This document shows, one piece after another, positions 1 to 64,000 of a stretch of DNA of 64,000 nucleotides. Under the pieces are notes generated by a model. It searched no databases and was not told where the DNA came from. It saw nothing but the letters and a program-made list of their open reading frames with translations. The stretch comes from Pseudomonadota bacterium (GTDB lineage Archaea; Thermoplasmatota; SW-10-69-26; JACQPN01; JAJPHT01). Location: NCBI GenBank assembly GCA_021325135.1, contig JAJPHT010000034.1, positions 1 to 64,000 of the forward strand. The letters run 5' to 3'. The position numbers were made by a program, and so were the translations under genes. The first letter of the stretch is position 1; each line of letters starts with the position of its first letter.

Positions 1-247
1 GAGATGACGCCCAGGAGCCCCCCGGAGAACTGGAAGACGCGCGTGAAGCCGTCCTTCGCGAGGGCCTCCGTCGTGGGAAGGCCCTGCTCGCCGCCCCCCG
101 GGCCCGGCGGGGGCGCGCTGCCGGGGGCCTTCGCGTTGGCGAAGACGAGGATGACGGCCAGGACGCAGACGGCCGCCATGGAGCCCAGGATGCCCAGCAC
201 CATGCCGCGGCGCCAGAGCTTGTACCACTCCGAGGCCAGGGCGCGCC

Positions 248-251
<4 letters not shown>
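1..251 (-). CDS. ABC-2 transporter permease, N-terminal part (runs off the window start)
   Basis: GTG at 251 overlaps the ATPase stop (GTGA); reads MRRALASEWYKLWRRGMVLGILGSMAAVCVLAVILVF, a typical ABC-2 permease start followed by a TM helix. Confidence 0.8.
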
Positions 252-1153
<902 letters not shown>

Positions 1154-1207
1154 GCGCGGGGCAAGCCGGACCCGGTGCAAAAGGATGGTCCCCCTGCTCG
1201 CGCTCCC

Positions 1208-1284
1208 CGATGCAACCCGAACCAACGAACCACCGAACCAAAGAAAGACCGTGGTCCGGTGGTTCGTTGGTTCGGGTTGTGTCG
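1208..1284. repeat. REP/MITE-like imperfect palindrome, copy 1 (GAACC 8-nt periodic arms)
   Basis: CGATGCAACCCGAACCAACGAACCACCG...CGGTGGTTCGTTGGTTCGGGTTGTGTCG; near-identical copy at 62121-62199. Confidence 0.85.
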
Positions 1285-1306
1285 TGGCGACGCGCCGGAC
1301 AAACCA

Positions 1307-1750
1307 TCACGGCGGACGGACGAGCGCGAACTTCAGCTTGCGCCCCACGAGGCAGGGCACGTCCCCTTCGATCTTCTCGATCTGCGCGGTCACGCCCCGA
1401 GGCAGCGCGGCGGGGTTGCAGCACGCCTTGAAGAGGCAGGAGGCGCCGCACTCCTCGAAGTGGTTGGAGACTCCCGTGCCGCGGGTGGCGGAGACGGGGA
1501 TCGCGGCGCGCACGGGGAGCGGCTGCTCCTCGATCTCCACCACCTGCACCTTCCCCTCGAAGACGTGGCACACGTCGTGCTTCACGGGGCGCGCGGCCTT
1601 GATGACGTAGTCCCGCCCCGGCTTGAGGTCCTTGGAGTGGCACACCTTGAGGAGCTTGCACGAGGCGCAGCCGGGGTCGGTCTGCCCTTGGTAGCGGAAC
1701 ACGAGGCCGGGCCGGGCCAGCGTCTCGCCGATCACGGTCAGGGGGGGCAC
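1307..1750 (-). CDS. UPF0179 family protein (archaeal, Cys-rich)
   Basis: LTVIGETLA...F.Y.G...CASCKLLKVC...HDVCHVFEG...CGASC...CCNP...VPC; lies downstream of egsA; GTG start at 1750. Confidence 0.8.
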   Translation of the reverse strand: MPPLTVIGETLARPGLVFRYQGQTDPGCASCKLLKVCHSKDLKPGRDYVIKAARPVKHDVCHVFEGKVQVVEIEEQPLPVRAAIPVSATRGTGVSNHFEECGASCLFKACCNPAALPRGVTAQIEKIEGDVPCLVGRKLKFALVRPP

Positions 1751-1818
1751 AGGTGAGGGCCCATGACGCCTCCCTCCCCTCAAGCTTCCGGGGACGGCAA
1801 GCAGCCGCCCCGCCGGCC

Positions 1819-2880
1819 TCACGCCACGCCCGTGACCCGGACGAGCTCCTCGGCCGCCTCGCGGGAGAGCCCCTTGTCGCCCAGGATGGTGTAGCGGTCG
1901 GGCCGGATGAGGTGGGCCTTGCAGAGCGCCTCGACGACGGTCTCCTTCTTCACGCCAAGCTGCGCCGCGGTGGTGGGCGCGCCCAGCGTGTGCAGCGCGT
2001 CGCGGATGGCGCGCCAGTCGCCGCCGTGGAGGTACATCATCATGACCGCGCCGACGCCCACCTGCTCGCCGTGGTACGCGCTGCCGGGGGCCAGCTGGTC
2101 CAGCGTGTGGCTGAACATGTGCTCGGCGCCGCTGGCGGGCCGGCTGCTTCCGGCGACGCTCATGCTGACGCCCGAGACGATGAGGCTCTTCACCACGAGC
2201 CAGGCGGACTCCTCAAGGCCGGGCCGGATGACCTCGGCGTTGCGGATCACCATGTCGGCCGCGGTCTCCGCGAGCACGGCCGCGAAACTGGAGTACTCCT
2301 CGCCGCGCAGGCGGTGGGCGAGCTTCCAGTCCAGGACCGCGGTGCTGTTGCTGATGGCGTCCGCGCACCCCGCGGTGAGCATGCGGTAGGGCGCGCGGGC
2401 GATGATCTCGGTGTCTGCCACGATGGCCATGGGCGTCGAGGCCTGCTTGCTGGCGTTGCCGCGCTCCTCCTTGATGGACGCGCGCGGGCTCGTGATGCCG
2501 TCGTGGCTGGCGCTGGTGGGCACGCTGACGTAGGGCACGCCGAGCCGGAACGCGGCGAGCTTGGCCACGTCGATGACGCTGCCGCCGCCCACGCCCAGGA
2601 CGACCTGCGGCTTGCGCTTGCGCCCCTCCACCTCCACCGCGGCGACGTCGGGGAGGGTGGCGCCGCGGATCTCCACGAGGTCCGCCTGATAGCCCGCCTT
2701 CTGGACGACGGAGAGCGCGCGCTCGCCCGCGAGCCGCCGCGTGCGCTCGCCCGCGACGACGAGGACCCCCTCGCGCACGGAGATGTCGCGCAGCACGTCG
2801 CCCAGCTCTTCGAGGACACCGTGCCCGACGCGCACGTCGCGGGGGAAGATCATCGTCTTGGACTTGGTGAAGTCTTCCAT
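1819..2880 (-). CDS. egsA: sn-glycerol-1-phosphate dehydrogenase
   Basis: GVGGGSVIDVAK, VPTSASHDGITS, GSSRPASGAEH.FSH.LD, HGEQVG, IRPDRYTILG. Confidence 0.95.
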   Translation of the reverse strand: MEDFTKSKTMIFPRDVRVGHGVLEELGDVLRDISVREGVLVVAGERTRRLAGERALSVVQKAGYQADLVEIRGATLPDVAAVEVEGRKRKPQVVLGVGGGSVIDVAKLAAFRLGVPYVSVPTSASHDGITSPRASIKEERGNASKQASTPMAIVADTEIIARAPYRMLTAGCADAISNSTAVLDWKLAHRLRGEEYSSFAAVLAETAADMVIRNAEVIRPGLEESAWLVVKSLIVSGVSMSVAGSSRPASGAEHMFSHTLDQLAPGSAYHGEQVGVGAVMMMYLHGGDWRAIRDALHTLGAPTTAAQLGVKKETVVEALCKAHLIRPDRYTILGDKGLSREAAEELVRVTGVA

Positions 2881-2994
2881 CGCGTCGCGCGGGATTCGCT
2901 GCCCCTCTACTTAACCCCGCTTCGGCGGGGCTCGGCCCGTCGTCGCCCCCGACCAACCCTTATGCGACCCACCAGGGATGCGCCGGCGTTCCTC

Positions 2995-4521
2995 ATGGCC
3001 GAGACGGTCCGCGCGTGGGTCGAGCGCAACGCCCTGTGGGTCTCGCTGGGCGCGCTCGCGCTGGCGGCGGGCCTCGTGGCGGTGGGCACGCAGGTGGCGC
3101 CCGAGCGCTTCTACGACCACTTCGTGTGGGAGGACCTCTACGGGCCCCTGGTGGTGGACGCGCACCAGTGCCGCACCTCGGACGACCCCGCGTGCCAGAG
3201 CCTCGGCCCTCCGGGCGTGCCCGCGAAGGACGGCTACACCATCACGGCCGAATTGACCTACGGCGTCGTGCTGGCGACGCTCCTCTACGGCATCTACGTG
3301 GGCCTCTTCCGCCGCTTCCAGATCAAGGCCGACGGCGCGTTTGTCGCCGCCCTCCTTCCATGGATCCTCCTGGGCCCCACGGGGCGCGCGCTGGAGGACG
3401 CGGACGTCTTCTGCCGCGCGGGGACGCACTGCGACCCCAACGTCTTCGCGTACCTCTTCATCAGCCCGGTCATCTACGTGATGATCGCCCTCCTCGTCAT
3501 CGCCTCGATGCTGGTGGGCGTGTGGGTCGAGCGCCGCCGCGAGCGGGGCTGGCGCGCGCTCTCGGCCCTCCTCGCCGCGCCCCTCCTCGTGGGCTTCGCG
3601 CTCTTCGCGTACCTCTCCCTGGCGCGGGCGGGCGACTTCACCGCGCTGCCGCCCTTGTGGTTCATGGCGCTGGCGGTCGCGGGCGCGTGGGCGCTCTTCG
3701 TCTGGCGCGCAAGGCTTGGCGCGGCCACGATGAACCTCGCCGTCTTCACGCTGGGCCTCCCCTTCGCGGCGGGCACGCTCTGGCTCGTCGTGCGCTGGCT
3801 CGTGGGCGGCGTCTGGTCCGACGCCGCGTGGAACGGCCGCCTCTACCTCCTCGCCGCCGTCTTCGTGCTCCTCGCGGCGGGCGTCACCGCGCTGGCCGTC
3901 ATGGCCCTCGCGCGGCTCCTCTCGGGCACGGGCGCGCTGGCGCGCTGGGCCGGCTTCGCGACGCGCGTGCCCGCCGCCTGGGAGGCCCGCCTGGGCTGGG
4001 CGGGCGCCGTGCTCGTCGCGCTCGCGGCGCTCATGGCGGGCATCCTGCCCAACGTCGCCCCCTTCTTCGACGGCGTCCCGCGCCAGGACGTGCTCATCCC
4101 CCTCTTCGCCCTCGCGGGCGCGGCCCTCCTCGTCGTCTTCGCGGCGCTGCACGTGGGCCGCGAGGTGGGGAAGCGCCCCCGCGCGCTGCTGGGCTTCGCC
4201 ACGGGCCTCAACGCGTCGCTGGTCTTCGCGCACATGATCGACGGCGTCTCGACGTGGGTCGCCCTCAAGGACCCCCTGGGCTTCGGCATCCCGCCCTACA
4301 GCGAGAAGCACCCCTTCAGCGACTTCCTGCTGCGATATCTCGGCGGCTTCCTCTACCCGCTGGCGAAGCTCCTCATGATCGTGGTCGTCATCTGGCTGCT
4401 GGACCGCGAGGTGGGCGAGGACGACGACCGCAACCTGGTGGGGCTCGTCAAGATGGCGATCTTCGTCCTCGGCTTCGGGCCCGGCCTGCGCGATCTGCTG
4501 CGTCTGGCGATGGGCGTCTGA
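2995..4521 (+). CDS. DUF63 family multi-pass membrane protein (archaeal), extended
   Basis: GYT...ELTYG, RALEDA, LFISPVIY, HMIDGVST...YSEKH, C-terminal LGFGPGLRDLLR; start at MAETVR. Confidence 0.75.
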   Translation: MAETVRAWVERNALWVSLGALALAAGLVAVGTQVAPERFYDHFVWEDLYGPLVVDAHQCRTSDDPACQSLGPPGVPAKDGYTITAELTYGVVLATLLYGIYVGLFRRFQIKADGAFVAALLPWILLGPTGRALEDADVFCRAGTHCDPNVFAYLFISPVIYVMIALLVIASMLVGVWVERRRERGWRALSALLAAPLLVGFALFAYLSLARAGDFTALPPLWFMALAVAGAWALFVWRARLGAATMNLAVFTLGLPFAAGTLWLVVRWLVGGVWSDAAWNGRLYLLAAVFVLLAAGVTALAVMALARLLSGTGALARWAGFATRVPAAWEARLGWAGAVLVALAALMAGILPNVAPFFDGVPRQDVLIPLFALAGAALLVVFAALHVGREVGKRPRALLGFATGLNASLVFAHMIDGVSTWVALKDPLGFGIPPYSEKHPFSDFLLRYLGGFLYPLAKLLMIVVVIWLLDREVGEDDDRNLVGLVKMAIFVLGFGPGLRDLLRLAMGV

Positions 4522-5185
4522 GGGCGAGCTTCCGCGCGCGCCTCGTGGAGATCGCCCACGCCGCGCACGTCACCGCGGCGCACACCACCAGGGCGGGGAG
4601 GCCCACGAGCCCCCACTGCACGGAGCCGAGCCCCCCGCCCAGGAGGAGCCAGAGGACCGCGGCGAGGCCGAAGGCCAGCACTAGGGTGGCGCCCCCGGTG
4701 AGGAACGCGGCCGCGGCGGCGCGTCGCGTCTCCTCCTCGTCCACGCCGCGCTCCTTCGCGTCGCGGCGCAGCCGGCTCACGCGGGCGAGGATCACGTGCA
4801 GCGTCGCCACGAGGGCGGGCCCCGCGACGAGGATGAAGTCCGTGAGCCCCGGGGGCGTGCTCGTGGGGAAGCCCGAGTCGGTGATCCACTCGTCCCACGG
4901 GATCAGCGTCCACCAGTAGGCGCCCATGCCGCTCATGAGCCAGCCGCACGTGAGGAACGTCCCCAGGAACGCGGGCCCCGCCAGGAGCGGGATGACGGAG
5001 AGGACCGCCGCGACGATGAGCGCGATGCTCTGCGGCCCGTCGAAGCCCCACAGCGAGAGCGGGATGTCGTTGCGCATGCGCATGGCGAAGGGGCTGTTCG
5101 CCACGAGCACGAAGCCCGTGAGGAAGAGGAGCGCGCACGAGAGGAGGCGGCTCGCGTAGTCGCCCCACGCGACGGGCCGCCTCAT
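4448..5185 (-). CDS. Hypothetical membrane protein, last gene of the MoxR/DUF58 operon
   Basis: ATGA overlap with the DUF58 stop; about 6 hydrophobic segments; 3' end overlaps DUF63. Confidence 0.6.
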   Translation of the reverse strand: MRRPVAWGDYASRLLSCALLFLTGFVLVANSPFAMRMRNDIPLSLWGFDGPQSIALIVAAVLSVIPLLAGPAFLGTFLTCGWLMSGMGAYWWTLIPWDEWITDSGFPTSTPPGLTDFILVAGPALVATLHVILARVSRLRRDAKERGVDEEETRRAAAAAFLTGGATLVLAFGLAAVLWLLLGGGLGSVQWGLVGLPALVVCAAVTCAAWAISTRRARKLALRRPSPDAADRAGRARSRGRRSPS

Positions 5186-6480
5186 CGCAGCCGCCCCCGG
5201 ACGAGGACGGCGGTGAGCGGCTCGCGCCCGACGCGCCAGGAGACGACGCGCAGGCCCGCGGCGCGGGCGACGGACTGCTCGCGAAGCCGCTCGCGGGCGA
5301 GGGCCGCGCCGGCCAGCGCGCGCTCGGGCGTCGTCGTCTCGGGCTCCGTCTCCAGGTCCAGGACGAGGCCCGGCACGAGGTTGCGCCCCTGCTGGCGGCC
5401 GTGCGCTCCGATCCTCCGCAGCGCGGCGTCCAGGTCGTCGTCGCCCGCGGCGAGGCGCGTGACGAGGATCACCAGCGGGCGCTGGCGGTGCAGGATGGCC
5501 GCGTCGCGGCGCAGCACGTCCACGATGCCCGGCGAGGTGTCCGCCCGCAGGCGGGCGAGCATCTGGCGGGCGCGCTTCACCTGCGCCTCGCCGGTGCCGG
5601 GCCGCAGCGGCTCGACGTCGCCGCTGCGCGCGAACGCCATGCCCACCTGGTAGCCGCGGCGCAGGTACAGCTCCATGAGCGAGAGCGCGGCGTCGGCGGC
5701 GTGCTCGCGCGCGTCCTCCAGGTTCGTCCCCACCGAGAGGCGCGGGTGCCCGTCCACGAGGATGTACACGTTCTTCTTGCCCTCCCACTCGGTCTCGTTG
5801 ACGAGGGGCACGTCGCTGGCGCCCGAGGACATGGCGCGGGCGGTGGCCTTCCAGTTGATGCGCCGCGGCGGGTCGCCGGGGACGTACTCGCGAAGCTCGC
5901 GGAACTCGTTGGTCGCGATGCCCATGCGGGCGAGGTCGCCCTCGGGGAAGGGGCGCCTCGCGCGGGTGCGCAGGTCGCGCGGGATGCGCGCGGGGATGGG
6001 GCGCGGCTCGGCGACGATGGTGAGGGGCTCTCCGCGCGAGAGGGGCGGCGTCTCGGCGAGGCCCAGGGGGTGCTGCACGCGGACCTCCACCGGAGGCAGC
6101 GTCCACTCGCCGCGCTTGGGGACGAGGACCGAGAAGCGGAGCGAGTGCTCGCGGGCGCGGAAGGGGCTCAGCGTCACGAGGTGGAGGTTGTTGCCCTGGA
6201 GGAGGGCGAACTCGTCGGGGAGCGCCTGGTGGACCTCGACGACGCCCAGGCCCCGCGGCGCGCGGACGCTCACGTCGACGACGACGCGGGCGCCGCGGAG
6301 CACGCGGTCGGTGTCGACGCGGCGCTCCACGTCAGGGGGCCGGGCGAGGCTGCTGAACGAGAGCACGAGGAAGAGGAACGCCCCCGCTCCGAAGACGGGC
6401 CAGTTCCCGAAGAGGAGGCCCGAGGCGGCGAAGAGGATGGCGCCGGCGAGGAGCGTGCGTCCGGTGCGCGTGAGTGCCAT
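5182..6480 (-). CDS. DUF58 domain protein (vWA-like MoxR partner)
   Basis: EFRELREYVPGDPPRRINWKATAR motif; N-terminal TM pair; start MALTRT. Confidence 0.9.
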   Translation of the reverse strand: MALTRTGRTLLAGAILFAASGLLFGNWPVFGAGAFLFLVLSFSSLARPPDVERRVDTDRVLRGARVVVDVSVRAPRGLGVVEVHQALPDEFALLQGNNLHLVTLSPFRAREHSLRFSVLVPKRGEWTLPPVEVRVQHPLGLAETPPLSRGEPLTIVAEPRPIPARIPRDLRTRARRPFPEGDLARMGIATNEFRELREYVPGDPPRRINWKATARAMSSGASDVPLVNETEWEGKKNVYILVDGHPRLSVGTNLEDAREHAADAALSLMELYLRRGYQVGMAFARSGDVEPLRPGTGEAQVKRARQMLARLRADTSPGIVDVLRRDAAILHRQRPLVILVTRLAAGDDDLDAALRRIGAHGRQQGRNLVPGLVLDLETEPETTTPERALAGAALARERLREQSVARAAGLRVVSWRVGREPLTAVLVRGRLR

Positions 6481-6488
6481 GCGCGACC

Positions 6489-7478
6489 TCACGCCCTGGC
6501 CCGGGAGACCGCGGACTGGCCGAAGCGCGCGGGCATCCGCACGCCGGCCATCACCTCGTCGAGCACGTCGGCGACCTTGCGCCCCGCGAGGCTCGCCTCC
6601 AGGTGGAGGAGCGTGCGGTGCGCGAGCGCCTCGCGGGCGAACGTCTTCACGTCGTCGGGCGTCACGAAGTCGCGCCCCTGGATGAGGGCGTAGGCGCGCG
6701 AGACGCGCAGGAGCGCCAGCGAGCCGCGGGGGCTCGGGCCCACGTCCACGTCCGGGTGCTGGCGGATGGCGCGGACGATCTGCGCCATGTAGCGCACCAC
6801 CTCGCGGTCCACGAAGACGCCGTTCTCGGCGACCTTCTGCATGGAGACGAACGTCGCGTGGTCCACGGCGGGCGCGAGGTCCCCCGTGGGGTCGTCCTTC
6901 TGCCACGAGATGCGCCGCTCCAGGATCTGCATCTCCGCCTCCTCGTCGCTGGGGTAGCCGGTGGTCATGCGCAGCAGGAAGCGGTCCAGCTGCGCCTCAG
7001 GAAGAGGATACGTCCCTTCCTGCTCGATGGGGTTCTGCGTCGCGAGCACGAAGAAGGGCGCGATGAGCTTGCGCGTCTCGCCCTCGATGGTGACCTGGCG
7101 CTCCTCCATCGCTTCCAGCAGCGCGCTCTGCGTCTTGGGCGGCGCGCGGTTGATCTCGTCCGCGAGGAGGATGTTGGTGAAGATGGGGCCGGGGTGCATC
7201 TCGAAGCGCGCCGCGCTGCCGTTCCAGACCTTGGTGCCCAGGATGTCGGCGGGCAGGATGTCGGGCGTGAACTGCACGCGCTTGCTCTCGCACCCGATGG
7301 CGCGGGCGAAGCTCTTCACGAGCAGCGTCTTGCCCAGGCCGGGATTGTCCTCGAAGAGGACGTGCCCGTTGGCGAGGGCGGCGGCGAGCAGCTTCTCCGT
7401 GAGGCCGCGGTTGCCCACGAACACGGACTCGACGCGGTCAAGGATCTCGTTGGCCTTCGGGTGGGGGAACGTCGTCAT
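6489..7478 (-). CDS. moxR: MoxR family AAA+ ATPase
   Basis: DNPGLGKT, RVQFTPDILPAD, LLADEINRAPPKTQSALLEAM, ATQNPIEQEGTYPLPEAQLDRF. Confidence 0.95.
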   Translation of the reverse strand: MTTFPHPKANEILDRVESVFVGNRGLTEKLLAAALANGHVLFEDNPGLGKTLLVKSFARAIGCESKRVQFTPDILPADILGTKVWNGSAARFEMHPGPIFTNILLADEINRAPPKTQSALLEAMEERQVTIEGETRKLIAPFFVLATQNPIEQEGTYPLPEAQLDRFLLRMTTGYPSDEEAEMQILERRISWQKDDPTGDLAPAVDHATFVSMQKVAENGVFVDREVVRYMAQIVRAIRQHPDVDVGPSPRGSLALLRVSRAYALIQGRDFVTPDDVKTFAREALAHRTLLHLEASLAGRKVADVLDEVMAGVRMPARFGQSAVSRARA

Positions 7479-7960
7479 TCGGTCAGGCTCCGGGGATCGT
7501 GGGTGTCGGGCCGGCTCATCCGGCGCAGCAGGTCGCGGCGCTTGCGCTCCGTCGAGGCGCGCGCCAGCAGGGGTGATATCGATTCGGGGGCTTGGCCCGT
7601 GGCGCGGGCGAGGGCCTGGGCGGCGGCGGGCGCGTCGACGCCGGTGCGGGCCCAGCGCTCCAGGGGCGCCGCGTAGCGGCTCGCCTCGGGGTCGGGGAGC
7701 GCGCGGACGAGCTGCGCGTGCTTGCGCCAGCCCGGCGTGGGGCGCGGCCGCTCCTCCTTGGGCGCGCGCAGGGCGAGGAGCACCAGCGTCGCGACGACGA
7801 GCGCGCCGAAGGGCAGCTCCCAGATGCCCAGGTGCGGGATCATCGAGGAGAGCACGGGGCGCAGCAGGACGTAGGCGAGGCTGACGATCGCCAGCGCGCC
7901 CAGGGGGACCAGCCTACTCGCTCGCAAGGGGGGCCACCTCCGGGAGCGCGGACTCGGCAT
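7475..7960 (-). CDS. Small 2-TM membrane protein of the MoxR operon
   Basis: Two hydrophobic helices; ATGA coupling to moxR; start uncertain. Confidence 0.55.
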   Translation of the reverse strand: MPSPRSRRWPPLRASRLVPLGALAIVSLAYVLLRPVLSSMIPHLGIWELPFGALVVATLVLLALRAPKEERPRPTPGWRKHAQLVRALPDPEASRYAAPLERWARTGVDAPAAAQALARATGQAPESISPLLARASTERKRRDLLRRMSRPDTHDPRSLTE

Positions 7961-9986
7961 CCAGGTAGGCGAGAAGCTCGCGGCGGCCCGCGACGCGGGG
8001 GCCGTAGTCGGCCTCCTCGAAGACGCCCACCAAGCGGCGAGCGACCTCGGGGTCCAGGGAGGCGCTCCGGCCGCGCAGCCATGCCTCGAACTCGCGCGGG
8101 CTCACGGGATCGGCGCTCTCGCCCACGCGGCTGGCGCGGAGGGCCAGGTAGCGCCGCTCGATCTCCTCGGCGTAGCGGACGACGCGGAGCGTGCGCGTGC
8201 GGCGCGTGACGACGCGGCCGCGGGCGTCGAGCACCTCCGCGCGCACGGGCACGTCGCCGAACGCGTCAGGCACCAGCGCATAGCGCGCGGCGAGCCCTTC
8301 CGGCTCCACGTCCTCCATGCGCACCGGCGTGCCCAGCCGCATGCGGTATCCGTCCGGCAAGGGCTCCTCCAGGAACGCGGCCAGCGTCGCGGCCTCGCCC
8401 AGCCCGACGACGCCCGCGGCCGCGTCGCGGGGCTCCTCGAAGGAGAGCGTGAGGGGCGGGCCCTCGGAGATGGTGGAGGCGAAGCGCTCGCGCAGGCGGC
8501 GCCACGCGACCCACGCCGCCAGCGGCAGCGCGAGGACGAGAAGCCACGCCCACCACGGCAGGTGCAGGAAGCCCGCGGCGGCGCTGACGGCGCCTCCGCA
8601 GACCTGGAGCGTGCCGTCGGACTCGGCGGGCATGCGCGTGCCGGTGCCGTTGTAGCGCGCGAGGAACGGCGCCGGCCCGCAGGCGGAGGCCGTGCCCGAG
8701 GTCGCGAAGCCGCCCGTGGCGTTGGTGTAGCCGCCGGCCCATCCCGCGGGGCCCTGGAACGCAATGGGGATGCCCACCAGCGCGCCCTTGTCGTCGGTGG
8801 CCTGCACGGAGACGCTCCACCCCTTGGAGAGGGGGCCGCCCGTGCTCGGCGCCAGCGCGAGGCGCGTGGGGATCATGAGGCTCCCGTTGAACGCAGGCGC
8901 CTTGCGCAGGCCGCCGCCGTGGGCGACGATGCCGAAGGGACCCGGCGTCTGGGCGCTGTCCGCGAAGAGCGTGACGTGGAAGGCGCCATCGGCGTCGACG
9001 GGGGCCGAGACGTCCGTGGAGAGCGGGCAGCCGTCGCAAGCGCGCACGAGGAGGCCGCTGAAGGTGAGGTTCACCGGCGCGTAGGCGGCGCCCGCGCGCA
9101 GGTAGACGCGGCCGTTGACCTCCAAGGGGGTCGAGCGCACCAGCTGGAGGGTGGCGCCGGGGAACGCGCCGTTGAGGGTGATCGTCTCGTCGAGCACGTC
9201 CAGCTCCCCGTCGGCGGAGGAGGGCGAGTAGTAGGGGTTGCCGCCGTACTCCGCGATGACGGTGAGCCGGCCCACCTGGGAGGGGGTGAGGTTGGCGCTG
9301 AAGCGGCCGTCGCTGTCCGTGGTGACGGTGAAGGACTGGCCCCCTGCGCTCACGCGGACGCCTTGGTTTGCGACGGGGCCGTTCACCGCGTCCAGGAGCG
9401 TGCCGTTGACGAGCACGGGCCGGCCCGCGACGGTGTGGAAGGGGCCTTCGAGGAGGATGTGCGTGCGCGACGTCACGTCCACCTCGGGGTCGCTCCACCC
9501 CTCGCCATACGCCTTGCACTGCTCGCGCAGGGGGAGCGAGTGAGCGACGACGTGGTAGTGGCTCGCCTGGAGGCTGAAGGGGAGCTTCCCCGAGAGCGTC
9601 CACTGGCCGCGCGCGTCGGAGGTGGCCGTGCCCAGGAGGCGGCCGGGCGAAGTCTTCGTCTCGTTGAGGTAGACCTCAATGCGGTCGCCCATGACGCCCT
9701 TGTCGGCGTCGTCGGGCGCGCGCACGACGCCGCCCAGCGTGTAGGGCTGGTCCTTGGCCATGCGCGTCGAGTAGACCGTCACGACGGGCGCCGTCTGGTA
9801 CGTGCGCATCGGGCCACACGCCTCGGGCGGGGGCGGCTGCGGGTTGTCGGTCCACTTCCAGAGGTGCCACACGTTGTCGCGCTTGATGTGGAGGGCCTCC
9901 ACCTGGTCGTGGACGCTCGCCACCGTGGGGGCGAGGAGCAGGGCGACCAGGCAGAGGGCAGCGAAGGCGACGAGCGGCCGCAGCAA
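7914..9986 (-). CDS. Membrane-anchored protein with extracellular Ig-like repeats and DUF4129-like C-terminus
   Basis: Signal peptide, repeated beta-sandwich segments (TTDSDGRF, AEYGGN.YY.PS), TM helix, C-terminal SPREF...LVGVFEEADYG. Confidence 0.7.
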   Translation of the reverse strand: MLRPLVAFAALCLVALLLAPTVASVHDQVEALHIKRDNVWHLWKWTDNPQPPPPEACGPMRTYQTAPVVTVYSTRMAKDQPYTLGGVVRAPDDADKGVMGDRIEVYLNETKTSPGRLLGTATSDARGQWTLSGKLPFSLQASHYHVVAHSLPLREQCKAYGEGWSDPEVDVTSRTHILLEGPFHTVAGRPVLVNGTLLDAVNGPVANQGVRVSAGGQSFTVTTDSDGRFSANLTPSQVGRLTVIAEYGGNPYYSPSSADGELDVLDETITLNGAFPGATLQLVRSTPLEVNGRVYLRAGAAYAPVNLTFSGLLVRACDGCPLSTDVSAPVDADGAFHVTLFADSAQTPGPFGIVAHGGGLRKAPAFNGSLMIPTRLALAPSTGGPLSKGWSVSVQATDDKGALVGIPIAFQGPAGWAGGYTNATGGFATSGTASACGPAPFLARYNGTGTRMPAESDGTLQVCGGAVSAAAGFLHLPWWAWLLVLALPLAAWVAWRRLRERFASTISEGPPLTLSFEEPRDAAAGVVGLGEAATLAAFLEEPLPDGYRMRLGTPVRMEDVEPEGLAARYALVPDAFGDVPVRAEVLDARGRVVTRRTRTLRVVRYAEEIERRYLALRASRVGESADPVSPREFEAWLRGRSASLDPEVARRLVGVFEEADYGPRVAGRRELLAYLDAESALPEVAPLASE

Positions 9987-10088
9987 ACGGGCTGCCCGTG
10001 GGCGCCACCTGCAAAAGGGTTTGCAGTACGCTCGTCGAAGCGGCGGATCGCGACGCCCCTCGCCTGCCCGCGAGGCGCGGGGTCTTCC

Positions 10089-10769
10089 TCACCCGTGGGG
10101 GAGATCGTTGCGGATGAAGCTCCCGGGCGTCTGGTACGCCAGGTGGATGGGGTTCGCCGTCTTGCTCTCCTTCACCAGCACGGCCTCGCGGAGGTCCGCG
10201 GCCACGGCGTCGATGAAGACGCGGCGGCCCACGCGGGCGTAGTCCTGGTCCGTGACGAAGTAGACGTACTGCACGTCGGTGAGCACGTTGACGAGCTCGT
10301 TGCCCACGCCGGCGCGCGACTTGAGGAGCACCTGCTCGTCGGCCTCGGCCATGCTGGAGATGGGCAGCCTCAGCGCCAGCGCCTTGTGGGCCGCGTTGCC
10401 GGGGCTCTGCCAGGTGGTCCAGCCGAACTCGCGGGCGAGGCGCGAGCGCAGCGCGCCCGCGGCGTCCTTGTCCTCGCGGGCCTGCTCGCGGATGTGGTCG
10501 CGCAGGCGCAGCGGCTCCATGCGGACCGTCTTCTCGTCCCCCACGAGGAGGACGTCCTTGGCGTCCTTCACGTCGTCCAGGCTCGCGTAGAAGGCGACCA
10601 TGGCCAGCTCGTAGTTGTAGTCCGGCTTGGCGCGGGGCACGCGGGCCAGGACGGTCTTGCGGCCGCCCTGCGTCACCACGCGCAGCCCATACTCCCGGGG
10701 CAGCTCGGTGCGCGCCGCCGCCAGCGTGGCGGCGTCGACCGGGGGCCCATTGTCAACGAGAAACGGCAT
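10089..10769 (-). CDS. Hypothetical protein
   Basis: 226-aa ORF with host-like codon use; no motif recognised. Confidence 0.6.
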   Translation of the reverse strand: MPFLVDNGPPVDAATLAAARTELPREYGLRVVTQGGRKTVLARVPRAKPDYNYELAMVAFYASLDDVKDAKDVLLVGDEKTVRMEPLRLRDHIREQAREDKDAAGALRSRLAREFGWTTWQSPGNAAHKALALRLPISSMAEADEQVLLKSRAGVGNELVNVLTDVQYVYFVTDQDYARVGRRVFIDAVAADLREAVLVKESKTANPIHLAYQTPGSFIRNDLPHG

Positions 10770-10843
10770 CGTGCATCCCTAGCGCCTAAGCAGAGGGATC
10801 GAGGCTTGAAGGTGCCGAATTGGAAACGGGCCCCGCGGCGGCC

Positions 10844-11377
10844 TCAGCGCGGCGCCACGCCGCTCATGGTGGGCGGGAGGATCTGGGGCACGACCCGGTA
10901 CGCCATCAGGCCTACCTTGCGCCACTGGTCGTTGGCCGCGTCGCGGGCGTTGAGGAAGTAGTCGCGCACGTCGCCGCGCACCGCCGCGATCGCGCCCGCC
11001 TGGAGCCCGGTGATGGTCGCCTGGAGCGAGAGCACGGTGTCGAGCACGATGTCCTCGTCGCGCAGGAGGACGGCGGTGGTCTTGGGGACGTTGGCGATGC
11101 GGTCCTGGGCGCGCAGGTCCAGGAAGGGGATGCCGGCCTTCTCGAGGATGCGGCGCGGCTTCTCCAGGTTGGGGAGGAGGAAGTCGTCGCGCAGGTCGTC
11201 GAGCACGCGCCTCACGTCCTCCGACTGGGCCTGCGCGGCGTAGAGCGCCGTCTTCACGAGGCCCAGCTGCATCGCGTTGTAGGCCTGCTGGAGGGTGGTG
11301 ATCTCGGCGCTGTTGAGGCGCGTGTCGTCGCCGGCGAGCTTCTCGATGGTTCCCTGGACCTTGTCGATCATCGTCAT
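10844..11377 (-). CDS. DUF3231 / CotF-like ferritin-fold protein
   Basis: LNSAEI..L...Y, AQSEDVR..L, L.KAGIPF, LRDEDI, A.RGDVRDYF pattern; start MTMIDK after GGAGG. Confidence 0.6.
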   Translation of the reverse strand: MTMIDKVQGTIEKLAGDDTRLNSAEITTLQQAYNAMQLGLVKTALYAAQAQSEDVRRVLDDLRDDFLLPNLEKPRRILEKAGIPFLDLRAQDRIANVPKTTAVLLRDEDIVLDTVLSLQATITGLQAGAIAAVRGDVRDYFLNARDAANDQWRKVGLMAYRVVPQILPPTMSGVAPR

Positions 11378-11472
11378 CGTGGGCCCTCCTTGTGGGCCCG
11401 CCTGGACCGGGCGCAAGGGGGATATCGCTGTCGCCTACGCGGCGCGCGCGGGGCTCGGCTGCCCCTTCGGAC

Positions 11473-13116
11473 CTAGACGCCGTTGCTCCCCATGTTCTCG
11501 GGGATGTGGCGCGAGTCGACGAGGTCGCTTCTCGCGTAGAGCTGCGCGGTCATGACGCCGCCGTTCCAGTACGACTGCTTGAACTCGCCCACCTTGAGGT
11601 AGTCGGGGCCGTAGTCCTCGTTGTACTTCAGCGTCAGGATGAACGCGGGGTGCTTCCCCTCCAGGCAGGTGGGCGGCAGGGGCGAGGCGGGCTTCGTGCA
11701 GCCGTAGACGGTGATCTGCTCGGGGTGCGTGAGGTACGCGTAGAAGGCGTACTTGATCGTCCCGCCGTCGACGCCCACCTCGTCGCCGGGGCGCAGGTAC
11801 GCGTCCATGGCCTCGGCGGCGTGCAGGTCGCTGAACTTCACGGGCGAGAGGAGCACCGCGCCGCACGCCGCGAAGAGGGAGAGGAGCAGGAGCGCGTAGC
11901 GGAAGCGCGTGGAGGCGCGGCGCAGGTCCGCCTCGCGCAGCAGGAGCCAGCCCAGCGGCAGCAGGCCGATGACCGTGTAGCGGTGGTTGTCGAACCAGTA
12001 GAGGCTGCTCTTCTCGAAGGTCCAGAACATGGACGCGATGACCCAGCCCGTGACCCACACGAGGAAGACCGAGAGCCAGAGCGCGCTGGTCTCCTCCTCG
12101 CGGATCCTCTTGGTGGCGGCCCACGACTCGGGGAGGAAGGGGAGGACGTACCAGAGGAGGAAGACGCCGAAGAAGGGGATCTTCGCCAGGAGCGCCGTGC
12201 GCCACAGGTCGGGGTGGTCCAGCGCGTAGCCCTGCACGTAGCGCACGTAGCTGCTGGTCTCCCAGTTGGGCACCGTCGCGACGAGGGTCCTCCCGAAGAC
12301 GTGGAGCGTCTGCGTCTGCCAGCCGAACAGGAGGACGTTGCGCACGGCCCACGCGCCCGCGACGGAGAGGAAGATGGCGATGGCGGCCATGTACCAGACG
12401 TTGGTGAACAGCCTCCAGCGCCGGTAGTAGAAGCGCCACAGGAAGCCGCCCGCGCCCGCGATCACGAAGAAGTAGCCGACGCTGCTCTTGGAGAGGTACG
12501 CGAGCCCCGCGAAGAGGCCGGCCCACACGATGAAGCGGTCGTCCTTCAGCGAGCGCACGATGGCCCACATGGTGAGGGCGAAGAAGAGGAGCACCATGTT
12601 CTCGCTGAAGCCCGTGCCCGTGACCCACACCAGGTGCGGCTCCACGGCGAGGAGGCCCGTGGCCAGCGCCGCGACGCTCCGCCCGTAGAGGTCGCGCGAG
12701 CAGAGATAGCACACCAGGAGGGCGCCCAGCGACATGAGGAGCGCCGCGAGCTTCGCCTGCCAGAGGCCGAACCCCACGACGCTGAAGACGAGGCCCAGAT
12801 AGAGCGGATACGCGGGCGGGTAGTGGTTGCTGAACTGCGGCGCCGTGGGGCCCCACGTGGTGACGTCGCCGTAGGGCATGAGGAACTGGTGGTGGAGCAT
12901 CCACGCGTGGCCCATGGCGACGTAGGTGTCGCCGTCGCTGCGGAAGTCCATGAAGAAGGGCGCGGCGAGGCGCAGCACGACGCCCGCGGCGAGGGCCGCC
13001 AGGCCGATGCGCTCCACGGGGTACGCCTCCAACGCGGCCACGAGGCGCGCCCACCACCGGGCCAGCGCGCCGGGCGTCTGCGTCGGCGCGGGCGCGTCCG
13101 CCGCCGGGAAGGCCAT
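11473..13116 (-). CDS. GT-C fold glycosyltransferase (ArnT/PMT_2, family 39/83-like)
   Basis: SDGDTY, HYPPAYP, SEN, GLFAGLAYLSK, many TM helices. Confidence 0.85.
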   Translation of the reverse strand: MAFPAADAPAPTQTPGALARWWARLVAALEAYPVERIGLAALAAGVVLRLAAPFFMDFRSDGDTYVAMGHAWMLHHQFLMPYGDVTTWGPTAPQFSNHYPPAYPLYLGLVFSVVGFGLWQAKLAALLMSLGALLVCYLCSRDLYGRSVAALATGLLAVEPHLVWVTGTGFSENMVLLFFALTMWAIVRSLKDDRFIVWAGLFAGLAYLSKSSVGYFFVIAGAGGFLWRFYYRRWRLFTNVWYMAAIAIFLSVAGAWAVRNVLLFGWQTQTLHVFGRTLVATVPNWETSSYVRYVQGYALDHPDLWRTALLAKIPFFGVFLLWYVLPFLPESWAATKRIREEETSALWLSVFLVWVTGWVIASMFWTFEKSSLYWFDNHRYTVIGLLPLGWLLLREADLRRASTRFRYALLLLSLFAACGAVLLSPVKFSDLHAAEAMDAYLRPGDEVGVDGGTIKYAFYAYLTHPEQITVYGCTKPASPLPPTCLEGKHPAFILTLKYNEDYGPDYLKVGEFKQSYWNGGVMTAQLYARSDLVDSRHIPENMGSNGV

Positions 13117-13204
13117 GCGCGGGCGACGAGGAGGCCTTCCTTAAGGGTTTCTTCCAGCGGCGGCCTTGCAATGCTACTTCCGTGGCGGGCTCGCTCCCCT
13201 CCGC

Positions 13205-14194
13205 GTGGCGTTGCGCGTCTACCACCACCCCGAGTGCACGCAGCACGAGCCGCCCGAGCCCGGCCACGTGGAGCGCCCGGATCGCCTCCGCGCCGCCATG
13301 GACGCCCTGGAGGGCGGCCCCTTCTCCTTCCTCTCGGCGGAGCCCGCCGCGCGCCCCGACCTCCTGGGCGTGCACACCGAGGAGCACGTGCGCCGCGTCG
13401 AGGAGGCGTGCCGCAAGGCCGCGTGGCTCGACGCCGACACCTACACCGGCCCGCACTCGTGGGGCGCCGCGCTGCGCGCCGCGGGGCTGGCCCTCGCCGC
13501 CGCGCGCGCCGCGGAGGAGGGGCACGCCGCCTTCGCGCTGCCGCGCCCGCCCGGCCACCACGCGACGCGCGAGCGCGCCATGGGCTTCTGCCTCTTCAAC
13601 AACGTCGCCATCGCCGCGCACGACCTCACCACGCGCGGGCGCCGCGTCGCCGTCGTGGACTTGGACGTGCACCACGGGAACGGCACGCAGGACGTCTTCT
13701 ACGAGCGCGCCGACGTGCTCTACGTCTCGATGCACGGCTGGCCGCTCTACCCGGGCACGGGCGCGGTGGAGGAGCGCGGCGCCGGGAAGGGCATCGGCCG
13801 CACGCTGAACCTGCCCGTGCCCGCCAACACGGGGCACGAAGGGTGGCTGGAGGTGATGGACGCGGCGGTCGTCCCCAAGGTGCGCGACTTCGCGCCGGAC
13901 GTCATCCTCGTGAGCGCGGGCTTCGACGCCCACAAGAACGACCCCATCGGCAACTGCCTCCTCGTGGGGCAGACCTTCTACGAGTGCGCTCGGCGCCTCC
14001 GCGCCGTGCAGCCCCGCATCGCGGCCGTCCTCGAAGGGGGCTACGACCTCGAAGGCCTCGGCGCAGGCGTCGCGGCGACCGCCTCCGCGCTGGCGGGCAT
14101 CGACTGCCCGGTGCAAGAGGAGATCCCCGCGGGCGTCCGGCCCTGGAAGGAGCTTGAGCCGCGCGTGCGGGCGGCGCACCCGGACCTGGCGTGA
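13205..14194 (+). CDS. Histone deacetylase family (Zn-dependent amidohydrolase)
   Basis: GHVERPDRL, RPPGHHA, GFCLFNN, DLDVHHGNGTQD, SAGFDAH..DP, LEGGY. Confidence 0.95.
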   Translation: MALRVYHHPECTQHEPPEPGHVERPDRLRAAMDALEGGPFSFLSAEPAARPDLLGVHTEEHVRRVEEACRKAAWLDADTYTGPHSWGAALRAAGLALAAARAAEEGHAAFALPRPPGHHATRERAMGFCLFNNVAIAAHDLTTRGRRVAVVDLDVHHGNGTQDVFYERADVLYVSMHGWPLYPGTGAVEERGAGKGIGRTLNLPVPANTGHEGWLEVMDAAVVPKVRDFAPDVILVSAGFDAHKNDPIGNCLLVGQTFYECARRLRAVQPRIAAVLEGGYDLEGLGAGVAATASALAGIDCPVQEEIPAGVRPWKELEPRVRAAHPDLA

Positions 14195-14224
14195 CCCGGC
14201 ACAAACTCCATCCCGCCCCACGCG

Positions 14225-15346
14225 ATGCGACGCACCGTGACCTTCCGCCCGCTCGAAGGCGTCCGCGTCCTGGACCTCACGCGCCTGCTGCCGGGGCCGT
14301 TCCTCTCGCAGGCGCTCGCCGACCTGGGCGCCGACGTCGTGAAGGTGGAGGAGCCGGAGGCGGGCGACCCCGCGCGCTGGATGCCTCCGGAGGTCGACGG
14401 CGTGGGGTTCGGCTTCGCGGCGGTGAACCGCGGCAAGAGGAGCCTCGCGCTGAACCTCAAGGCGGAGGGCGCGGCGGAGGCGGTGCTGCGCATGCTGCCG
14501 CGCTTCGACGTGCTGCTGGAGTCGTTCCGCCCCGGCGTCCTGGCGCGCCTGGGCCTTCCGGACCACGCCCTCGCGCAGGCGAACCCGCGCCTCGTGCGCG
14601 CGAGCCTCGTGGGCTACGGCCCCGGCCCGCTGCGCGACGCCCCCGGGCACGACCTCAACTACGAGGCGGTCGCGGGCGTGCTCGCGCTCCAGGGCGACCG
14701 CCGCGGGCCCGTCGCGAGCGCCGTGCCGGTGGGCGACATGGCCGGCTCGCTCTACGGCCTCGCGGGAGTCCTGGGCGCCCTCTTCGAGCGCGAGCGCACC
14801 GGCAAGGGGCGCCACGTCGAGGTCGCCTTGGCCGACGCCGCGCTGGCGTTCAACGCGCTCAACCTCCACCGCGAGCTGCCCCCGCGCGGCGAGGACGAGC
14901 TCACCGGCGGCGTCCCGGGCTATCGCCTCTACCGCTGCCGCGACGGGCGCTTCCTCGCGCTGGCCGCCCTGGAGCCGCGCTTCTGGTCCCTTTTCTGCGA
15001 GGCCGTCGCGAAGCCCGACCTCCTCCCGCTGCACCGGGAGCGCGCGCGGGGCGCCCACCTGGAGGTGGAGGCGCTGCTCGCCTCGCGCCCCCTCTCCGAG
15101 TGGGTGGACCTCCTGGGCAAGGCCGGCGTCCCCGCGACGCCCGTCCTGGAGCCCGCCGAGGCCTTGGCCCTCTTCCCGCGTTACGAAGGCGCCCCCGGCC
15201 CCGGCTCGCCCCTCACCCACCGCCCCGCCCGCGGCAAGCCCCCCGCCCTGGGCGAGCACACCGACGAGGTCCTCCAGGACGCGGGCTTCTCCGCCGCGGA
15301 GATCGACGCGCTGCGCGCCTCCGGGGCCTTGCCTGCCAAGGGGTAA
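14225..15346 (+). CDS. CaiB/BaiF class III CoA-transferase / acyl-CoA racemase
   Basis: PLEGVRVLDLTRLLPGP, NRGKRS, ESFRPGV, GHDLNY, P.LGEHT. Confidence 0.92.
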   Translation: MRRTVTFRPLEGVRVLDLTRLLPGPFLSQALADLGADVVKVEEPEAGDPARWMPPEVDGVGFGFAAVNRGKRSLALNLKAEGAAEAVLRMLPRFDVLLESFRPGVLARLGLPDHALAQANPRLVRASLVGYGPGPLRDAPGHDLNYEAVAGVLALQGDRRGPVASAVPVGDMAGSLYGLAGVLGALFERERTGKGRHVEVALADAALAFNALNLHRELPPRGEDELTGGVPGYRLYRCRDGRFLALAALEPRFWSLFCEAVAKPDLLPLHRERARGAHLEVEALLASRPLSEWVDLLGKAGVPATPVLEPAEALALFPRYEGAPGPGSPLTHRPARGKPPALGEHTDEVLQDAGFSAAEIDALRASGALPAKG

Positions 15347-15542
15347 GCCCCTCCTTCGGAGCCCAAGCAGAGGGGAGCCCCTGCGTCTGAGGGCCCACGC
15401 CCCGCGACGAGGAGATGCCCACCTGCGCGGCTCGCGGAGATGATCGCCTTCGTGCCGCACGATCATCAAGTCCAAGGGATCCCCGCCGAAGGCGAGCCGC
15501 GGTGCGGTGGGGCCGGAGGCCCCACGTCGCCGGGGTCGGGCG

Positions 15543-15557
15543 CGAAAGCCTTTTCAG
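15543..15557 (+). promoter_or_regulatory. Putative BRE/TATA promoter of the signal peptidase pair
   Basis: GAAAGCCTTTTCAG about 25 nt before ATG 15582; same pattern before mcm, serA and pyrB. Confidence 0.5.
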
Positions 15558-15581
15558 CGGACGCCCCGTCCCCGGCCTCGG

Positions 15582-16769
15582 ATGGCCAAGCTTTCCCCCG
15601 CCGTCCGCGACACGCTCGTTCTGGTCGCGGTCTTCGCCGTTCTGCTGGGCGGTCTCTACGCGTACACGGGCACGTGGCCCCCCGCCGTCATCGTGGAGAG
15701 CGGGAGCATGATGCACGCGGACTCGGAGGTCACCTACGGCCGCATCGGCACCATCGACCCCGGCGACCTGGTGCTCGTCAAGAACGTGAAGGGTCCCGAC
15801 GACGTCCTCACGCAGATGGAGGCGGGGCGCACGCACTACGGAAAGTCGGGCGACGTCATCGTCTACTTCCCGGCCAACGACCGCACGCACACGCCCATCA
15901 TCCACCGCGCCGTGGCCTACGTGGTGGTGGACAACTCCAGCGGCTCCAACCAGTATTACGTCCGCTGGGCGGACAACACGGACTGCGTGGGCGGCGCGGT
16001 GAAGGTCGCCAACAAGGCGTTCGACGGCGGCGCGTCGCACTCCTGGTGCGTCTACGACTCCAAGGGCGTCTACATCCCCGACGTCCCCGTCGCGAGCTTC
16101 GCCTCGACGCCGCAGAACCCGCGCCCCTACGTCCCGGCGCGCACGGGCTTCCTCACCAAGGGCGACAACCCCACCACCAACACGCAGACGGACCAGCTCT
16201 CGGGCCTCTCCCACGACGAGCACGGCGCGTCGAGCCCCGTGCAGATGGCGTGGATCGAGGGCAAGGCGCGCGGCGAGCTTCCCTGGCTGGGCCTCATCAA
16301 GCTCAGCCTCGCGGGCCACCCCAACGAGGCCTCGCCCCCCAAGGCGTGGGTGAAGATCGGCAGCGCCTTCGCGCCCAAGGACCTCTGGGTCATGCTGGGC
16401 CTCTCGCTCTTCGTCCTCGTGGGCGTGCCGCTCCTCTACGACGGCTACAAGGCGATCCAGACGCGCCGCGGCAAGGCGGGCGCCCCGGGCGCCCCCGTCG
16501 AGGTCACCGGCAGCGGCACGGGCCCTTCGGACATCCAGCTGAGTTGGAAGCCCCCCACGACGGGCGCGCCGCCCGCGAGCTATCACGTCTACCGCGGCGC
16601 CAACCGCGTGGGCACGACGCAGGAGCCCCGCTTCACCGAGTCGGGCCTTCAGCCCGGCGTCAGCTACCTCTACGCGGTGAGCGCCGTCGACGCGAAGGGC
16701 GTCGAGGGCCCGCGCAGCCCGCTGGTCAGCGTCGCCACCGCGCCCCCCGCGCCCGCCACGGGCGGCTGA
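15582..16769 (+). CDS. Signal peptidase I (S26B/Sec11-type) with C-terminal fibronectin type III domain
   Basis: VESGSMMH (Ser), PGDLV, PIIHRA (His), TKGDN; after the second TM: LSWKPP...YHVYR...F.ESGLQPG.SY.Y.V.AVD..G.EG..S. Confidence 0.88.
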   Translation: MAKLSPAVRDTLVLVAVFAVLLGGLYAYTGTWPPAVIVESGSMMHADSEVTYGRIGTIDPGDLVLVKNVKGPDDVLTQMEAGRTHYGKSGDVIVYFPANDRTHTPIIHRAVAYVVVDNSSGSNQYYVRWADNTDCVGGAVKVANKAFDGGASHSWCVYDSKGVYIPDVPVASFASTPQNPRPYVPARTGFLTKGDNPTTNTQTDQLSGLSHDEHGASSPVQMAWIEGKARGELPWLGLIKLSLAGHPNEASPPKAWVKIGSAFAPKDLWVMLGLSLFVLVGVPLLYDGYKAIQTRRGKAGAPGAPVEVTGSGTGPSDIQLSWKPPTTGAPPASYHVYRGANRVGTTQEPRFTESGLQPGVSYLYAVSAVDAKGVEGPRSPLVSVATAPPAPATGG

Positions 16770-16779
16770 GGAGCGGAGG

Positions 16780-17586
16780 GTGGCGCGCGCCCTGCGCGAC
16801 GCGCTGGCCGTCCTGGCCGCGCTCGCGCTCCTCCTTGCGGGCCTCTACGCGTACACGCACACGTGGCCCCCGGCGGTCATCGTGGAGAGCAGCAGCATGC
16901 GGCACGCGCAGGGGCCCTTCGGCCGCATCGGCACCATCGACCCGGGCGACCTCGTCGCGGTGAAGGCCGTCTCCTCGCCCGACGACGTGCAGACCATGGT
17001 GGAGGGCGGCCGCTCGCGCTACGGCCTCCCCGGCGACGTGCTCGTCTACTTCCCGGCCAACGACCGCGCGTCGACGCCCATCATCCACCGCGCCATCGCC
17101 TACGTCGTCGCGCAGGGGGAAAGCTATCGCGTGCGCTGGGACCCCGACGCGCCCTGCGTCGGGGGCGCCGACAAGGACGGCTCGTGGTGCGTCTACGGCT
17201 CCTCGGGCGTGACGCTGCCCGTGATCGGCCTCGCGGACTACCGGCCCGCCGCGACGGGGTTCATCACCAAGGGGGACAACCCCGCGACCAACGCCGACGC
17301 GGACGTGGTCAACGGCATCAGCCACGACGCGCGCGGGCGGCCCAGCATCGTGCGCCCCGAGTGGGTGGAGGGCAAGGCGCGCGGCGAGCTTCCCTGGCTG
17401 GGCCTTGTGAAGCTCGCCATCGCGGGGCACCCCAACGAGCAGGACCCGCCCGCGTCCTACGTCACCATCGGCTGGGCCTCGGCGCCCGGCGACCTGTGGA
17501 TCATGCTCGTGGTGCTCCTGGTGGTGCTCATCGGCGGGCCCCTGGTGGGGGACCTCGTCGCGGCGCGGCGGGGCAGGGAGAAGTAG
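16780..17586 (+). CDS. Signal peptidase I (S26B/Sec11-type), tandem paralogue
   Basis: VESSSMRH, PIIHRA, TKGDN, GKARGELPWLGL; co-linear with the upstream gene, no FN3. Confidence 0.88.
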   Translation: MARALRDALAVLAALALLLAGLYAYTHTWPPAVIVESSSMRHAQGPFGRIGTIDPGDLVAVKAVSSPDDVQTMVEGGRSRYGLPGDVLVYFPANDRASTPIIHRAIAYVVAQGESYRVRWDPDAPCVGGADKDGSWCVYGSSGVTLPVIGLADYRPAATGFITKGDNPATNADADVVNGISHDARGRPSIVRPEWVEGKARGELPWLGLVKLAIAGHPNEQDPPASYVTIGWASAPGDLWIMLVVLLVVLIGGPLVGDLVAARRGREK

Positions 17587-17591
17587 GCGCC

Positions 17592-18704
17592 TCAGGGCGT
17601 CTCGTCCAGGAGCAGGAGCTTCCCCTTCGTCGTGACGTTCACGGCGCCCTCGATGCCCAGGAGCGCGCGCGCCTCGGGCGTGTGGAGCCCCTTCACGCGG
17701 GCGAGGTCCGCGCTGGAGAGCTCCGACACCGCGCGCGCCACGGGGCGCCCCTCGCACACCACCGTGACGACGCTCTCCACGTCGAAGGTGCCCGAGACGC
17801 CGGTGACGCCCGCGGGCAGGAGGTGCTTGCCGGCGGCGAGGGCGCGCGCGGCGCCCGCGTCCACGTGGACCTCGCCCTCGGCGCGGGCGAGGAGGAGCCA
17901 GCGGCGCGCGCCCGACTCCCGCGAGCGCGGCGCGAAGCGCGTGCCCAAGGGCTCCCCCGACATCAGGCGCCTCAGGACGTGGGGCTCACGGCCTGCGGTG
18001 ATCACGACCGCGCAGCCGTTCTCCATGGCCAGCGCCGCGGCCTCCAGCTTGCTGGCCATGCCTCCGCGGCCGCCGCTGCTGGTCTTCGCCCCCGCCATGG
18101 CGCGCACCTCGTCGTCCACCTCGTCGACGACGGGCACGAGGGCGGCGCCGGGCGTGCCGGGGGGCTTGGTGTAGAGGCCCTTCACGTCGCTGAGGATCAC
18201 GAGGAGGTCGGCCTCCATCTTGGTGGCCACCAGGGCGCTGAGGCGGTCGTTGTCGCCGAAGCCCGCGTCGATCTCGCTGATGGAGACGGTGTCGTTCTCG
18301 TTCACCACGGGGAGGATGCCCATCTCCAGGAGCTTGGCCATGGCCTCGCGCATGTGGAGATAGCTTTCCCGCGCCGCGAAGGTGTGGTACGTGAGGAGCA
18401 CCTGCGCGACGTGCTGCCCGCGGCGCGCGAAGGCGGCGGCCCAGTCCTGCATGAGGCGCGCCTGCCCCACGGCCGCGCACGCCTGGCGCACGCGCACGTC
18501 GCGCGGCCGCTCCTTGATGCCCAGGATGTGCCGCCCCGTGCCGATGGCGCCCGAGGTCACGAGGATGACGTCGTGCCCCGCGTCGCGCAGGTCGCAGATC
18601 TCGTCCGCCAGCGCGGCCATGTACCACGGGTCGGGGCGGTCGAGGTCGCCGTTGAGCGTGTTGGTGCCGACCTTCACGACGATGCGCTGCCGCTTCGCGG
18701 GCAC
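17592..18704 (-). CDS. proB: Glutamate 5-kinase with PUA domain
   Basis: RIVVKVGT, VTSGAI, QACAAVGQ, NENDTV, FGDND.LSA, GRGGM.SKL; GTG start at 18704. Confidence 0.95.
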   Translation of the reverse strand: MPAKRQRIVVKVGTNTLNGDLDRPDPWYMAALADEICDLRDAGHDVILVTSGAIGTGRHILGIKERPRDVRVRQACAAVGQARLMQDWAAAFARRGQHVAQVLLTYHTFAARESYLHMREAMAKLLEMGILPVVNENDTVSISEIDAGFGDNDRLSALVATKMEADLLVILSDVKGLYTKPPGTPGAALVPVVDEVDDEVRAMAGAKTSSGGRGGMASKLEAAALAMENGCAVVITAGREPHVLRRLMSGEPLGTRFAPRSRESGARRWLLLARAEGEVHVDAGAARALAAGKHLLPAGVTGVSGTFDVESVVTVVCEGRPVARAVSELSSADLARVKGLHTPEARALLGIEGAVNVTTKGKLLLLDETP

Positions 18705-18720
18705 GCGGCGCGATCCGGCT

Positions 18721-19533
18721 TCAGGGCCTTGAACCTGGCGCGGGCCATCGCGGCGCGAAGGACGCCTCGGGGGCCGGCGCAGGCTCCTCCGTCTCCAGCC
18801 CCCTTGCGAGGGCGATGATCGCGAGGCCCGCGGAGAAGAGCCCCGTGGCGACCGCCTCGGCGACGAGGACGCCCACGACGAGGGGCCGGGACGCGGCGTC
18901 GAGCGCGGGGAGCGCCGCATAGAGCGCGCCGTCCAGGGCGATCCCCGCCAGCGAGACGGCGAGGCCGGCGCGGCGCGCGACGCCCGCGGCGGGGCCGCGC
19001 GCGGGGGTGGCGGCGAAGAGCAGGAACGCGGCCGCGAGCCGGAGGATGGCCACCGCGGCGCCGTACCTCGCGACGCCGAAGAAGGTCCTGGACGCGGGCG
19101 GGACGAGGGCCAGGGTGAGGACCATGGCGGCGTAGGCGGCGCCCAGCCCCAGCGCGAGGGGCGGGATCGGCTCCTGGCTCGCGCGGGCGGAGCGCCACAG
19201 CGCGAGGAGGATCCCGGCGACCGCGCCCAGGTCGAGGAGCCTCAGAGAGGGGTCCTCGCCCGGGAACGCCCCGAAGGAGAGCGTCGCGGGCACGAGGGGG
19301 AGGGCCAAGGCGAGGACGACAAGGCCCCACCACGGGTCGCGCCGCGCGCGGGCCGGCTCCGCGAGGCTGGCGCCCACGAGCAGGTTGGCGATCCAGTACG
19401 CGACGATGGAGGACGAGAGGAGGGCGAGCCCGCCGTCGGGCTGGAGCCGCCCGGCCACGCTGAAGGCCACGGAGGTCGCCGTCGCGACGAGGGCGCCCAC
19501 GGCGAGGGGCCGCGCAAGGGACCGGGCCGTCAC
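18721..19533 (-). CDS. Hypothetical multi-pass membrane protein
   Basis: About 8 hydrophobic segments; fills the gap between dsbA-like and proB. Confidence 0.55.
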   Translation of the reverse strand: MTARSLARPLAVGALVATATSVAFSVAGRLQPDGGLALLSSSIVAYWIANLLVGASLAEPARARRDPWWGLVVLALALPLVPATLSFGAFPGEDPSLRLLDLGAVAGILLALWRSARASQEPIPPLALGLGAAYAAMVLTLALVPPASRTFFGVARYGAAVAILRLAAAFLLFAATPARGPAAGVARRAGLAVSLAGIALDGALYAALPALDAASRPLVVGVLVAEAVATGLFSAGLAIIALARGLETEEPAPAPEASFAPRWPAPGSRP

Positions 19534-19581
19534 GCGCAGGCAAGCGGCTTCGGTGTTACGAACCTTGCGTCCGCCGGAGGC

Positions 19582-20151
19582 TCAGATCGTGGGCGACCTC
19601 ATGGGTCTCCCGTCCCGCGCGGCCGCGATGGAGTCCGCCAGGTCGTCGAAGCGGTAGGACCCCTCGTGGCGCGCGCCGTTCACGAAGAAGGTCGGCGTGC
19701 CGTTGACGCCGCTGCGCACGCCGCCCAGGAAGTCCGCGCGCACGCGCTCGCGCACCGTGGACGACCGCGCGTCCTCCTCCAGTTGCATGACGTGGAGCCC
19801 CAGCGCCTCGGCGTGGGCAAGAAGATCGGAGGGCTCCAGCGCGTCCTGGCTCTCGTAGAGCCGGTCGTGCATGGGCCAGAAGCTCCCCTGGAGGGCCGCC
19901 GCCTCGGCCGCAAAGGCCGCGTCCTGGGCGTGCGGGTGGATGCTCGCGAGGGGGAAGTTGCGGAAGGCGAAGCGCAGCTCCTCGGGGAAGCGCGCCTGGA
20001 GGTCCTTGACCACATAGTACGCCTCGCCGCAGAAGGGGCACTCGTAGTCGCCGTACTCGACGAGCGTGACCGGCGCGTCGGGCGGCCCCTGGAGGTGGTC
20101 GTCCGGGCTCACGGGCGCGCGCAGACGGCCCATGAGGAAGGGCGCGCTCAC
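19582..20151 (-). CDS. DsbA-family thioredoxin-fold protein
   Basis: VTLVEYGDYECPFC, RNFPL..IHP.A, GVNGTPTFFVNG; GTGA overlap with the redoxin stop. Confidence 0.9.
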   Translation of the reverse strand: MSAPFLMGRLRAPVSPDDHLQGPPDAPVTLVEYGDYECPFCGEAYYVVKDLQARFPEELRFAFRNFPLASIHPHAQDAAFAAEAAALQGSFWPMHDRLYESQDALEPSDLLAHAEALGLHVMQLEEDARSSTVRERVRADFLGGVRSGVNGTPTFFVNGARHEGSYRFDDLADSIAAARDGRPMRSPTI

Positions 20152-20642
20152 GCGATCACCTTCCTGGGCAGGCCTTCCAGGGCGTGGAGGACGCCGTCCG
20201 CGCCGGGGTTGACGCCGATGGGCGAGACGTGGCTCCAGCGGACGACGCCCTCCCCGTCGAGGACGAAGAGCGCGCGCTCGGAGGTCCCGTCGGGCAGGCG
20301 GTAGACGCCGTAGCGCCTCGCCACCTCGCCCTTGGGCTCGAAGTCCGCCAGGAGCGGGAAGCGGAGCCTGCGGTCCTTGGCGAAGGCCGCATGGCACCAG
20401 GCGCCGTCCACGGAGACGCCGAGCACCTGCGCGTCGCGCTTCTTCATCTCGGGGAGGACCTCGTTGTAGACGACCAGCTGGTCGGCGCACACGGGGCTCC
20501 AGTCCGCGGGGTAGAACACCAGCACGACGGGCTGGCCGCGGAAGTCGCTCAGGGAGACCTGCTCGTCGGGCGTGGCGCGGAGGGTGAAGTCGGGCGCCTC
20601 CATGCCTGGAGGCAAGGGTGCGGAGCGCGGAGGGGGCGGCAA
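20148..20642 (-). CDS. AhpC/TSA-family peroxiredoxin-like redoxin
   Basis: APDFTL, VLVFYPADWSPVC, GVSVD, LLADFEPKG, SERALF; start uncertain (TTG 20642 or ATG 20603). Confidence 0.88.
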   Translation of the reverse strand: MPPPPRSAPLPPGMEAPDFTLRATPDEQVSLSDFRGQPVVLVFYPADWSPVCADQLVVYNEVLPEMKKRDAQVLGVSVDGAWCHAAFAKDRRLRFPLLADFEPKGEVARRYGVYRLPDGTSERALFVLDGEGVVRWSHVSPIGVNPGADGVLHALEGLPRKVIA

Positions 20643-20717
20643 GGGAAGGGCTCCTTCGCGCCAGAGGCGCCGCCCCTCGTGCATGCGTGTTGTGGCCCGC
20701 GCCTCGGCCGCGCCCGG

Positions 20718-21989
20718 TCAGCGCGTCTCCAGCGGATCGCCCGGAGGAAGCGGCTCGTGGCGGAACGGCCGCGGGCTCGCCCCCTGGTAGGGCGCCGCGG
20801 TGTGCCCCTCGCCCACGAGGACCCACTTGGTCGTCGTGAGGCCGTCGAGCCCCACGGGGCCGCGCGCGTGGACCTTGCTCGTGCTGATGCCCACCTCGGC
20901 GCCCAGGCCGTAGCGGTAGCCGTCGGCGAAGCGCGTGCTGGCGTTCACGAAGACGCCCGCGCTGTCGACGCCCGCGACGAAGCGCCGCGCGGACTCGGGG
21001 TCGCGCGTCACGATGGCGTCGGTGTGCTTCGAGCCGTGGCGGTTCACGAACGCGATGGCCTCCTCCACGTCGCCCACGACGGCGAGGCTCACCGTCATGT
21101 CGCCCCACTCGCGGCCGTAGGCGCCTTCGCCCTCGCGGATCTCGACGCCCGCCTTGCGCAGCGCCTCGGTGAGCGCGGGGAGCAGCGCGGGCGCGGCGTC
21201 GCGGTGCACGAGGATGCACTCCGCGGCGTTGCACGCGCTGGGGCTGTCCACCTTGGCGTCCAGCGCGATGGCGATGGCCTGGCGCGGGTCCGCGGTCGCG
21301 TCGAGGAAGACGTGGCAGACGCCCTCGGCGTGACCCAGCACGGGGATGCGCGTCGAGGCCTTGACGTGCTTCACGAACGCGGAGGAGCCGCGCGGGATCA
21401 CGAGGTCCACGAGGTCGTCGTGGGCGAGGAGCGCGTTGGCCTCGGCGCGGCCTTCGAGAAGCTGCACGGCGTCCTTGGGGATGCCGGCGGCCTCGATGGC
21501 GGCGCGGATGGCGTCCACGATGGCGCGGTTCGTGCGCTCCGCCTCGGCGCCCCCCTTGAGGAGCACGGCGTTCCCGCTGCGCAGCGTAAGGGCGGGGATC
21601 TGGACCGCGGCGTCGGGGCGCGACTCGAACACGCACGCGACGACGCCCAGGGGCGCGGTGACCTGCGAGAGTCGCAATCCGTCGTCCAGGAGCGTCGCGC
21701 GCAGCGTGCGCCCCACGGGGTCCGGGAGCGCGGCCACCTGGCGCACGCCCGCGAGGGTGAGGGAGAGCTTCTCGGGGGTGAGCTTGAGCCGTGATAGCAG
21801 AGGCGCGGCGAGGCCGTCGCGCTGCGCGGCGGCGACGTCCTCGGCGTTGGCGTGGAGGATGGCGTCGCGTCGGCGCTCCAGGCCCCCGGCCAGGGCGAGC
21901 ACCGCGGCGGCGCGCGTGGCGTCGCTGGCGCGCGCGAGCTTCAGGGCCGACTCGCGGGCCCGCTCCGCCTTGGCGCGCACGAAGTCCAT
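20718..21989 (-). CDS. proA: Gamma-glutamyl phosphate reductase
   Basis: PLGVV..VFESRP, LKGG.EA, IPRG, ACNAAE, SKHTDAIVT, NASTRFADG..YGLGAEVGIST.K.HARGP.GL. Confidence 0.95.
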   Translation of the reverse strand: MDFVRAKAERARESALKLARASDATRAAAVLALAGGLERRRDAILHANAEDVAAAQRDGLAAPLLSRLKLTPEKLSLTLAGVRQVAALPDPVGRTLRATLLDDGLRLSQVTAPLGVVACVFESRPDAAVQIPALTLRSGNAVLLKGGAEAERTNRAIVDAIRAAIEAAGIPKDAVQLLEGRAEANALLAHDDLVDLVIPRGSSAFVKHVKASTRIPVLGHAEGVCHVFLDATADPRQAIAIALDAKVDSPSACNAAECILVHRDAAPALLPALTEALRKAGVEIREGEGAYGREWGDMTVSLAVVGDVEEAIAFVNRHGSKHTDAIVTRDPESARRFVAGVDSAGVFVNASTRFADGYRYGLGAEVGISTSKVHARGPVGLDGLTTTKWVLVGEGHTAAPYQGASPRPFRHEPLPPGDPLETR

Positions 21990-22015
21990 GCGTCGCGATG
22001 CGGCCTCCGGGGGCA

Positions 22016-23131
22016 TCAACGCTGCGGGTCTCCGAACCACCGCTCCAGCCGCTCCGCCTCGAAGCGGTGCTTCCCTTCCAGGCTTGCCTTGCTCGGAGGC
22101 TTCGCGGCGACGATGGGCTGGGGCGTCGCGTAGAAGTCGCCCGCGACCTCAGTGCCCATCCCGTCGCCAAGCTCCAGGTAGCAGAGCCCCTTGCCGTCGA
22201 AGCGCGCGTCCTCGCCGGCGAGGCGCTGCGCGACGACGCGGCCCTCGCCCTCGGCCATGACGCCGGCCTTGACCAGGGGCTTGCCGTTGGCGAGCTTCAC
22301 CGCGTTGCAGTCGCCCACGGCCCAGACGTCGGGCAGGGGCGTGGCCAGCGTCGCGGGGTCCGCGGGGGCCCAGCCTCCGAAAAGCTGCGCCACGAGCGGG
22401 GGCGGCTTGTGGGGCGGGACGGCGGCCAGCAAGTCGAACGCCTCCTTGCTGCCGTCCGCGAAGACGACGCGCCCGGGCTCGACATGCGCGACCTGCTTCC
22501 CGTTGAGGACGCGCACGCCGCGCTCCTCCACCCAGCCGCGGATCGTGTCGCCGCACTCCTTGCCCGCGATGGGGATGGGCTGCGGCTCGGGCGAGGCGAT
22601 GGCGACCTCCGCGCGCACGCCGCGCCTCTCTAGGAAGGACTTCGCCAGCATCGCGGCCTCGTAGGGCGCAGGCGGGCACTTGAACGGCATCGCCGTCACG
22701 AGGAAGAGGACCTTCCCTCCGCGCAGCGCCGCGAGGTCGCCGTGCAGCGCCGCGACGCCCTCCTTCGCGTACAGGTTGCGCGCGTGCTGCGCGAGGCCGG
22801 GCACTTCCTCGGGCGCCAGGCGCGCGCCCAGCGCGAGCACCAGGCGGTCGTACGCCACATCGGCCCCGCCGATGCGCGCGCGCTTCGCCGCGGGGTCCAC
22901 CGCCTCCGCGCGCGCCTGCACGACGCGCACGCCGTGGCGCGCCACGTCCGCGATCGCGCGCTCCCCCTCGCCCGCGCGCCGCCGCCCGTCGAGGACCCAC
23001 AGCTTCGTCGCCCCCATGAGGAACGTCGAGCGCTCGTCCACCAGCACCACGTCCTCGTCGGGCCGGAGGCGCTTCAGCCGCGTGGCGGCCTCCAGGCCCC
23101 CGAACCCCGCGCCCAGGATGAGCGTGCGCAT
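22016..23131 (-). CDS. FAD-dependent sulfide:quinone oxidoreductase-like protein
   Basis: ILGAGFGG, YD.LVLALGA, FKCPPAPYE, VWAVGD, K.GVMA, GLCYLE.G. Confidence 0.8.
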   Translation of the reverse strand: MRTLILGAGFGGLEAATRLKRLRPDEDVVLVDERSTFLMGATKLWVLDGRRRAGEGERAIADVARHGVRVVQARAEAVDPAAKRARIGGADVAYDRLVLALGARLAPEEVPGLAQHARNLYAKEGVAALHGDLAALRGGKVLFLVTAMPFKCPPAPYEAAMLAKSFLERRGVRAEVAIASPEPQPIPIAGKECGDTIRGWVEERGVRVLNGKQVAHVEPGRVVFADGSKEAFDLLAAVPPHKPPPLVAQLFGGWAPADPATLATPLPDVWAVGDCNAVKLANGKPLVKAGVMAEGEGRVVAQRLAGEDARFDGKGLCYLELGDGMGTEVAGDFYATPQPIVAAKPPSKASLEGKHRFEAERLERWFGDPQR

Positions 23132-23196
23132 GCGCGGCCCAGAAGCGCGGCGCGCTACAAAGCTTCATGCGACGGCAACGCGAGCGGCCCCCGTCC

Positions 23197-23517
23197 ATGG
23201 GCGTCGACGACGAGCACCTCCTTCGCATGCTCCGCGAGGTGGAGGACGTGGAGGACGCCATCGACGAGGCGGCCCGCGAGGCCCCGCCCTCGGCCGACGA
23301 GGAGCTCGACCCCTGCCCCTGGTGCGGCGAGCCCGCGCAATACCTCGGCGAATGCGCCGTCTGCGGCGAGGCCGGCTGCCTGCCCAAGGACCTCTGGACG
23401 CCCGGCGAGCCCGACCCCTGCTTGACGCTGTGCGTGCGCTGCGCGCGGAACATCCACCTCGGGTGCAGCGTCGAGGACGAGGCGGGCAATCCCCGCTGCG
23501 AGCGGTGCCAGATCTGA
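23197..23517 (+). CDS. Small Zn-finger protein with PHD-like C4HC3 pattern
   Basis: Acidic N-terminal helix, CPWC, then CAVC-x22-CVRC-x4-H-x2-C-x10-CERC. Confidence 0.65.
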   Translation: MGVDDEHLLRMLREVEDVEDAIDEAAREAPPSADEELDPCPWCGEPAQYLGECAVCGEAGCLPKDLWTPGEPDPCLTLCVRCARNIHLGCSVEDEAGNPRCERCQI

Positions 23518-23537
23518 GGGCCCTTCGCCGCGAAGCC

Positions 23538-25544
23538 CTACTTCCCCTTGAACTCGGGCTTCCGCTTCGCGAACATCGCGGACACGCCTTCCAGCACGTC
23601 GTCCGTGCTCACCAGCACGCCGAACGCGTTGGCCTCCATCTCCATGCCCGCGTTGATGTCGGTCGTGGAGGAGGCGTTCAGCAATTGCTTCGTGGCCTTC
23701 AGCGCGAGGGGCGCGCGGCTGGCGACCTCGGCGGCGAAGGCCTTCGCGTCGCGGGCGAACGTCTCGTTGGGATAGACCGCCGTGACGAGGCCCCACGCCT
23801 GGGCCTGCCGGGCGTCGAAGCGCTTGCCCACGAGGGCGATCTCCTTGGCGCGGGCGAGGCCCACGAGCTTGGGGAGGCGCTGCGTGCCGCCCATGGCGGG
23901 GAGGAGCCCAAGCGTGACCTCGGGTAGGGCGAACTCCGCCCGCGCCGCCGCGACGCGCAGGTCGCACGCCAGCGCAAGCTCGAAGCCGCCGCCCAGGGCG
24001 AGGCCGTTCACCGCGGCGACGACGGGCTTGGCCATCTTCTCGATCTCCAGGCACATGCGGTGCGCCTGGCGCACCGTCTCGCTGGCGACGGCGGGCGTGA
24101 CGCCGGTGGCCTCGGCGAGGTCGGCGCCCGCGCAGAACGCCTTCTCGCCGCTGCCGGTGAGAAGCACGGCGCGCACGCGCTCGTCGCGGTCCATCTGGCG
24201 CAGCGCGTCGCGAAGCTCGCGGATGAGGTCGGGGCTGATGGCGTGGAGGCGGTGCGGCCGGTCCAGCGTGATGGTGCCCACCTTCGCCTCCGCGTCGACC
24301 GCGAGGAGGAGCGTCTCGTGCTCGCGTTTTCCTGGGGTGGCGGCGGCGCGCGGCGCGTGGTCGTGGAAGCCGCGCCCCGCCTTCTTGCCGGTGCGCCCCT
24401 CCTCCACCATCTCCAGGAGAAGCTCGTAGGGCTCCGCCAGCGCGTGGCCGGTCCGCTCCTGCATCGCGTAGAGCGCCTTCACCACCTCGTCGACGCCCAC
24501 CTCGTCGGCCCACTCCAGGGGGCCCTTGGGGAACGCGAGCCCCTGGCGGCAGGCAAGATCGATGTCAGCAGCGGTGGCGACGCCCTGCTCCAGGAGCTTC
24601 GCGGCCTCGTTGGCCACGAGGGCCATGACGAGCGCGGGGTCGAACCCCTTGGCCAAGTCCGGCGTGAGCGCGACGTCGGCGCGGCCGTCCTTCCACGCGT
24701 AGAAGCCGCGCCCGGCCTTCTTGCCCAGGAGCCCCTTCTCCACGAGCGCGCGCATGGAGACGCCGGGGCGGTACGCCTCGCCCAGGCGGTTCGCCATGTA
24801 GTCGCTGGCGTGCACGCCCACGTCGAGGCCCGTGTAGTCCGCCAGCTCGAAGGGCCCCATGGGGAAGCCCGCGCGGAAGCGCATCGCGGCGTCGATGGCC
24901 TCCTTGTCGGCGATCTTCGCCTCCGCGGCGAGGACGCCCGCGCCGACCCACACGCAGACGAGGCGGCTCGTGACGAAGCCCGGCGTGTCCTGCGCGAGCG
25001 TCACGGGGGTCTTCCCCAGCTTCGCCACGACGGCCTGCGCGGTGGCAAGCGCCTCCGGGCTCGTGGCGGGGCCGGGGATCAGCTCCACGAGGTCCATGAG
25101 GAGGACCGGGTTGAAGAAGTGCATGCCCACGAGGCGCGAGGGGTCGCGCAGGCTGGCGCCCACCTCGCGGATGCGCATGGCGCTGGTGTTGGTGGCGAAG
25201 ACCGCGCGGGGCGAGGCCGCGTTCTCCGCCTCCACGAACACTCGCTGCTTGAGGTCCAGCCGCTCGGGCACGGCCTCGATGATGAGGTCCGCGGGCCCCA
25301 CGGCCTCCACGAGGTCGGTCGTCGTCCGGATGCGCGCCATGGCCGCGTCGGCGGCCTCCCGGGTGAGACGGCTCCTGGCGACGAGCTTGTCGAGGCTCGC
25401 CCGGATGGCGCCCTTCGCCCGCTCCAGCGCGTCGGGCGCCACGTCCCGAAGCCGCACGTCGAAGCCGCGCATCGCCGCAAGCTCCGCGATGCCGTGCCCC
25501 ATGTCGCCCGCGCCGAGCACCGCGAGGGTGCGCACCTCAGTCAT
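23538..25544 (-). CDS. 3-hydroxyacyl-CoA dehydrogenase / enoyl-CoA hydratase fusion (HAD N-terminal, ECH C-terminal)
   Basis: VLGAGDMGHGIA, EAVPE, NTS, GMHFFNP; then FCAGAD, GGGFELALACD, PE..LG..P..GGTQRL. Confidence 0.93.
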   Translation of the reverse strand: MTEVRTLAVLGAGDMGHGIAELAAMRGFDVRLRDVAPDALERAKGAIRASLDKLVARSRLTREAADAAMARIRTTTDLVEAVGPADLIIEAVPERLDLKQRVFVEAENAASPRAVFATNTSAMRIREVGASLRDPSRLVGMHFFNPVLLMDLVELIPGPATSPEALATAQAVVAKLGKTPVTLAQDTPGFVTSRLVCVWVGAGVLAAEAKIADKEAIDAAMRFRAGFPMGPFELADYTGLDVGVHASDYMANRLGEAYRPGVSMRALVEKGLLGKKAGRGFYAWKDGRADVALTPDLAKGFDPALVMALVANEAAKLLEQGVATAADIDLACRQGLAFPKGPLEWADEVGVDEVVKALYAMQERTGHALAEPYELLLEMVEEGRTGKKAGRGFHDHAPRAAATPGKREHETLLLAVDAEAKVGTITLDRPHRLHAISPDLIRELRDALRQMDRDERVRAVLLTGSGEKAFCAGADLAEATGVTPAVASETVRQAHRMCLEIEKMAKPVVAAVNGLALGGGFELALACDLRVAAARAEFALPEVTLGLLPAMGGTQRLPKLVGLARAKEIALVGKRFDARQAQAWGLVTAVYPNETFARDAKAFAAEVASRAPLALKATKQLLNASSTTDINAGMEMEANAFGVLVSTDDVLEGVSAMFAKRKPEFKGK

Positions 25545-25580
25545 GGGGGCCGCGAGCGCAGGGGCCGGGGAAAAGCGTTG

Positions 25581-25685
25581 GCCAAAGCGGGGGGTTCGGG
25601 GGGCGGCAGCCCCTGACGTTTCGGCCGTCTGCTTGACGTGATTTCACGTCAGGGGGCTGCGCCCCCCGAACCCCCCGCTTTTGGC
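25581..25685. repeat. Long intergenic inverted repeat (REP-like GGGGGCTGCGCCCCCCGAACCCCCCG arms)
   Basis: GCCAAAGCGGGGGGTTCGGGGGGCGGCAGCCCCTGACGT ... ACGTCAGGGGGCTGCGCCCCCCGAACCCCCCGCTTTTGGC. Confidence 0.8.
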
Positions 25686-25725
25686 GGCGCTGCGGCGCCG
25701 CCGGACGACGACGTTTTCCTGCGGC

Positions 25726-26163
25726 CTACGGCACCAGCGTCACGGGCACGTTGGCCAGCTGCGCGATCTGGCTCGCGTTGGGGCCCACGTCGGCCTCGGG
25801 CCCCTCGTAGGACTTGACGCCCAGGAGGATCTCGGTCGCCTTGTGGTCGCGGGCGGCGGCGAGGATCGCCTCCACGGGGGAGCCCTTGCGGACCTCGCCT
25901 TCCGCCTTGGCGCCGGCCTTGCGCGCCTCCGCGATGACCTCGGCGAGGCGCTGGCGCGTGTGGTCCTCGAAGGTGCCCGCCATGGTCTCCGGGAGCTCGA
26001 CGCCGGCGGGCATCATGCGGGCCAGCGAAGACTTGCTCACCGTGGGCGGGATCACGGAGACGACGATCATCTCGTCCCCCATGCCCGTCGCGCGGGCGAG
26101 GGCGCGCTCGAACGCGCGACGCGCGGGCGGGGATCCATCATAGCCGACGAGGAGGCGGGCCAT
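25726..26163 (-). CDS. Universal stress protein (UspA family)
   Basis: LLVGYDGS, G.PVEAIL.AA, G.NA..I...A.VPVTLVP. Confidence 0.88.
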   Translation of the reverse strand: MARLLVGYDGSPPARRAFERALARATGMGDEMIVVSVIPPTVSKSSLARMMPAGVELPETMAGTFEDHTRQRLAEVIAEARKAGAKAEGEVRKGSPVEAILAAARDHKATEILLGVKSYEGPEADVGPNASQIAQLANVPVTLVP

Positions 26164-26407
26164 CGAAGGGGGATGGCGGTCCGGGATTCAAGCGTTGCGC
26201 TTCCCTGCGCACCGCCACCGAGGGGCCCGCAAGGGGGAGAGAGGACCCGGGGCCGCGATGCGCAGATCTGCGGCATGGGTGCCCCGGAAACGAGCCGCAG
26301 GTGGAGGGTTCAGGCCCTCCGGAATGCGATCACAGCTTTCCACCACAACGTAGTTCCTCAAGACGAGGGATCGAGCGGCGCCGCCCCGAGGCGGAGGTTG
26401 TGGAACC

Positions 26408-27172
26408 ATGGCGATCTGGAAGACGATGACGGTGATGGCGGCGGCGCTGGCGTTGGCGGGAGGCTCTTTCGTGGCGCTGGCGGACGACCGGGACAGCTAC
26501 ATCTACAACGGCCAGCCCCCCGGCTGCTCGGCCGCGGGAGCCCCTTCGCCCGCAGACGCCTGTCCGCCGGGGAACGGAGGCGGCGACGCGTGCCCCAACG
26601 CGCTCCCGCAGGAGTTCCACACCTACGTCGTGGGCACCACGGCGCGCGCCCACGTGGAGGACACGGGCGGCATCGCCGCGGGCGGCTTCAGCGTGTTCGA
26701 CACGAACACGGCGGACTGCAACGGCGACGGGATCCCCTTCGACAGCGACGGCGACCCGGACGCCGGCATCGGCGGCGGCTTCCTCCCCCAGGGAGTCTCG
26801 ACGGAGGCGTGCGGGTTCAAGCCGCACCACGAGGGGGACACGTTCGCCGTGAGCGACTTCGCCTTCTCCGAGGTCTACTTCGTGGTCGCGGGCAACGACG
26901 TCGACCGCGCGAGCCCGGACGTCTGCGGCGGCGACGGCCTCGTCACGCCGGACGTCGACGCGGGCGACTGGTTCGAGGTGTGCGAGAGCCAATGCACGCT
27001 CCCCGGCACGTTCGTCAACACGAACGCCTGCCTGGCCTGCGCGGTGCCCGAGGTGGGCGGCGCGGACGGCGGCGTCTACGTGTTCGTGGACCCCACCTTC
27101 GAGGCCGAGGACGGGAGCGCGGAGGCCCACGGCGCCTCGACGGGCATCATCTTCCAGTTCCAGTCCCCGTGA
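26408..27172 (+). CDS. Secreted acidic Cys-rich protein of unknown function
   Basis: Signal peptide ending ALA; 10 Cys; Asp/Gly-rich DCNGDG and DSDGD loops. Confidence 0.7.
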   Translation: MAIWKTMTVMAAALALAGGSFVALADDRDSYIYNGQPPGCSAAGAPSPADACPPGNGGGDACPNALPQEFHTYVVGTTARAHVEDTGGIAAGGFSVFDTNTADCNGDGIPFDSDGDPDAGIGGGFLPQGVSTEACGFKPHHEGDTFAVSDFAFSEVYFVVAGNDVDRASPDVCGGDGLVTPDVDAGDWFEVCESQCTLPGTFVNTNACLACAVPEVGGADGGVYVFVDPTFEAEDGSAEAHGASTGIIFQFQSP

Positions 27173-27200
27173 GGCCCGGCGGCCGGCGCCGCCCGAGGCC

Positions 27201-27215
27201 GAAGGCTTTTTGAGC
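27201..27215 (+). promoter_or_regulatory. Putative BRE/TATA promoter of mcm
   Basis: GAAGGCTTTTTGAGC about 25 nt before ATG 27239. Confidence 0.5.
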
Positions 27216-27238
27216 GGCGCCCCGTCATGCTTTCCGGC

Positions 27239-28906
<1,668 letters not shown>

Positions 28907-28981
28907 TCCAAACGGCCTTGCGCATCCGCCAGGCTGCGCGCCGGGCGCGCTCATGCGGCGCGCCCCCGCTGGGTCCTGCGC

Positions 28982-29188
28982 ATGCGCTCCCGCGTCCTGC
29001 TCCTCGCCGTCGTCCTCGGTCTCGCCGTCCTCGCTGTGCCCAGCTTCGTCCCGGGCTCCCCCGTGGGCACCGCGTCCGCGTACTGCGCGGTCCTCCTGCC
29101 CGACGGCGGCTGCACGAACCCCTGCTTCGTCGCCGCGGGCGTCGTGCACGCCGTGGACCCGAAGCAGCCCGTCTTCTGCCCCGAGTGA
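28982..29188 (+). CDS. Small secreted 4-Cys peptide
   Basis: Signal MRSRVLLLAVVLGLAVLAV...ASA, mature YCAVLLPDGGCTNPCFVAAGVVHAVDPKQPVFCPE. Confidence 0.65.
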   Translation: MRSRVLLLAVVLGLAVLAVPSFVPGSPVGTASAYCAVLLPDGGCTNPCFVAAGVVHAVDPKQPVFCPE

Positions 29189-29389
29189 GCCGCCACGAGG
29201 CCTGCGGGCCCCCTCTTTTCCCGCCCCCTTCAAATTGTCCACGCGGGGCCCTAAGGGAGGGGAGAAGGACGATGGAGCGGCTCCGCGAGGACGTGTGGAA
29301 GGCCGGCCTCGCGCCGGGCGAAGCCGGAGAACCTGAGGACGCTCCTGCGCCAGCCCGTCAAGCCGGCCGGCGAAGGGCAGGCGTGAGCC

Positions 29390-29689
29390 TCAGAGGTAGG
29401 GGCCCGGGCAGATGGGGCCGTAGGGGCAGAACACGTAGGGCAGCTCGCAGCCGGCGTGGGTCGTGGGCGTCGTGCCCTCCTGGCACTCGATGAGGATGAT
29501 GCCCGTGCAGAGCGTGCCGCAGCCGCCGCCCGCGTAGACGGGGGCGCCGTCCACGTCGCAGCGGGCGTCGACGCCGGAGACGGCGACGGTCTGCGAGCAG
29601 GTCACGGGGGCGATCGCGCCGGCGAGGGGCGTGAAGGCGAAGGCGCAGAGGGAGAGGGCGAGGGCAAGGGCAAGGTGGGTGGTCCGCAA
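29390..29689 (-). CDS. Small secreted 8-Cys protein
   Basis: TTG start, signal (M)RTTHLALALALSLCAFAFTPLAGA; mature region has 8 Cys. Confidence 0.65.
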   Translation of the reverse strand: MRTTHLALALALSLCAFAFTPLAGAIAPVTCSQTVAVSGVDARCDVDGAPVYAGGGCGTLCTGIILIECQEGTTPTTHAGCELPYVFCPYGPICPGPYL

Positions 29690-29740
29690 GGAGATGCCTC
29701 CGGGCCACGCACGGTGGCCCGGCTGCAAGAACCCGCCGCC

Positions 29741-29989
29741 TCAGAGGACGCAGCTCTCGGAGGGCGTGATGCCGGAGACGCCCTCGCGGCAGTAGGCCAC
29801 GGTGGGGCCCGAGCCGACGTGGTAGAAGAACAGGTTGTAGCCGTCCTTGTTGCAGTCGATGGTCGCGCCCACCTGCTGGACGGACTCCCAGCAGTAGACG
29901 TTGATGCTGATCTGCGCCTGGGCGGGGGCAAGGACGGGCAGGGCGAGGAGCGCGAGAAGGAGGGCGGCGAGCGCGCGGAGGGCGGCCAA
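29741..29989 (-). CDS. Small secreted 4-Cys protein
   Basis: TTG start, signal (M)AALRALAALLLALLALPVLAPAQA; mature QISINVYCWE...DCNKDG...YCREG...SCVL (3' end of track ORF 29741..30847). Confidence 0.65.
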   Translation of the reverse strand: MAALRALAALLLALLALPVLAPAQAQISINVYCWESVQQVGATIDCNKDGYNLFFYHVGSGPTVAYCREGVSGITPSESCVL

Positions 29990-30088
29990 GGGAACCGCGC
30001 GCCCACGCCTCCTGCGCCCCCTTCCGCGCTTCGCCCGAGCATCCGGGAGGGTGCAGTCGCGCCACGAGGCTTTTCCGGCGCCGGTCCC

Positions 30089-30490
30089 ATGGCGCTGAAC
30101 GTGTCCGGCAACCTCGACCTCCTGGAGGAGGCCTGCGCCGCCCTCCCCCACACGACGCGCGCCATGTTCGGCGGCCACGGCCTCTTCGCGCCCAACGGGG
30201 GGATGTTCGCGGGGATCGTGGACGACGACAGGATCATCCTGAAGCTCGCGCCCGAGGGGCCGCGCGCGGAGCTGGTCGCGCTGGGTGGCGAGGCGTGGAC
30301 GTACCGCAGCAAGATGGGCGCCGCCACGATGCAGGAGTGGATCCTCGTCCCCGAGGCGTTCTACGACGAGCCGCGCACGCTGGCCGAGTGGGCCCGCCGC
30401 GCGCACTCCCTGGCGCCGGCCAAGAAGGCGAAGGCCGCGAAGAAGGCGGCCAAGAAGGCGCCCGCGAAGAAGGGCGCGAAGAAGCGCTAG
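30089..30490 (+). CDS. TfoX N-terminal domain protein with Lys/Ala tail
   Basis: RAMFGGHGLF...MFAGI..D.IILK, M.EW..VP; tail AKKAKAAKKAAKK. Confidence 0.85.
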   Translation: MALNVSGNLDLLEEACAALPHTTRAMFGGHGLFAPNGGMFAGIVDDDRIILKLAPEGPRAELVALGGEAWTYRSKMGAATMQEWILVPEAFYDEPRTLAEWARRAHSLAPAKKAKAAKKAAKKAPAKKGAKKR

Positions 30491-30882
30491 CCCTTCGGGA
30501 CGCGCCCCAGCCTGTGCAGCCAGAGCGCCATGTCGAAGTGGACCTCGTTCACGACGATCTCGCGCCCGCGCAGGAGGACGAGGTCCATGCCCTTGAGGTC
30601 CAGGGGCTCGCCCTGGGGCAGCGGGATGCGCGCGCGGTACGTGACGGCGAACCCGCCCTCCACCGGATCGAGGCGCTCGCGGCGCCACTCCCAGCCCGGG
30701 TTCGCCGCGAGGAGGCGCGCGAAGTAGCGGCGAAGCTCCTCGCGCCCGCGGATGCCCTGGGGCCTCGCGGGGTCGACGTAGAGGCAGTCCTCGGCGTAGA
30801 ACGACGCGAGAAGGTCGGGCCGGTTGCCGGCCCACGCGTCGAACCACGCGTCACAGTAGGCCTCCAGCGCGCGCCGGTCCAT
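30487..30882 (-). CDS. SnoaL/NTF2-like protein
   Basis: W.DAW...D...FYAED..Y.DP.....GREELR.YF. Confidence 0.8.
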   Translation of the reverse strand: MDRRALEAYCDAWFDAWAGNRPDLLASFYAEDCLYVDPARPQGIRGREELRRYFARLLAANPGWEWRRERLDPVEGGFAVTYRARIPLPQGEPLDLKGMDLVLLRGREIVVNEVHFDMALWLHRLGRVPKG

Positions 30883-30886
30883 GATA

Positions 30887-31555
30887 TCACCCCTCCGAGG
30901 CGCGCCACTCGCGGAAGAACTCCGCCAGGAACGCGCGCAGGAACGCCGTGCGCTCCTCGCCCAGCTTGCGCCCCGAGGCGGTGTTGAAGTCCGCCTGGAG
31001 GCGGAGGAGCTTGTCGTAGAAGTGCTGCACCGTCGTCCCCATCTTCCCGGAGACGTAGACCTCCGGTGTCTCGGTGGGCGCGCCGTCCCAGAGGGGGCGC
31101 CCCTTGAGGCCGCCGAAGGAGAAGGCGCGCGCGATGCCGATGGCGCCGATGGCCTCCAGCTTGTCCGCGTCGCCAAGCACCTGCGCCTCCAGGCTCATGG
31201 GGCGCTTGCCGCCGGGCGCGAACGACTTGTCCTTGTGGCGCTCCACGGCCTCCATGACGCGCGCGGCGAAGTCCGCGGGGGCGCCCACCGCGGCCAGGTG
31301 CGCGCGGGCCTCGGCGAGCGCGTCCTTCGCGCCCGCGCGGTCGAGGTCGTGCAGCCACGCCGCGGCCTCGCACACTTGCGCGTCCGCGCCTTCGAGCCTG
31401 GCCAGGAGGACCGCGTTGCGGGCGACGCGCTCGACGTGGAACGCGTCGTGGCACGGGTCGTAGGGGCTCATGCCTTCGGGGGAGAAGCGGGGCGCCACGC
31501 GGTCGCGGATCGCCTGGACGAGGGTCACGCGGCGGGCAGGCGGGGCGGGCCTCAT
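30887..31555 (-). CDS. HD-domain phosphohydrolase (YedJ-like)
   Basis: HDAFHVERV, WLHD, DADKLEAIGAIGIAR, HFYDKLL. Confidence 0.9.
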   Translation of the reverse strand: MRPAPPARRVTLVQAIRDRVAPRFSPEGMSPYDPCHDAFHVERVARNAVLLARLEGADAQVCEAAAWLHDLDRAGAKDALAEARAHLAAVGAPADFAARVMEAVERHKDKSFAPGGKRPMSLEAQVLGDADKLEAIGAIGIARAFSFGGLKGRPLWDGAPTETPEVYVSGKMGTTVQHFYDKLLRLQADFNTASGRKLGEERTAFLRAFLAEFFREWRASEG

Positions 31556-32520
31556 GGCTGTTTCTCACGGGTGACGACCCGGATGGGGCGCCCCTGGGCG
31601 AAGGCAAGGAGCTGCTCCACCACGGGCTCGTAGAGCGCCTCGTAGGCGTCGCGCTCCGCGTAGCCCAGGTGCGGCGTGCAGAGCGCGTTGGGCAGCGCGA
31701 GGAGCGGGTGGCGGCCATCCAGCACGGGCTCCTCCTCGTAGACGTCCACCGCCGCGAAGCCGGGGCGCCCCGCGCGCAGCGCGGCCACCAGCGCGCCCTC
31801 CTCGATGAGCGCGGCCCGCGCCGTGTTGACCAGGAGCGCCGTGGGCTTCATGCGCGCGAGGTCCGCCGCCGTCACGAGGCCGCGGGTTTCCTTGGTGAGC
31901 GCGACGTGGAGGCTCAGCACGTCCGGCTCCGCGAAGAAGGCCTCGCGGCTGGCGGCGGCCTCGAAGCCCGCGGCGCGCGCCCGCGCCAGCGACCCCTCGC
32001 GGCCCCAGGCCACGACGCGCATGCCGAACGCGCGCCCGTAGCCCGCCACCTGCGCGCCGATGCGGCCGAAGCCGTAGACGCCCAGCGTGCGCCCCATGAG
32101 GGCCGTGCCCACGGTGCGCTGCCATCCGCCCGAGCGCAGCCGCGCGGCCTCCTCGGGGACGTGGCGCATCGCGGCCAGCACCAGGGCCCACGTCAATTCC
32201 GCCGTCGCGCTGGAGGCGCCGGTGGGCGCGCCCGCCGAGACGACGATGCCACGCTCCGCGCACGCCTCCAAGTCGAGGTGCGCCACGTAGCGCCCCGTCT
32301 GGCTCACGTGGCGCAGGCGCGGCATGGCGTCGATCATCGCGCGCGTGAGCGGCGTGCGCTGCTGCGTGAGGACGATCGCCTCCACGTCGCGCAGCGCGGC
32401 GAGGTCCACGCCGGGGCCGCGCTGCACCGCGAGGTCGTGCCCCGCGAGGCGCTGCGCCGCGCGCGTGTTGCGGAAGGCGTCCCCGTGGTCGTCCAGCACC
32501 GCGATGCGCACGGCCTTCAC
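31552..32520 (-). CDS. D-isomer-specific 2-hydroxyacid dehydrogenase
   Basis: GFGRIG, LSLH, LVNTAR, AVDVYEEEP, TPHLGY. Confidence 0.9.
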   Translation of the reverse strand: MKAVRIAVLDDHGDAFRNTRAAQRLAGHDLAVQRGPGVDLAALRDVEAIVLTQQRTPLTRAMIDAMPRLRHVSQTGRYVAHLDLEACAERGIVVSAGAPTGASSATAELTWALVLAAMRHVPEEAARLRSGGWQRTVGTALMGRTLGVYGFGRIGAQVAGYGRAFGMRVVAWGREGSLARARAAGFEAAASREAFFAEPDVLSLHVALTKETRGLVTAADLARMKPTALLVNTARAALIEEGALVAALRAGRPGFAAVDVYEEEPVLDGRHPLLALPNALCTPHLGYAERDAYEALYEPVVEQLLAFAQGRPIRVVTREKQP

Positions 32521-33377
32521 CCCTCCAGCTTCGTCTGCCGCGCCGCGGTCTGGCCCGCCAGCGCCCGCGCCAGCGCGTCGCCGTCAAGCTCGCCCCAGCG
32601 CAGCGCGCCGCAGTCTCGGTGCGGCGGCTCGGCGAGGAGGCGGTGCGCGGCGCGGGCGCGCTCGTGGCGCCCGTCCTCGGGCAGGAGGCGCAGGGCGCGG
32701 TCGAGGTCGCCCTGCGCGGCGCGGGCGAGCTTCAGCGCGCGCTGCGGGCCCAGGCCAGGGTAGCCGTCGAAGAAGTCGCACCCCATGAGGACGACGGCGC
32801 AGCGCAGCGTGGCCTCGTCGGCGTCCAGGTGCGCGAGGGCCTGCTGGGAGCGGACGAGGCTCCACGAGCGGCCTTCGGTGCGCGAGGGGTGCGCGCTGAG
32901 GTTGCGCAGGAGCGTGGGCGCGCCCATGGCGAGGGCGTCCCAATCGGTGGTGGCGACGAGGTCGGCGTGGCCGTGGCGCGCCATCCAGGCGGCCTGCGCC
33001 TCGGCGTCGTGGGGCGCGTCCAGCGTGGGCGCGCCCAGGGCGCGGGCGGCGGCGCGGGGCGCGGCGTAGTCGCGCGGCCCGATGGCGGGGACGCTGCGCG
33101 CCGCGTCGCGGGCCTCCAGCAGCTCGCGCTTGAGGGGGTGGGGCGGGCCGTCGAAGACGACGACGCTGCGGGCGCCCGCGCGGGCGAGGTCCTGGATGCG
33201 GGCGGCGAGGCCGCGGGTCGCGGCGCGGAGGGCGGCCTCGCGGTCGGCCTGGCCGCGCAGCATGGGCGTGGCGTAGAAGGCGTAGAGGAGGTTGGGCGCG
33301 TCGATGGCGACGACCCTGCCCTGGAGGTCTTCGGGGCTCACGGCGCGGGAGGGGATGCCGGCGAGCTTGACGCCCAT
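32517..33377 (-). CDS. Divergent FEN1/XPG-like 5' nuclease
   Basis: MGVKL start, AIDA.N.LY.F, VFDG.P..LK, DAEAQAA, TDWDAL..GAP...RN, GCDF..G.PG.GP; C-terminal RQTKL. Confidence 0.8.
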   Translation of the reverse strand: MGVKLAGIPSRAVSPEDLQGRVVAIDAPNLLYAFYATPMLRGQADREAALRAATRGLAARIQDLARAGARSVVVFDGPPHPLKRELLEARDAARSVPAIGPRDYAAPRAAARALGAPTLDAPHDAEAQAAWMARHGHADLVATTDWDALAMGAPTLLRNLSAHPSRTEGRSWSLVRSQQALAHLDADEATLRCAVVLMGCDFFDGYPGLGPQRALKLARAAQGDLDRALRLLPEDGRHERARAAHRLLAEPPHRDCGALRWGELDGDALARALAGQTAARQTKLEG

Positions 33378-33446
33378 CGGGGCCGCCGAGGGCTGGCTTT
33401 CCACCTAAAGTTCATCCTGGGGGACCCGGTTGGGCGACCGATCGCG

Positions 33447-34832
33447 ATGCCCGAGGACGCCGTCATTTCCTACGTGAAGGCCAACCAGGAGAGGAACCTC
33501 CAGCAGCTCTTCGACCTCCTGCGCATCCCCAGCGTGTCGGCCCAGCCCGCCAAGCATGGGAAGGACGTGGAGCGGTGCGCGACGTTCGTGGCGGACAGCC
33601 TGCGCGACGCGGGCATGGAGAACGTGCGCCTCGTGCAGACGCCTGGAAACCCCATCGTGTACGCCGACTGGCTGCACGCGGGCGAGGGCGCGCCCACGGT
33701 GCTGGTGTACGGCCACTACGACGTGCAGCCCCCCGAGCCGCTGGACCTGTGGACGAGCCCCCCCTTCGAGCCCACCATCCGCGACGGGAAGCTCTACGCC
33801 CGCGGCGCCACCGACGACAAGGGGCAGATGTTCGCCCACGTCAAGGCCGTGGAGGCGCACCTCAAGACGCACGGCAAGCTCCCGGTGAACGTGAAGTTCT
33901 TCATCGAGGGCGAGGAGGAGGTGGGCAGCAAGAACCTCGACCGCGCCATCGAGGAGCTTCGCAAGGAATTGGCCTGCGACGTGGTGCTCGTCTCCGACAC
34001 CGCGATGAAGGGCGAGGGGCAGCCCGCCATCACCTACTCCCTGCGCGGCCTCATCTACTTCCAGGTCGACGTCACGGGCCCCAGCAGCGACCTGCACTCC
34101 GGCACCTGGGGCGGCAGCCTCGCGAACCCCAACGAGGCCCTCGTGCAGGCCCTCGCGAAGATGAAGGACCCCAAGACCGGGAAGGTCAAGATCCCCGGCT
34201 TCTACGACGGCATCAAGGTCACCAAGGAGGACCGCGCCGCCGTCGCCAAGAGCGGCTACCCCGACTCCTATTACAAGAAGAGCATGGCCATCAAGGCGCT
34301 CTGGGGCGAGAAGGGGTGGAGCGCGGCGGAGCGCACCAGCATCCGCCCCACCTTCGAGGTCAACGGCATCTACGGGGGCTATCAGGGCGACGGCGCGAAG
34401 ACCGTCATCCCCGCCCACGCGCACGCCAAGGTCAGCATGCGCCTCGTGGGCGGGCAGAACCCCGAGAAGATCACCAGGAGCTTCGAGAAGTACCTGAAGT
34501 CCGTGGCGCTCCCGGGCGTCGAGGTCAAGGTGACGCGCCTCTCCGCCGGCTTCGGCGCCAAGGTGCCCCTGGACCACCCCGCGATGCAGGCCGCGACGAA
34601 GGCGCTCTCCGACACGTTCGGCAAGAAGCCCGTCTACCTCGCCGAGGGGGGCAGCATCCCCGTGGTCGCGACGTTCCAGAAGCTCCTGGGCGTCAACACC
34701 ATCCTCATGGGCTTCGGCCTCCACGACGAGAACCTCCACGCGCCCGACGAGCACATCCGCGTCGCCAACTACCAGCGCGGCATCGAGGCCAGCGCGCGCT
34801 TCCTCCACGAGGTCGCGAAGGTCCCGCTGTGA
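33447..34832 (+). CDS. M20/M25/M40 dipeptidase (Dug1/CNDP-like)
   Basis: YGHYDVQP, ARGATDDKG, EGEEE.GS, DLHSG, GGSIP, HAPDE. Confidence 0.93.
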   Translation: MPEDAVISYVKANQERNLQQLFDLLRIPSVSAQPAKHGKDVERCATFVADSLRDAGMENVRLVQTPGNPIVYADWLHAGEGAPTVLVYGHYDVQPPEPLDLWTSPPFEPTIRDGKLYARGATDDKGQMFAHVKAVEAHLKTHGKLPVNVKFFIEGEEEVGSKNLDRAIEELRKELACDVVLVSDTAMKGEGQPAITYSLRGLIYFQVDVTGPSSDLHSGTWGGSLANPNEALVQALAKMKDPKTGKVKIPGFYDGIKVTKEDRAAVAKSGYPDSYYKKSMAIKALWGEKGWSAAERTSIRPTFEVNGIYGGYQGDGAKTVIPAHAHAKVSMRLVGGQNPEKITRSFEKYLKSVALPGVEVKVTRLSAGFGAKVPLDHPAMQAATKALSDTFGKKPVYLAEGGSIPVVATFQKLLGVNTILMGFGLHDENLHAPDEHIRVANYQRGIEASARFLHEVAKVPL

Positions 34833-35416
34833 GCCCCGACGAGCTGGACCCGAAGCTGCGCGCCGCGCTCTCGGGCGAGGAGCCCCTGCGCGTGATGCGC
34901 GCCCGCGGCGGCCCCCAGGGGAACCGCTGGGCCCTCGCCGTCGTCGTGGGGCTCCTCCTCGCCGCGGGAGGGTGTTATCTCCTGTGGGAATACTTCACGG
35001 ACCCCGCGGCCCAGGTGACCGTCGACGGGGTGCCCGTCCAGACGCCCGGACAGGGCGGGCCCGTCACGCTGGGCGGCCTCTCCGTGCCCGCGGGCATCGC
35101 CCTCGTGGGCCTGCTCGTCGCCACTGGAGGGGTCCTCGTGGGCGTGCGCTCCTCCGGGTGGTACGCCGTGACGCGGACGCGCCTCGTGCGCGCGGGCTCC
35201 GGTCAGACGCTCTCGTGGGCGTGGTCGGACGTCGTCGCAGTCCGGGGCGAGGGCGTCGAGCTGACGCTGGTGCGCCGCGCGGGGGAGCCGGTGCGCCTGG
35301 AGGACGTGCCCAAGGCGGACGAGGTGGCCTCTCTCTGCTCGCCCCTCCTCCTCGAGGCGCCCACGCGCCACGCTCCCCAGCCGGGGCTCGCCTGGGACCT
35401 GGATCGCCCCCGTTGA
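34829..35416 (+). CDS. Hypothetical 2-TM membrane protein (possible PH-like C-terminus)
   Basis: GTGA coupling to the dipeptidase; two TM helices then YAVTRTRL. Confidence 0.55.
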   Translation: MSPDELDPKLRAALSGEEPLRVMRARGGPQGNRWALAVVVGLLLAAGGCYLLWEYFTDPAAQVTVDGVPVQTPGQGGPVTLGGLSVPAGIALVGLLVATGGVLVGVRSSGWYAVTRTRLVRAGSGQTLSWAWSDVVAVRGEGVELTLVRRAGEPVRLEDVPKADEVASLCSPLLLEAPTRHAPQPGLAWDLDRPR

Positions 35417-35451
35417 AAACCGCCAAATAGCAAGGGGCGTCTGGCCGCGCC

Positions 35452-36585
35452 GTGGAGACGCTTCGCCTCGCCCACGTGGCGCCCTACCTCCACCCGCACG
35501 TGGGCGGCGTGGAGAGCCACGTCGAGGGCGTCTGCGCTGAGCTTGCCCGCCGCGGGCACGACGTGGAGGTCGTGACGTCGCGCCTGCCCGGCACGGCGCC
35601 CCTGGAGGAGCGCCAAGGCTACCGCATCCGGCGCGTCCCCACGGCGGCGAGCCTCTTCACGACGCCCATCACGCCGCGCCTGGGGCGCGCGCTCTCCGCC
35701 GCGCCGCGCGACCTCGTCCACGCCCACTCGCCCCCTCCGCTCTCCTCCTGGCTCGCCGCGAAGTGGTGCCGCCGCCACCGCGCGCCCTTCGTGCTGACGT
35801 ACCACTGCGACCTGGAGATCCCCATCCCCGGCGGCGCCGCCATCGTGGAGGTCTACCGCCGCACGCTGGGCAGGACGACGGTGCGCGTCGCCGACGCCCT
35901 GGTGGCCACGACGCGGACCTACGCGCAGACGAGCCGCTCGCTCTGGTCGCGCCCCGACGTGGAGGTCGTCCCCAATGCGGTGGACGCCGCGCGCTTCACG
36001 CCCGAGGGGGGCGACTCCGGGGTGCGCGAGAAGCACGGCCTGGGCTCCGCGCCGGTCGCCCTCTTCGTGGGCCGCCTCACGCACCACAAGGGGGTCGAGG
36101 AGCTGATCCGCGCGGCGGCGCTCAGCGGCCCCCACGTCCGATATCTCGTGGTGGGCGACGGGCCGCGCCGCGGCGCGCTGGAGGCGCTCGCGCGCGACGT
36201 GGCGCCGGGCCGCGTCGTCTTCGCGGGGCGCGTGCCCGGCGAGATGCTGCCCGCCTACTACCGCGCGGCCACCCTGGGCGTCCTCCCCTCCACGTCGCGC
36301 CTGGAGGCGTTCGGCATCGCCGCGCTGGAGTGCATGGCCTCGGGGCGCCCCGTGGTGGTGAGCCGCATCCCGGGCGTCGAGGAGGTCATTGAGCCCGACG
36401 TCACGGGCCTTCTCGCGGAGCCCCTGGACGCCGAGGACCTCGCGGCGCAGGTGCGCGCCCTGGCGCTGGACCCCGAGCGGGCGCGCGCCATGGGCAAGGC
36501 GGCGCGGGAGCGCGTGCTGGAGCGCTTCACGCTGCCCCGGGTGGTGGACCGCCTGGAGGCGGTGTACCGCCGCGTCCTCAGATGA
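35452..36585 (+). CDS. Glycosyltransferase family 4
   Basis: GGVESH, VPNAVD..RF, FVGRL..HKG, EAFGI..LECMASG.PVV. Confidence 0.93.
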   Translation: METLRLAHVAPYLHPHVGGVESHVEGVCAELARRGHDVEVVTSRLPGTAPLEERQGYRIRRVPTAASLFTTPITPRLGRALSAAPRDLVHAHSPPPLSSWLAAKWCRRHRAPFVLTYHCDLEIPIPGGAAIVEVYRRTLGRTTVRVADALVATTRTYAQTSRSLWSRPDVEVVPNAVDAARFTPEGGDSGVREKHGLGSAPVALFVGRLTHHKGVEELIRAAALSGPHVRYLVVGDGPRRGALEALARDVAPGRVVFAGRVPGEMLPAYYRAATLGVLPSTSRLEAFGIAALECMASGRPVVVSRIPGVEEVIEPDVTGLLAEPLDAEDLAAQVRALALDPERARAMGKAARERVLERFTLPRVVDRLEAVYRRVLR

Positions 36586-37054
36586 CGCAGGGCTCGAAGA
36601 CCTCGACGCCGGGCGTCGGGCCCACGGTGGCGTACTGGAAGGAGCCGGGCGCGGTGATATCATACCCCTCGCCTTCGGCCTGGTAGGGGACGACGGCCAC
36701 GAAGTAGGTGCCTCCGGGGAGGCTCGCGAAGGAGACGGACTCCTGCGCGGGGCCCGCGCCGTGGTGCTCCGAGGCGCCGATCATCTCGTCGGGCGTGAGC
36801 ACGCCGTCGTCCAGCGCGTCGCCGCGGTAGACCTGGAGGTCGTAGTCCGCGCCCAGCACCGGGAGCCGCGACCAGGTGAGGCCCACGGTGACGGCGCCGC
36901 CGCCCGTGAACCAGTACCAGACGTCCCAGCCGCCCGCGTCCACGCAGCCGCCGTTGACGCCGTAGGCCGCTCCGCTGGCGCTCCCGCCCGCCGCGAAGGG
37001 CGCAGCGGGAAGAAGGAGCAGGGAGCCGAGGGCGAGGACGAGAAGCGGGCGCAT
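36578..37054 (-). CDS. Secreted stand-alone PPC-like (pre-peptidase C-terminal) beta-sandwich protein
   Basis: Signal MRPLLVLALGSLLLL; LTW...ADYDL.VY, ESV.....GTYFVAV.PY. Confidence 0.65.
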   Translation of the reverse strand: MRPLLVLALGSLLLLPAAPFAAGGSASGAAYGVNGGCVDAGGWDVWYWFTGGGAVTVGLTWSRLPVLGADYDLQVYRGDALDDGVLTPDEMIGASEHHGAGPAQESVSFASLPGGTYFVAVVPYQAEGEGYDITAPGSFQYATVGPTPGVEVFEPCVI

Positions 37055-37142
37055 GGCAGCCTCCGCAGCCGCAGGGCGCCTGGGGGCCCATGAACCTTGC
37101 CGGGGGAAAACGCTTAACCGATCCCCCGGGGGATGCGCGGCC

Positions 37143-38081
37143 ATGGCCCGGATCCTCGTCACCGACCCCCTCGACCCCGCCGCGGCGGACGCGCTGCGCA
37201 AGGCGGGCCACGAGGTCGAGGAGCGCAAGCTCACCCCCGAGGAGCTTCTCAAGGAGATCCCCAAGTACGACGCGCTCCTCGTGCGCAGCGAGACCAAGGT
37301 CACCAAGGCCGTGCTGGGCGTCGGCGACCGCCTCAAGGTCGTGGGCCGCGCGGGCGTCGGCGTCGACAACATCGACACGCAGGCCGCCAAGGAGCGCGGC
37401 ATCGCCGTCGTGAACGCGCCCCTGGCCGCCACCAACGCCGTCGCGGAGCTGACCCTCGCGCACATGCTCAGCCTCGCGCGCCAACTCCCCCGCGCCGACG
37501 CCGGCACGCGCGCCGGCAAGTGGGAGAAGAAGGGGCTCATGGGCATCGAATTGTCGGGCCGCACGCTGGGCCTCCTGGGCGTCGGCCGCATCGGAGGCCG
37601 CGTCGCGGAGCTTGCCCGCGCCTTCGGCATGCGCGTCGTCGTCTACGACCCCTACGTCAGCGCCGAGAAGGCGCGCGAGATGCACGTCGCCAAGGCCGAC
37701 ACGCCCGCCGAGGTCGTCGCCCAGAGCGACTTCGTCAGCGTCCACACGCCCCTCACCCCCGAGACCAAGGGCATGGTCAACGCCGCGCTGCTGTCGAAGT
37801 TCAAGAAGGGCAGCCACCTCCTCAACGTCGCCCGCGGCGGCATCGTCGACGAGAAGGCGCTCCACGAGGCCGTGAAGTCCGGCCACCTCGCCGGCGCCGC
37901 GCTGGACACCTTCGAGACGGAGCCCCTCAAGGAGACGCCCCTCGCGGAGCTTCCCTCGGTCCACTTCACGCCGCACCTCGGGGCCAGCACCGTCGAGGCG
38001 CAGGTCAAGGCGGGCCTCATGGTCGCCGAGGACGTGCGCAAGGTCCTCGCGGGGGAGAAGCCCGAGTTCCGGGTGGTGTGA
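37143..38081 (+). CDS. serA: D-3-phosphoglycerate dehydrogenase (short form without ACT)
   Basis: LLVRS.TKVT, GRAGVGVDNID, VAEL, GVGRIG, NVARGG, TPHLGAST.EAQ. Confidence 0.8.
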   Translation: MARILVTDPLDPAAADALRKAGHEVEERKLTPEELLKEIPKYDALLVRSETKVTKAVLGVGDRLKVVGRAGVGVDNIDTQAAKERGIAVVNAPLAATNAVAELTLAHMLSLARQLPRADAGTRAGKWEKKGLMGIELSGRTLGLLGVGRIGGRVAELARAFGMRVVVYDPYVSAEKAREMHVAKADTPAEVVAQSDFVSVHTPLTPETKGMVNAALLSKFKKGSHLLNVARGGIVDEKALHEAVKSGHLAGAALDTFETEPLKETPLAELPSVHFTPHLGASTVEAQVKAGLMVAEDVRKVLAGEKPEFRVV

Positions 38082-38144
38082 GCGCCAGATTCACCAAACG
38101 TTCATACACCCCTCCCGGCTTCGCCGCCCCCGAGGAATCACCGC

Positions 38145-38222
38145 ATGGGCCTCTTCGACAGACCCCTGGGTGCAAGTGGAGCGCCTGGAGCCGTTTTCTC
38201 GGGACTTCCAGCGGATTTCTAG
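38145..38222 (+). pseudogene. Displaced 5' remnant of terB (left junction of the island)
   Basis: ATG GGC CTC TTC GAC AGA CCC CTG GGT (MGLFDRPLG) matches terB start MGIFDKVLG; stops after 25 codons; host-type promoter CAAACGTTCATA and GAGG upstream. Confidence 0.65.
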
Positions 38223-38538
38223 GCGCGGGACCTGACCAGGACCTTGTCAGCAAGAGCTTGGGGGTCTTCGACTATTCTGGACCACAAACATCATCTCTGC
38301 ACGAACTTGGCATCCCGTACTTCTTATCGCTTCCAACGGCACGGCTGCCCTCGGAATTGGCATCCAGCCGGGAGGTGTGCACCGCCCTCGTCGGCGGCGG
38401 GACTCACAGGGCGGGCTCGTCAACAACACATGAGGGCGTCTCGGGTTTCCCCAAGGCATGCTCGTGCCCCTCCCCGCGCCTGAGCGACCATCATAGGGCC
38501 CCGTCTTGGCTTGAAAATCTCGAAAGCTTATTCACTCC

Positions 38539-40479
38539 ATGGAAGAGCTTATGGTTGGAAAAGTTGGCACGATGAGTCCATCCCAGGCGATCCGAGGCCA
38601 CGCTGCATTCCTAAAGCGGAATGGTGGCATGCTGGCCGACCTCCTTGAGGTGGCACTCCCGCCCCTGGTGCGTCCTGGGCGCAACTTCCTCACCGAGCTC
38701 ACCATCCTTGCCGCGACGTACCAAGTCAGCCCTTTGATCCATCGCAAGACACGGACAGTCCTTGTGCGACTCACACGCAAGTACCTCCCTCATGAGCGTG
38801 CGCGTTGGAGCCGCCGCGACTGGGCGGTCGCCCTCCAAGGCCTTCCGGGCGTCCGACGCGGCGCTGGCTCGCGGCTCGCGCGGATGCACAAGATCCTATC
38901 CAGGCGCCATGACTTTCCCACCTTAACTTCGATGAAGGTCTGGGGCGTGCCCAAGTGGCGTGCATTCTTCGCCGAGCTGGGCTGGGACACGAACCTCGCC
39001 TACGCTGTGACCGCCCTCCTCCTTGATCGCGAGCAGATGCCAGGTGGCCCCAACGTTCTCCATCTCTATCGAAGGCTTGGCTTCCGACTCGACCCGCATG
39101 GAAACGCTGCCGAGCACTCCCTCTTACCACGCGATCTCGAGCGCGCCAAGTGGCGGCTGCAACAGCTCGCCGTGGTGCGGTGCACGCCGCGGCTGCGCCC
39201 TGGGCCACGCACCTGTGGCGACTGTCCGCTGAAGCGCATGTGCCTCGCACACCGCGAAGCTACCGCTCAAGATAGGAACAATCGACCAGGCTATGTCGAC
39301 ATCTTCGCCGGTGGAGGTGGACTAAGCCTCGGGCTGACGCGAGCGGGCTTGGGCCTCAAGCTCGCGATAGAGAAGGAGCGGCACGCTGCCGATACACTCT
39401 ACCTTAATCATCCCGAGGCGCCTAACCGCGTCGTTGACGCACGTGATATCAGGCGCATCCTTTCCGACAAGAAGGCACTGCTGCCACTCAAGGGTACGCC
39501 CGTCGTAGCCGGCGGACCACCCTGCCAGCCGTTCTCGATGGCCCGTCGCCACAGCAAGGCCGACCAAAACGACCCGCGTAGATTCCTCTTCCGCGCGTTC
39601 GTCCGCGCCGTGGCCATCATTGAGCCCAAGATTGTCATCATGGAAAACGTCCCCGGCATCCAGAACGCAGCAGGAGGCAAGTTCAACGAAAGGATTGTCC
39701 AGGCGTTCGTTCGGATCGGCTATCATATGGACGCAGTTCTCCTGAACGCCGCTGACTACGGGGTCGCGCAAAATAGGCATCGCGTCTTCTTCATCGGTGT
39801 GCGAAAGGCGGCGTTCCGCTCGCCTGAGCGAATGCTCGAACGCATCTTTAACCGCATCAGACGCGCCCGATCGCGCCAGATATGGAGAGCAGGGGATGCG
39901 CTTCATGGCCTCCCGCGCTTTCGCGCTGGAGAAGGTGGAAACGTCGTCCTCACCGATAGCGTCGGCCGCATATCCCGATACGCAGAGAGATTGGCCGATG
40001 AGAAGTCTGGACTCGTGTTCAACCACGAGACGCGCCCACACAATCCACACGACATTAAGATTTACCGGATGCTTCGCCACGGCGAGACCGCGGCTAGCCT
40101 CGAGGAACGCCACCCCGGGATCATCCCCTATCAGGTCGAATCGTTTGGCGACAAGTACCGGAAAATCCACCCGGAACGTCCGGCTCCGACGATCCCTGCC
40201 CACCTCCACCGGGACTCAAACAGCTTCGTCCACTTCGATCTGCCGCGCGGCATCACGCCACGCGAAGCGGCCCGGTTCCAGTCCTTCCCTGATTCCTACG
40301 TGTTCCTTGGGGGCTTTGGACCCGCCTTCATTCAGATTGGGAATGCCGTTCCGCCGAAGCTCGGCGAGGTCGTCGGCCGTGCTGTCCTCGACGCGCTCGG
40401 ACAGCCTCGACGACTCGCGCGACACGCTGGGCCGCGCGCCCGGCCGACGCATCAACCTCATGCTCCCACAGCTCAATGA
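38539..40479 (+). CDS. C5-cytosine DNA methyltransferase (DrmMII-like) fused to a degenerate EndoIII/HhH-GPD domain with Fe-S motif
   Basis: DIFAGGGG, GGPPCQPFS, MENV, QNRHR, TPREAARFQSFPD, QIGNAVPP; N-domain ends C-x10-CGDCPLKRMC. Confidence 0.88.
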   Translation: MEELMVGKVGTMSPSQAIRGHAAFLKRNGGMLADLLEVALPPLVRPGRNFLTELTILAATYQVSPLIHRKTRTVLVRLTRKYLPHERARWSRRDWAVALQGLPGVRRGAGSRLARMHKILSRRHDFPTLTSMKVWGVPKWRAFFAELGWDTNLAYAVTALLLDREQMPGGPNVLHLYRRLGFRLDPHGNAAEHSLLPRDLERAKWRLQQLAVVRCTPRLRPGPRTCGDCPLKRMCLAHREATAQDRNNRPGYVDIFAGGGGLSLGLTRAGLGLKLAIEKERHAADTLYLNHPEAPNRVVDARDIRRILSDKKALLPLKGTPVVAGGPPCQPFSMARRHSKADQNDPRRFLFRAFVRAVAIIEPKIVIMENVPGIQNAAGGKFNERIVQAFVRIGYHMDAVLLNAADYGVAQNRHRVFFIGVRKAAFRSPERMLERIFNRIRRARSRQIWRAGDALHGLPRFRAGEGGNVVLTDSVGRISRYAERLADEKSGLVFNHETRPHNPHDIKIYRMLRHGETAASLEERHPGIIPYQVESFGDKYRKIHPERPAPTIPAHLHRDSNSFVHFDLPRGITPREAARFQSFPDSYVFLGGFGPAFIQIGNAVPPKLGEVVGRAVLDALGQPRRLARHAGPRARPTHQPHAPTAQ

Positions 40480-40804
40480 TACGCCAGCCTTGGGCCTCCA
40501 ACTGCTCACGTACTCGGGCGTCTCGTGCCTTGTTCGCGGCAAGTTTCGCTCGCCAAAAAGCAGCTCGATTCTTTGGTGGTATATAGTGGCTTGGGCAGCC
40601 ATGCCAGAAGCAGCCGTGCACGAATACGGCAATCTTGAGTCCGGGAAAGAAGACATCGGGGCTTCCAGGAATGCCGCGGCCGTGGACTCGGAATCGAAGC
40701 CCTGCGGCGTAGAGTGCCCGACGCAAGGCCATCTCTGGTGACGTGTTGCGCGCACGAATGCGGCTCATCACCCCGGACCGGGCTGCTTTCGAGATGTCAC
40801 TCAC
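40328..40804 (-). CDS. vsr: Very short patch repair endonuclease
   Basis: D....RS..MSRIR.RNT.PE, PG.PD, FVHGCFWHGC, FW..K...N..RD, WEHE; GTG start 40804 (track ORF is over-extended). Confidence 0.92.
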   Translation of the reverse strand: MSDISKAARSGVMSRIRARNTSPEMALRRALYAAGLRFRVHGRGIPGSPDVFFPGLKIAVFVHGCFWHGCPSHYIPPKNRAAFWRAKLAANKARDARVREQLEAQGWRIIELWEHEVDASAGRAAQRVARVVEAVRARRGQHGRRPRRASAERHSQSE

Positions 40805-40906
40805 AGACTCCGTAGATTCAGCCTTGCCATATGAGACAAGCGCGAAACGCGGGGACTGGATGTAGGATCGGCTTCGCCTGAATACTGCTGGCAGCCGAAC
40901 AGGTTC

Positions 40907-42541
40907 ATGATGAACCGAGAACTTGCAGGGAGCGTGTCCGAACGCAGGCAGGTGATCCGAGTCTTCATCGGCTCGCCAAGCGACCTCAACGACGAACGTG
41001 CAATCATCCCCCACGTAGTCGACGAGGTAAACCGCATAAAAGCTCACAGTATAGGATACCACTTCGAGGCGGTGGGCTGGGAAGACACGCTACCTGGCCG
41101 GGGGCGGCCTCAGGATAGGATCAACAAGGATCTCGACACCGCTCAACTGGCGGTTATGATACTCTGGCGGCGTTGGGGGAGCCCGACAGGAACGCACTCT
41201 AGCGGATTCCTAGAGGAGTTCGAGCACTGTCACCAACGGAAGACGCCACTCTTGTTATACTTTAAGCGTATTCCCGCAGAAGCGTTGGCGGATCCGGGAC
41301 CGCAACTCAGGGCCGTACTGGAATTCCAAGAACGGGTTATGCGCGAAAAAACAGTGTTGTTCTCTACTTTCGACACGCCGGCGGCCTTTGAGATTCAATT
41401 GCGACAGCATCTTTCGAAGTGGCTTGATGAGCACGACGCAGGCATCGTCCCCGAGGAAATGTTGATTCGCCCAGGAGCGTGGCTCCGGGCGCTTGCCCGT
41501 GATGAGGAACAGAGCCGTAGACTGATCGCGCGAGTTATGGCCACGGCGGAACAGCACGAGCGTGTCGCAGATATTTTAGCGAATGAAGGGGACTGGCGCC
41601 TTGTCGCTGGTGCGACACAAAGAGCCGAGTACCTATACAAGACCGCGCTCGAACTCTATCCAAGCATCGAGGCGATGCAGGGATATCAACATCTATTAAT
41701 CAAGACCGGTAGATCTGATGAAATCAAACCATTGCAGAGCGCCCTGCGCGCGATTGCAGACGAAGATCAGAACATCCGTGCAGAGATCTTTGCACTCGAA
41801 GGTGAAGGAAACGTCGCTCAGTACCAAGGCGACCTCGTGACAGCCAAACGGTGTTTCGAGCGCACGGCCAAACTGGCAGGGGACATGGAGCTCTTCGATA
41901 CTGCGTGTACTGCGCTGACACATCTTGGTGAAATTGCTCGGATGCAAGGCGAATTTGGCCTCGCGCTGCGACGCCTCAATGAAGCAATTGAGATTGGAAA
42001 AGCCGAGGACCCTCGGCATCGGGTAGCGGCTATGAGCCATAGGATCAACCTCTTGATCCAAGCTGGGCGCTACGATCTAGCGCGAAAGCCGGCTGAGGAG
42101 GCCTTGGATGAATCCACGAGGCATAACATCGTCCATGACATGTCTGTAGCGAAGATGTGCATTGCGCTCATCGACAGCCACGACGGCAGAACTTCCGAAG
42201 CAACGCGTGGGATGACGCAGGCGTTGGAACTAGCGCGCCGCTCGGGGGAAACCGGCCTCGAATACACGATCCTCCACAACCTTGGCGTAGTCCACTTATC
42301 CGCTGAAGAGTTTCCCGAAGCCGAGCGGATCTTCAAGGACGCCCTGAAGCTCGCAAAGGAGCGCGGTGGACTCGAAGGCATTTCCGACATTTCGTTCAAC
42401 CTTGGCCAGTGTGCCATGATCACAGGGAAGGATGCCGAAGCTCGGGAGCATTTCCACCGAGCCTTGCATGGGTATCAGCAACTTGGAGATCCGCGTCGCA
42501 TCAAGCTCGCTTCCGATGTGCTCTCGAGCCTCGGTGACTGA
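40907..42541 (+). CDS. DUF4062 (TIR/NDT-like) domain + TPR repeat protein
   Basis: RVFIGSPSDL..ER, GWE..PG.GRPQD.IN, LWRRWGSPT...SG..EEFE; C-terminal TPRs (HNLG.V.L...EA...F..AL). Confidence 0.85.
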   Translation: MMNRELAGSVSERRQVIRVFIGSPSDLNDERAIIPHVVDEVNRIKAHSIGYHFEAVGWEDTLPGRGRPQDRINKDLDTAQLAVMILWRRWGSPTGTHSSGFLEEFEHCHQRKTPLLLYFKRIPAEALADPGPQLRAVLEFQERVMREKTVLFSTFDTPAAFEIQLRQHLSKWLDEHDAGIVPEEMLIRPGAWLRALARDEEQSRRLIARVMATAEQHERVADILANEGDWRLVAGATQRAEYLYKTALELYPSIEAMQGYQHLLIKTGRSDEIKPLQSALRAIADEDQNIRAEIFALEGEGNVAQYQGDLVTAKRCFERTAKLAGDMELFDTACTALTHLGEIARMQGEFGLALRRLNEAIEIGKAEDPRHRVAAMSHRINLLIQAGRYDLARKPAEEALDESTRHNIVHDMSVAKMCIALIDSHDGRTSEATRGMTQALELARRSGETGLEYTILHNLGVVHLSAEEFPEAERIFKDALKLAKERGGLEGISDISFNLGQCAMITGKDAEAREHFHRALHGYQQLGDPRRIKLASDVLSSLGD

Positions 42542-42603
42542 CCACGCCCTGAGTGCAATGGTTAGGCGCCTCGGGGGCGCTGGAGTCGCTGGGCGTACGA
42601 CGC

Positions 42604-43839
42604 TCAAGACCAGAATCCCTTGTGCTTGATGCCATCGCCGTGCAAGTATCTTCGGTCGAGGTGGCTATTGTAATGCGCGCAACTTGTCTCGGAGAGATGG
42701 ATGCAAGCGTAGCACGCGGCCTCGGTGGCGTGCATGCAGACAGGATCTTGGATGCAGTCCATCGTGCCAAGCTCCATGCGTTCGAAGAACTCGGAGAGCC
42801 CCTTGTCGAAAAGCGCATCGAGGCCCCCAAGAGATTGCTGGTAGTTCTTATTCACGGTGATTGCGAACGCAAGCGCTCCAACATTGATGTGTTCCTTGAG
42901 ACTGTTCGCCGCGAAACCGCTGCGTGCGGATGCGGCTTGGACACCAGCATGGCTGAGCGAGTGGAGTAGTGTGAACGTGTTGTGCCCCACGGGATTCAGT
43001 TCGCGCTGGCGGCGGTCCCTGTCGCAGTCCCCGAGGCCATTGGCGTGCTTCCGCGCGCGGCATCCTGCTTGGAATCCGTGCCGCAAATCGGAGTTCCACT
43101 GGCGCGTGGGCCAATTGCGGTCGAGCCATGTCGCCACGCGCTCAGGGTCGACAACGAAGACGAGCGCCTCCGTGCTGAACGTTTCTGCATAGACAGTGTA
43201 GCGGCCGGTCTCGCGGTCCGGTTCATGCAAACGTACGCGGGCGCTCCGGAGCGCGTCCATATCCGGTGCGCGGCGATACCCGGCGTGGACAAGTGCCATG
43301 GGAAACCGATCCACTTGAAGCACGTCCAAGAAGCCGAGCCGCCGCGCCGTCTGAAACTGGTCCACAAGATCCTCGCGCTTGCTAAGGTACTTCACGCTCG
43401 AACCACTCTGCATTTCCTTAAGCTCAAGGAAGTCGAATGCCGTCCCCCGCATCGCTGCGAGGTCGCCGTCGAAGAGCGCCTCGATGATATGTGGATCCAA
43501 CCCCTCAGTTCGGTCATCGAGGTTCTGCACCAAACGCGTCGCGTCAGCCTTGTCAAGATGGTACTTCGATTCGATGTGGTCGATGAGAATGTCATTGCGG
43601 AGGATTGCGTCGCTCACATGGCTCCACTTAACAGCCTTTGCACGAATCTCTTCGATCATGGAGCGGGGGAAGCGCGCAACGGTGACGTCACCGAGTCCGC
43701 CGACGCGTGCGAGGTGCTGCTGCGGGTTCGTGCTGATCTCATGAAACTCGCTCGTCTGATGCGTGAGGTTCACAAACTGCGCAATGACGCCTGAATATGC
43801 GCTGCTCTTGTTGTGCACGACAATGGCCATCTCGCTCAT
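42604..43839 (-). CDS. DUF1998 protein (C-terminal half of DISARM DrmB-like protein)
   Basis: TLLHSLSHA, SLKE.I, LGGL, C.QDPVC...ACYAC..LSETSC..YN..LDR. Confidence 0.85.
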   Translation of the reverse strand: MSEMAIVVHNKSSAYSGVIAQFVNLTHQTSEFHEISTNPQQHLARVGGLGDVTVARFPRSMIEEIRAKAVKWSHVSDAILRNDILIDHIESKYHLDKADATRLVQNLDDRTEGLDPHIIEALFDGDLAAMRGTAFDFLELKEMQSGSSVKYLSKREDLVDQFQTARRLGFLDVLQVDRFPMALVHAGYRRAPDMDALRSARVRLHEPDRETGRYTVYAETFSTEALVFVVDPERVATWLDRNWPTRQWNSDLRHGFQAGCRARKHANGLGDCDRDRRQRELNPVGHNTFTLLHSLSHAGVQAASARSGFAANSLKEHINVGALAFAITVNKNYQQSLGGLDALFDKGLSEFFERMELGTMDCIQDPVCMHATEAACYACIHLSETSCAHYNSHLDRRYLHGDGIKHKGFWS

Positions 43840-46800
43840 GCACGGTCCCCCTTAGCCGCCGCGGGGTTGCAGCGCAAACATCGCGCAGTTACATTCCTTG
43901 TCCAAGAACAACCAGGCACGCGGCACCACCACCTCCAGCTCGACGTGGATTGGGGGCGGTCGTTGAGTTGTATCCATGCTGACCCGTGCTCTGGGCATCC
44001 CGGGACGTAGAGGCTCTGCGCTTCGCCACACTCATCGTGAACGGCCATGTGGCGCACTTGCTGGCCTGGACCATGCGCGGGATCGCGCGGACACCGCAAG
44101 GATCTCATCGTGCGAGAGTTGGCAAGCCAGACCTGCTGGCAGGAGCGGAACCGACACCTGAAAGTCAGGGGGAAGAGCGCAGCCTTGATGCGTCCGGGCC
44201 GAACAGGCTCGAGGTTGTTGGCGAGCTTGTCCGCGGCATCCTTCGCGTAGACGATTCCCATGAGTTCTGGCGCACCGCGGAGCAGGGGCAGAAGCCTGCT
44301 TGCCATGACGACGCGGTTGATGTTCTCGACGCCTCCAGGGTTGAACGCGCGGTCGACGTATTGAGTGCGCACGATCGCGCTGCCATTGCCGAATTCGTAT
44401 GTCTGGTCGGGTGCGTGGTTGTAGATGACCTGAATGCGGCTCCTCGTCATGGTGCGACCGCGTAGACGTGCATCATCCAACGTGGAACCTTTTTCCTCGC
44501 GCCCTTGGTAGGGCATGATTTCGATGCCCTCGTCAACATCACGAAGCGAAGTCATTGGAGAGCTGTCGAGGGCGCCGGGCGTTCCCCCGGCAGGACTCTC
44601 ACGCACGGCACGCGCAACTAGGTTGAGGTTGATCTCGATGGCCTCTTCGACAGCTGCGCGGAAGGCAGGACTTGCATCGGGATCGCTCACCATGTACATC
44701 TCGCGGAGGCGTGCCTCGAACCACTCGCGGGCCCGGTTCACGAGCTCCTTGGCCTGGAGAAGAAACCAGCCAGGATTCGAGTCGCCCTGTCGGTCCTCCT
44801 CCGTGCTGAAGATGAGGCTCATGATGGCGCCGCCAATCGTGCGCCGCGGTGTCTTGGTCGAGAAGCGGTTGATGGCCACCTCCTCGACAAGGAGGTCTTG
44901 GTTGTGGTGGTACGTGTGGAAGTGTAAGTAGTGGACGAGATCGCGTTGCCGGACGGGATGGAACAGGCGGAAAACAAGGCCCGTAAATCGGCGGCCCGTG
45001 CGACTTGTGACTTGGATGTCCTCACTCGTGCGTCGGGGTTGCCCCATGAGCACCATGTTGTTGATATTCTTGATATCGACCCCGTATGCAATGCTCGATG
45101 ATGCCGGAACGACGTCATAATCTTGGTCGGCCTGTGGGTCGGGCCGGTCGAGCAGAGTGAGTAGGTCCGCGAGCGTGTGGCTCTCCATCTTGCTGCTAAT
45201 CGTATCGCTCGCGCGCAGAGGCTCATATCCTCCGCCGAGCATATACTGGCTGAGCTGAAAGTCGATTGAGTGTCGGACGCCATCTCCTTGCCGAAGCGCG
45301 AGCACGTAAGTGATCGTTCGGCGGTACGGGAGAAGTATCTCGGCCTTTTCCGCGGGTGACGCCACAGCGTGTCCAACTACCGTCTCGAGTGGGATGCGTC
45401 CGTCGTCAAGCTCCTGCAGGATGGAATGGAGGATACGTAGCGTGTGGATGAGAGCGTCATTCTCCGTCTTTCCATGCGGGTGTATACCAACGAAGAAACG
45501 CTGAACGTCCTCGGTCTTGACTTGGAAGTAGAATCCGGAAAGCTCCGTCGGTGGTGAACTCGGGAAGCGTCGCATCCGGTCCTTGCGGACGCCTGTGAGA
45601 TGCCGCACGTGCTGCTCCCATCCTGCTACCGTTGCGGACGCGAGTACGTAGTAGGGCGCGGGGTCGCCACCGAGGAGGGAAACTTTCTGCAGTATCGACT
45701 CGTAGTGCCCGGAGAACGCGCCAAGCTCCTCTTCAAGAAGGTGCACCTCATCGATGACGACGAGTCCTGGCGCCCAATCGTAGGGGGCTGTGAACTTCTC
45801 ACATAGGAGCTGGCAGCGCGCAGGGGATTCGTGAGTACAACGACCCCGGTTGCGCTTGCTGAAATCCGGACGTACAAACCCGTGCTGGGGGCAGCGCCAT
45901 GGGGGAGTGCGAAGGAGTGTATGGACCTTCCGCGTGAGTCCCACCCCCGTAATCTTGTCGATGGTGCCGACCAGGAAGGCCGGCGGATTTCGTCGGATGT
46001 TGTCATCAATGACATCCATGGGCATGCGTCCCGCCTTGCAGCCCTCCGTGCGGCAGTGGAACGTGATATTCCACTCGTGCTCGCTCCATTCAGATCGGAT
46101 GCTGACTTGTCGACAAAGCGGGCACTTCGCGACGAAGACGAATGCGCGCGGCTCCATAGCAATCTTCCGCGCAATGGCGATGTTCGTGTTCTCGCGTTGT
46201 TCGTCGTCTTCGAGGCCTGGCTCTGGCGGCTTGACTTCGGTGGGCGTGTACGCGCCACCAACGAGGAATCCCACCCGGAACTCGGGCCCTGGAACCTTGC
46301 GCTCCTTGCGGATCTGATCAGCGTGATAGACGAGATGGACCAAGCGCTCGGTCTGCTGAACGGTAAGCGCGCGTAGGGCGAAACGGAACCATGCGGTCAC
46401 GCCGCCCTTCTTTCCGCGTAGGCGGTCGTAGAACGCATTGAAGACGGCGAGCGCCTGGAACGCCTCCGTCTTGCCACCGCCCGTCCTAAACCAAATAAGG
46501 TCGGCGCGCGGCTCGTATGAGGCCGCTTGGCCTCCTGCGGTGCGCGTGTATCGCGCGCGCTCGACGACGCGGGGGAGTGCACTCAGGATGAACCCGAGCT
46601 GGAATGCGCGCCATTCAGGCCGGACGCCCATTGATTTGGTCATCAGGCACGACATGGCTTCCATGGTGTACCGGAACGCCTCCTGTACACGGCGGGACTC
46701 AGTATCAGTCCCCCGAAGGATTTCTACCGCGCGTGCAATGTCAGCGACCTCCTTTTCGAAGGCGTCCATGTCTTCTCGAGCGCGCCCATACGCCTCGGGG

Positions 46801-48035
46801 TTGCGCCGCTGGTCGAATCGGCCAAGCATAGCGTCCCACGATGGGCGCGTCTCCCGCAGGGCGTCGAGGAACTTCTGAGCGCTTGCGGCGGGATCGCGCG
46901 CGAGCTCTTCCACATTCGTCCCGGGTCGCCTCGCTTGGTCGATGGGTGCTTGTCCATGGACGGGTACATGGCGTGTGACGACAACGCTGGGACGCCCTGC
47001 TAGCTCCTCCGCGACACAGGCGAGGCCGGCGGCGAGGGGGCGCAACTGTGGACGGCGTGGATCGCCGCTCTTGAAATGCCCTGCCTCCCACGGTTGGACG
47101 GGGGCACCGGCCGTTTCGACTTCGAGCGTGGCGTTGAAGAGCGTGCCCTCGTGGAGCTTCGCCCGGTCTCGGGGAAAGGACGTCAGATTCACGAAACGGA
47201 GGTCAAGGATGGTACCCCTGCCCCCGGGTGCGGAGCGCGTGCTCACCGAGAGTTCTGCCTTCCACCAAGGCATGAAGCGGAGGCCGCCTAGGCGGTCGAG
47301 CCACACCTGCCGCTCTGCGGCTTCCTCTGGAACAAGGCGCCTACCTGAGTTTGACCGATAGCAATCTGGCCTCTCGCTGAACGTTTGTGCGATAAGGGCG
47401 AGCGCATCGTTGATGCGTCGCGTGAAGACGGCAGCATCCTCTTCTGCTTGGTTGAGACGCAGCTCCCCGCTCTCATCCACTGTGCCCGCATGGACGAAGC
47501 GCGTTGGTATGTCACGGAGCTCGAGGTCCTTCCCTCCATACGGCTCAAGCTGCTTTGCGGTGGGCATAGCGCGGGCCCAGACGTGGAAACGGACGTGAAC
47601 GCCAAGCGTACCCTCCATGCTCGCGAGACGAAAGCGAAGTCCGCAGCTTGGCGGCGAAACGCGCCGCTCGCCCATGAGGAGGGCGCCGCTGTCGACGTCG
47701 TCTTGGTAGGGTTCGCGTGCCTCTGCGATGGGCGGGTTAAACTCAAGCGCCGTCCCAGTGCGTTCTCCGAGGGAATCGCCTTCGGCCTCTGTCAAGGCAA
47801 CGTTGGCCTTGTCCGGCGGAAGCTCTGTTTCGGTCTCAGGGTCGGTCATCCTATGCGCGAGCGTCCCAACGAAGAAGCGCGTGTGGGGCTTGTTGTCAAG
47901 GATTTCAGTCTCGCCCTCTCCAAGTGCGCGACGGATCCACTCGGTGGCCAGGAATTGTGCGAGGCGCTCGTCGCTGTTCTTGGCCGCGCGTGCTAGGGTC
48001 GCGTTGGAGTCGGTGATGATCTTGGTGGAGGTCAC
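43836..48035 (-). CDS. DrmA-like SF2 helicase fused to a DrmB-like N-terminal Zn-binding region
   Basis: WRAFQ, TGGGKTEA, LRALT.QQ, GTIDK, DEVHLL, ASAT, GVD, Q..SR.GR, MTSLRDV; then TRS..Q..Y..AP, FP..F.C...C, H..CG, CP.HG, W.C...C. Confidence 0.85.
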   Translation of the reverse strand: MTSTKIITDSNATLARAAKNSDERLAQFLATEWIRRALGEGETEILDNKPHTRFFVGTLAHRMTDPETETELPPDKANVALTEAEGDSLGERTGTALEFNPPIAEAREPYQDDVDSGALLMGERRVSPPSCGLRFRLASMEGTLGVHVRFHVWARAMPTAKQLEPYGGKDLELRDIPTRFVHAGTVDESGELRLNQAEEDAAVFTRRINDALALIAQTFSERPDCYRSNSGRRLVPEEAAERQVWLDRLGGLRFMPWWKAELSVSTRSAPGGRGTILDLRFVNLTSFPRDRAKLHEGTLFNATLEVETAGAPVQPWEAGHFKSGDPRRPQLRPLAAGLACVAEELAGRPSVVVTRHVPVHGQAPIDQARRPGTNVEELARDPAASAQKFLDALRETRPSWDAMLGRFDQRRNPEAYGRAREDMDAFEKEVADIARAVEILRGTDTESRRVQEAFRYTMEAMSCLMTKSMGVRPEWRAFQLGFILSALPRVVERARYTRTAGGQAASYEPRADLIWFRTGGGKTEAFQALAVFNAFYDRLRGKKGGVTAWFRFALRALTVQQTERLVHLVYHADQIRKERKVPGPEFRVGFLVGGAYTPTEVKPPEPGLEDDEQRENTNIAIARKIAMEPRAFVFVAKCPLCRQVSIRSEWSEHEWNITFHCRTEGCKAGRMPMDVIDDNIRRNPPAFLVGTIDKITGVGLTRKVHTLLRTPPWRCPQHGFVRPDFSKRNRGRCTHESPARCQLLCEKFTAPYDWAPGLVVIDEVHLLEEELGAFSGHYESILQKVSLLGGDPAPYYVLASATVAGWEQHVRHLTGVRKDRMRRFPSSPPTELSGFYFQVKTEDVQRFFVGIHPHGKTENDALIHTLRILHSILQELDDGRIPLETVVGHAVASPAEKAEILLPYRRTITYVLALRQGDGVRHSIDFQLSQYMLGGGYEPLRASDTISSKMESHTLADLLTLLDRPDPQADQDYDVVPASSSIAYGVDIKNINNMVLMGQPRRTSEDIQVTSRTGRRFTGLVFRLFHPVRQRDLVHYLHFHTYHHNQDLLVEEVAINRFSTKTPRRTIGGAIMSLIFSTEEDRQGDSNPGWFLLQAKELVNRAREWFEARLREMYMVSDPDASPAFRAAVEEAIEINLNLVARAVRESPAGGTPGALDSSPMTSLRDVDEGIEIMPYQGREEKGSTLDDARLRGRTMTRSRIQVIYNHAPDQTYEFGNGSAIVRTQYVDRAFNPGGVENINRVVMASRLLPLLRGAPELMGIVYAKDAADKLANNLEPVRPGRIKAALFPLTFRCRFRSCQQVWLANSRTMRSLRCPRDPAHGPGQQVRHMAVHDECGEAQSLYVPGCPEHGSAWIQLNDRPQSTSSWRWWCRVPGCSWTRNVTARCLRCNPAAAKGDRA

Positions 48036-50317
48036 TGAAACACGTCCTGGTTGCCGGGATGGAGGCCGAGGAACGCGGCGGGGAGCGTGAGGGGCCCTCG
48101 GATGCCTCGTACACGTATGGGGAAGAAATGGCGGCGCAGGGCGGAGATGTCAATGTTGTGGATATCTTTCGCCTGCTTGACGAGGTCGTCGTCGACCTCT
48201 AAATAGGTGGCCTTGCCAAGGTCGTTGGCCCATCGGCCGGCGGCACGGTGGACGCCGCGGAGACGTGTGATGGCAGCAACGTGTGCGTCGACTCGCTCCT
48301 GGCTGGATGCCTCGCCGGCCGCCTCGAGCGCGGCCTTAACGAGCGATTCCTCTTGGTAGAGCACGGCCCACGTCCGGTCGTTCAGGAAGATGTCGCGAGC
48401 CTGCGCGGGTTCGATCTTGACGCCTTTGCGGAGGAGCTCCAAGCAGATGCGCTTCGCGGACCAGCCTTCTTTCGCGATGAGCTTCTGAATCGGCTCCTTC
48501 CACGACTCCGCGAGGTCGCGGATGCCGCGGTTGCGCGGCATGCTCTCCCAGACCCGGAAGGCGGCAGACTGCAGATCCTCGTCGAGACTCGAGTTGGAAA
48601 GAACGGCAACGACAGCGCCGTCTTCATTAATGATCGAGCGTGCCTCGTCGATGCTGATGCGACGCGTTCCGCCGTCCTTGATGACGGTGAGTTTGCTAGT
48701 CGGGAAGATACGGAACACGCGTCCGTCGTGGAGATCGAGCTCGACCATAGGCGTGTCCGCGCTGGGATCGAGCATCCCATCGCCGGCCGCGTAGGCGATG
48801 CTTCGGCGCAGTTCCTTGTCTCCCGCGGCCGCCAAGAGGACAGCAGCGTCGAGAAGGTTTCCGAGACTCTCCTCGGGCCTCCCAGCCGATGGCAAGGTCT
48901 GCCCGGGGGGCGGCGTCATGATGCGACGGAGCGGCTGAAGCCCGGGCCCTCCTTGGATGCCCTGCCGTTCGAGGGCGCGCTCCGTGCGCGCGGCCTCCTC
49001 CGGTGTGAGGAGGAAGCGGACGTCCCCTCCGAGCTCAATCGTGGGGACCCACTCACGGCCGTGTGGCATAGGCGCGACGAGGATGAGGGGCCGCGCCTCC
49101 GGTGCCCAAGTCACGGGATCGGTCCACGCAGTGACGTCCGCGGCGATGCCTTCCTGCGCAAGGACCTCGCGGAGGGCGCGGGCCGAGGACCGGTCGGCCA
49201 CAACCACGCGGGCCGAGCCCGCCTTCCGGATGATGTCCAAGAGAAAATCTCGTTTGGGCGAGCGCGCATCGAGGGCGGCCGCGAGGTCGGCCAGCCCCTG
49301 CGTGACATGGGGCATCAGGCTCGAACCCACGAGATGCCGCACGTTGGCGACGCGCTCGTAATGCGCGAGGATCTCCATGCTATCGTGGATCGGGTGGACA
49401 CGCTCACGATCCTGTCCCCGGTACACGGGATCGAGCTCGCTAGGATGCACGGGGGCTGCAAGAAGCGCGTTGTACGTTGCAAGCGCTTCGTCGAAGAAGC
49501 GCTTCACGAGCATATCGGTGACACCCTTCAGCGCCATGATGTCGGCGAGGAGACTGCGTGTATCTAGTTCGACGCGGTGGGCCTGCAGCTTCATCTTGAT
49601 CTTCGGCGGCGTGACGAGGAGCGGAATTGTGCCGACGCCTCCGTGGAGCGGCTTGCGGTCGTCAGGGATCGTGCCGAGCTCGGGAAAACTGGCCACGCGA
49701 AGCTTCGTGCTGGGTGCGAGCAGCACGTAGGTTGAGGCCGGCGCAGGTTCGCGCTCGGCCATCGTCAGGCTGCGGTCGGGCTTGCGCGTGCGGCCGTCGA
49801 AGAGGACCATCACGACAGGCACGCCGTGATTCTCAAGCGTGCGGATGTCCTCAGCATCGAAGCGCGCTGCGATGACAAGACGAAAACGGTCGAGCGAGAC
49901 ACCTTGGCGGACGAACGCCTCGCGGCTGAGGCTGTTGTTCCGAATGTGGCCAATTGCAAAGATGTCGTCGATCCGTGACTCCTGCGCATGATATCGAATA
50001 GCTAGGTCGCGCGCAATCACGGGGAGGCGTTCGTCCTGCGTTACGAGAACGACGACGCCACGCAGCTTCTCCTCGAGGATTTGATACGCGGCCGCGAGGC
50101 CTGCAAGCAGGGGGGTCGGTGCTGATGGGCTGGGCAGGGCTAGCGTCGCGTACTGCGCGCGGCGCAGGGCCTTCGGCGCGTTGCGGACGAGCTCGGCCAC
50201 AGCGCGAATGGTTGCGAGGTTCGCCCCGTCGCAGTTGACAATGCGCGCCCCTTCGTCGGTGTACTTGATCAGGGCGCGCTTCTGGAGGCAGTCGACGATC
50301 CAGTTGATGCGGGGCAC
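48032..50317 (-). CDS. DrmE-like protein (helicase-like fold, no Walker motifs seen)
   Basis: 761 aa, GTGA-coupled to the helicase, SD GAGGTGG; size and position match DrmE of DISARM class II; family assignment is inference. Confidence 0.55.
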   Translation of the reverse strand: MPRINWIVDCLQKRALIKYTDEGARIVNCDGANLATIRAVAELVRNAPKALRRAQYATLALPSPSAPTPLLAGLAAAYQILEEKLRGVVVLVTQDERLPVIARDLAIRYHAQESRIDDIFAIGHIRNNSLSREAFVRQGVSLDRFRLVIAARFDAEDIRTLENHGVPVVMVLFDGRTRKPDRSLTMAEREPAPASTYVLLAPSTKLRVASFPELGTIPDDRKPLHGGVGTIPLLVTPPKIKMKLQAHRVELDTRSLLADIMALKGVTDMLVKRFFDEALATYNALLAAPVHPSELDPVYRGQDRERVHPIHDSMEILAHYERVANVRHLVGSSLMPHVTQGLADLAAALDARSPKRDFLLDIIRKAGSARVVVADRSSARALREVLAQEGIAADVTAWTDPVTWAPEARPLILVAPMPHGREWVPTIELGGDVRFLLTPEEAARTERALERQGIQGGPGLQPLRRIMTPPPGQTLPSAGRPEESLGNLLDAAVLLAAAGDKELRRSIAYAAGDGMLDPSADTPMVELDLHDGRVFRIFPTSKLTVIKDGGTRRISIDEARSIINEDGAVVAVLSNSSLDEDLQSAAFRVWESMPRNRGIRDLAESWKEPIQKLIAKEGWSAKRICLELLRKGVKIEPAQARDIFLNDRTWAVLYQEESLVKAALEAAGEASSQERVDAHVAAITRLRGVHRAAGRWANDLGKATYLEVDDDLVKQAKDIHNIDISALRRHFFPIRVRGIRGPLTLPAAFLGLHPGNQDVFQ

Positions 50318-50326
50318 TGTGCCACC

Positions 50327-50536
50327 TCAGGAGGCGGCGTTGTTACGGAAGAGCGTCCACAGCGGCTGCGTGACGACCGCGTGCGCGTCGGAGCCGGGGA
50401 CCCGATAGCGCGCGATGATGGTCGTGATGGCCGTGGCCTTGTCAGGGCAAGCGGCGATGATCATGATGATCTCGTCGAGCGGGGCCTTGCGGCCGCACCC
50501 GAAGGTGATGTCGTTGGGCTTGTTCGGCGTTCTCAT
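50327..50536 (-). CDS. 69-aa protein resembling the GyrA/ParC C-gate subdomain
   Basis: LDEIIMIIAACPDKATAITTIIARYRVPGSDAHAVVTQPLWTL; GGAG upstream; its TGA overlaps the SD of the next gene. Confidence 0.5.
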   Translation of the reverse strand: MRTPNKPNDITFGCGRKAPLDEIIMIIAACPDKATAITTIIARYRVPGSDAHAVVTQPLWTLFRNNAAS

Positions 50537-50839
50537 GGGGATCTCGCTCCCGGTATCATCCACTCCGGGTCGGGACCCCGTGGGGCCAGGCCGTAGGCAC
50601 TCCGCGCCGGTGGGGAAGAGTGAGGACCCGCTAGCAACTGTCAGCGAATAACCTTGCCGGTCTGGTCGGACGGCGTGATGGGCCTGCTTGCTTGAGACGG
50701 GGGTGCTGCCGGTCGCGCCTTGGCCCGGCCTGGGCAGACTTAACCCGCGCGGAGCCTTCGCTTGGTGCCCCGCACCCGCGCGTTGCATCTTGGAATCTGC
50801 GACAGCGCACTCAAACCCGACTGTGCTCCATGGGTTCCC

Positions 50840-51229
50840 ATGCCCGCCCCACGCCGCCACCCGCCCAATCGCCTCCCGCCGGAGCGCTACCTCTATGCGA
50901 GCTGGCCGCCGGCCCCCAGCATCCCGCGGGGTCTTGTGATGGGTTGCCCAGAAAGCCAGTTCCCGGCCCAGTTGGCCCGCTTCGAGATGATGTACGGCCC
51001 CGCCCAGCGCAAATGGCGCGAACCCGATCCCCCGGCACCTCCTTCGCCGTCGCCCCCCACGTCCTCTCGGCCCGCGGAGGCGTCGGCCTCCTTGCCTCTG
51101 GTCCAGTCCCCCAAGCCGCCGAGGAGGAAGCCCGCCAAGAATAAGGGGGCGCCATCCAAGACAAAGAAAAGGACATCCTCCAGTGGGCGCAAGAGCCGCA
51201 AAGGAAGCAAAGGGGGACGAAAGCGCTAA
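50840..51229 (+). CDS. Hypothetical Pro-rich protein with very basic Lys/Ser tail
   Basis: ORF ending KPAKNKGAPSKTKKRTSSSGRKSRKGSKGGRKR; coding status uncertain. Confidence 0.3.
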   Translation: MPAPRRHPPNRLPPERYLYASWPPAPSIPRGLVMGCPESQFPAQLARFEMMYGPAQRKWREPDPPAPPSPSPPTSSRPAEASASLPLVQSPKPPRRKPAKNKGAPSKTKKRTSSSGRKSRKGSKGGRKR

Positions 51230-51325
51230 ACAGGGGGTGAGGATTCGCGGCCCCAGAATGGATCGCTGACCCTCCCAAGATGCGGTTGGCTCCCGGTGGA
51301 AAACCGGTTAGGATACGGTGAATGT

Positions 51326-51763
51326 ATGGGAATTTTCGACAAGGTTCTGGGCAGCTCCACCGACAAGCTCACCGAGGCCGAGGGCTTCGCCGGCATCGCG
51401 CTGTGCGCCATCGCCGCGGACGGCGTCATCACCGAGGAGGAGGCCGCGGGCCTCGCCACCACGCTGGGCCGGATGAAGCTCTACGCCAGCATGAGCAACC
51501 GCGACATCAACAAGATCTTCGAGAAGCTCATCAAGGTCGCGCGCAGCGACGGGCTGGGCAAGGTCATGGAGATGAGCAGCGCGGCCGTGACGCCCGGCCT
51601 CAAGCCCACGGCCTTCGCGATGGCGGCGGACCTCATCATGGCCGACGGCGAGGTCGCGGCCCAGGAGAAGACGTTCCTGGAGCGCATCCAGAAGAGCCTT
51701 GGCGTGGCCGACCCCGACGCGCTCAAGATCGTCGAGGTCATCGCCATCAAGAATCGCGGATGA
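51326..51763 (+). CDS. terB: Tellurite resistance TerB family protein
   Basis: AIAADG.I.EEE, AF.MAAD..MADG.V...E..FL......LGV; SD GGTGA at 51317. Confidence 0.88.
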   Translation: MGIFDKVLGSSTDKLTEAEGFAGIALCAIAADGVITEEEAAGLATTLGRMKLYASMSNRDINKIFEKLIKVARSDGLGKVMEMSSAAVTPGLKPTAFAMAADLIMADGEVAAQEKTFLERIQKSLGVADPDALKIVEVIAIKNRG

Positions 51764-51824
51764 GTCCGGACCACCGGAGGGGAATCCACAAGGATTATGC
51801 AGCCCCTCTGGGAGAGACGGCGGG

Positions 51825-52004
51825 GTGCAGCAGGCTCTTCGCCCCCTCACCCTCCAGGCCGCCGTCCACGCCCTCTGGAGCGACCTCGTCCTCCTCGGGC
51901 TGGCCCTGCAGGGGGCCCACATGGCCCTGGCCGAGGCTTGGGGCCCCGGCCAGGGCGCTCCCGTCGCGCAGCCGGAGCCGGACTGGCTCCGGGCCTACGC
52001 GTAG
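51825..52004 (+). CDS. Small hypothetical protein
   Basis: 59-aa GTG-start ORF with host codon bias, ending EPDWLRAYA. Confidence 0.3.
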   Translation: MQQALRPLTLQAAVHALWSDLVLLGLALQGAHMALAEAWGPGQGAPVAQPEPDWLRAYA

Positions 52005-52013
52005 GGCGCGAGC

Positions 52014-52388
52014 CTACTTCTTCTGGGACTGCTGCTCGCTGCCCGGCTGGCTGCGCGGCACGGTCACGGTGAGGACGCCGTCCTTCACCTTGGCCTCCGC
52101 GTGGTGGACGTCGGCGTCCCAGCCCACGGGGACGATGCGCTGGTAGCGCACCTCCGTGGTGGAGGCGCCGCGCTCCGTGCGGACGGGCGTGCCCTTCTGG
52201 ATGGGCTTCGCCTCCGCGCGGATGCTCACGGTGCCCGGGACCGGGCCCGGCCTCACCTCGACTCCGCCCTGGTCGGCCCCGGGGACGTCGAGGATGACGA
52301 CGTACTCGCGGCCGTTGTCCAGGACGTCGGCGGGCGGGGTGCGCTCACCAGGGGCGAAAGGGGATGGACGGCGTCCCGAAGGGCGCAT
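52014..52388 (-). CDS. Hsp20 / alpha-crystallin domain protein
   Basis: P.ADV....EY....DVPG, ER......YQR.V, A.VKDGVLTVTVP. Confidence 0.85.
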   Translation of the reverse strand: MRPSGRRPSPFAPGERTPPADVLDNGREYVVILDVPGADQGGVEVRPGPVPGTVSIRAEAKPIQKGTPVRTERGASTTEVRYQRIVPVGWDADVHHAEAKVKDGVLTVTVPRSQPGSEQQSQKK

Positions 52389-52761
52389 TCACCCCGAGGC
52401 CCGAGAAGGGCGTGACGCCGCCGAAGCCCGTGCCGAAGCCGGGGTTCTGGAGGCCCTGGAGCTGCTGCGCGTAGAGCGCGAGCAGGAGGGGGTTCGTCTG
52501 GCCCATCATGCCCTGGTGGCCGAAGGGCTGGGCGCCGATGCCCTGGCTGCCGAGGCCCTGGAACTGCGTGTAGGGGTTGAGGCCCTGCATGCCGCCCATG
52601 GAGGAGAAGGGCGAGCCCACGAGCTGGGGCACGCTCTGGCCGATGGTGTACTTGAGGAGCTGGATGCGCTGCTCCACCTCGTTCACCGCGGTCGCGAGCT
52701 GCTGGATGGCGGCGAGGGCGTTCGGGTCCTGGATCGGGCTGACGTTGAAGTTCTGCACCAT
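52345..52761 (-). CDS. Gln/Gly/Pro/Phe-rich low-complexity protein with an N-terminal helix; possible N-terminal half of the Hsp20
   Basis: SD AGGTGA 5 nt before ATG 52761; strong host codon bias; overlaps the Hsp20 ORF by 44 nt. Confidence 0.7.
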   Translation of the reverse strand: MVQNFNVSPIQDPNALAAIQQLATAVNEVEQRIQLLKYTIGQSVPQLVGSPFSSMGGMQGLNPYTQFQGLGSQGIGAQPFGHQGMMGQTNPLLLALYAQQLQGLQNPGFGTGFGGVTPFSGLGVNAPFGTPSIPFRPW

Positions 52762-52882
52762 GGGATTCACCTGTGCGGGCCGGACAATTTCCGGCCGCGT
52801 CCCCTGAAATCAGCGTGCCGTGCAAGATGATTTCGCCTGGGGTGGGCTCCAACGCGGGAGTCCGCCTCCACGACCGCTTTTG

Positions 52883-53542
52883 CTAACGCCCGGGTGCCAG
52901 CCCGGCCTCGGCGGGGGGCGCGTCCGCGTCGCGCCTGCGGCGGCGCCACGCGATCCACGCAGCCGCCGCGGCGCCCGCCAGGGCCACGGCGAGGATCGCC
53001 CACTTCCAGGCGTCCACGAGGGAGGTGACCGTCTCCCAGTTCCTCCCCAGGAGCCAGCCCACGTAGAGGAGGAAGAGGTCCCAGAGGCCGCCGCCCAGCG
53101 CGGTGGCCAGCGCGAAGCGCGCGAGGGGCATGCGCGCGCTGCCCGCGGGGATGCTGATGAGGTGGCGCACGACGGGGACGAAGCGCGCGAGGAAGATGGT
53201 GAGCGAGCCGCCGCGGCGCTCGAAGAAGCGGTGCGTCGTCTCCAGGTGGTGGGGCGTGACGAGCACGTACTTGCCCCAGCGCTCCAGGAGCGGGCGCACG
53301 CCGTAGGCGCCCATGGCGTAGGAGAGGAGCGAGCCCGCCAGCGTGCCCGCCAGCGAGACGAGGAAGGCGAGGGCGAGGCTCATGCGGCCGTCGCTGGCGA
53401 GGAACCCCGCGAAGGGGAGCACCGCCTCGCTGGGCACGGGGAGCACCATGCTCTCCGCGGTCATGAGCAGGAAGAGGCCCGCGTAGCCGAGGCTCGCCAT
53501 GACCTGGAGGCTCAGGTCGCCCAGCGCCGCGAGAAGACCCAT
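52883..53542 (-). CDS. DedA family membrane protein
   Basis: ES...PVPSE..LPFAG, FFER.G, ARFVPVVRHLISIPAG. Confidence 0.92.
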   Translation of the reverse strand: MGLLAALGDLSLQVMASLGYAGLFLLMTAESMVLPVPSEAVLPFAGFLASDGRMSLALAFLVSLAGTLAGSLLSYAMGAYGVRPLLERWGKYVLVTPHHLETTHRFFERRGGSLTIFLARFVPVVRHLISIPAGSARMPLARFALATALGGGLWDLFLLYVGWLLGRNWETVTSLVDAWKWAILAVALAGAAAAAWIAWRRRRRDADAPPAEAGLAPGR

Positions 53543-53620
53543 GCCCGCGCCCACGCGCTGGCGCGCTTTCAGGCTTTTGAGACAGGAGGGGTCAAGCGAG
53601 GCCGCCGCCATGCGCGGCCC

Positions 53621-53986
53621 ATGCCCAAGGTGCTCGCCAAGGAGATGGGCGACGTCGTCCACATGGCGCCGGGAGGCGAGGTCGAGGCGCGCCGCTTCTA
53701 CGGCCAACTCCTGGGCCTGCGCGAGACCATGAAGCCGCCCGGGGAGAAGGGGGTGTGGTTCTCCACGCCCGAAGGCGCGTTCAAGGTGCTCCCGCAGGAG
53801 GGGTTCCGCGCGCCGCTCAACCCCGTGGTGGTGGCGCGCTTCCGCGTCGACAAGGCCGAGGCCATGCGCCAGGCGCTGGACAAGGCGCGCTTCCGCCACT
53901 ACGACGCGCCCCACGAGGTGGGCACGCGCGGCTTCTACGCCCACGACCCGTGGGGCAACCGCGTGGAGCTCCGCGAGCGGCCTTGA
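53621..53986 (+). CDS. VOC/glyoxalase family protein
   Basis: ARRFYG.LLGL.E..KP, WF, FY.HDPWGNRVEL. Confidence 0.85.
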   Translation: MPKVLAKEMGDVVHMAPGGEVEARRFYGQLLGLRETMKPPGEKGVWFSTPEGAFKVLPQEGFRAPLNPVVVARFRVDKAEAMRQALDKARFRHYDAPHEVGTRGFYAHDPWGNRVELRERP

Positions 53987-54053
53987 CCGATCCGCGTAGG
54001 CTCCCCGGCGCTTGAGGGCAAGAGCGAAGCGGGCAGCCCGCCTTCGGCCGCCG

Positions 54054-54290
54054 ATGCGCGCCATCCCCACGCTGCTCGTCCTCCTTGTGCTGGCTCCCGT
54101 CGCCTCCGCCATCGACCCCCGCAAGGGCGTGGACGCGGGCCCCTGCGCCGCGAGCCAGACCACCGGCGTCGACAACTGGTTCACCACCGTCTCGTGCGAC
54201 GGGGTCCTCTACCTGCGCGCGGGCGACGGCTTCGCCGGCCCCATGTGCCAGCTGCGCGTCCTGGGCGACGCGTACCCCTGCGCGCTCTGA
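54054..54290 (+). CDS. Small secreted 4-Cys protein
   Basis: Signal MRAIPTLLVLLVLAPVASA; mature region with 4 Cys ending YPCAL. Confidence 0.6.
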   Translation: MRAIPTLLVLLVLAPVASAIDPRKGVDAGPCAASQTTGVDNWFTTVSCDGVLYLRAGDGFAGPMCQLRVLGDAYPCAL

Positions 54291-54364
54291 GGTTCCGCGT
54301 CTCGGCTCCTCTTTTCTTTCTTGCTTCCTCCCCTTGTGGAGGTTGCCTCTTTCGTCACCACTGA

Positions 54365-54438
54365 ACGCGACGACGCCACGGCGCCACGACGCGACGCTTG
54401 GGAAATCGTCGCGTCGTGGCGCCGTGGCGTCGTCGCGT
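54365..54438. repeat. Perfect 32-bp inverted repeat with arms of four 8-nt units
   Basis: ACGCGACG ACGCCACG GCGCCACG ACGCGACG - 10-nt loop - exact reverse complement. Confidence 0.9.
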
Positions 54439-54543
54439 CAAGACGTGACGAGGGGGCGGCAGCAGGCACCGACCGGCAGGAGAATCCGGGTTGCCTGCGG
54501 CCTGGAGCAGCCCCGGTGAGGACCGGACGCGCAGGCCGCCTGG

Positions 54544-54558
54544 CAAAGCCTTTATCCC
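54544..54558 (+). promoter_or_regulatory. Putative BRE/TATA promoter of pyrBI
   Basis: CAAAGCCTTTATCCC 20-25 nt before ATG 54579. Confidence 0.55.
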
Positions 54559-54578
54559 GCCCGCGGGTTCGCCGCCCC

Positions 54579-55514
54579 ATGAGCTTCCAGGGCCGCCACG
54601 TCTGCCACATCGCGGACATGACCGTCGCCGACGTGGACCGCGTCCTCGACGCGGCGGAGCGCCTGCTTCCCGCCGCGCGCGGCGAGCGCACCCTGGAGGC
54701 CGCGAAGGGGAAGATCCTCGCGACGCTCTTCTTCGAGCCCTCCACGCGCACGCGCCTCTCCTTCGAAAGCGCGATGCACCGCCTGGGCGGGAACGTCATC
54801 AGCGTCGCGGAGCCCGGCAGCACCAGCGCGACCAAGGGCGAGACGCTGGCGGACACCATCCGCATGGTGAGCAGCTACGGCGACGTGGTCGTGCTGCGCC
54901 ACCCCCGCGAGGGCGCCGCGCGCCTGGCGTCGCGCTACAGCCGCGTGCCCGTCATCAACGCGGGCGACGGCGCGGGCCAGCACCCCACGCAGACGCTGAC
55001 CGACCTTTTCACCATCCGCAAGGCCAAGGGCGAGATCCGGCCCAACACGGTGACCATCGCGGGCGACCTCAAGTACGGCCGCACCGTGCACAGCCTCGCG
55101 CAGGCCCTCGCCATGTACGGCGCGGAGATGGTCTTCGTCGCGCCCGAGAGCCTCCAGGTCCCCGCCGACATGCGCCAGCACCTGGACGCCATGGGCGCGC
55201 GCTACCGCCTGGCCTCCACGCTGGAGGAGGTCGTGGGCGAGACGGACGTGCTCTACATGACGCGCATCCAGAAGGAGCGCTTCCCGGACCTGGACGAGTA
55301 CCGGAAGGTGGCCGGCGTGTTCCGCGTCACCCCGTCCCTGCTCGCCGAGGGCAAGAAGGGCATCGTCGTCCTGCACCCGCTCCCGCGCGTGGGCGAGATC
55401 GACCCCGCCGTGGACGACACGCCCGCGGCGAAGTACTTCGAGCAGGCCGCCTACGGCGTGCCCGTGAGGATGGCGCTCCTGGCGGAGATCCTCGGCCTCA
55501 AGGGGGTCGCCTGA
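54579..55514 (+). CDS. pyrB: Aspartate carbamoyltransferase catalytic subunit
   Basis: FFEPSTRTRLSF, HPTQ, GDLKYGRTVHSL, TRIQKERF, HPLPR. Confidence 0.96.
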   Translation: MSFQGRHVCHIADMTVADVDRVLDAAERLLPAARGERTLEAAKGKILATLFFEPSTRTRLSFESAMHRLGGNVISVAEPGSTSATKGETLADTIRMVSSYGDVVVLRHPREGAARLASRYSRVPVINAGDGAGQHPTQTLTDLFTIRKAKGEIRPNTVTIAGDLKYGRTVHSLAQALAMYGAEMVFVAPESLQVPADMRQHLDAMGARYRLASTLEEVVGETDVLYMTRIQKERFPDLDEYRKVAGVFRVTPSLLAEGKKGIVVLHPLPRVGEIDPAVDDTPAAKYFEQAAYGVPVRMALLAEILGLKGVA

Positions 55515-55967
55515 ATGCAGGAGCTGAAGGTCCAGCCCATCCGCAACGGCACCGTCATCGACCACATCACCGCGGGCCGTGCCGTCGCGGTCATGCGCAT
55601 CCTGGGCCTGCCGCGCCCGGGCAGCACCAGCACCATCACCGCCGCCATGAACGTGCCCAGCAGCCGCGGCCGCAAGGACATCCTCAAGATCGAGGACCGC
55701 GAGCTGGACGCCAACGAGGTCAACAAGATCGCGCTCATCGCGCCCAACGCCACCATCAACATCGTGCGCGAGTACGAGGTGTCCCGCAAGGAGCACGTCC
55801 AGCTCCCCGAGAAGGTGAGCGGCCTCGTGAAGTGCCCGAACCCCAACTGCGTCACCAACCACGAGCCCGTGCGCACCCAGTTCCTCGTCGTCGCGCGCGA
55901 CCCCGTGAAGCTGCGCTGCGGCTACTGCGACCGCGAGGTCGCCGACGTGGCGGACCACGTGGCGTGA
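55515..55967 (+). CDS. pyrI: Aspartate carbamoyltransferase regulatory subunit
   Basis: I.NGTVIDHI, KDILKIE, CPNPNC, CGYC. Confidence 0.96.
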   Translation: MQELKVQPIRNGTVIDHITAGRAVAVMRILGLPRPGSTSTITAAMNVPSSRGRKDILKIEDRELDANEVNKIALIAPNATINIVREYEVSRKEHVQLPEKVSGLVKCPNPNCVTNHEPVRTQFLVVARDPVKLRCGYCDREVADVADHVA

Positions 55968-56019
55968 GCTCACGGCCCTTGGCCGGTCGCGTAGCCCTCG
56001 CCTCCGGCGGGGAAGCCCT

Positions 56020-56052
56020 GAATCTCCGAATCGCCGAATCTCCGCCAGAATC
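56020..56052. repeat. 8-nt tandem repeat GAATC(T/G)CC x3 plus a partial unit
   Basis: GAATCTCC GAATCGCC GAATCTCC GCCA GAATC downstream of pyrI. Confidence 0.55.
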
Positions 56053-56146
56053 CGAGGACGAAACGGCCGGGGCGAGGCAGGCTCCCCGGGCTTTCCCCGC
56101 GCGCTTCCGGAAGAGACAAGCGCCCGGCGCGCGCGTCCCGCGGACG

Positions 56147-56971
56147 ATGGCCGAAGGCGCCCTGGAGCGCATCGAGCGCCACCCGCTGAAGCGGCGCCTC
56201 TACGCGATCCTGGAGTCCTCCGAGGAGGGCCCCGAGCAGAAGCGCGTCGAGCGGGCCCTCCTGGCCCTCATCCTCCTCAACGTCGCCGCCGTCGCGGTGC
56301 TCACCGTGCCCTCCGCCTCGCTGGACCCCCTCTTCGGGACCCTGGCGCTGGCGCTCTACAGCGCGACGCTGTTCCTCTTCGTCGCCGAGTACTGGGCCCG
56401 CCTCTGGGTCTGCACCGAGAACCCGCGCTACGCGAGGCCCTTCGCGGGCCGCCTCCGCTTCGCGCTGCGTCCCATCATGCTGCTGGACCTCGCGGCCATC
56501 TCGCCCCTGGCGGTGCGCTTCCTCCTGGGCTTCACGGGCCCCGCGGAGGCGCTCTCGCTCATCATGCTGCTGAGGCTCTTCAAGGTCTTCCGCTTCGCCC
56601 CCAGCATGCGCACCCTCGCGCGCGTCGTGCGCTCGCGCCGGCAGGAGCTTGGCCTCACGCTCGCGGCCATCGGCATCGCCCTCGTCGCCGCCAGCACGGT
56701 GGAGTACGTGCTGGAGAACGGCGCGCAGCCCGACAAGTTCGCCAGCGTCCCCGCCGCCATGTACTGGGGCATCGTCACGCTCACGACGGTGGGCTACGGC
56801 GACGTGACGCCCGTGACGCCGGGGGGCCGCGCCGTGGCGGGCTTCGTGGCGCTCCTGGGCATCGCCCTCATCGCGCTCCCCGCCGGCATCCTCTCCAGCG
56901 GCTTCGCCGAGGAGTTCGCCCGCGGCCGCCGCGACCCCTCGCGCTGCCCCCACTGCGGGGAACCGCTGTGA
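56147..56971 (+). CDS. Voltage-gated-type potassium channel (6TM)
   Basis: TTVGYGD filter, S4-like LLRLFKVFRF, C-terminal CPHCG. Confidence 0.92.
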   Translation: MAEGALERIERHPLKRRLYAILESSEEGPEQKRVERALLALILLNVAAVAVLTVPSASLDPLFGTLALALYSATLFLFVAEYWARLWVCTENPRYARPFAGRLRFALRPIMLLDLAAISPLAVRFLLGFTGPAEALSLIMLLRLFKVFRFAPSMRTLARVVRSRRQELGLTLAAIGIALVAASTVEYVLENGAQPDKFASVPAAMYWGIVTLTTVGYGDVTPVTPGGRAVAGFVALLGIALIALPAGILSSGFAEEFARGRRDPSRCPHCGEPL

Positions 56972-57864
56972 GGGAGCTTCCCGCGGAGATCGCCCGCGAG
57001 ATGCCCTGGCCGCGCCGGCGCGTCGAGGCGGAGGGCGTCGCGCTCTCCGTGGTGGACGCGGGCCCGCCCGGCGAGCGCGCGCTCGTGCTGCTCCACGGCA
57101 ACCCCGCGTGGAGTTTCCTCTGGCGCCGGCTCATCGGGCCTCTCGTGGAGGCGGGCCACCGCGTCGTGGCGCCCGACCACGCCGGCTTCGGCCTCTCGGA
57201 GAAGCCCGAGGACCCGGGGTACTACACGCTGGAGCGCCACGTGGAGAACCTGCGCGTCGCGCTGGACGCCCTCGGGGTGAGGCGCGCGACGCTCGTGCTC
57301 CACGACTGGGGCGGGCCCATCGGCATGGGGTGGGCGACGCGCGAGCCCACGCGCGTGGAGCGCATCCTCGTCTGCAACACGGTGGCCTTCGCTCCGCGGC
57401 GCAGGCGCGCCTTCTCCGCGTGGCACCGCGCCTTCGCCTCGCCCGCGGGCTATCGATTGGGCGTGGCGCTGGACCTCGTGCGCGCGAGCGCCATGCGCTT
57501 CGGCGCGCGCAGGCCCCTCTCCCCCCTCGCGCGGCGCGCCTATGCGTGGCCCATGAAGGAGAAGGGCGGCCGCGTCGCGGCGGGGCGCTTCGTGCAGATG
57601 GTCCCCGACGGGCCCGAGCACCCCGAGGCGGCCACGCTGCGCGCCATCGAGGCGGGCTTCCCCCTGCTCGCCCACGCGCCGGTCCACGTCCTGTGGGCGG
57701 ATCGCGATCCCGTGATGCCGCCGCGCCTCGCCGAGCGTTGGAGGGCGAGCGGCCTCGCGGTGGCCAGCGTGGAGCACGTGGCGCCCGAGGCGGGCCACTT
57801 CTGGCAGGAGGACGCGCCGGAGCCGTTCCTCGCCAGGATCAGCGCGCTCTCCTCGGCTCGCTGA
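56968..57864 (+). CDS. Alpha/beta hydrolase, haloalkane dehalogenase/OleB-like
   Basis: HGNPAWSFLWR, GFGLSEKP, HDWGG, AGHFWQED. Confidence 0.88.
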   Translation: MRELPAEIAREMPWPRRRVEAEGVALSVVDAGPPGERALVLLHGNPAWSFLWRRLIGPLVEAGHRVVAPDHAGFGLSEKPEDPGYYTLERHVENLRVALDALGVRRATLVLHDWGGPIGMGWATREPTRVERILVCNTVAFAPRRRRAFSAWHRAFASPAGYRLGVALDLVRASAMRFGARRPLSPLARRAYAWPMKEKGGRVAAGRFVQMVPDGPEHPEAATLRAIEAGFPLLAHAPVHVLWADRDPVMPPRLAERWRASGLAVASVEHVAPEAGHFWQEDAPEPFLARISALSSAR

Positions 57865-58120
57865 GAAGCTCGGTGTAGACGATCTCCGCGCGGTGGACTT
57901 CGGGGGCGGGCAGGCCGGCCAGGTCGGCGACCTCGCGGACCTCCTCCTCGTTGGCCGCCTCGAAGACGCTCCACGCGCGCCCCTCCTGGATGTTGAAGAG
58001 CGTCTCCATGACGTCCACGCCCACGCGGTCGGCCGCCTCCGCGACGCGCTCCAGCGTCGCGCGGAAGTCGGCCTCGGACGTTCCCGCGGGGATGCTGTGG
58101 ACGGCGAGGAAGCGTTGCAT
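57839..58120 (-). CDS. DUF4242-like small protein
   Basis: M.RFLAVH, G.AW.VFEA..EE.V......GLP. Confidence 0.65.
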   Translation of the reverse strand: MQRFLAVHSIPAGTSEADFRATLERVAEAADRVGVDVMETLFNIQEGRAWSVFEAANEEEVREVADLAGLPAPEVHRAEIVYTELLSEPRRAR

Positions 58121-58294
58121 GCTCCTCCTGCGCGGGCCGTCGCTTGAGCGCGTTGTGGCCGCGTGGTCGATCGCGCGCCGCGCAAGGACGGAAGGCCGCC
58201 TCCCTGGCGCGCGCCCGGCCCGGCCCGCCCCGAAGCCTGGGCGTGTTCGAGAACCCTCTTCGGCGGGGCCAAGGCCCTGCGTGGCGTGAGAACC

Positions 58295-64000: not shown

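What the first reader, a model, noticed from the sequence alone, without database searches (positions are those of the whole stretch)
38095..51360. Island appears to have integrated into the first codons of terB and rebuilt the gene start
Seen: left end ATGGGCCTC-TTCGACA-GACCCCTGGG (38145; MGLFDRPLG, stop after 25 codons) behind a host-type promoter. Right end ATGGGAATT-TTCGACA-AGGTTCTGGG (51326; MGIFDKVLG) with AT-richer first codons and its own SD GGTGA. The 7-bp core is in the same codon register, and these points match the composition shift. Inference: attL/attR-like junctions of an element that targets terB and supplies a new promoter and N-terminus. No integrase or tRNA is in the island, so it is mobilised in trans or has decayed.
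Basis: partly seen in the sequence, partly recalled or inferred. Interest (0 to 1): 0.72.

Follow-up and report, generated by a model that had tools for sequence, protein, structure and literature searches.

The report
Defence island inserted in terB start
A 13.2-kb piece of foreign DNA carrying a DISARM anti-virus system sits inside the first six codons of a conserved archaeal gene (terB) and brings its own start codon and first codons so the gene stays whole; bacteria have mobile islands that do this, but here no enzyme that could have made the insertion is present.

Summary
The 63 nt after the serA-like stop, plus ATGGGCCTC-TTCGACA (38145-38160), match the terB upstream region and start of sister species. 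Homology stops exactly after the 7-bp core. At 51326 a foreign upstream region and ATGGGAATT precede the same core, and from there on terB is host-type (GC3 0.95, 94-97% identical to the nearest species). The 13,181 bp between the cores have 54-66% GC (host about 72%). They carry a class-2-like DISARM system (DrmMII, Vsr, DrmB, DrmA, DrmE-like) and a DUF4062-TPR gene.

Two empty sites exist: species G003 (serA, 53 bp, terB) and a contig from a relative in the source sample. Independent metagenomes confirm both junctions.

The island has no integrase, transposase, tRNA, terminal inverted repeats or second copy. No relative of the element could be recovered with its flanks.

The most likely origin is Campbell-type recombination of a circle whose attP mimicked the terB start (19/26). 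The recombinase is lost or acted in trans. This is the archaeal, integrase-less counterpart of SXT/prfC and dusA islands: a new member of a known kind. The scan had already noted integrase-less gene-end duplications elsewhere in this genome.

The parts
37143..38081 (+). Host serA-like D-2-hydroxyacid dehydrogenase (left flank)
   Evidence: Pfam 2-Hacid_dh_C E=3.6e-62. GC3 0.98. 76-91% identical orthologues in G001-G004.
38082..38144 (+). Ancestral terB promoter and 5'UTR, now orphaned (TATA-like TTCATACA, conserved CCGGCTTCGCCGCC motif, GAGGA Shine-Dalgarno-like motif)
   Evidence: Aligns with the terB upstream regions of G003/G004/G001 at 70-74% identity, far above shuffles.
38145..38222 (+). 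Remnant ORF of 25 codons. Nt 1-16 are the ancestral terB start (ATGGGCCTC + core); the rest is island DNA.
   Evidence: ATGGGCCTCTTCGACA is identical to the terB start of G001 and G003.
38154..38160 (+). Left copy of the 7-bp core TTCGACA (crossover interval)
   Evidence: Homology to relatives ends after 38160.
38161..51334 (.). Inserted foreign island, 13,181 bp core to core
   Evidence: GC 0.54-0.66 and GC3 0.62-0.79. Absent from G003 and from a contig of a co-occurring relative. Not found by DNA or DrmE-like protein search in 400 genomes of the phylum.
38228..38248 (-). Inverted 21-nt copy (18/21) of terB nt 13-33, starting inside the core sequence. Significance doubtful.
   Evidence: (I4). 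Two equally good chance matches exist elsewhere in the island.
38539..40479 (+). DrmMII-type C5 cytosine methyltransferase with a 250-aa N-terminal extension
   Evidence: Pfam DNA_methylase E=8.5e-56. PADLOC MTase_II/DrmMII E up to 5.8e-86.
40328..41062 (-). Vsr-type mismatch endonuclease (true start probably further in)
   Evidence: Pfam Vsr E=2.8e-26.
40907..42541 (+). DUF4062-TPR protein (PDC-S60-like)
   Evidence: Pfam DUF4062 and TPR. PADLOC PDC-S60 E=3e-24.
42604..43839 (-). DrmB, C-terminal part
   Evidence: NCBIfam DrmB_fam E=2.7e-27, profile positions 327-601.
43836..48035 (-). DrmA helicase with a DrmB-N-like tail
   Evidence: NCBIfam DISARM_DrmAS E=1.8e-90. PADLOC DrmA E=1e-86. Residues 1273-1390 hit DrmB positions 75-194.
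48032..50317 (-). DrmE-like protein, a rare family
   Evidence: Weak NCBIfam DrmE hit, E=3.6e-4. Only two relatives (64% and 43% identity) in 5.8 billion proteins.
50327..50860 (-). Small leader ORF of the drm operon (true length uncertain)
   Evidence: ORF list. No family hit.
50861..51325 (+). Non-coding right arm of the island. It holds BRE/TATA-like boxes (GAAAACCGGTTAGGATA at about 51298-51314; CGCTAAACAG at about 51224-51233) and GGTGA 4 nt before the ATG.
   Evidence: Sequence. No homology to terB upstream regions of relatives. Promoter function is inferred only.
51326..51334 (+). Island-borne start codon and codons 2-3 (ATG GGA ATT)
   Evidence: 6/9 identity to relatives; GGA and ATT do not end in G/C, unlike host codons.
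51335..51341 (+). Right copy of the core TTCGACA
51326..51763 (+). Rebuilt terB (145 aa), host-type from nt 10 onwards
   Evidence: Pfam TerB. 90% aa identity to G002. GC3 0.95.

Best explanation
A circular foreign element integrated by a single reciprocal (Campbell-type) crossover within the 7-bp sequence TTCGACA, which forms codons 4 to 6 of chromosomal terB. It carried a DISARM-type restriction-modification/helicase defence system and a DUF4062-TPR gene. Its attachment site can be read from the two island ends as ATGGGAATT-TTCGACA-GACCCCTGGG. This mimicked the terB start ATGGGCCTC-TTCGACA-AGGTCCTGGG. After integration the island's right end therefore supplies an upstream region, a Shine-Dalgarno-like GGTGA, an ATG and two codons in frame with the rest of terB. 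The original terB promoter, 5'UTR and first 16 nt are left at the far side, now facing the island's methyltransferase gene. A 7-bp identical overlap flanked by partly matching arms is what tyrosine-recombinase att sites look like, so a site-specific recombinase most likely made the crossover. That enzyme is not in the island. It was either lost from the element or supplied in trans, so the island now sits as a fixed, att-flanked, integrase-less defence island. Shown here: the insertion, its exact borders, the rebuilt reading frame, the foreign origin and the empty sites. Inferred: the circular intermediate, the recombinase, and promoter activity of the island end.
For: Breakpoints map to the 7-bp core on both sides. 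The orphaned left copy is homologous to terB upstream regions plus start in three sister species. Empty sites exist in G003 (serA, 53 bp, terB) and in a 713-nt contig of the source run. That contig joins 38130 to 51335 through GAGGAATCAGCAGATGGGCCTC (tables 5c and 8). Both junctions are confirmed outside the MAG: a 15.8-kb Logan contig spans both, a contig from a mine metagenome of another study spans the left junction at 100% identity, and another spans the right junction at 93%. Similarity of the island ends to the target beyond the core is 6/9 to the left, with ATG in frame, and 5-6/10 to the right, with CTGGG in register. My estimate of getting both by chance is about 2e-3. This argues for homology-guided recombination rather than a target-site duplication. 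The island has no terminal inverted repeats. Composition is foreign, and the nearest DrmA-like clusters are bacterial. [quoted passage not shown] Archaeal att sites can be as short as 8 bp (PMC6563490). The rebuilt N-terminus MGIFDKVLG equals a natural variant in G012.
Against: There is no integrase, excisionase or pseudogene of one in the island or its 377-nt and 465-790-nt non-coding ends. The three tyrosine and two serine recombinase genes of the genome lie on other contigs. No attP- or attB-like second site exists in the genome. Only one occupied site is known, and no relative of the element was recovered with its flanks, so target specificity is unproven. The exact core is only 7 bp. The start ATGGG..T.TTCGACA (MG[LIFV]FD) is shared by unrelated genes of this clade, so an element could carry one for other reasons.
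Confidence: 0.55

Rival explanations
1. Short-homology (illegitimate or host RecA/RadA-type) recombination without any dedicated integrase. A foreign circle happened to carry a gene start of the widespread MG[LI]FDK type. It recombined once with the terB start through the 16-nt patch (13/16 identical, 7 exact), and selection for phage defence kept the rare event.
For: Unrelated genes of this class (FtsY-like, YHS-domain and JAB-domain proteins) start with ATGGG..T.TTCGACA. An unrelated metagenomic gene starts ATGGGAATTTTCGACA...CTGGG. No integrase was found anywhere near. Only one insertion is known.
Against: In the reconstructed circle the MGIFD reading frame stops after 25 codons, so it is not the start of a real gene. 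The island's other end also resembles the target (CTGGG in register). Seven exact bases is very little for homologous recombination.
Confidence: 0.2
2. Secondary spread: the primary insertion happened in another lineage. This genome received the island together with flanking host-like DNA by homologous recombination within the serA-terB neighbourhood, a variable spot.
For: A mine-metagenome contig 93% identical over 51249-51678 carries the island's right end next to a diverged terB. All its listed differences lie 74 nt or more into terB, which hints at a mosaic (tables 3 and 8; the table is truncated). The serA-terB interval exists in three or four states among sister species: adjacent in G003; a gene for a secreted protein of about 1,100 aa in between in G001 and G004; rearranged in G002.
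Against: It does not explain how the junctions arose, only how they moved. terB from nt 10 on and the left flank are of this lineage's own type.
Confidence: 0.1
3. Guided, integrase-independent insertion. The island belongs to the same unexplained system as the tiny gene-end-duplicating elements noted elsewhere in this genome. The inverted copy of terB nt 13-33 at 38228-38248 would serve as an address for an unknown enzyme.
For: The inverted copy is 18/21, or 16/17 against the ancestral-type sequence, and begins inside the core. I confirmed one integrase-less duplication of a gene end, at the argF 3' end: a 34-nt exact repeat with a recoded gene end plus a two-hairpin stretch, 105 nt in all, between the copies.
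Against: Two equally good matches to the terB start occur by chance elsewhere in the island, so p is about 0.02-0.1. The argF element has no such mirror copy. The segment does not fold better than shuffles (z = +1.0). The island ends share no sequence with any other place in the genome.
Confidence: 0.07
4. Transposition with a 7-bp target-site duplication, or an ancestral island lost precisely in relatives, or an in-situ duplication of the terB start that later diverged.
For: TTCGACA flanks the insert as a direct repeat. A precise deletion between the repeats would recreate the relatives' sequence.
Against: There are no terminal inverted repeats, transposase or casposase. The in-frame ATGGG before the right core is unexplained by a target-site duplication. 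Foreign composition and absence of the island from all sampled relatives argue against ancestry. Three changes in 9 nt of the functional copy, with none in the dead copy, argue against in-situ divergence.
Confidence: 0.05

Closest known systems
[quoted passage not shown] IMEVchUSA3)
   Same: Insertion inside the first codons of a conserved chromosomal gene. The element end supplies a new upstream region, start codon and slightly altered N-terminus, so the reading frame is restored. The old start is left at the other junction. A short core is shared by attL and attR (10.1101/2021.06.18.448947; PMC4344509).
   Different: Those elements are bacterial and encode their own tyrosine integrase and directionality factor. 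They are found repeatedly at the same site, and excision and promoter activity were shown by experiment. Here the host is an archaeon, no recombinase is present, only one insertion is known, the replaced stretch is only 9 nt, and nothing has been tested functionally.
CIMEs and other att-flanked, integrase-less genomic islands (remnants or in-trans-mobilised elements)
   Same: Bounded by att-like direct repeats, carries cargo only, and lacks recombination and transfer genes.
   Different: For CIMEs a related autonomous element with the same att site is known. No such partner, and no second att-like site, was found in this genome or in the collections searched. This comparison rests on my own knowledge of the CIME literature.
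Integrated mobile elements of archaea (Thaumarchaeota survey, PMC6563490)
   Same: Short att sites (8-26 bp). Integration into protein-coding genes verified by comparison with empty sites in relatives. Many 'cryptic integrated elements'.
   Different: All 14 protein-gene insertions reported there are in 3'-distal regions. Here the 5' end is hit and a start is rebuilt, and there is no integrase.
Class 2 DISARM (DrmA, DrmB, DrmC, DrmE, DrmMII)
   Same: DrmA, DrmB, a DrmE-like protein and a C5 methyltransferase of DrmMII type are present in one block.
   Different: No DrmC/PLD gene was found. DrmB is split, with its N-part fused to DrmA. Vsr and DUF4062-TPR genes are embedded. The DrmE-like protein matches only weakly (E=3.6e-4).

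Membership tests
Site-specific integrative island (tyrosine-recombinase type) | Integrase gene within or next to the element | tested here: not met
   No PF00589 or PF00239 hit on contig C8. No hit for any island ORF or end-region ORF, even at E<=1.
Site-specific integrative island (tyrosine-recombinase type) | Direct att repeats at both borders that coincide with the limits of foreign DNA | tested here: met
   7-bp exact core within a 26-nt stretch, 18-19/26 identical. Homology and composition switch at the cores.
Site-specific integrative island (tyrosine-recombinase type) | Empty target site in relatives | tested here: met
   G003:C96 has serA, 53 bp, then terB. A contig of source run X1 joins 38130 to 51335.
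Site-specific integrative island (tyrosine-recombinase type) | Excised circular form or restored attB in the same strain | tested here: inconclusive
   Only assembled contigs could be laid, and these drop rare variants. No such joint was listed.
5'-end-targeting, gene-restoring elements (SXT/prfC, dusA islands) | Insertion in the 5' coding end with an element-borne in-frame start | tested here: met
   ATG GGA ATT joins in frame to host terB from nt 10. The conserved N-terminus is kept.
5'-end-targeting, gene-restoring elements (SXT/prfC, dusA islands) | Element-borne promoter drives the target gene | not testable with these tools
   Only BRE/TATA-like and Shine-Dalgarno-like motifs can be read. 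No RNA run holds the locus.
5'-end-targeting, gene-restoring elements (SXT/prfC, dusA islands) | Recurrent occupation of the same site by related elements | tested here: not met
   The terB-type start occurs once per genome in all other genomes searched. No second occupied site in 21 genomes of the class or 400 of the phylum.
Transposon / casposon | Terminal inverted repeats and a transposase or casposase | tested here: not met
   The best end-to-end alignment is at shuffle level. No such gene was found.
DISARM class 2 | DrmA, DrmB, DrmE, DrmMII and DrmC | tested here: inconclusive
   DrmA, DrmB and DrmMII are clear. DrmE is weak. DrmC was not found.
TerB domain protein | Pfam PF05099 above the gathering score | tested here: met
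   27.2 bits against a cut-off of 24.4, residues 24-131. Orthologues in 11 genomes of the class.

The most novel reading that the evidence does not exclude
This archaeal lineage has an integrase-independent way of writing DNA into gene ends while supplying a spare gene end. That mechanism would produce both the roughly 100-nt hairpin elements seen elsewhere in the genome (argF case confirmed here) and this 13-kb defence island. The inverted copy of the target next to the island's left end would then act as the address.
Probability: 0.07. Interest if true: 0.85.

Novelty: new member of a known kind. Interest (0 to 1): 0.42.

Why it matters
This is a clean case, anchored by comparison with relatives, of an archaeal genomic island that lands inside the 5' codons of a conserved gene and repairs it. 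Published surveys of archaeal integrated elements that I could read report only 3'-distal insertions into protein genes. The case shows how a complete defence system, probably of bacterial ancestry, entered an uncultured soil archaeon without destroying the target gene. It also adds to a pattern of att-like footprints without a visible recombinase in this genome. If a trans-acting or unconventional recombination system lies behind that pattern, the exact attB and attP sequences defined here give a direct assay substrate.

Tried and rejected
(1) Excision or circle joints: no joint of the strain's own sequence across 38160/51342, or from 51334 back to 38161, was listed. Only contigs could be laid, so this says nothing either way.

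The flanks of the only two DrmE-like relatives (P0002, P0003) could not be read.

(3) The search for related loci with the DrmE-like alignment A1 found nothing in metagenome, genome or viral contigs. tblastn against plasmids found no match.

(4) Pattern scans. The attP/attR pattern gave one unrelated gene in metagenome contigs (L048, MGIFDNLLGG) and nothing in viral contigs. The 19-mer of the left end gave 5 hits in genome contigs, where I expect about 4 by chance.

(5) Terminal inverted repeats or direct similarity between the island ends: at shuffle level.

(6) Hairpin at the left end: folding energy no better than shuffles.

(7) The inverted terB fragment at 38228-38248 as a 'mirror address': equally good chance matches exist at 42801-42812 and 45954-45976, and the argF mini-element has no counterpart. 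It is kept only as an unexplained detail.

(8) Island ends as members of a repeat family: BLAST against the whole genome gave only noise.

(9) An automatic search for flanking direct repeats at the 13 other low-GC islands of the genome gave nothing clearly above noise. The best was a 21-nt repeat with one mismatch on C20.

(10) Homology of the right-end upstream region to terB upstream regions, which would indicate a donor's terB promoter: none.

(11) A homology-facilitated illegitimate recombination model with a long terB anchor: rejected, because terB is host-type from nt 10.

Full report
WHAT IS THERE. The window comes from an uncultured soil archaeon (earlier scan notes) with about 72% GC. 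Between 38161 and 51334 the GC content drops to 0.54-0.66. GC3 of the genes drops to 0.62-0.79, against 0.98 for the left-flank serA-like dehydrogenase and 0.95 for terB on the right.

The low-GC block encodes, in order:
- a DrmMII-type C5 methyltransferase (38539-40479, +);
- a Vsr endonuclease (within 40328-41062, -);
- a DUF4062-TPR protein (40907-42541, +);
- on the minus strand, an operon of a small leader ORF, a DrmE-like protein (48032-50317), DrmA with a DrmB-N-like tail (43836-48035) and the rest of DrmB (42604-43839).

This is a class-2-like DISARM system without DrmC. The window has a single tRNA, far away at 25591. No integrase, resolvase or transposase domain is found in any island ORF, nor in the ORFs of the two non-coding end regions, even at E<=1.

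THE TWO JUNCTIONS. The left junction reads ATGGGCCTC-TTCGACA-GACCCCTGGG from 38145 and opens a 25-codon ORF. The right junction reads ATGGGAATT-TTCGACA-AGGTTCTGGG from 51326 and opens a 145-aa TerB-domain protein. A 7-bp repeat in 13 kb means nothing on its own, and the repeat finders do not rank it. The comparison with relatives gives it meaning.

terB orthologues were found in 11 genomes of the class, all starting MG[LI]FDK[VL]. The 63 nt before 38145 align with the regions upstream of terB in three sister species at 70-74% identity. They share a TATA-like box, a conserved CCGG.TT.GCCGCC motif and a GAGGA-type Shine-Dalgarno-like motif. Alignment scores are 16-18, while shuffles average 4-6 and never exceed 14. 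The 63 nt before 51326 score like noise.

Anchored on the ATG, the left copy is identical or nearly identical to relatives for nt 1-16 and random thereafter. The right copy is random before the ATG and 6/9 for nt 1-9. From nt 10 it is 7/7, 28/30, 57/60 and 94/100 identical to the closest species, G002. The crossover therefore lies within TTCGACA. The left copy is the original terB promoter, leader and start. The first 9 nt of today's terB come from the island. Three of the seven codons of terB that do not end in G or C are among its first seven.

EMPTY SITES AND INDEPENDENT CONFIRMATION. In sister species G003 the serA-like gene is followed after 53 bp by ATGGGCCTCTTCGACAAGG-terB. In the sequencing run that may be the source of the window's DNA, a 713-nt contig of a co-occurring relative joins position 38130 to 51335 through GAGGAATCAGCAGATGGGCCTC, again an empty site. 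This contig has depth about 5 and is about 87% identical over terB.

G001 and G004 keep the same terB leader but have a gene for a secreted protein of about 1,100 aa between serA and terB. In G002, serA and terB lie 27 kb apart on opposite strands.

The junctions are not an assembly artefact. An independent 15.8-kb contig spans both. A contig from a mine metagenome of another study spans the left junction at 100% identity, and another spans the right junction at 93%.

HOW IT PROBABLY HAPPENED. Joining the island's two ends gives a putative attP, ATGGGAATT-TTCGACA-GACCCCTGGG. It matches the ancestral attB, ATGGGCCTC-TTCGACA-AGGTCCTGGG, at 19 of 26 positions. The match comprises an exact 7-bp centre, ATGGG and one T on one side, and CCTGGG on the other. 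I estimate about 2e-3 for getting the flank matches by chance.

This layout, together with the in-frame start codon, is what a single reciprocal crossover between a circle and the chromosome leaves. It is not what a target-site duplication leaves, and the ends share no inverted repeat. A long homologous anchor in terB is excluded, because terB is host-type from nt 10.

The closest documented parallels are bacterial. [quoted passage not shown] Archaeal integrated elements can have att sites as short as 8 bp, but the protein-gene insertions catalogued in Thaumarchaeota are all 3'-distal (PMC6563490).

A side consequence, inferred only, concerns the promoters. The orphaned terB promoter now points into drmMII. 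In the circular form the island's right-end signals would have pointed into drmMII. Integration may therefore have swapped the two promoters.

WHAT IS MISSING. The enzyme is missing. The genome has three tyrosine-recombinase genes (contigs C10, C19, C26) and two resolvase-type genes (C33). None is on this contig. No other sequence within 5 mismatches of the attP or attB 26-mers resembles an att partner.

The island DNA and its DrmE-like protein were not found in 400 other genomes of the phylum. The DrmE-like protein has only two relatives in 5.8 billion proteins. Scans of metagenome, genome, viral and plasmid collections gave nothing useful. Target specificity and mobility therefore rest on a single insertion.

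The start ATGGG..T.TTCGACA is also used by unrelated genes of this clade, including FtsY-like, YHS-domain and JAB-domain proteins. This keeps a recombinase-free, short-homology accident alive as a rival. Against that rival, the island's own MGIFD frame would stop after 25 codons in the circle, so it is not a gene start carried for another purpose.

LEADS FROM EARLIER NOTES. The scan had noted integrase-less duplications of gene ends elsewhere in this genome. I confirmed one, downstream of argF on contig C23. There a 34-nt exact repeat flanks 105 nt: a recoded gene end followed by a two-hairpin stretch. This shows that att-like footprints without a nearby recombinase recur in this organism, which modestly favours an enzyme acting in trans.

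One note from another genome described a 'mirror-image copy of the target that stops at the insertion point'. The island does have an inverted 18/21 copy of terB nt 13-33 at 38228-38248, beginning inside the core. However, two equally good matches occur by chance elsewhere in the island. The argF element has no mirror copy. The segment does not fold unusually. I keep the inverted copy as an unexplained detail, not as evidence.

VERDICT. The reading 'island integrated into the first codons of terB and rebuilt the gene start' is correct. The reading 'attL/attR of an element that targets terB' is plausible but unproven. It is a new, archaeal and integrase-less member of a kind of event already known from bacterial integrative elements, carrying an atypical DISARM system.

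Noticed in passing
L030-L037, L028 (G002, G005, G007, G013, G018-G020): Unrelated proteins of this archaeal class start with the same MG[LIFV]FDK peptide and nearly the same 16 nt. They include FtsY-like, YHS-domain and JAB/MPN-domain proteins, a membrane protein and TerB. This may be a shared N-terminal signal or a translation-initiation preference.
   Followed up: partly
window 38095-38130 and alignment A2: A motif CCGG(C/A)TT(C/G)GCCGCC between the TATA-like box and the Shine-Dalgarno-like motif is conserved upstream of terB across several genera. It could be an operator or leader element.
   Followed up: no
L022 14609-17999 (G004) and L023 (G001): Two sister species have a gene for a secreted protein of about 1,100 aa, of native composition, between serA and terB. 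G003 and this genome lack it, so the serA-terB interval is a variable spot.
   Followed up: partly
G002:C34:17560-18495 and 45731-46165 (L025, L021): In the closest species, serA is followed by an Lrp/AsnC-type gene. terB lies 27 kb away on the other strand with a different upstream region, which indicates a rearrangement with a breakpoint between the two genes.
   Followed up: partly
window 43836-48035 and 42604-43839: The C-terminus of DrmA (residues 1273-1390) matches the N-part of DrmB. The next ORF matches only the C-part of DrmB. DrmB is therefore split, with one half fused to the helicase.
   Followed up: partly
window 51249-51678, run X4: A mine-metagenome contig 93% identical carries the island's right end next to terB. 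All its listed differences lie 74 nt or more into terB, hinting at a mosaic made by homologous recombination. The table was truncated, so this is only a hint.
   Followed up: no
G000:C23:44290-44460 (L055): The last 20 codons of argF recur 139 bp downstream. A 34-nt exact repeat flanks 105 nt: a recoded gene end followed by a two-hairpin stretch. No recombinase is nearby.
   Followed up: partly
G000:C20:8094 and 23372: A 21-nt direct repeat with one mismatch brackets another low-GC island of about 15 kb. It is a possible att pair.
   Followed up: no
window 50762-51229: An ORF at the island's right end finishes in a very lysine/arginine-rich tail just before the terB upstream region. It has no family hit, and its coding status is doubtful (GC2 0.65).
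   Followed up: partly
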